DNA of 20,000 bases, taken from the IMG/VR virus record IMGVR_UViG_3300025162_000048. One strand, written 5' to 3'. The position numbers and the translations under genes were made by a program. Each line of letters starts with the position of its first letter. Positions within the stretch are counted from its first letter, which is position 1. The notes under the pieces were generated by a model. The model searched no databases. It was not told the origin of the DNA and saw only the letters and a program-made list of their open reading frames with translations. This document shows positions 1 through 20,000 of this stretch, one piece after another. This stretch comes from an uncultured virus (IMG/VR IMGVR_UViG_3300025162_000048) (lineage: Duplodnaviria > Heunggongvirae > Uroviricota > Caudoviricetes).

Positions 1-318
1 TTTCTCAGAAATGACATAATCATCAGCTCTTTTGGAATCTATTTCTTTACCGTCTTTATATGTTTTTTCCATACAATTGATTCCCCATGTCTGAATGTAT
101 TGGCGTTGCCCAGGACCGACCACACCACCACCAAAAGAACCTGTATCAGCATCACTCGCGCAACCAAAGTCGATTTTGTCATATGTTTTAGTTTCATATT
201 TTTGACAACTGGTAAAAGTACCGTTCGAAGGGCCAATGTCATCTTTAAGATCAGAGCCGCTTTGACCGCAAGATACAATCAAAATTCCGGCAGAAACCAT
301 AAGTAATATTTTCTTCAT
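1..318 (-). CDS. Lipoprotein of unknown function, runs off the left edge (not in the ORF track)
   Basis: Manual translation from ATG at 318 (upstream AAGGA): MKKILLMVSAGILIVSC-GQSGSDLKDDIGPSNGTFTSCQKYETK..., open to base 1. Lipobox IVSC; co-oriented with the upstream operon. Confidence 0.85.
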   Translation of the reverse strand, partial: MKKILLMVSAGILIVSCGQSGSDLKDDIGPSNGTFTSCQKYETKTYDKIDFGCASDADTGSFGGGVVGPGQRQYIQTWGINCMEKTYKDGKEIDSKRADDYVISEK

Positions 319-335
319 TAAAAAATCCTTTCTTG

Positions 336-1127
336 TTAATTTGGATAGATCACTTTTAATGTATTGTAGAATTCATTTGAACAGCTTTTTAATTGATCGT
401 TAAGTCCACCTTTATTCGGATCGACTGCACGCAAGCATCGTTTTATGGTATTGAAAGCTTCCCATACTTTAGCTTTGGTAGCGGCCTCGGCTGAATCTGC
501 AATATGGCGAGCAGCGGCTTCAGCCTCATTTTGAAATTGCATCAGCAATACATCATATTGTTCGAAATGAGCCGCGCAGCTCGCTTGGTCAGCCGCGATT
601 TTGCCAAACATTCCAGAGGCAGATCCCACTGCTTGAAACAGCATATTTTTGCGGATCATGGCTTCATCTAATCCGGCATATTGTGATCTTAGAGAGGCTT
701 CATTGTCGAACCAAGTTCCCATAATATCGTCAACACTCGGATGAAATGATGGCTCAACTCGACCTCTTGGCCATGCTCCCTTCCACATACCTTTCATTTG
801 ACCAATATCATTTGAACTACTCATCTTTTGAGCTTCACAGAGAAATTTATCTGAGTACCAGTATCCCCACCAAGGATCGCCATTTAAATCCTCGCGCATA
901 ACAAGTTCTTGAGGAGTTGAATCGACATTGGTAAGGTCGTAGCCAAGAGCCGCATTGTATGGGATATTTTTGTTGGTATAGACGCATTTGTAAACAGATT
1001 TATTTGGATTACTCGAAATATATCCTTTTAATGGGCGTAAGCAACTCCATGTAAATGCAGTGTCATCGGCTAAAGCCGTTGTTGATACCAGTGCCAAAGT
1101 TAATGCAAGAGATGTCCTAAAATTCAT
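336..1127 (-). CDS. Secreted hypothetical protein (Sec signal peptide), Cys-containing, helical C-terminus
   Basis: 263-aa ORF; N-terminus MNFRTSLALTLALVSTTALA-DD with AxA cleavage site; SD-like AAGGA upstream. Confidence 0.8.
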   Translation of the reverse strand: MNFRTSLALTLALVSTTALADDTAFTWSCLRPLKGYISSNPNKSVYKCVYTNKNIPYNAALGYDLTNVDSTPQELVMREDLNGDPWWGYWYSDKFLCEAQKMSSSNDIGQMKGMWKGAWPRGRVEPSFHPSVDDIMGTWFDNEASLRSQYAGLDEAMIRKNMLFQAVGSASGMFGKIAADQASCAAHFEQYDVLLMQFQNEAEAAARHIADSAEAATKAKVWEAFNTIKRCLRAVDPNKGGLNDQLKSCSNEFYNTLKVIYPN

Positions 1128-1166
1128 ATATGGTTCCTTTATGTTAATTGTTTATCCACCATGTAA

Positions 1167-2189
1167 TCACCAATCATGACATGGGGCTGTTTTAGAACTT
1201 TTATTTAAACAAGATTCAATGAGAACTAAGTTATGCCTGAAAGTATTCATATCGCCGTTATTTTTCAATAAGTCATATTGTTCAGATAGCTTTTTTTCGA
1301 GATATTTTTTCTGGATACTGCGATCTAATTGATTTACTATTTCGGGTTTATCCATCAATTCTGCGGCATTTTCCATATGATTCAAATAAGGAAGTGTGTT
1401 GGTTTTCAGTAACTGAGAATCTTTAGATGTGTGTACCGACGCCAAGGCATCTGGCAATCCTTTAGCATTGAAGCCTGCGGTTTGAAGATATAGTTTACAA
1501 ATCGCTTCAGGATGCTTATTTAAAAACGCCTGAATTTTATCCTTAGCAGTACCCTCTTCTAAATCATTAGCCAAAACCTTTAATTCATCTGTATAGTTTT
1601 TCGGGCATTCTAAAAGCATCTCGGCCTGCGTTCCGAACTCATAACTTTCAATGAAGGCATCCCCGCAGGTATCAAAGAAAGCTGGAACTTGAAGTAATGA
1701 TTGATAAGTCTGTGCATCGAACTCGCGATTGAGGAAAGAGAACTTTTGATGTCGTTGAGAGGATCGGATGAACACATAAGATTTATCAGTGCTGAGTAGC
1801 TTTTCAAAAATACTATCTATAGCGCCATCAGTGAGGACTTTTTCTTTTTTAAAGTTGCTAGAGGTCGCCAGGAGAATATTAAAGTCGGTAGGTGCGAATT
1901 TGGATAGTGCTTCTTGATTATCCAAATAGGCTGTTTCAAATTTAGGGTTAGGTGCCATTGGGTCGGCAACATAAGCGCTGTGTTTGATACATGACACTTG
2001 CTTGGGAAAATCGTAGTGAGTGTAAGGGCCAACCAGGGAGTTTACTCCAGCACCGACGAGTGGCTGATAGCGTTCGCCCATCAATTGAATGACTTCCAGA
2101 GTACCGGGTTTAGAATCAGCCTTTGGAGCATCTGTGTGTGTTCCACATGCACCCAATAACGGCACAAGCCCAATTAATAACTTTTTCAT
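1167..2189 (-). CDS. Lipoprotein with MACPF-like motifs
   Basis: ATG at 2189 after AAGGAG; lipobox LGAC; motifs VGAGVNSLVG and FFDTCGDAFIESYEFG, shared with the neighbouring gene. The fold call is inference from motif resemblance. Confidence 0.6.
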   Translation of the reverse strand: MKKLLIGLVPLLGACGTHTDAPKADSKPGTLEVIQLMGERYQPLVGAGVNSLVGPYTHYDFPKQVSCIKHSAYVADPMAPNPKFETAYLDNQEALSKFAPTDFNILLATSSNFKKEKVLTDGAIDSIFEKLLSTDKSYVFIRSSQRHQKFSFLNREFDAQTYQSLLQVPAFFDTCGDAFIESYEFGTQAEMLLECPKNYTDELKVLANDLEEGTAKDKIQAFLNKHPEAICKLYLQTAGFNAKGLPDALASVHTSKDSQLLKTNTLPYLNHMENAAELMDKPEIVNQLDRSIQKKYLEKKLSEQYDLLKNNGDMNTFRHNLVLIESCLNKSSKTAPCHDW

Positions 2190-2201
2190 ATGCAAACTCC
2201 T

Positions 2202-3377
2202 TTAAAGCCAGCCATCATCTGGATTACACGCTGAGGAAATATTGGGATGTTTGGCACAATTATAGTTAAAATCAGCTTGTTTTTGCAGGTTATATTCAAG
2301 ATCGATCTTTTTTGAAAGAAGTTTTTTGTATTCAGTTTCAGAGATTCCACTATAATCTTTTTTATATTTAGCCAAAAGCAATTCAGTGCCAGTCAATTGA
2401 TTGAACATTTCATTGAAGTTTTGTTGACCGGTAAGAACTAATTGTTTCTCTGCATTATAGTCATGTTTAATTTTCGGTAAAACTTTTTCTTTAAAATCCA
2501 AATTTTGAATCATGGTGTATGGTGTGGTGCCAACTTTCATTAGCTTGGCGCTTTCAATAGGGGCTTTTTCTACATAGTCTAAGAAAATTTGAGGTGCAGC
2601 GCTAATATTATCGCCAGCGATTGATAACGTTCCGTTGCCACCAAGATGGTAATACCAAATATGGCAAGCACCACTTACGTTTTTCTGCATTTCTTCTAAA
2701 GATTTAGTGTCCTTGACGTTAGCATGGATTGACCAACTATTTACTCCAGCTTGTATCACTTTTTCATTTTTTTCTTTATCAGTGACGCTGGTAGCTTCGC
2801 AATCAATAAGCCCATAAGCGACGATGCCTGAAATTAAAGATGAAATGAATTCATCTCCACAGCTATCGAACCAATCTTCTGGATGTTTAGAATAGATGTC
2901 GATAATTTTGGGGTCCACGTCGAAATCTGACATAGTATTGCTTGCAAAAATTCGAGAGGCTGTCATTAGTGCGTAAGAATGGGTTGATTCTAAGCGAAAC
3001 TCTGCAATATTTTTGGTTGTGCTGTTATAGGTTGCACCAATAAGATTTTTCTTAATAGAAGCGTTAATGCCAACTTCGAGAGAAAAATCTGACTCTACAA
3101 TTCTGGAAAGTTCATTTTGATCTTTAAGCCAATAGACTTCAACTGTGGAATTCGCACCGGTACCCCCTGTATATCCCATAGAAGCGCGTTTAACACAGAA
3201 TGCCATATCATAATTTGGCAAAATTCCTGTTAGGGTATTAACACCTTTCCCGATATCCAAGTTTGCTGCATCTACCGGAACAGAAATAGGCAATCCTTTT
3301 AAAGCACTAGAATTATCACCTCCACTATTGGAACAAGATACTAAAAATGCAGGTAGTGCTAAGAATAATTTTTTCAC
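2202..3377 (-). CDS. Lipoprotein with MACPF-like motifs and C-terminal coiled coil
   Basis: GTG start after GAGGTG; lipobox LVSC; motifs IGKGVNTLTG and WFDSCGDEFISSLISG resemble the MACPF N-terminal lGxGyn and core (Y/F)G(T/D)xF/Y-x6-G motifs. Confidence 0.65.
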   Translation of the reverse strand: MKKLFLALPAFLVSCSNSGGDNSSALKGLPISVPVDAANLDIGKGVNTLTGILPNYDMAFCVKRASMGYTGGTGANSTVEVYWLKDQNELSRIVESDFSLEVGINASIKKNLIGATYNSTTKNIAEFRLESTHSYALMTASRIFASNTMSDFDVDPKIIDIYSKHPEDWFDSCGDEFISSLISGIVAYGLIDCEATSVTDKEKNEKVIQAGVNSWSIHANVKDTKSLEEMQKNVSGACHIWYYHLGGNGTLSIAGDNISAAPQIFLDYVEKAPIESAKLMKVGTTPYTMIQNLDFKEKVLPKIKHDYNAEKQLVLTGQQNFNEMFNQLTGTELLLAKYKKDYSGISETEYKKLLSKKIDLEYNLQKQADFNYNCAKHPNISSACNPDDGWL

Positions 3378-3441
3378 TTAGTTACACCTCTCAATGAAAA
3401 GTTTTTGTTAATTCGGAAAATATTATTTCCAGATCAAAACC

Positions 3442-3470
3442 TATATATAATTTCACAAAATTGATGTCAA
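3442..3470 (-). promoter_or_regulatory. sigma70-like promoter of the lipoprotein operon
   Basis: Minus strand TTGACA-N17-TATATA, about 65 nt upstream of the GTG at 3377. Confidence 0.5.
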
Positions 3471-3534
3471 GGATTTTTTGTATTAATAGATTTCGAACAA
3501 AAACTCTTTTAATTCAAGAGGATAGGAAAAGGAA

Positions 3535-3906
3535 TTATCTTCTGGCAGTCATTCCAATTTGTTGCATCGTCATAACAATCGGTGGCGGTCTTTTTGCCCT
3601 GTTTCTTTTCATTTCCAGCCTATTCCACCCGGCTGTGTTTTCATGTTTGGGATCATTCCAATGGCACGTATTGTGTAATTTGATTTCCGATAAACGAATG
3701 CCAGCATAATTCTTCAGCCATAACATCGCAGCCTTCTGAACGTCAATTAATGAATCAAATCCACACTCTGATACAGCAACTTTTTCTGATAATTGAATTT
3801 TGTTTAAAAAATTAAATGGAGCAACCCATCCAAAACAGTTTTGGATTCTAATTATTCGACAAACTATCTCATCTTTATGTTTGAACGCACAAATGTCGTT
3901 GTTCAT
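3535..3906 (-). CDS. Hypothetical protein
   Basis: ORF 3535..3921; more likely start is the ATG at 3906 after GGAGGTG; TTGACA-N17-TATTCA at 3963-3935 upstream. Confidence 0.65.
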   Translation of the reverse strand: MNNDICAFKHKDEIVCRIIRIQNCFGWVAPFNFLNKIQLSEKVAVSECGFDSLIDVQKAAMLWLKNYAGIRLSEIKLHNTCHWNDPKHENTAGWNRLEMKRNRAKRPPPIVMTMQQIGMTARR

Positions 3907-4129
3907 AAAAAACACCTCCATATCCTATATGTAGTGAATATCCCTGTTTCATAACACTGTCAAATTTTCGATCTTGTTTTTTCCCGATTTTTCCTTGTTA
4001 GTTTTTTATTTTTATCTGAAATCGAATGATATTGAAATTTATGGGAAATACCAGATTTTCTTTTTTCAAATAGGATGTTCGTTTGTCATAAGTACATTTA
4101 AATAGAAAGGAGATTGATATGATAGGCTT

Positions 4130-4471
4130 TTTCGTATAGTCACGACAAGGAAGGTCATCTTGTTTTTTCGCCACAAGATAGTTATCTGGTTTCTCATCCA
4201 GACTGATCACATACAAGTATGCAATCTATTTTTGCCAGTCTCACTCTGGCTGACAGTGGTGATACAGTCATGCCTCAAATTTCTCCTTGGCACTTCTAAA
4301 AACCCCACGTATTGTATCGATAACCAACTTCACTCGACCGCTGTAATTCGCAATGATAAAAAGGTGAGATCGTCAAGATGATGTTATGCACACATCATTC
4401 GCAAGGCTTGAACTTGCTAAACTGGCAAAAGCCAGTTATTAACCGATAAACAATACTCATCGACCATTGCG
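4130..4471 (-). ncRNA. Unidentified highly structured non-coding RNA (~340 nt)
   Basis: Begins just downstream of a TTGACA-N17-TATTCT promoter; at least 9 hairpins, two long-range closing helices and two loop-loop complementarities. G-U pairs work on the minus strand. No convincing ORF. The 3' end is approximate. Confidence 0.65.
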
Positions 4472-4476
4472 CTTAT

Positions 4477-4505
4477 AGAATAAGATAGATTTTTTTATTT
4501 GTCAA
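4477..4505 (-). promoter_or_regulatory. sigma70 promoter driving the structured non-coding segment
   Basis: Minus strand TTGACA (4505-4500), N17, TATTCT (4482-4477). Confidence 0.75.
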
Positions 4506-4643
4506 TCGTTGCAAACACAAGAGCAATGATTGTGATGCTGACCAGTTATATTTAGATATTTATGAGCGAGAAATGCACAAATACCCGCAGCAAACGTTAC
4601 TAAAGTTATCGCAATTATCACTTTTACTTTTATCATATTCATA

Positions 4644-5675
4644 TTAAAGTCCTATTACATCAAGTTTTATAGCCGCACTTTGTTGCATTTCATCGGCTTT
4701 TTTTATATAAAGTGAGGTTGTAGTGATTTTTTTATGGTTTAATAAATCTTGGATTTCCCCGATAGGAACTCCTTTTTTATGAAGCAAAGTAGCCAGAGTA
4801 GCCCTACAACTATGAGGACTAATTCTTTTTTCAATCTTAGCTTCCTTTATAAGTTTTTGAAGAAGTCTGGCAACACTACTTCTGCCAAGTTTATTTCTTT
4901 TAGAAGTGTTTTGTGCTCTGGTAAATAAGAAATCGTCTCTGCTGGCCTTCATTCGAAACTTTTCAATATATTCTTGTAGGACTTGGACAGTATGAGGATG
5001 AATAATAGGAGAATGACATTCCCCACCTTTTACCCTCATGTGCAGTCGTGTGTATTCTGGCTGGATTTCAATATCACCGATGCGAAGTTCACAAAGCTCA
5101 TCAACCCTCATTCCTACTGATAAAAGAGTTGAAATAATTGCATAATTCATTGCATTTGACCTATAGGATCTATCAGTTTGAGCCTTTTCTTCCATCTTGT
5201 TCTTCGCTAATGCCAGCACTTCTTTGACTTCATTCTCGGAGAGTGCATTGGTTTTTCCTTCTTGTTTCACTCGAGGTAATTCAACCAATCTTGCCGGGTT
5301 TTTCTGGATTAAGCCTCTCTTTAAAGCGAACTCTAGACACGAAGACAAAGCACACATTGTCCTAGCAATACTGGAATTGACTGTGTGTTTTCGATTACCT
5401 TCATGGATAAAATGACGGTTACCCAATTCTTCTCGCCAAAGTAAAATCATTTTTTCATTAACTTGGCTTATCTCGGTTATGGTGATATGCATACTTTTAA
5501 TAAATTTGAAAAACTCTCTTAAGTCCCTTGCATAATTAGTTCGAGTGTTTTCACAACGTAAACTCATCAAAAAATGAAAAACCACATCTTCAATCTGAGC
5601 CGAACAATCCTGTTTAATCCATTCCTGCCAAGACAAAGATGGTGATTGATTCAATACCTGTTCGACTAAATACAT
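4644..5675 (-). CDS. Tyrosine recombinase/integrase, XerC/XerD-like, catalytically intact
   Basis: SAM-like core-binding N-terminus (NTRTNYARDL...NPARLV); catalytic R (GMRVDEL), K (RVKGG), HxxR (PHSCRAT), H (LLNHKK) and Y (TTSLYIK). Confidence 0.95.
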   Translation of the reverse strand: MYLVEQVLNQSPSLSWQEWIKQDCSAQIEDVVFHFLMSLRCENTRTNYARDLREFFKFIKSMHITITEISQVNEKMILLWREELGNRHFIHEGNRKHTVNSSIARTMCALSSCLEFALKRGLIQKNPARLVELPRVKQEGKTNALSENEVKEVLALAKNKMEEKAQTDRSYRSNAMNYAIISTLLSVGMRVDELCELRIGDIEIQPEYTRLHMRVKGGECHSPIIHPHTVQVLQEYIEKFRMKASRDDFLFTRAQNTSKRNKLGRSSVARLLQKLIKEAKIEKRISPHSCRATLATLLHKKGVPIGEIQDLLNHKKITTTSLYIKKADEMQQSAAIKLDVIGL

Positions 5676-5679
5676 AATC

Positions 5680-5928
5680 TCAGCCCTCCTCTATAACCGT
5701 GATAAAAGAATTAATATCCATTGAACTATTCTTCTTTAACCATAACAGTGAGCCTAAAATTGCCAGCTTCAAAGAACTAATATTGGTGCGAGAATAAACT
5801 GGCATTCCCATCGGTCCACGCAAAGGCTTAAAATTCACATAGCAAAGCTTAGCCGCATAAGAAAAGCCTTCAGAATGAATATGAATAATTGGTTTATCAT
5901 TATGCATGATGGTCACTATTGCTGTCAT
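5680..5928 (-). CDS. Hypothetical protein
   Basis: 82-aa ORF tightly packed between 5900..6274 and the recombinase. Confidence 0.6.
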   Translation of the reverse strand: MTAIVTIMHNDKPIIHIHSEGFSYAAKLCYVNFKPLRGPMGMPVYSRTNISSLKLAILGSLLWLKKNSSMDINSFITVIEEG

Positions 5929-6274
5929 TTCTTGTTGCTTCCCGTGTTGATAAAGCTGTCACTATGGTAAAAAGGAATATTATCACTTCTATCAGTCCAG
6001 CAACAGCTTTGGATAAATCCTTTTCTCCCTTTAAGCCTAAAAGAAACTGATAAGCTTTTGCAAACTCATCCACTACGGACTGCTTAACCAAGACTTCTTC
6101 TTTATTTTTTTTCTCTTCACCTGCGTCAACATCATCACCATCACGGCCTAACAATGCTAGCTTGGCTCTCCAAAGCCGTCCAACCTCTGGGTCTTGGCTT
6201 GCAAAACCACCACCACGGCCAATCAGTTCATCTAATTTTTCAATGATTATTTCTTTTTCATTCTTGTAGTGCAT
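5900..6274 (-). CDS. Hypothetical protein with C-terminal hydrophobic segment
   Basis: 124-aa ORF; SD GAGGAG; hydrophobic AVAGLIEVIIFLFTIVTAL. Confidence 0.75.
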   Translation of the reverse strand: MHYKNEKEIIIEKLDELIGRGGGFASQDPEVGRLWRAKLALLGRDGDDVDAGEEKKNKEEVLVKQSVVDEFAKAYQFLLGLKGEKDLSKAVAGLIEVIIFLFTIVTALSTREATRNDSNSDHHA

Positions 6275-6305
6275 AGTAGGACTCCTCTTATACTGCCTAC
6301 TATAC

Positions 6306-6332
6306 TTATCGCAGGAACTTCAATTTCCTTGA
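6306..6332 (-). promoter_or_regulatory. sigma28 (FliA)-like promoter
   Basis: Minus strand TCAA-N15-TGCGATAA (consensus TAAA-N15-GCCGATAA), upstream of the 6274 -> recombinase gene run. Confidence 0.5.
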
Positions 6333-6667
6333 GCCTTTTTTTTCACTAGGACCGACTTCGTTTTTTTTGTAACAGCCTTTTTTACTTTTTTAATGTTTTG
6401 GCTTTTTTTCAGTTTTTCTATAGAGATAATTCCATCCTCGGCAATAGAATGAACATCCCGTCTCGGAATTTCGAATATTGCACTGGGTGGACATTGCTTT
6501 AGGTATGCCCTGTTAACCAGCTCAATATCTTCACGGTAAAAAGCAAACGAACCGTAATCCGTACAGGTATAACATGCGGCTTGAACCCTAACTACGGCAC
6601 CTTCTTTTAAAAAAACACAATAAAACTTAGGACTTGGCTCAACGAGCCTTAAATTTGGTGTTTCCAT
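6320..6667 (-). CDS. Hypothetical protein with Lys-rich C-terminal tail
   Basis: 115-aa ORF; purine-rich SD (AGGGGGA) upstream. Confidence 0.7.
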   Translation of the reverse strand: METPNLRLVEPSPKFYCVFLKEGAVVRVQAACYTCTDYGSFAFYREDIELVNRAYLKQCPPSAIFEIPRRDVHSIAEDGIISIEKLKKSQNIKKVKKAVTKKTKSVLVKKKAQGN

Positions 6668-6725
6668 ATGTGTCGATCCCCCTATCTGGATCGTAACAGT
6701 CTAGGTAGGGATAGTCTACTTGGGC

Positions 6726-7229
6726 TTAAATGATACGTTTTAAGGGATTGTCGCCAATCATGTCAGTATAAGCAAGCATTTTTCTGATGACGGTCGGATT
6801 TGGAGAGAATTTATCTGAAGAAATAATTTTCGAGACTAAAAGCCAATCGTGTTCCATGATCCCTTTGGCCACCGCAACACCTGCCGAACGACTCACTCCT
6901 CCCTTACAGTGAATGATCATAGGTTTATCAATCCACTTATTAAAAAAATTATAGAGATTTTCTGCATCGTCATTGGAAATTAAAACCCGTGAAGGATGAA
7001 GACAAGACTCAATGACATCGGAAAAACATAAATCCAAAACTTCAAGATATTTTTGTTTGACTTCACCAGATAAAGGAGATTCAGACACATCCCTTATTGA
7101 GATTAAAGGATATTTTTCTTTTGGAATCCATTGCTCTACCTGTATTCGACTTAAAATTAAAGTTCCCAAAGATGCAATCTCTTCGTCACTCTCATAAATA
7201 GTCATCAGTCCTTCAGTATCAATTTTCAC
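6726..7229 (-). CDS. Protein tyrosine/dual-specificity phosphatase-like protein (CX5R)
   Basis: IIHCKGGVSRSAGVA P-loop, with LISIRD, LCFSD and SPNPTV motifs typical of the phage-type predicted PTP family; GTG start after GGAGG. Confidence 0.88.
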   Translation of the reverse strand: MKIDTEGLMTIYESDEEIASLGTLILSRIQVEQWIPKEKYPLISIRDVSESPLSGEVKQKYLEVLDLCFSDVIESCLHPSRVLISNDDAENLYNFFNKWIDKPMIIHCKGGVSRSAGVAVAKGIMEHDWLLVSKIISSDKFSPNPTVIRKMLAYTDMIGDNPLKRII

Positions 7230-7244
7230 GAGTTAATCCTCCCC

Positions 7245-7271
7245 TTAAGTTTTTCCAAATCCGTCCGAAAA
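7245..7271 (+). promoter_or_regulatory. sigma28-like promoter
   Basis: TTAA-N15-TCCGAAAA, about 45 nt upstream of GAGGAG plus ATG 7314. Confidence 0.4.
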
Positions 7272-7313
7272 GCTAAGTGTGTGTGAGCATAGAAGAAGAG
7301 GAGAAAAAAATAT

Positions 7314-7622
7314 ATGTATCAACTTTATTACGCTAAAGTAAATAAGAAATATTTCCTTTTTTTATTTACACTAGGCATATTCGAATCCTGTATCACATGG
7401 CAAATGCGCATCACGCTTTTACTTCTCAGTCTTTTTTATACTCTTGACCTCATAGCAATCATAGCGTCTTTCGGCAAAATTACAAGCGTCTGGCATTGTA
7501 AGGCTGGCAATCTTTGGTTTGAAAATAATCTTTACACTCTTGCCGCAAATAAAGATAAACAATGGAATATTTTGATCGTTAAATCTACATTCCAGACATT
7601 CTTTTTGCCCGAAGTGATTTAA
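7314..7622 (+). CDS. Possible small membrane protein (doubtful)
   Basis: GAGGAG 10 nt before the ATG and two hydrophobic stretches, but low-complexity AT-rich sequence and convergent overlap with 7585..8034. Confidence 0.3.
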   Translation: MYQLYYAKVNKKYFLFLFTLGIFESCITWQMRITLLLLSLFYTLDLIAIIASFGKITSVWHCKAGNLWFENNLYTLAANKDKQWNILIVKSTFQTFFLPEVI

Positions 7623-8034
7623 GTAAGGATGACATTGGCCTCGGTTCTGTCTTGGCTGTTACCATTGCGGGATTCACCACTGCTGGGACCGACGCTTTGA
7701 CATGCTGATCTCGCTGGTTCTCAATGTCTGCCAATTCTTTTTGAACAGCTGGCATTTCCTGCTCTGGGATTCTCCGTGATGCCAAAGCTTGCTGTATCCG
7801 CTTTGCGCGATTGTGAAGTGACGTTGCGGCTCTGCGGTGATCGTCTGGTGAGTTAAGATGAGGATTATTTTCAAATCCTGGATAAATTACCTTACCTGTC
7901 GGCGTGCCCTGATAAAGATTATGTTCACCTGTCCATCCAATAACACCCTTTTTCTGCGCTTGTGTCTTAACATCAGGATGAAGTTCTTCCGAATACCAAT
8001 TGTAGTTCGGATTAACGTAAAATTTTGTAGCCAC
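7585..8034 (-). CDS. Hypothetical phage-type protein
   Basis: 149-aa ORF; GTG start after GGAGG; natural-looking composition with a short coiled coil. Confidence 0.8.
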   Translation of the reverse strand: MATKFYVNPNYNWYSEELHPDVKTQAQKKGVIGWTGEHNLYQGTPTGKVIYPGFENNPHLNSPDDHRRAATSLHNRAKRIQQALASRRIPEQEMPAVQKELADIENQRDQHVKASVPAVVNPAMVTAKTEPRPMSSLLKSLRAKRMSGM

Positions 8035-8116
8035 GTTGAACCTCCCGATATAAGGGCAATAAAAAGGTCAAAATAGCCATCATACTAAATAAAATTGACC
8101 ATAAAAATATAACCAT
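8012..8116 (-). CDS. 34-aa single-pass membrane peptide (not in the ORF track)
   Basis: AAGGAG-N6-ATG; MVIFLWSILFSMMAILTFLLPLYREVQRGYKILR*; overlaps the start of the next gene. Confidence 0.55.
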   Translation of the reverse strand: MVIFLWSILFSMMAILTFLLPLYREVQRGYKILR

Positions 8117-8225
8117 ACCATACTCCTTAAAAGTCGTACCTTTATATTATATGAGGAATAACCTGTGCAATCATATTTTCTTCTAAAAGACTAAAGGCAC
8201 TGAACAGCCAGTCAAGTACCCAGAA

Positions 8226-8774
8226 TCAGATAATCAAAATATCACTCGGAAGGACTTCAAAGCCACGAAAGACTGTAAACCATCCATCATGTTCTCGCCG
8301 CTCCACAAAAACAAAACCATCACCAATGAAATCCCAGTAACTAGATTGCCATGTTAACAAATCTGAGTTTCTTTGGATTTTTGCTAAATAAGGTTCTTGG
8401 ATTTCCCGGTAAAAAATCTTATTTTCCTCATCAATTCTAAAGCCAGTATGGATTGCATCATCAATGACCGTTTGGAAATTCTCATCAAAAGGAAAGCTAT
8501 CCAATTCTTCCAATATCAAAAACGATCTCTCTCCATCCATGACTCGTAACCTTAATTCTCCTTCACGTTCAGCCGATTGAAGGAGATAATCAACATGAGT
8601 GAACGCTTTTGGTCCAATCTCTCTGATATAAAGCAAAATATCCTTCACATGAAAATGCATTCCACTATAGGCAGGAACGTTTATATCAATGAAATGTTCC
8701 CCAGTTAAATTTAAAGGATTACTGGCTAAGTTAGGCTTTCTTTCGTGTAAATATTCCCAAAGAGTCTGTTTCAT
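8226..8774 (-). CDS. Hypothetical acidic protein
   Basis: 182-aa ORF coupled by an ATGA overlap to the upstream gene. Confidence 0.8.
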   Translation of the reverse strand: MKQTLWEYLHERKPNLASNPLNLTGEHFIDINVPAYSGMHFHVKDILLYIREIGPKAFTHVDYLLQSAEREGELRLRVMDGERSFLILEELDSFPFDENFQTVIDDAIHTGFRIDEENKIFYREIQEPYLAKIQRNSDLLTWQSSYWDFIGDGFVFVERREHDGWFTVFRGFEVLPSDILII

Positions 8775-9586
8775 GCCGTGTAGTCCTTCTTTCTATAAAA
8801 TACGAACCATACCAATAAACTTCCAGCCAAGACTGCCAGAATCGTTCCAGCAATCCAATTTCCAGTATTTGATGTGTCTTCTTGCGCAGCAGGAACTGGA
8901 GTCGGTGTAATAGTCGCGGTTGGAGTCGGACTTGGAGTAGCATCGACATACATTAAATCTCTCTGCATACCTGGCGGAACATAATTTGGATCTTTCGGAT
9001 AGTTCTTAAGGCTATTCATCTCGGCTGCCAATTGTGCATTCTGATTTACAAGTTCACGATAACGATCATCATCAATTTGGTCCCGATGATTGTGTATCCA
9101 AATGGCTTGATCATGAGCTGACCTGTCCGCTAACCACATCCAAAAATATGGATTCCAACTGTCATGGTAAACATGCCTAACCACGATCGGCCTGGAATAA
9201 TAAGTCCTGTAAACCGTTTGCGACCGGACGGTTCTGTCTGGCAAAACGACAACAGAACGGCTTGGCTGAATAGGCTTTGGAGCTTGGACCGCTTTGTATT
9301 GGCTGTAAGAGGCCGCACTTTGATTGCTACGCGCTGCATTCCTCGCCGCACTATCAAAGGTACTGCTTGGCCTAGATGCTGCTGCTGGGGCGCTAAAGGA
9401 GGGCTTAGACGGTGCTGAATAGGAACGTCCACTACTACTGGAAGAAAAGCTGCTCCTGCCAGACGAAAAGGATGATGAATGACCACCAGAAGAGAAACTG
9501 TGTCCTCCTCCACTGGAAAAACCGCCTTTTCCGAACGCTAAGGCTTGAGTAAATATCATCAAAAATATGACCAGAAAACGCCGCAT
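8771..9586 (-). CDS. Gly/Ser-rich exported protein with C-terminal membrane anchor
   Basis: ATG 9586 after AGGAGA; signal peptide MRRFLVIFLMIFTQALA; GGFSSGGG..SSSS tract; FWMWL motif; Pro/Thr linker; TM helix followed by RKK. Confidence 0.85.
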   Translation of the reverse strand: MRRFLVIFLMIFTQALAFGKGGFSSGGGHSFSSGGHSSSFSSGRSSFSSSSSGRSYSAPSKPSFSAPAAASRPSSTFDSAARNAARSNQSAASYSQYKAVQAPKPIQPSRSVVVLPDRTVRSQTVYRTYYSRPIVVRHVYHDSWNPYFWMWLADRSAHDQAIWIHNHRDQIDDDRYRELVNQNAQLAAEMNSLKNYPKDPNYVPPGMQRDLMYVDATPSPTPTATITPTPVPAAQEDTSNTGNWIAGTILAVLAGSLLVWFVFYRKKDYTA

Positions 9587-9649
9587 AGAATTTTCTCCTA
9601 TAAAAAAAGAATAAATAGACTTCAATGTTATCTGATGTTAAATAAATAC

Positions 9650-9676
9650 TCAAGCTTTTCCAGTACGGTTCGATAA
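9650..9676 (+). promoter_or_regulatory. sigma28-like promoter
   Basis: TCAA-N15-TTCGATAA, about 40 nt upstream of ATG 9718. Confidence 0.5.
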
Positions 9677-9717
9677 GTTTTTTGTAAGCAATGAGAGTTT
9701 TTTAGGAGGAAAATATC

Positions 9718-9969
9718 ATGGAAATAAAAGGCGTAATCATCAAACCAAATAAAGACACAACATCTTTTTTTATCGCTTCTGGATTTAAACTGGAACAAGT
9801 AAAAAAACTGTTAAATCAATATTCTGTAAAATTCGAGGACAAAGGAATAACCAAGCTTGTCTATGAAGAGGCTGACGAATTCGAAGGTTTCATCTCCGCG
9901 ACTCACCTTTTGGCCACCAGTACTCTCCCAATCGAATTTATCCAAGACTTATTTCTCCTCTTCCCTTGA
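9718..9969 (+). CDS. Hypothetical protein
   Basis: 83 aa; strong SD AGGAGG. Confidence 0.8.
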   Translation: MEIKGVIIKPNKDTTSFFIASGFKLEQVKKLLNQYSVKFEDKGITKLVYEEADEFEGFISATHLLATSTLPIEFIQDLFLLFP

Positions 9970-10018
9970 TTCGCACTTGATGTTATGCATTCCCTCACTT
10001 TGATGAGGAAGATTTCTA

Positions 10019-10450
10019 ATGCCAAAATTTATTGCTCCAACCGACGAAGAAGTAATCGCCTGTGCCGAAACTGGCTTATCCATGAATCAAACCTGCCGCA
10101 AACTCGGATTGACTTCCATCGGCTGGCTTACCAAATATCTCAAACAGCCAGGGAAAGAAAAACTCCACGCGAGGTTTATTCAGAATGGAAAGAAAAGACA
10201 AGAAAATTATCAACTTTGTGGATATTCACAACCCACTGAAATCTATTTTCCACACTGTTACACTCCTTTACCTGATGGATATAAAGTCATTTGGAGCGAA
10301 GTAACTGAAAAATATCTAGGAATAAATAAAGAAAAAAATATTGAAAGTCCTATTTTCAGTTCACGCTTCGCTGCTAGAAATTGGTGTTTTTTAAATGCTG
10401 GTATTGAAATTCCCAGAAGACATGCTAAGATTTATCGTGCTGGTCGTTAA
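10019..10450 (+). CDS. Putative HTH DNA-binding protein
   Basis: N-terminal GLSMNQTCRKLGLTSIGWLTKYL fits a helix-turn-helix pattern; SD GAGGA. Confidence 0.65.
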   Translation: MPKFIAPTDEEVIACAETGLSMNQTCRKLGLTSIGWLTKYLKQPGKEKLHARFIQNGKKRQENYQLCGYSQPTEIYFPHCYTPLPDGYKVIWSEVTEKYLGINKEKNIESPIFSSRFAARNWCFLNAGIEIPRRHAKIYRAGR

Positions 10451-10520
10451 GATTGGGTTATCAGGTAAATTACCCCATTCTTGCTTTTTTATCAGCAAAA
10501 TAAAAGGAAATTTTGATTTC

Positions 10521-10589
10521 ATGAAAAGCTTATTATTGCCATCATTACTCTCCAGTAGTCTACCGCCAGGATTACATCCTCCGTGTTAG
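10521..10589 (+). CDS. Leu/Pro/Ser-rich leader peptide (22 aa) of a putative attenuator
   Basis: MKSLLLPSLLSSSLPPGLHPPC*; AAGGA upstream; 7 Leu, 5 Pro, 5 Ser; its 3' part is complementary to the downstream terminator. Confidence 0.7.
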   Translation: MKSLLLPSLLSSSLPPGLHPPC

Positions 10590-10623
10590 GTATATTTTGA
10601 GTAAAGCTTAATGGCTCTTACAC

Positions 10624-10658
10624 AAACCCTGAACGGAGAAATCCTTCAGGGTTTTTTT
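10624..10658 (+). terminator. Intrinsic terminator (attenuator) immediately upstream of the tRNA cluster
   Basis: AAACCCTGAA-C-GGA-GAAA-TCC-TTCAGGGTTT hairpin with GNRA loop and a T7 tract. Confidence 0.9.
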
Positions 10659-10667
10659 ATTGTATGC

Positions 10668-10741
10668 GCAGGTGTGTCGGAACTGGAATACGAGGCAGTC
10701 TTAGAAACTGTTTTTTGGAGGTTCAAATCCTCCCACCTGTA
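10668..10741 (+). tRNA. tRNA-Leu(TAG), short variable loop, CCA not encoded
   Basis: Acceptor GCAGGTG/CACCTGT; anticodon arm GCAGT-CTTAGAA-ACTGT; T arm GGAGG-TTCAAAT-CCTCC; A73. Confidence 0.88.
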
Positions 10742-10744
10742 CAC

Positions 10745-10821
10745 GGGGAAGTAGTCAAATCGGTAGAGACAGTAGATTTAAAATCTATGTTTTGTGAGTT
10801 CAAGTCTCACCTTCCCTACCA
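10745..10821 (+). tRNA. tRNA-Leu(TAA), short variable loop
   Basis: Acceptor GGGGAAG/CTTCCCT; anticodon arm GTAGA-TTTAAAA-TCTAT; T arm GTGAG-TTCAAGT-CTCAC; ACCA end. Confidence 0.92.
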
Positions 10822-10846
10822 GTATTTTTTAGAAGAGGTTTATTCT

Positions 10847-10921
10847 CTGCGTGTAGCCAAGAGGTATGGTGTTTGATTTGGGGTCAAAAGATCGTAGGTT
10901 CGATTCCTACCACGCAGACCA
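10847..10921 (+). tRNA. tRNA-Pro(TGG)
   Basis: Acceptor CTGCGTG/CACGCAG (C1-G72, A73); anticodon arm TTTGA-TTTGGGG-TCAAA; T arm GTAGG-TTCGATT-CCTAC; ACCA end. Confidence 0.95.
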
Positions 10922-10939
10922 GTTATTTTTGTACAAGAC

Positions 10940-10968
10940 TTGACATCACTAAAAATTTAAAGTTTAAT
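10940..10968 (+). promoter_or_regulatory. Near-consensus sigma70 promoter facing antisense into ccdA
   Basis: TTGACA-N17-TTTAAT. Confidence 0.65.
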
Positions 10969-11003
10969 CAAAGTAGTCCTTGCCGAGCCCAGCCAGTCCT
11001 GAC

Positions 11004-11618
11004 CTAGACCAACAAGTAAAGACCAAATCCAATTAAGATTAAACTTGAAACTTTATGAATATACTTTAGCCATTTACCACTCTTTGGAATGACTTTCTTA
11101 AATCCTAATCCCATAACTAAAATTACACTTGAAAAGCCTAAAGCATATAAGGTCATTGTTAAAACAGATAAAATTATACTGTTCTGACTTGCTGCCATAG
11201 CTAAAACAGATCCTAACAGTGGAGTTACACAAGGGGAATAGAGAAGACTTGAAGATATTCCAAAAAGGAAAGCTGATAAATTCGAACAAATATTACCTAC
11301 CTTAAAAAAGTTATTGAGTCCTGACAAAAATGATGGTGTCCAATCAAAAAAAGAAACCACGCCAAACAGAATGAACAAGACTGACATGCCAATTCTCACT
11401 AAAGGAATACCTGATGAAAACCCTAAAACCTGTCCAATCAGCAAAGCCAGAACTCCCAAGACCGAAAGCATAAACCATTGTCCAAAAATAAAGACAATCA
11501 GCTTTGATCTGTTTTCTCTCACTCCAAAATATCCTAAAGTTACTGGTAATAATGGAAAAACACATGGACTTAATGTCGCTAACAATCCCGCTAAAAAGGC
11601 CGATCCTAGTAATATCAT
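11004..11618 (-). CDS. ccdA: CcdA/DsbD-beta family membrane thiol-disulfide electron transporter
   Basis: About six TM segments with the two conserved PC motifs (LSPCVFPLLP and YSPCVTPLLG). Confidence 0.92.
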   Translation of the reverse strand: MILLGSAFLAGLLATLSPCVFPLLPVTLGYFGVRENRSKLIVFIFGQWFMLSVLGVLALLIGQVLGFSSGIPLVRIGMSVLFILFGVVSFFDWTPSFLSGLNNFFKVGNICSNLSAFLFGISSSLLYSPCVTPLLGSVLAMAASQNSIILSVLTMTLYALGFSSVILVMGLGFKKVIPKSGKWLKYIHKVSSLILIGFGLYLLV

Positions 11619-12007
11619 TTCAAAGTCTCCAATACTTTCTCTTCATTGAATCCTGATCCGCTGTCCTTTAATTCCCAGTCAGCCTTCTTTATGAAAACCG
11701 CCCAATGAGGGACTGCATAGACTTTCACTTTTTTGGATAACGTTCTGTCGTCATCCTTTTCGATAAATGCTGGAATTTGAATGTTCTTGGATGTAATTAT
11801 ATATTTTGCTCGGTTGATATTTCTGTCCATACTTACAGTTATTACGCTAGTCTTCTTGGCAATATCTGGTAGGACATCTACCATCTTTTCCTTACATTCC
11901 GAACACCAAGAACCCCAAAAAAATACCAATAATTTATTACTGTCAATTGGTTTCACATCATTTAAGGCTATCAGATTAAAAACGGTTAAAAATGTCGGTA
12001 TTATCAT
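11615..12007 (-). CDS. TlpA/ResA-like thioredoxin-fold disulfide reductase
   Basis: FWGSWCSECK (WCxxC), VITVSMD and cis-Pro VYAVP; ATGA-coupled to ccdA. Confidence 0.88.
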   Translation of the reverse strand: MIIPTFLTVFNLIALNDVKPIDSNKLLVFFWGSWCSECKEKMVDVLPDIAKKTSVITVSMDRNINRAKYIITSKNIQIPAFIEKDDDRTLSKKVKVYAVPHWAVFIKKADWELKDSGSGFNEEKVLETLK

Positions 12008-12122
12008 ATCTTTATTCTCCTTATGGCTGTCATTTAATCATGGCATTTTATCTATAGTCATGCATTTCATTGCTGATTGATAATAGCCGATTCCTTAAAA
12101 TATGCCGGTGTTACATTTCTAA

Positions 12123-12199
12123 AGCGGGATAGAGAAGTAGTTACCTCACTGGGCTCATAACCCAGAGATCATTGGTGCAAATCCAATTCTCCGCCACCA
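12123..12199 (+). tRNA. tRNA-Met(CAT), initiator-like
   Basis: Anticodon arm CTGGG-CTCATAA-CCCAG (three G-C pairs); A1xC72 mismatch; T arm ATTGG-TGCAAAT-CCAAT; ACCA end; one extra base in the 3' acceptor strand. Confidence 0.85.
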
Positions 12200-12383
12200 A
12201 TCCAACAATAACACCACCATAATTTTCCATCCAAAAAATTAAAGCTAGACATTTGAATTATTTATACAAATTGTTTATTATTCCGGTCAGTTTAGACAAA
12301 AAAAAAGGTGACTTTCGCCACCCATATACCCTATTGGGCAACGTATCACCTTTGCAATCGCTTTGCAAGCGGAAAGGTGTTAT

Positions 12384-13364
12384 ATGACATATTCTCTTCA
12401 AGTAACCAATGGCGGTAGAAGTCTCAATGCTATTTGGGATAACGAAAATCTCGACATATATCAAAGTAGTATTCTACATTATCTAGGCGCGCAAATGGAT
12501 TTCAGAGGTGATTTTCTTGAAACACGATGGGTTTCTGTAACTACATTATGTAAAAAATGCAAGATGAAACGCACCACGGCTTTTAAAGCTATCAAATTCT
12601 TACAAGATAATAAATATATTACTAAACATCATAGATATTATGAAGGCCGACAAATCGCCAATGCCTATGCCATTACTGAAAAGATTTTTCAAGAATACGA
12701 TATTTTATTAGAAAATAAATGTTCTAAGGAAATTACAAATAAAATAAGCCGTCCGTTAGACGAACCCCAGGAGTTCCCCAAACGAATCCCCGAGGGTTCG
12801 CCAGAAGAACCCCAGGGGGCCGCGAAACGTACACAGAACTCCCTCCCTTCTTCCCTCAAAAATAATCCCTCCTTATCTCCCTCTTTTTCCGAAAAAACTG
12901 AAACAGAGGTAAAGATAATTGAACATGTCATAGAACAGCCAGAACCAATACCTCAGCCAGAGCCAATGCCAGCACCAAAGCCAGAACAACAACCCAAATC
13001 AAAGGCAGCACCAAGGATAGAACGGCAGCCAGATCATCAATCAATCATCCAAGCAAAGCCAATACCAAGCCAAGCACCTCATCGAGTGAAGCCAATGGCA
13101 AGCGCAGCGACAAAAATGACAGCGACAGCTGTTTTGAGTTTTATTTTTAAGCAGACAGAAATTGAGGAAGGAAAGCCGAGACGCTTTTTTGACCAGGCTG
13201 TAATGAGGCAAACGGCAGAAATAGCGCTGGAAAAATATGGACTCGCAGCAATCTACGCCTTCAGAGATGAAATTACAAAAAGCAAGCAGATTGGTCGTAT
13301 AGCTTTTGATGCCAATGTTTTATTCGAAGCCCTGGAGAGAATTTCAAAGGATAATCGTCATTGA
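12384..13364 (+). CDS. Phage replication initiator-like protein (N-terminal winged HTH, Pro-rich linker)
   Basis: WVSVTTLCKKCKMKRTTAFKAIKFLQDNKYIT...ANAY is an HTH_36-type pattern; internal ~22-bp repeats follow the HTH; ATG 12384 after GGAAAGG. Confidence 0.75.
   Translation: MTYSLQVTNGGRSLNAIWDNENLDIYQSSILHYLGAQMDFRGDFLETRWVSVTTLCKKCKMKRTTAFKAIKFLQDNKYITKHHRYYEGRQIANAYAITEKIFQEYDILLENKCSKEITNKISRPLDEPQEFPKRIPEGSPEEPQGAAKRTQNSLPSSLKNNPSLSPSFSEKTETEVKIIEHVIEQPEPIPQPEPMPAPKPEQQPKSKAAPRIERQPDHQSIIQAKPIPSQAPHRVKPMASAATKMTATAVLSFIFKQTEIEEGKPRRFFDQAVMRQTAEIALEKYGLAAIYAFRDEITKSKQIGRIAFDANVLFEALERISKDNRH
12758..12836 (+). repeat. Three (plus one partial) 22-23 bp imperfect direct repeats, putative iterons
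   Basis: agacgaaccccaggagttcccc / aaacgaatccccgagggttcgcc / agaagaaccccagggggccgcg / aaacgtacacag. Confidence 0.6.
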
Positions 13365-13434
13365 CAGAGAATCCATATTTCATTATCGTGAAACAAGACA
13401 ATTCATATATTGAAAATTGGAGGCTTATACATTT

Positions 13435-13602
13435 ATGCTCTTAGCAATGACTATCCTGGTTATCTGGAGTCTAATAGGTTCGTTTTTGATAGGACTTTTT
13501 AATTGGGATGATGGCGATCATGATGACCAAATCGTTGCAGCCTTACTTCCCTGTTATGTTTTCTATTGTTTTGGAAAATTTCTGGGAGAACTCTTTCAAT
13601 GA
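13435..13602 (+). CDS. Small two-TM membrane protein
   Basis: ATG after GGAGG; two hydrophobic segments separated by an acidic loop. Confidence 0.6.
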   Translation: MLLAMTILVIWSLIGSFLIGLFNWDDGDHDDQIVAALLPCYVFYCFGKFLGELFQ

Positions 13603-13835
13603 AATTTGCTCTTATCCGAAATGATGAGATTGAGGCTATTTCTGTGGGTTTTTGTAAACCATTTCCACCCAAAATTGACGAGTCTGTTTGGGTAGGTTCT
13701 TTGTCTTCCAGAGATGGATGGATTACTTCCTGCGTGATGGAATACTTGAGTGCCGATAAAATGCATTTTCGCACCATGAACAATGATTATCACTTGGTTC
13801 CTCTTGAAGAGTATTATCACCCGCTTGACTCTTAA
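13599..13835 (+). CDS. Hypothetical protein
   Basis: ATGA-coupled start (MKFALIRNDE...) after GGGAGA. Confidence 0.65.
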   Translation: MKFALIRNDEIEAISVGFCKPFPPKIDESVWVGSLSSRDGWITSCVMEYLSADKMHFRTMNNDYHLVPLEEYYHPLDS

Positions 13836-13841
13836 TCTAAA

Positions 13842-13925
13842 CGATGCGAATCTATTTGGACAACGGTCATAACTGAAAACCATTTTCGACACATGATTCA
13901 GCAGACCGTTGGATATTCTGGTCGG
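13842..13925 (+). ncRNA. Structured RNA upstream of Ro60 (candidate minimal Y RNA or autoregulatory leader)
   Basis: CAACGGTC/GACCGTTG (13861-68/13904-11), internal loop, CTGAA/TTCAG, CAT/ATG, apical loop containing TTCGAC; weaker outer pairing CGAT..GAAT/ATTC..GTCG; directly before the Ro60 SD. Confidence 0.45.
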
Positions 13926-13947
13926 ACTTATCAGGAGGTTATTATAT

Positions 13948-15537
13948 ATGACTAATATTTATACCAATTTCTTTAATCCTCAAACTATTCCTCAAACTTC
14001 TGCTCTTCCTGATAAAAATCAAGTGAAAAATAATGCTGACGGCTATGTTTTCCAGATTTCTCCTATGAGCCAATTGATGAGGTTTTTGATTTTGGGAACA
14101 TCCGGCGGAACGTACTATGTCAAAGAACGAAAACTGACTGAAGAGAATGTGGACGCTCTTGTGAAATTCATTAAAGAGGACGGCAAGACCGTAGTGCAAA
14201 CCGTTTTGGATGTATCCCGTGCAGGCCGAGCTCCAAAGAACGACCCAGCCATTTTTGTACTTGCATTAGCGGCAACCCATGGCTCACCAGAAACAAAGAA
14301 AATGGTGTACGACAATATTCACAGAGTCTGTCGTATCGGTACCCATCTATTTCACTTTTGCGAGATGGTTAACAAAATGCGCAAATGGAGCGGTGGACTT
14401 CGCCGTGGTGTTGCGGACTTTTATTTGACCAAAAACAAAGACCAACTTGCTGTCCAATTACTTAAATATCGACAACGTGATGGCTGGACACACCGTGACG
14501 TATTGCGTTTGTGTCATGCCGGAAGTAACGATCCGATGATTAACGTCATGCTGAGATATGCAGTCGGAAAGCCTATTGATATAAAGCTAACAACAGATAA
14601 TCCATTCGCAGTGATTCCCCATCCACTCATTGCCGCATTTGAAATAGTTCAGAAAATACCAAACGTAAAAGAAGCTATTCCTTTAATTAAAGAACACAAA
14701 ATGACTTGGGAAATGCTGCCAACATCCTTTCTCACCGACAAAATAACTTGGAAAACATTACTTCCAGAAATGCCTTTGACCGCTATGCTTAGAAATATTA
14801 CCAAAATGGCTAATCTGGGAATGTTCACTTCTGAATTATGCGACAACACCAAAACAGTTGTGACTAAACTGCAAAATAATGATGACATCAAAAAACAACG
14901 TGTCCATCCCTTTCAGATTTTGCTGGCATTGAAAGCTTTTGAACTTCTGCTAGGACAGCCTAAAGGAATTAAAACAGCCCTTAATGAAGCCTTTTATGCC
15001 TCTTTTGGCCATGTAAATCCTACTGGGAAGAACTTTATGGTCGGAATGGATGTCAGTGGAAGTATGCACTATGAAACTATAATGAACACCAATATCACAC
15101 CAGCTATGGCAGGAACAGCACTGGCTATGTTGCTCGTAAGGACTGAACCTTGGGTAGAAACAATGGCCTTCGCGGACAGTTTTATTAGATTTCCTCTTGG
15201 CAAAACTGACACTCTTGAAAGCGTTATGGAGAAATCAACACAGCTAGGAATGTCCAGAACAGACTGCGCTCTTCCAATACTTTATGCAATCCAGAATAAA
15301 TTACCGGTAGATGTCTTTGTGATTACGACTGATAATGAAACATATTGTGGAAGTATTCACCCGATTGAAGCATTAAAAAAGTATAGACAGATTTCTGGAA
15401 GGAATGCAAAACTCATTGTAATAGGCATGACATCTACTGGCTTTTCCATCGCCGATCCTTCAGATTCTGGCTGTTTAGATGTTTGTGGTTTTGATGCAGG
15501 TTTAGGTGATGTACTCAATGCTTTCGTGAGGGACTAA
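13948..15537 (+). CDS. rsr: Ro60/Rsr TROVE + vWA domain RNA-binding protein
   Basis: NNADGYVF, RFLILGTSGGTYY, GRAPKNDPAIF, KYRQRDGWTHRDVLRL, MPLTAMLRN; MIDAS DVSGSM, TDCALP, TDNET; C-terminal GFSIADP..LDVCGFD. ATG 13948 after AGGAGG. Confidence 0.97.
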   Translation: MTNIYTNFFNPQTIPQTSALPDKNQVKNNADGYVFQISPMSQLMRFLILGTSGGTYYVKERKLTEENVDALVKFIKEDGKTVVQTVLDVSRAGRAPKNDPAIFVLALAATHGSPETKKMVYDNIHRVCRIGTHLFHFCEMVNKMRKWSGGLRRGVADFYLTKNKDQLAVQLLKYRQRDGWTHRDVLRLCHAGSNDPMINVMLRYAVGKPIDIKLTTDNPFAVIPHPLIAAFEIVQKIPNVKEAIPLIKEHKMTWEMLPTSFLTDKITWKTLLPEMPLTAMLRNITKMANLGMFTSELCDNTKTVVTKLQNNDDIKKQRVHPFQILLALKAFELLLGQPKGIKTALNEAFYASFGHVNPTGKNFMVGMDVSGSMHYETIMNTNITPAMAGTALAMLLVRTEPWVETMAFADSFIRFPLGKTDTLESVMEKSTQLGMSRTDCALPILYAIQNKLPVDVFVITTDNETYCGSIHPIEALKKYRQISGRNAKLIVIGMTSTGFSIADPSDSGCLDVCGFDAGLGDVLNAFVRD

Positions 15538-15542
15538 TAAGA

Positions 15543-15674
15543 TTACCTCTCCTTGCCTCCTTGGTATTCTTCCAGGATCTTGAGACATTCATTGCAATAA
15601 TTCTCATTCCTTTCCAGAATTACTCCACAAATACAACACCAATACTTAGGTTCTGACTGTTCTTGCTCAACCAT
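15543..15674 (-). CDS. 43-aa zinc-ribbon peptide (not in the ORF track)
   Basis: MVEQEQSEPKYWCCICGVILERNENYCNECLKILEEYQGGKER*; CxxC...CxxC; starts 3 nt after the stop of the upstream gene. Confidence 0.65.
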   Translation of the reverse strand: MVEQEQSEPKYWCCICGVILERNENYCNECLKILEEYQGGKER

Positions 15675-15677
15675 ATA

Positions 15678-16025
15678 TCACCATCCAAGTGAACCATTCA
15701 TCATTATAAAAGGGCCTTCAATTTCTTTGATTTCTGGATGTTTAGATTTAAATAGTTCAATGGTTTCTTCCTTGAATTCCTTTAAAGTCTGCTCATCTTT
15801 CATCTGAAGAATACCCCTTACAGCACACATCTTATAACCATGATCATAATTATAATGGAAATGTTCGTCTTCAAAATAACAGCCTTTCTCAACACTAAAT
15901 AAAATCCCAATACCGCAAGTCACATCCGACATTTCATTCTCGCCAATCGTTTTGTTATTGCGGTCATAATGCACAATAAAACTGCTACTGCTGCTATTGG
16001 AAACGAATCCTTTACGGATTTTCAT
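15678..16025 (-). CDS. Phage protein of the MKIRxGFVSNSSSSSF N-terminal motif family
   Basis: Real start ATG 16025 after AAGGGAG gives MKIRKGFVSNSSSSSFIV, a motif common in large-phage orphan proteins. Confidence 0.85.
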   Translation of the reverse strand: MKIRKGFVSNSSSSSFIVHYDRNNKTIGENEMSDVTCGIGILFSVEKGCYFEDEHFHYNYDHGYKMCAVRGILQMKDEQTLKEFKEETIELFKSKHPEIKEIEGPFIMMNGSLGW

Positions 16026-16068
16026 GCTTTTCTCCCTTATGTTAAAATCAATTATTGCGAGGACGATT

Positions 16069-16371
16069 ATGGCTATTACTTTTATGGACCACTTAAAAGA
16101 AGGTGTCATTTACCGAAAAATGAAGCACCCCTTCTCTGCCAGTGACGTTTATATGTATTTTGGAGCACAAGGTTACATAAATCAAGCTGGCCGACCACTC
16201 GAACAAGACGAAATTGATGGCAAGCTTAAACGTGCAGTCACTGAAGGAAAGTTATTCAAACTAGGGGCTTTTCCTCTGTTCTTCTTTCCAGATATTCAAA
16301 TTCCAAACCAAACCTATTTGTTTAACATTATTAGACAGATGAGACTAAGCTTAAGAAAAAAAGCCCTGTAA
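16069..16371 (+). CDS. Hypothetical protein, possible winged-helix fold
   Basis: Start MAITF after GAGGA; pattern PFSASDV...EIDGKLKRAVTEGKLFK; followed by hairpin AAGCC-C-TGTA/TACA-A-GGCTT. Confidence 0.65.
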   Translation: MAITFMDHLKEGVIYRKMKHPFSASDVYMYFGAQGYINQAGRPLEQDEIDGKLKRAVTEGKLFKLGAFPLFFFPDIQIPNQTYLFNIIRQMRLSLRKKAL

Positions 16372-16509
16372 AATACAAGGCTTCTAAAAAAACAGAGATG
16401 TAATTAATGGCAGCATAGAAAACTTTTTTTCTATTGCGAAACAACTATATTTAAGCTAATCATGCCTTATGGCCGAAGTCAACCTACTTCTCTCATGAGG
16501 CACAACCCT

Positions 16510-17391
16510 ATGAATGAAATTGAGAAACTAAAACAATTTTTAAGCACAATTAAAACTCCTCAAGAGATGTGGGTCTTTCAAAAAAAATGTGCGGTCTTAT
16601 TAAAAGACTCCAGCGAAGACATTGGAATATCGACTCGAATTAATGCTATGAAGTTAATGGACGAAAAACCCCCCATTCCTTATAAGTTCAATCCTGGATT
16701 TGCCAAGGAACTGGTTAGAAAAACTAAATTTAATCCTCACCTTTTTAATAATATGCCTGATAAATTTTTCGCCATTTTTGATATTTTAAATCATTGGATT
16801 TTTTTGAATATTGAAAAAAGGCCGATCAAAAACAGCGAAGGAAATTATGGATCTTTTCTCTTAGAAGCTGTGGTTTATGACATTAAAGCGCATTTTGATC
16901 GATGGTACACTATTCCCTTCGGAGGCGAATTGCCTTTTCCAACCAATACTCTCCTGATGGAAGGAATTCAAAATCACTGTCTATTAGAACCGTTTCAGGA
17001 AACTATCAGCGAAGACCAAGGGACTTTTGACAGTGCAATGATTTTGAATGGATTGGCATACATTCGTTCCGGTGAGCCTGATTTAAGACAATACAAACCT
17101 CCGACCAAAAAAAATAATAATCTCAATCTGTCTCGACGTGAGCGCGACCGGATGATTAATGAATGTGGTAAAGGGGAAGCCGTTCTGGTCAGTTGGGGCT
17201 GGAAAAAGCCATCCATGTTTTCCGATAAGGAATACTACTCTGCTGGGCATTTCTGGTGGTGTCCTTATGGTCCCAGAAAGCTGTTGAGAAAATGGGACTG
17301 GCGAGAGGGAAGCTTAAAAAAACATAAAAATAACGAGGATACGTATGGCAATAACCGAGATGGAACTTGTGAAGGCAGCTCTGAGGAATAG
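16510..17391 (+). CDS. Phage hypothetical protein with C-terminal GH(F/W)...YGP...RK..W motif
   Basis: ORF 16462..17391, likely start MNEIEK at 16510; AGHFWWCPYGPRKLLRKWDW resembles a motif recurring in phage orphans. Confidence 0.75.
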   Translation: MNEIEKLKQFLSTIKTPQEMWVFQKKCAVLLKDSSEDIGISTRINAMKLMDEKPPIPYKFNPGFAKELVRKTKFNPHLFNNMPDKFFAIFDILNHWIFLNIEKRPIKNSEGNYGSFLLEAVVYDIKAHFDRWYTIPFGGELPFPTNTLLMEGIQNHCLLEPFQETISEDQGTFDSAMILNGLAYIRSGEPDLRQYKPPTKKNNNLNLSRRERDRMINECGKGEAVLVSWGWKKPSMFSDKEYYSAGHFWWCPYGPRKLLRKWDWREGSLKKHKNNEDTYGNNRDGTCEGSSEE

Positions 17392-18415
17392 CCCGCGTGG
17401 TTCGACCATTGCGGAAATAAAACAAGTCTTTCCTACATTGATGACTGCTAACTTTAATGTAATATTTAGACAGTTAAAAGTAGAAAAATATGAACGGATT
17501 TGTGATGTAAAAGATGTTTTATCGGCTTGTTATGTTTTAGTCGAGACTGAACTTGATCAAACCAAATTCGTCATGACTCAACATTTTAATAAGCAATTTT
17601 TTGAACTAAAAAAGGAAATGGAAATATTAAAAATCACCGTGGACAGGCTTGAAGGGAAGTCTACGGTTTCGGCAGCAGTGATTGGAACAGAAAAACTTAA
17701 ATTTAATGCAGATTCAATAAAGATGATTCACAACACAATGAAAGAAACTTTTCCGTCAGTTAAAGTAAGCTATCACAGACCAAACGTTTTAATGATAGAA
17801 ATAGAAAAACCAAAATCCAAAGCCTATTACACAAATAAAGGGAAATGGAATGCGTATTTTAAAAACAGGCCAGTCATTCATGGCAAGGACTTAAAAGAAC
17901 TTATCCACTTATGGGAGAAAGAAACACCCCAAACCCTTTTTCCTGAACCTTTAACCTCACAGCAACAAATTGATGTCGTTATTGCCAATATCACGCCAAA
18001 AGACGACAATCAGCCTCAACTGGAAATTATTGGAGAATCACCAATCGCGCCAGCACCACAGCCAGAACCTCAACCTCAACCGGAGATTATTGTTAAACCA
18101 GAAGATCCTCCAGAATCCCAACCAGAAACACTAGAAAATATTGAAGTTCCTGATCCTGATGATAATTGTTCAGTCGTTGAGTACTACATAAAATTACTTG
18201 AAAAAAAACAAAAAGAGTCGGCTGTTATTGAAGAGCCAAAAGAAGATATGACTTTTAAAGACATAATTAAGGAAGTAGAGGCTCAACCAGCAATCACTCT
18301 CGCTTCTCGTAGAATGGAACCTCCGTCTAAGCCTAAAATAATGGGCAACCGAACGGAAATTAAAGAAGAGGACACAGAAGCGGCTTTCAATAAACTCCTA
18401 GAAGAATTATCTTAA
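17345..18415 (+). CDS. Hypothetical protein (N-terminal HTH-like region, coiled coil, Pro/Glu-rich disordered C-half)
   Basis: 356-aa ORF; SD GAGGA. Confidence 0.8.
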   Translation: MAITEMELVKAALRNSPRGSTIAEIKQVFPTLMTANFNVIFRQLKVEKYERICDVKDVLSACYVLVETELDQTKFVMTQHFNKQFFELKKEMEILKITVDRLEGKSTVSAAVIGTEKLKFNADSIKMIHNTMKETFPSVKVSYHRPNVLMIEIEKPKSKAYYTNKGKWNAYFKNRPVIHGKDLKELIHLWEKETPQTLFPEPLTSQQQIDVVIANITPKDDNQPQLEIIGESPIAPAPQPEPQPQPEIIVKPEDPPESQPETLENIEVPDPDDNCSVVEYYIKLLEKKQKESAVIEEPKEDMTFKDIIKEVEAQPAITLASRRMEPPSKPKIMGNRTEIKEEDTEAAFNKLLEELS

Positions 18416-18756
18416 CGGCCTTGGGATAAAATCTTGACTATATGGGGAAGGGCTCTGGTAAGAATCTCGTGAAGTTTTTCTGGAGTGTACTGGCTTAAGT
18501 CTGTCTCGGCTGGTGCGACGGGCATTGTCTCTTGAGGGATTCCTTCGGTTGGCTCGGACGGCTCATCAACCAATGGAGCTTCTGATCCACCTCTGGCTTG
18601 GATAATTTGTTCTGGACTATAATCCGGTACGTTTGGACTAGCCTTGATTTGGGATAACATCGATCCTTGCTGTGAGGGTAACGCCTTCATCAACACATCA
18701 CACATGCCATCAAGTGCTTTAAGCGTCTCATATGTTTTTTCATTCACATCGTGCAT
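18412..18756 (-). CDS. Hypothetical acidic phage protein
   Basis: 114 aa; SD AGGAGA; convergent TTAA stop overlap with 17345..18415. Confidence 0.75.
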   Translation of the reverse strand: MHDVNEKTYETLKALDGMCDVLMKALPSQQGSMLSQIKASPNVPDYSPEQIIQARGGSEAPLVDEPSEPTEGIPQETMPVAPAETDLSQYTPEKLHEILTRALPHIVKILSQGR

Positions 18757-18854
18757 CTTTTTTCTCTCCTATTGAAAATTCTTTTTAATTATAGCTTTAT
18801 TTTTTTCATTTCTGTTCGATGAGTATTGTAGTGCAAGAATGAAGGAGACTTTTT

Positions 18855-19019
18855 ATGAAAGAAAGCGAAGTTTTAACCAGCGCAGCCTCTATTGTTGAAT
18901 CTCTAGCAAAAGTGAACGATAATAATATAGATTTTCAAGGAGTAGCTAAATTTTTATTCAATCTCGCCAAAGTTTATAAGGAAGTAAAAGAGTGTCAGTC
19001 CAATTCTATAGTCTCATAA
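18855..19019 (+). CDS. 54-aa hypothetical protein (not in the ORF track)
   Basis: AAGGAG-N7-ATG; MKESEVLTSAASIVESLAKVNDNNIDFQGVAKFLFNLAKVYKEVKECQSNSIVS*; overlaps the start of the next gene. Confidence 0.7.
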   Translation: MKESEVLTSAASIVESLAKVNDNNIDFQGVAKFLFNLAKVYKEVKECQSNSIVS

Positions 19020-19855
19020 AAGAATTCTTCGATGGATTACTACCCGATACCCGTAATGCATACCGACGCAATATTAAAAGATTTCTGGATTTCTCTAAAG
19101 TAAATGAATTCGACCAAATCACTGTGCCTGCATTACTTGCCTTTAGGGAAGAGTTATTAAGAGTCAATACCAAATACAGCACAATCAATCATTGTTTTTG
19201 TTCGATTTCTTCATTACTGGAATTCGCAAAAAGAAAAAAAATCATCTCTGAAAACCCTGCATTAAAAGTTCCTCGGCCAACCTTTAAACGCCAGCCAAAA
19301 CTGCAAACAAAAACTTTGAGCTATCAGGAATGCCAGAAAATATTAGAAGCCGCCAAACCAATTCTTCGCGAATATGCAATTATTTTTGTTCTGTTGAATA
19401 CCGGAATGGAAGCTGAAGAAATGATGAATTTAAGAATCCGAGACTTGGAAATTACAGATGAGTATGCGCAACTCCATCTAAGATCAACTCGTAGGAAAAT
19501 CACTCACCGTACTATTATTATCAATATGGACACAGCAAATGTCATTATGGACTATTTAGTCACAGACCGCTTAAAAAAAGATAGTTGCACTGATGATAAT
19601 TGCTGGATGTTCGGCGCAAAGAAAAAACTTAACCCCTTCGCACTCTATTTTATCGTCAGACGTAATGCCAATAAAGCAGGACTTAATCCCAAAATTACTC
19701 CATACAGTCTCAGAATGACCGTCGCTAAATTGCTGGCTAAAGAAAAAAACGTTAGGAAAGCGGAAATCAAAGAACTCATCAACATAAAAGACGCTCTAAT
19801 CCTTCAAAAACGGATCGCACGCTCACCAACCCGAAAGCTAAACTTCCTTAAATAA
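18992..19855 (+). CDS. Tyrosine-recombinase-fold protein with degenerate active site
   Basis: Core-binding domain (DTRNAYRRNIKRF...ENPALKV) and catalytic-domain scaffold, but GMEAEE (R->E), PYSLR (H->Y), ELINIK (H->I) and no C-terminal Tyr. Confidence 0.85.
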   Translation: MSVQFYSLIKEFFDGLLPDTRNAYRRNIKRFLDFSKVNEFDQITVPALLAFREELLRVNTKYSTINHCFCSISSLLEFAKRKKIISENPALKVPRPTFKRQPKLQTKTLSYQECQKILEAAKPILREYAIIFVLLNTGMEAEEMMNLRIRDLEITDEYAQLHLRSTRRKITHRTIIINMDTANVIMDYLVTDRLKKDSCTDDNCWMFGAKKKLNPFALYFIVRRNANKAGLNPKITPYSLRMTVAKLLAKEKNVRKAEIKELINIKDALILQKRIARSPTRKLNFLK

Positions 19856-19865
19856 CACCTTCTGT

Positions 19866-20000
19866 CCGTCCCTACCTAAGCCTCTCCTTGTCCATTGCAC
19901 ATATGGGAAGGACCGTACTGGCGTCGCTGTGGCCATGTACCGCATCCTAGAACAGGACTGGAGTTACCAAGACACCATAGGCGAAATGGACTCTTTTGGA
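19866..20000 (+). pseudogene. 5'-truncated tyrosine/dual-specificity phosphatase fragment (HCxxGKDRTG type), runs off the right edge
   Basis: Frame from 19866: PSLPKPLLVHCTYGKDRTGVAVAMYRILEQDWSYQDTIGEMDSFG; in-frame TAA at 19839 and no start codon before the P-loop. Confidence 0.75.

Follow-up and report, generated by a model that had tools for sequence, protein, structure and literature searches.

The window, meaning the whole 20,000-nucleotide stretch of DNA analysed here, codes for two tyrosine recombinases, an HTH replication-initiator-like gene, four tRNAs, a DsbD/thioredoxin pair and a Ro60 homologue, and no phage structural gene was found among the 23-25 window ORFs scanned. The closest named relatives of the recombinase located upstream of the RNA region (Table 1) are mostly Silvanigrellales, at about 35-53% identity, and on this basis the element probably belongs to a Silvanigrellales-like bacterium, as a phage or another kind of mobile element. 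Another, divergent tyrosine recombinase is encoded at 18992-19855 (plus strand), and both score far below the XerC/XerD cut-offs. Searches with the whole element returned nothing beyond chance in phage records (8 weak short matches), in plasmids and in first 5 and later 131 genomes from the likely host class, and a recombinase-led search of viral contigs recovered no relative.

Other loci of the window hold a CX5R phosphatase-like ORF (6726-7229, minus strand; Pfam DSPc E 0.001, phrog_5614 E 5e-12), which could have a role in RNA end repair, and, between tRNA genes, a DsbD-like membrane protein with a thioredoxin-like gene (11004-12007, minus strand), an odd cargo for a phage-like element. Moreover, three genes at 336-3377 (minus strand), probably with secreted or lipoprotein products and without a Pfam, PHROG or NCBIfam match, are preceded by a near-consensus promoter-like site near 3470-3440.

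Table 1. Coordinates of the putative Y-like RNAs, their promoter and the associated protein genes in the window
Feature	Position	Strand	Remarks
Tyrosine recombinase	4644..5675	-	upstream neighbour of the RNA region
Sigma-70-like promoter, TTGACA-17-TATTCT	4477..4505	-	10/12 consensus matches; expected start near 4470
Y-like RNA 1 (D1), about 123 nt	4349..4471	-	MFE -39.9, z -4.0; R3 41.7 bits, E 2.7e-8
tRNA T-arm in D1	4401..4417	-	5-bp stem, loop UUCAAGC
5' strand of Y-like RNA 2 (D2): GGUCGA, 7 nt, UGGUUAUC	4319..4343	-	16.7 bits
Short-form D2 3' partner, RNA about 90 nt	4254..4262	-	family pairing model 11.7 vs -2.3 bits; disfavoured by folding energy
Long-form D2 3' partner, RNA about 200 nt	4142..4153	-	MFE closing helix; pairing probability about 0.7-0.97 at paired positions
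Four-hairpin module	4152..4253	-	z -4.5 minus strand vs -1.1 plus strand
Y-like RNA 3 (D3), short hairpin type	10436..10499	+	R2 E 7.8e-6; R3 E 3.1e-5
Ro60/Rsr homologue, 529 aa, TROVE + vWA domains	13948..15537	+	inferred partner protein

Promoter and folding of the minus-strand region

The interval 4130-4505 had been described in an earlier note as a single two-domain, pseudoknotted non-coding RNA in the spirit of ROOL/GOLLD, with its own promoter and with the adjacent recombinase or Ro60 as possible partners. The promoter-like site TTGACA-N17-TATTCT is present at 4505-4477 on the minus strand and ends 6 nt ahead of D1; since such patterns are not enriched in the window (2 against 1.1 expected, and 4 against 6.3 in a looser scan), it is this position that lends it support. 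A TTGACA-led pattern also precedes a distant Y-like array in another Ro60 locus (L060).

The minus strand of 4130-4475 folds with -100.6 kcal/mol (z -3.2) and 0 of 100 shuffles are as good, against z -2.5 for the plus strand, although simple helix counts are only mildly above those of the shuffles. Together with the promoter-like site, this bears out the description of a structured non-coding RNA region whose transcription is probable. The G-U pairs hold on one strand only, as described, and the 3' hairpin cluster is strand-specific in its folding (Table 1).

An Rfam search of the region with E up to 10 gave no known family (one chance match), whereas Rfam on the whole window reported four tRNAs and nothing else. 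ARAGORN reported no tmRNA in the window, and inspection agreed with the earlier statement that tmRNA, RNase P RNA and intron signatures are missing; two-piece tmRNA, RNase P RNA and group I and II introns were rejected on these grounds. The region shows neither a CCA end nor a P4 signature.

Domain 1 and its T-arm

Folded alone, D1 takes up as its MFE structure one long, interrupted end-to-end stem around a three-hairpin junction, in which the C of GGUCGA at position 4462 is bulged; its plus strand scores similarly. GGUCGA occurs 5 times on the two window strands, and 2 of these occurrences, which the earlier note had overlooked, head D1 and D2. The layout of D1 comprises the 5'/3' stem, the upper stem, the junction UUAUCGGUUAA, a 7-bp hairpin, the T-arm and a 7-bp acceptor-like hairpin. 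Specifically, the GCAAG/CUUGC hairpin already listed is a perfect tRNA T-arm, likewise overlooked at that time, and the only perfect one in the 20 kb, on both strands, outside three tRNA genes. A D arm is absent, as is CCA both after the T-arm and after the acceptor-like strand. The T-arm and the GG-bearing junction are probably a mimic of the tRNA elbow, in which the junction GG and the T loop could form a tRNA-like elbow.

Attachment sites often carry the 3' ends of tRNAs, and the region lies just downstream of a recombinase gene, so that the T-arm might be the tRNA 3' fragment of an attP and the whole region a DNA attachment site, or else an RNA partner of the recombinase. The chance of this is close to negligible: no CCA follows the T-arm, the G-U pairs hold on one strand only, and none of the 21 genome loci around recombinase relatives holds similar DNA, which also speaks against the recombinase as partner. 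An attP was rejected, with no match beyond chance in the 131 host-class genomes. Only 1 of the 160 Ro60 loci considered below (best 80 viral and best 80 metagenome) holds a recombinase relative, and the 1.5 kb around that relative contain no Y-like RNA; two exact hairpin patterns run against viral contigs returned 24 loci, all by chance.

Similar RNAs encoded beside Ro60 genes

A single Ro60 protein as query recovered no viral locus, so that an alignment was needed, and a 30-protein Ro60 alignment matched 534 viral and 597 metagenome loci, from each of which sets the best 80 were used. A regular expression for Y-like RNAs matched exactly two places in the window, D1 and D2; it was written after viewing both loci and window and is therefore circular. 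In the best 80 of 534 viral loci, it found 109 matches within 2 kb of Ro60 on the same strand (45/80 loci), 0 nearby on the opposite strand and 33 elsewhere, with 0 in 227 kb of controls. The circularity was removed by learning the motif from 83 unique Ro60-near T-arm RNAs, with the window left out of the choice. The learned motif, which is narrower (GGGCCG, 6-8 nt, GGTTA), is by itself not significant at the scale of the window, where the window sites rank fourth, sixth and ninth.

The closing helix adds to the motif. Across 261 unique sites, it shows 167 Watson-Crick pairs beside the bulge against 122.6 expected, with the tested position left out of the choice of partner, and little or no excess at offsets 2 and 5. 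A motif-plus-helix model, trained on the 160 of these 261 sites that passed score cut-offs (51 viral Ro60 loci), places D2 (20.5 bits), D3 (20.4 bits, site 10441) and D1 (17.2 bits) as its top three in the window, followed by a site at 11.5 bits; the chance matches expected per shuffled window are 0.003, 0.003 and 0.07, respectively. In a held-out test on the best 80 of 597 metagenome loci, 256 matches fell within 2.5 kb of Ro60 and on its strand, in 74/80 loci; elsewhere there were 0 nearby on the opposite strand, 17 farther off on the same strand and 1 on the opposite strand inside the gene. The controls gave 1 match in 227 kb.

Two covariance models divide the window RNAs between them, and both miss D2. 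The R2 model, built on 61 short RNAs with rows chosen by pairing score (86.9% of cells paired, against 62.8% in shuffles), finds D3, misses D1 and reports nothing in 59 control loci. The R3 model was built on 13 metagenome RNAs (15 picked for resembling D1, less one with a long insert and one with wrong ends) and finds D1 and D3 (Table 1). On the 1.52 Mb of viral Ro60 loci (best 80 of 534) plus the window, D1 is second of 33 R3 matches and the only one on the minus strand; the first is L061:9266-9381, in a locus where Ro60 is directly preceded by five such RNAs, among them a D1-like one and another of 246 nt. A one-sequence model (R1) finds only D1, and D3 weakly. Compared with the R3 consensus, D1 is changed on both sides in 5/8 pairs of the lower stem, 3/8 of the upper stem and 2/5 of the T stem, that is 10/21 stem pairs with 0 broken, as read by hand from the alignment. 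Covariation, which had been put forward as a check, is seen in the closing helix of the Ro60 loci. D1 and D2 are weakly alike in sequence, with p from about 0.003 to 0.2 depending on scoring. Among the 21 top R3 matches showing the motif, 16 have a GG within two bases after UUAUC, and 54 of 348 unique RNAs have a T-arm and no D arm. By its sequence and pairing, D1 is thereby recognised as a homologue of the RNAs encoded beside Ro60 genes, with their bulged-C end stem.

R3 has no match in the 131 host-class genomes, an uninformative result because one of them (G010) carries Ro60 followed by four Y-like RNAs, as called by a script model, the first of which shares the upper stem of D1. Similarly, Rfam at the gathering threshold detects no Y family in 7/7 Ro60 loci (L060, L061, L067, L081, L115, L119, L127) that hold clear arrays, and the silence of its Y family model on the window RNAs is therefore uninformative.

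The Ro60 loci also contain RNAs of other kinds. A coherent D-less subclass with V hairpin, T arm, acceptor-like hairpin and junction GG is represented by L183:8178-8285, L188:439-546, L165:6312-6423 and about 20 more; unpermuted tRNA-like cargo, with the order D, anticodon, T, is seen at L206:2187-2291, L176:628-733, L162:474-581 and L148:4443-4584; and a short Y-like RNA, L127:2962-3031, is called a nematode sRNA family by Rfam.

Of the partners suggested earlier, Ro60 offers the best reading of the sequence, given the R3 and motif-plus-helix matches to Ro60-adjacent RNAs. A single pseudoknotted RNA is unsupported, since D1 aligns end to end with stand-alone RNAs and the proposed pseudoknots are at chance (see below). 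That the region is a new large pseudoknotted RNA of the ROOL/GOLLD kind, unrelated to Y RNAs, is barely credible on these two grounds; its size, its own promoter, the folding z of -3.2, the lack of an Rfam match and 3' hairpins without a relative would suit such an RNA, but Rfam is equally blind to the arrays of all seven Ro60 loci.

Domain 2 and pairing between the domains

D2 follows D1 after 7 nt and opens with the two-part 5' motif seen there. No site in the window matches the motif better than this 5' strand (chance about 4e-6 per position); spacers in arrays have a median of 13 nt and a 5th percentile of 7 nt (n = 220). Two places compete for the 3' end of D2, the family pairing model favouring 4262-4254 and the folding energy 4153-4142. 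In the long form, the MFE register bulges a U and not a C, and relative to the free ensemble the canonical register is less favourable by 5.7 kcal/mol in the long form and by 9.6 kcal/mol in the short one. Neither form has a clean upper stem, and D2 has no T arm.

The four-hairpin module would either belong to a long D2, as its effector insert, or form an RNA of its own within one transcript with D2. No relative of it was found in the Ro60 loci or by pattern searches, and a search for the D2-type pattern gave 4 loci, none with a convincing closing helix. T-less RNAs of at least 170 nt make up 8 of the 348 unique Ro60-locus RNAs; the D2 insert resembles none of them (best z 2.9), and at least one looks like coding sequence. 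Long Y-like RNAs with several hairpins and no T arm, measuring 173-286 nt, are found at L061:9631-9876, L143:3241-3506, L144:7420-7705, L136:5728-5938, L112:6216-6388 and L165:6685-6863; those of L061 (246 nt) and L143 (266 nt) are related, as are those of L112 and L165.

All four of the checked long-range complementarities of the earlier note pair fully, and its hairpins appear in the predicted fold, but CGAUGAG/UUUAUCG has a probability of about 4e-9 when D1 folds alone. The helix given as closing D2 has a probability of about 1e-3. The two cross-domain pseudoknots are among 6 Watson-Crick runs of at least 6 between the domains, against an expectation of 5.6, and the Y stem takes up their 5' strands, which are mostly 0.8-0.9 paired inside D1's own stem. 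In the whole 339-nt chain, the form with two Y stems lies 8.3 kcal/mol above the free ensemble, and the MFE uses the GUAUUGU/ACAAUAC helix; it is assumed that co-transcriptional folding and processing would avoid such pairing. Besides, a 10-bp perfect complementarity exists between 4430-4421, in a D1 hairpin, and 4239-4230, in a module hairpin, and is reached in about 4% of shuffles.

An alternative is an uncut RNA of about 330 nt, a double scaffold with two Ro60 sites, a tRNA-like and a multi-hairpin module, which may switch between local Y stems and pairing across the domains. It would agree with the single promoter, with the 7-nt spacer at the lower edge of the 220 array spacers, with the 10-bp complementarity, with a free MFE that pairs the domains and with the lack of any terminator found between D1 and D2. 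Such an RNA is nonetheless improbable, given that the relatives of D1 are separate array members with closed stems of their own, that known arrays, as described in PMC4201824, are cut from a single precursor, and that the cross-domain runs, taken together, are about as many as chance would give.

Ro60, the third RNA and their positions

The window Ro60 gene is intact. The protein scores 440 of 900 bits, under the NCBIfam Rsr equivalog cut-off, and its His190 lines up with vertebrate His187, a residue that PMC4030889 names as binding Y RNA. Few genomes of the likely host class carry Ro60 (3/131, 2 of them over the Pfam cut-off), in keeping with an element that supplies Ro60 RNPs of its own to act on host RNA decay. 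No rtcB was seen among the window ORFs scanned; further Y-like genes or rtcB may lie beyond the window ends. Just before the Ro60 start, two small hairpins (13861-13911 and 13914-13938) have weak Y-model E values of 0.14 and 4.9, and they are possibly a Ro60-binding leader or a relic.

D3 lies 170 nt before a tRNA-Leu/Leu/Pro cluster, behind a weak promoter-like site at 10404-10431. It lacks a T arm, and its 64 nt place it in the median class among Ro60-adjacent matches and below the published size range.

With regard to the synteny with Ro60 that had been proposed as a check, the gene is in the window, but the D1/D2 pair is 9.4 kb from it and on the opposite strand, whereas D3 is 3.4 kb away on the same strand. 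Distance has precedents, in that five loci have same-strand matches at least 6 kb from Ro60 and the TTGACA-led array of L060 is 9.1-9.4 kb away; an opposite-strand array has no clear precedent among the 160 Ro60 loci (best 80 viral and best 80 metagenome), 90 of which have a 9.5 kb flank on at least one side. Strand and distance would also suit a displaced and partly decayed array, moved or inverted from Ro60 and no longer used, in which D1 is intact and D2 is degenerate, as its missing clean upper stem and its costly canonical registers (5.7 to 9.6 kcal/mol) might indicate. We regard this as highly improbable in view of a near-consensus promoter in the right place, of D1 pairs that are all intact against the family consensus and of 3' hairpins that fold strongly and on one strand.

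Comparison with known Y RNAs

As described in PMC4201824, Y RNAs can be tandem and co-transcribed, arrays are processed from a single precursor, and YrlA genes, with few exceptions, are located no more than 4 kb from Ro60 and on its strand; bioRxiv 10.1101/312249 gives bacterial Y RNAs a size of up to about 220 nt. By the broad tests for Y RNAs, D1 and D3 have an end-pairing stem and D2 closes in either of two ways, the GGUCGA 5' strand, which resembles the Ro60-binding GGUCCGA and GNCGAAN0-1G and matches the motif learned from Ro60-adjacent RNAs, is found in D1 and D2, and the sizes are 123 nt (D1), about 90 or 200 nt (D2) and 64 nt (D3), compared with 80 to about 220 nt. Lastly, Ro60, with its aligned Y RNA-binding histidine, is encoded on the same replicon as D1-D3.

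According to the descriptions of YrlA/YrlB from Salmonella Typhimurium and Mycobacterium smegmatis (PMC4201824, bioRxiv 10.1101/312249), the window RNAs share with them a GNCGA-type 5' motif near the start, YUAY after the upper stem, a long 5'/3' stem, the order of V hairpin, T arm and acceptor-like hairpin (D1), the tandem arrangement and a short hairpin-type companion (D3). In the described YrlA, however, a D arm follows the acceptor stem, while in D1 the junction ahead of the V hairpin carries GG in its place, and the YrlA motif is GNCGAAG while D1 has GUCGAUG. The window pair further differs from the described YrlA/YrlB by its place 9.4 kb from Ro60 on the other strand, by the lack of rtcB in the window ORFs scanned and by the lack of an Rfam match. 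D1 is not filed as YrlA, having the T arm but lacking the D arm. The strict GNCGAAN0-1G is unmatched at D1 and D2, and neither lies within 4 kb of Ro60 on the same strand.

Yrn1/Yrn2 of Deinococcus radiodurans and metazoan Y RNAs, by their description in PMC4201824 and PMC4030889, resemble D1 in keeping both strands of the bulged-C helix, with a pyrimidine-rich stretch before the 3' strand, and like D1 they have a T arm without a full D arm and D-like features ahead of the T arm. D1 differs from the described Yrn1/Yrn2 by an extra 7-bp hairpin after the T arm, by GGUCGA in place of GGUCCGA and, with D2, by its distance, Yrn1 being reported within 2 kb of rsr. In the Thermus phage phiLo, Ro60 with two Y-like RNAs (Yrl1/Yrl2) binds the host PNPase and attenuates it (PMC12135203). 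From what that report describes, phiLo resembles the window in its element-encoded Ro60, in having more than one Y-like RNA and in a host lineage mostly without Ro60. Conversely, the phiLo RNAs are reported directly upstream of Ro60, unlike D1/D2, the Ro60 proteins are distant (E 5e-15), and the binding and attenuation reported for PNPase have a presumed counterpart in the window.

ROOL, GOLLD, OLE and raiA-type RNAs are alike in their phage-like context, own promoter and many helices; the window region differs from them in that it has no Rfam match, resolves into smaller Y-like units and offers no support for pseudoknots. In the literature searched, neither a D-less Y subclass, nor long multi-hairpin Y RNAs, nor arrays unlinked from Ro60 were found, and the supplements of PMC4201824 could list some.

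Proposed function

The region 4130-4505 is, with good confidence, a predicted two-gene Y RNA-like array behind its own sigma-70-type promoter, serving the Ro60 of the element. By comparison with known systems, a single precursor transcript would cover the array and be cut into the individual RNAs, with Ro60 binding the GGUCGA strand of D1 and of D2. The far end of each RNA would be the effector module, namely the T-arm and GG junction in D1 and a rod, possibly with the four hairpins, in D2.

If the RNAs belong to the Y family, they may, by analogy with phiLo and with a little less than an even chance, tether the element's Ro60 to the host PNPase or to another RNA-decay factor and alter the turnover of host RNA. 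The next most likely uses would be the gating of Ro60 and the decoying of tRNA-directed enzymes. A more speculative proposal, which we consider doubtful, is that D2 would be a 200-nt Y RNA whose new five-helix effector domain recruits some host factor that is not PNPase, and that D2 might stay joined to the tRNA-mimicking D1, the two forming one Ro60 scaffold with two sites; D2 would then be part of the little-described set of long T-less multi-hairpin RNAs, and phage Ro60 would be a platform with exchangeable RNA adaptors made from unlinked promoters.

The orphan four-hairpin module, the D-less subclass and the position unlinked from Ro60 are unusual. The reading as a Y RNA-like array removes a candidate for a new ornate RNA, and it implies that Y RNA arrays can sit far from Ro60, escape Rfam and so be taken for one large pseudoknotted RNA. 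Moreover, it touches on the question of which partners Y RNAs from bacteria and phages recruit with their effector ends, for which one Ro60 with three differently loaded RNAs (a hairpin, a D-less tRNA mimic and a multi-hairpin form) would provide a compact set for the comparison of partners.

Follow-up and report, generated by a model that had tools for sequence, protein, structure and literature searches.

A predicted ribosome-sensed attenuator that may gate a Leu-Leu-Pro tRNA operon in a mobile element

A three-tRNA operon in the window, the 20,000-nucleotide stretch of an uncultured Caudoviricetes record (IMG/VR IMGVR_UViG_3300025162_000048) analyzed here, may be gated by a ribosome-sensed transcription attenuator that provides feedback on tRNA supply, a reading to which we assign a probability of about 0.5. 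The parts of this putative switch, their mutual exclusivity, and their geometry were derived from the sequence and from in silico folding, and we infer translation of the leader, the efficiency of termination, the kinetic order in which the structures fold, and what would trigger the switch in the cell. A previous sequence-only reading had proposed a codon-matched attenuator of the tRNA operon. Mutually exclusive folds, the geometry of the leader, and analogy to phage loci speak for that proposal, whereas the synonymous codon choice, the serine codons, the placement of codons 18, 20, and 21, and a weak ribosome-binding site speak against it.

The operon, which like all features described here is on the + strand, comprises tRNA-Leu(UAG) at 10668-10742 (75 nt, CCA not encoded; 56 bits), tRNA-Leu(UAA) at 10745-10821 (77 nt, CCA encoded; 63.9 bits), and tRNA-Pro(UGG) at 10847-10921 (75 nt, CCA encoded and followed by a T run; 65.4 bits). 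ARAGORN and Rfam (56-65 bits) agree on this trio, as the sequence-only reading had named it. Both tRNA-Leu genes have a short variable loop and are devoid of the long variable arm. The adjacency of terminator and tRNAs noted previously stands, but the gap from the U run to the first tRNA is 9 nt rather than 10. Upstream lies an operon at 9718-10450, in which the 10019-10450 frame encodes a 143-amino-acid, HTH-like product matching no known family. A promoter-like site at 10404-10431 (TTGAAA, 16 nt, TG-TAAGAT; 9/12 consensus matches), located inside the end of the upstream gene, is a possible start of the leader transcript; promoter-like sites in this region are no commoner than in shuffled sequence, and evidence for this one is weak. 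On the + strand, no further promoter-like site was found between 10431 and 11777, where the next one occurs. By motif, the interval between terminator and tRNAs, which the sequence-only reading had considered as the place of a separate start site, thus appears to hold none. A poor TATTGT at 10658-10663 was rejected as a promoter there, as it has no -35 element and its start would land inside the tRNA.

The putative leader ORF spans 10521-10589, with an ATG at 10521, 22 codons, and a TAG at 10587-10589. Its predicted product, MKSLLLPSLLSSSLPPGLHPPC*, contains 7 Leu, 5 Pro, and 5 Ser residues and includes P-P-G and H-P-P motifs; conceptual translation bears out both the position and the Leu/Pro richness first described for it. 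Leucine and proline account for 12/21 leader codons (P=5.7e-6 versus gene composition); none of the window's other short ATG frames, 141 in all, attains this share, and their maximum is 0.50. The match at the codon level that had been drawn from these residues, with 10 of the 12 Leu/Pro codons read by the three anticodons, is not special: across 23 window genes, 65% of all Leu and Pro codons likewise belong to the set that these anticodons read (P=0.15), and the leader's synonymous codon choice is the ordinary codon usage of the element. The 5 Ser codons have no counterpart, as the operon encodes no tRNA-Ser. The frame forms the 3' end of a longer, 64-codon open frame beginning at 10395, and its Shine-Dalgarno-like AAGGAA at 10504-10509 (core AAGGA at 10504-10508), with the GGA 12 nt before the ATG, is weak and distant compared with the window genes, which mostly have GGAG or GGAGG approximately 5-10 nt from the start. 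We also considered and rejected a decayed lipoprotein signal peptide: the frame ends in Cys but has neither a lipobox nor an open frame past the stop.

Folding of the region yields a trp-like series of predicted protector, antiterminator, and terminator structures. The intrinsic terminator at 10624-10658 consists of a 10+3 bp hairpin (10624-10654; core CCCTGAA/TTCAGGG) and a U7 run (10652-10658), with a predicted energy of -17.3 kcal/mol. The 10590-10667 segment folds at -25.5 kcal/mol (z -5.2), and 0/200 shuffles were as good, in agreement with the strong terminator originally described at this site; a simple terminator scan missed the hairpin because its loop and bulge fall outside the scan's rule. 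The antiterminator would pair a 5' strand at 10568-10590, made up of the last seven leader codons and the stop codon, with a 3' strand at 10628-10645 that is the terminator's own 5' arm, inner stem, and loop. Its three helices (17 pairs, including one G-U) form the minimum-energy fold of 10560-10650, as the sequence-only reading had envisaged. The duplex energy of -18.6 kcal/mol compares with -9.8 +/- 2.3 kcal/mol in shuffled upstream sequence, is reached by 3/1000 shuffles, and occurs in 0.65% of 1992 natural 80-nt windows. A looser measure, the predicted probability of upstream pairing for the terminator's 5' arm, gives 0.81 versus 0.40 +/- 0.22 in shuffles, a value reached by 16/400 shuffles and 19/412 natural segments, such that the leader is only moderately unusual in this respect. 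A middle hairpin at 10601-10621 (-5.9 kcal/mol), also recovered from the earlier description, caps the antiterminator conformer. On the strength of these predicted folds, we regard the terminator and antiterminator as real and mutually exclusive.

A third structure, absent from the sequence-only reading, is a predicted protector ("1:2") hairpin at 10546-10604 (-13.6 kcal/mol), which would sequester the antiterminator 5' strand as long as no ribosome melts the left arm of the hairpin. Nascent RNAs ending at 10585-10635 have the protector as their minimum-energy fold, and successive nascent-RNA snapshots pass from protector (10585-10635) to antiterminator (10640-10650) to protector plus terminator (10655 onwards). 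Searches of Rfam leader and riboswitch families (Leu_leader, Thr_leader, His_leader, T-box, and others) gave no match at gathering score, which was reached by the tRNAs alone; at E<=5, the leader had sub-threshold sRNA-like matches only. A T-box or a known leader family was thus rejected for lack of an Rfam match.

We propose that transcription would enter from upstream, beginning either with the operon that starts near 9700 or at 10404-10431, where the promoter-like site lies. With smooth translation, a ribosome at the last codons or the stop would cover 10568-10600, the antiterminator would not form, the terminator would fold, and no tRNAs would be made. A ribosome stalled with its A site at codons 6-17 would instead leave the protector melted and 10568-10590 free to pair with 10628-10645; the resulting antiterminator would block the terminator, and polymerase would continue into tRNA-Leu(UAG), tRNA-Leu(UAA), and tRNA-Pro(UGG). 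If no ribosome were present, the protector would form first, most likely passing the decision to the terminator. The best response would be expected to a shortage of the controlled tRNAs, because Leu and Pro codons dominate the leader, and a response to shortage of the operon's own tRNAs would amount to negative feedback on tRNA supply.

Masking of the ribosome footprint codon by codon is consistent with much of this scheme. The predicted pairing probability of the protector is 0.8 without a ribosome and at most 0.39 once the A site reaches codon 6. The model divides the leader into a zone of read-through (A-site codons 6-17) and a zone of termination (codon 18 through the stop); a ribosome on the last codons or stop is predicted to mask the antiterminator and a stall at codons 6-17 to free it. 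The claim that stalling on Leu/Pro codons frees the antiterminator thus appears to hold for codons 6-17 but not for codons 18 (Leu), 20 (Pro), and 21 (Pro), 3 of the 12 Leu/Pro codons, which belong to the termination zone; a ribosome stalled there would keep the antiterminator from forming. The read-through zone contains 4 Leu, 3 Pro, 4 Ser, and 1 Gly codon, including P-P-G, and Ser is as frequent there as Leu or Pro. The switch rests on an assumed kinetic order of folding, because the full-length RNA at equilibrium keeps the terminator at a probability of at least 0.96 at every ribosome position. In nascent RNA at equilibrium, the antiterminator has a probability of approximately 0.7 even without a ribosome, which tempers the expectation that an untranslated leader would lead to termination.

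Analogous modules were found in viral contigs, where the window's terminator stem was used as the survey key and returned 111 loci, 40 of them with a same-strand tRNA within 120 nt. After two loci with less than 250 nt of upstream sequence were dropped, the remaining 109 were dereplicated to 55 groups. A leader frame, defined as an ATG frame of 15-60 codons ending 10-50 nt before the stem, was present in 11/13 tRNA-linked groups versus 8/42 others (Fisher P=3.4e-5). The combination of uORF and terminator that the sequence-only reading had suggested looking for in phage tRNA arrays is thus linked to tRNA blocks. The upstream complement to the 5' arm was likewise stronger in tRNA-linked groups (mean -9.8 versus -5.0 kcal/mol in the others; Mann-Whitney P=7.7e-7), and the stop-to-stem distance in the tRNA-linked viral loci, 23-38 nt, includes the 37 nt of the window. 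The 13 tRNA-linked phage groups may share one broad phage lineage, and in several phage groups a candidate promoter motif lies in the gap from terminator to first tRNA.

Leader composition in these phages tracks the downstream block. When the amino acid match between leader and tRNA block was scored for five phage representatives, the true pairing was the best of 120 permutations under three block definitions; under the strictest definition, 3/120 permutations reached it (6/120 with an alternative representative). With the window added, the true pairing was the best of 720 permutations (strictest definition, 3/720). Matched residues used codons readable by the block's anticodons in 25/27, 10/12, 17/20, 13/14, and 18/21 cases. 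Two of the five phage leader types were not enriched when taken alone (P=0.35 and P=0.81). Related phage leaders showed 33, 34, and 55 differences at codon positions 1, 2, and 3, respectively, the third position being the most variable. The window itself has a tRNA at +9 nt, a stop codon 37 nt before the stem, and a complement to the 5' arm, with a frame of the defined kind only when it is read from the internal ATG at 10521. Its complement reaches -18.6 kcal/mol over 22 nt but -6.6 by the 9-nt measure used for the phage loci, which is nearer the controls. In blastn of the window against the viral set, only the terminator stem, which was the search key, and parts of tRNA-Pro aligned. In the phage contigs, the Leu(UAA)-Arg-Leu(UAG) block was found to have no matching leader; a protein gene and a promoter-like motif come before it.

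Relatives of the leader itself were not recovered by blastn of 10000-11000 against phages and plasmids, by viral-contig scans with the 143-amino-acid upstream protein and the DsbD-like and Rep-like proteins, or by a genome-contig scan with the Ro60 protein. tRNA-based patterns searched in viral, metagenome, and genome contigs returned only unrelated phage tRNA arrays (L001-L007). Arrays L002, L004, and L006 have no terminator directly before the first tRNA, and the layout is therefore not universal. Among 5.8 billion proteins, the upstream 143-amino-acid protein had a single matching cluster, at 99% identity. The host element is a freshwater mobile element; its sequence is present in 8 freshwater DNA sequencing runs from 3 studies, with no RNA run listed, and contigs of four other runs carry an identical leader with no variant.

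The hairpin could also be the ordinary 3' end of the 9718-10450 operon, in which case the frame would have arisen by chance in pyrimidine-rich sequence, and leaky read-through or a promoter that escaped recognition would supply the tRNAs. This explanation, which we consider unlikely, draws on the fact that the upstream gene is followed by no other terminator, and on the weak Shine-Dalgarno site and the derivation of the frame from the tail of a longer one. Chance frames rich in Leu, Ser, and Pro do occur, as the maximum of 0.50 among 141 attests, sequestration of the terminator arm by upstream sequence is common in silico (mean, 0.40), and the blastn and contig scans found no leader relative. 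Against it, the hairpin is 174 nt past the upstream stop codon, and the stretch filling that gap is unusually structured. The rarity of the antiterminator energy (just 3/1000 shuffles) and the ties between the same layout and tRNA blocks in other viral contigs are not expected of a simple 3' end either, and it is improbable that a frame would end in the antiterminator, have this composition, and precede these particular tRNAs all at once, though this combination was chosen post hoc.

Alternatively, the element could be a general translation-stress sensor, in which any slowing on the leader (by antibiotics, EF-P shortage at P-P-G, global starvation, or ribosome damage) opens the switch and the Leu/Pro bias is meaningless. 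P-P-G and H-P-P are classic slow-translation motifs, and both occur in the leader; the read-through zone includes Ser and Gly besides Leu and Pro, and the ordinary synonymous codon choice (P=0.15) fits equally well. In the whiB7 leader, a new di-prolyl motif caused constitutive read-through, and uORF composition sets the starvations sensed (PMC10274678). We nevertheless judge a purely general sensor improbable, as the extreme Leu+Pro share (0/141 background frames) coincides with a Leu-Leu-Pro operon and the leaders of the phage analogues fit their own tRNA blocks better than those of others.

Least probable is that 10566-10658 is a small RNA or an RNase processing site with a terminator of its own, or that a protein antiterminator, such as the 143-amino-acid product of 10019-10450, sets read-through, in the manner of the Q-dependent late transcripts of lambdoid phages, which carry tRNA genes. 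The region's fold is very stable, shows a sub-threshold resemblance to SdsR_RyeB (23.7 bits versus a cut-off of 38; E=0.75), and neighbours a protein that fits no known family, but no Rfam family reaches threshold, nothing links this protein to antitermination, and the frame, its composition, and the phage analogues would be left unexplained.

The proposed attenuator resembles several known systems. In leuL, trpL, hisL, pheL, thrL, and pheST (pheM), a short leader is translated through a run of cognate codons and is combined with protector, antiterminator, and terminator hairpins; in the enterobacterial leader attenuators, the leader ends at the antiterminator strand with its stop codon, and stalling of the ribosome leads to read-through. 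The window would share the short leader frame, the hairpin series, and the position of the stop codon with leuL, trpL, hisL, pheL, thrL, and pheM. Unlike the enterobacterial attenuators, it would regulate tRNAs themselves rather than biosynthetic enzymes or a synthetase, and the product would therefore directly relieve the stall. It also differs from these chromosomal operons in belonging to a mobile element, in a leader dominated by Leu, Pro, and Ser, and in matching these leaders neither by sequence nor in Rfam. T-boxes bind uncharged tRNA directly, are ribosome independent, and control synthetase or amino acid genes; the window would share with them a terminator/antiterminator decision tied to the state of a specific tRNA but has no T-box match in Rfam.

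Mycobacterial whiB7 combines a uORF, a Rho-independent terminator, and an antiterminator, with efficient translation leading to termination and stalling to read-through (PMC10274678). There too the composition of the uORF decides which shortages are sensed, and a di-prolyl motif raises read-through (PMC10274678). The window differs in its tRNA targets and Leu/Pro bias, whereas whiB7 encodes a transcription factor behind an Ala-rich uORF, and no homology joins the two. In Salmonella mgtL/mgtP (Mg2+ transporter genes), the leader ORF likewise contains Pro codons and PP motifs, which set transcription of the downstream genes through alternative stem-loops, with EF-P-dependent coupling (PMC5021804); target genes and termination modes differ, and mgtL/mgtP have no tRNA output. 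The window also resembles the viral modules (L008-L133), which have the same stem, a short ATG frame, a complement to the 5' arm, tRNAs immediately after, and a composition tracking the block, although their leaders are longer (27-43 codons) and more diverse in composition and precede larger arrays in phages without Shine-Dalgarno sites.

Our literature search found no published case of leader-peptide attenuation controlling tRNA genes. We tentatively suggest, at somewhat less than even odds, that the window holds, in its minimal and clearest form, a class that has yet to be described, in which tRNA operons of phages and mobile elements regulate themselves via a leader peptide written in codons that their own tRNAs read, topping up tRNAs that are failing (e.g., through host anticodon-nuclease attack or codon-usage mismatch) and switching off once these are supplied. 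If self-regulation is the correct reading, the class would have as its signature the signal described above, in which the amino acids of several types of leader follow those of the tRNA block behind them.

In sum, leader-peptide attenuation is textbook knowledge for amino acid biosynthesis and for a few synthetase and resistance genes. If the attenuator proposed here is real, it would mean that mobile elements meter their tRNA output by a codon-by-codon reading of the cell's decoding capacity, and the role of phage and plasmid tRNAs, whether codon compensation or replacement of cleaved host tRNAs, would become testable with a simple reporter. The element would also constitute a compact natural sensor for the availability of specific tRNAs. 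The short leaders tied to tRNA blocks in other viral contigs, with a composition that follows the block, suggest that the principle is widespread in aquatic phages.

The organization proposed in the sequence-only reading is present. A leader frame runs from the ATG at 10521 to the TAG at 10589 and encodes MKSLLLPSLLSSSLPPGLHPPC (7 Leu, 5 Pro, and 5 Ser); it precedes a terminator composed of a hairpin (10624–10654) and a U7 tract (10652–10658), which is followed by tRNA-Leu(UAG), tRNA-Leu(UAA), and tRNA-Pro(UGG), in that order. The distance from the U run to the first tRNA, put at 10 nt, is 9 nt. The leader frame forms the 3' end of an open frame of 64 codons, and its Shine-Dalgarno-like AAGGA is weak and lies 12 nt from the ATG. 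We assign a probability of about 0.5 to the most likely interpretation, that a ribosome-sensed attenuator gates this Leu-Leu-Pro tRNA operon, biased by leader composition to sense the supply of those tRNAs. The tRNA-Leu genes (10668–10742 and 10745–10821) are 75–77 nt long; their variable loop has 5 nt and their D stem 3 bp, and they lack the long variable arm that is normal for bacterial tRNA-Leu; short-type tRNA-Leu was also seen in unrelated phage tRNA arrays (L001–L007).

Folding was computed as snapshots of the growing transcript, by 3' end. For 3' ends at 10585–10635, a protector hairpin (10546–10604; −13.6 kcal/mol) sequesters the 5' strand of the antiterminator; at 10640–10650 the antiterminator fold forms (−24.3 for 10566–10647), and from 10655 onward the protector coexists with the terminator (−17.3). 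The proposed 17-pair antiterminator around the middle hairpin (10601–10621) was recovered as the exact fold of 10560–10650 taken alone. When a 27-nt ribosome footprint was masked and moved one codon at a time, the protector was retained with A-site codons 2–5 (P about 0.8) and gone with codons 6–17 (P ≤ 0.39; ≤ 0.21 from codon 9), where the antiterminator was still available (P ≥ 0.5); once the A site reached codon 18, and on through the stop, antiterminator formation was blocked (P ≤ 0.26; 0 from codon 20). Codons 6–17, the sensitive zone, specify 4 Leu, 3 Pro, 4 Ser, and 1 Gly, P-P-G included, and Leu/Pro codons 18, 20, and 21 sit where stalling would favor termination. Both a read-through zone and a termination zone appear in silico, and the leader logic predicted from folds and masking matches that of attenuators of the trp, leu, and his type. 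In the complete RNA at equilibrium the terminator is always preferred (P ≥ 0.96), as is usual among attenuators, and the switch model thus depends on folding kinetics. With no ribosome, the nascent-RNA equilibrium still yields the antiterminator at a P of about 0.7.

It is unlikely, in our estimation, that this is an ordinary terminator preceded by a chance frame. The duplex between the leader (10521–10600) and the 5' half of the terminator (10624–10645) amounts to −18.6 kcal/mol versus −9.8 ± 2.3 for dinucleotide shuffles, and this value was attained by 3 of 1,000 shuffles and by 0.65% of natural 80-nt windows (n = 1992). By a model-free pairing measure the leader is less extreme than by duplex energy: the probability that the 5' arm of the terminator core is paired to anything upstream before the 3' arm exists is 0.81 versus 0.40 ± 0.22, a value attained by 16 of 400 shuffles and 19 of 412 natural segments. 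Leu and Pro make up 12 of 21 leader codons (P = 5.7 × 10^-6 versus the composition of 23 window genes), a share attained by 0 of 141 other ATG frames of 15–40 codons in the window (mean, 0.16; maximum, 0.50). The match of 10 of these 12 codons to the downstream anticodons, which had been offered as further evidence, carries no weight as such (P = 0.15), because 65% of the Leu/Pro codons in the window's genes already belong to the "matched" set.

A stem query taken from the window (CCCTGAA, 8–14 nt, TTCAGGG plus T6) identified 111 loci in viral contigs, 40 of them with a same-strand tRNA block starting ≤120 nt away (7–63 nt, with a single exception at 93 nt) and with Gln, Pro, Thr, or Glu as the first tRNA. 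Two loci with <250 nt upstream were excluded, and the other 109 were dereplicated into 55 groups. An ATG frame of 15–60 codons ending 10–50 nt before the stem occurred in 11 of 13 tRNA-linked groups versus 8 of 42 others (Fisher P = 3.4 × 10^-5), and the combination of leader frame and terminator ahead of phage tRNA blocks, which the sequence-only reading had suggested looking for, does recur. The most favorable duplex between the 5' arm and the 92 nt upstream averaged −9.8 kcal/mol in tRNA-linked groups and −5.0 kcal/mol in the others (Mann-Whitney P = 7.7 × 10^-7), and the 3' arm had a second copy upstream in 7 of 13 versus 3 of 42 groups. Scored in this way, by a narrow 9-nt measure, the window reaches just −6.6, since a large part of its antiterminator is formed with the terminator loop. 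The stop-to-stem distance is 23–38 nt in the viral loci and 37 in the window; the likeness of these loci to the window is limited to the stem, which is the search key itself, and the tRNA-linked groups may all derive from one broad phage lineage. In L034, L056, L058, and L065 (about 299–373), a CUA-anticodon tRNA, labeled "Pyl" by ARAGORN and amber-suppressor-like, lies just upstream of the leader-ORF/terminator module. Another locus, L012, and about 35 similar ones share a highly conserved terminator whose loop is GCTGATGAAGTC and whose flanks are identical, with no tRNAs downstream; this seems to be an element conserved within a single phage family.

Whether leaders match their own tRNA blocks was scored as the fraction of residues in a leader for which the block supplies a tRNA of that amino acid, with z taken against generic composition. 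About 4 kb downstream was taken for 15 loci, one of which (L131) has no leader, and tRNA blocks were listed; one representative per leader type was used (L119, L121, L123, L129 or L125, and L126), with near relatives (L120, L122, L124, L127, L128, L130, L132, and L133) omitted. Own-block pairing of the five phage leaders was best when blocks were defined with gaps of 300, 600, or 5000 nt, the true value being reached by 1 of 120 permutations; at 150 nt it was reached by 3 of 120 (6 of 120 with L125 replacing L129). With the window included, 1 of 720 permutations reached the true pairing (3 of 720 at gap 150). At gap 300, enriched leaders had 27/35 (P = 4 × 10^-5), 21/30 (P = 5 × 10^-7), 14/28 (P = 5 × 10^-3), and 20/34 (P = 0.02) matched residues, and two leaders were not enriched (12/31, P = 0.35; 3/35, P = 0.81). 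Codons of most matched residues are readable by block anticodons under strict wobble. Differences between related leaders concentrate at third codon positions (33, 34, and 55 at positions 1, 2, and 3), with 30 synonymous versus 51 non-synonymous codon changes; the third-position bias would be compatible with translation under weak constraint. A general translation-stress sensor strikes us as improbable. Least probable of all is another RNA or a protein-dependent element.

Searches for closer relatives of the window's leader yielded none: blastn against phages and plasmids gave no match, four neighboring proteins searched in viral or genome collections gave no related locus, and patterns built on the tRNAs brought up nothing but unrelated phage arrays. 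The upstream protein falls in one 99%-identical cluster only, and the leader is identical in contigs of four runs. A consensus scan revealed no promoter-like site on the plus strand between 10431 and 11777, and the 9-nt gap leaves no room for one; the tRNAs thus depend on polymerases passing the terminator. These would come from an operon starting near 9700 or from a promoter-like site at 10404–10431. The upstream gene ends at 10450, 174 nt ahead of the hairpin, without a terminator of its own. Phages of the tRNA-linked groups lack Shine-Dalgarno sites and carry motifs like TAnnTTTG, the Bacteroidota −7 promoter element. Such motifs follow the terminator and precede the first tRNA in L019, L033, L051, and L022 and relatives, and also before the Leu/Arg block in L125–L129; the Leu(UAA)-Arg-Leu(UAG) block of those phages has no such leader ahead. 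Motifs after the terminator could be promoters, in which case the affected tRNA blocks would gain a second, unattenuated input.

At 38% G+C, the window has the look of a segment of a mobile element, plasmid- or phage-like, of freshwater metagenomic origin. Encoded on it are two tyrosine recombinases (4644–5675, minus strand; 18992–19855, plus strand), a DsbD-like/thioredoxin-like pair (11004–12007), a replication-initiator-like protein (12363–13364), a Ro60/TROVE plus vWA protein (13909–15537), and numerous orphan genes, and Shine-Dalgarno sites are clear at its genes. The closest phage and plasmid relatives of the Ro60/TROVE protein are merely 37–40% identical, and no Y RNA was detected in 9600–16500 (Rfam, E ≤ 5). 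Three consecutive lipoprotein-like ORFs at 336–3377 (minus strand; 263, 342, and 391 aa) belong to no Pfam or PHROG family. The stretch was found in eight sequencing runs from 3 freshwater studies, all DNA, with no run recorded as RNA. In another run's contig, 12082–12115, just upstream of a tRNA-Met(CAU) at 12124–12195, is swapped for 64 other letters; a second run has a loose end at the same site, and a third has CCAGT inserted behind 10992. This tRNA-Met scores 48 bits in Rfam with two mismatches at the acceptor-stem base, and its core is common to many unrelated contigs.

The best-documented comparator is the whiB7 uORF attenuator, in which the composition of the uORF sets the starvations to which it responds and a newly introduced di-prolyl motif leads to constitutive read-through (PMC10274678). 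The mechanism class is known; its use on tRNA genes, together with leader-product matching, is unpublished as far as our full-text literature search reaches, which found no paper on leader-peptide attenuation of tRNA genes. If the attenuator interpretation is true, the switch would constitute a feedback loop on tRNA supply.
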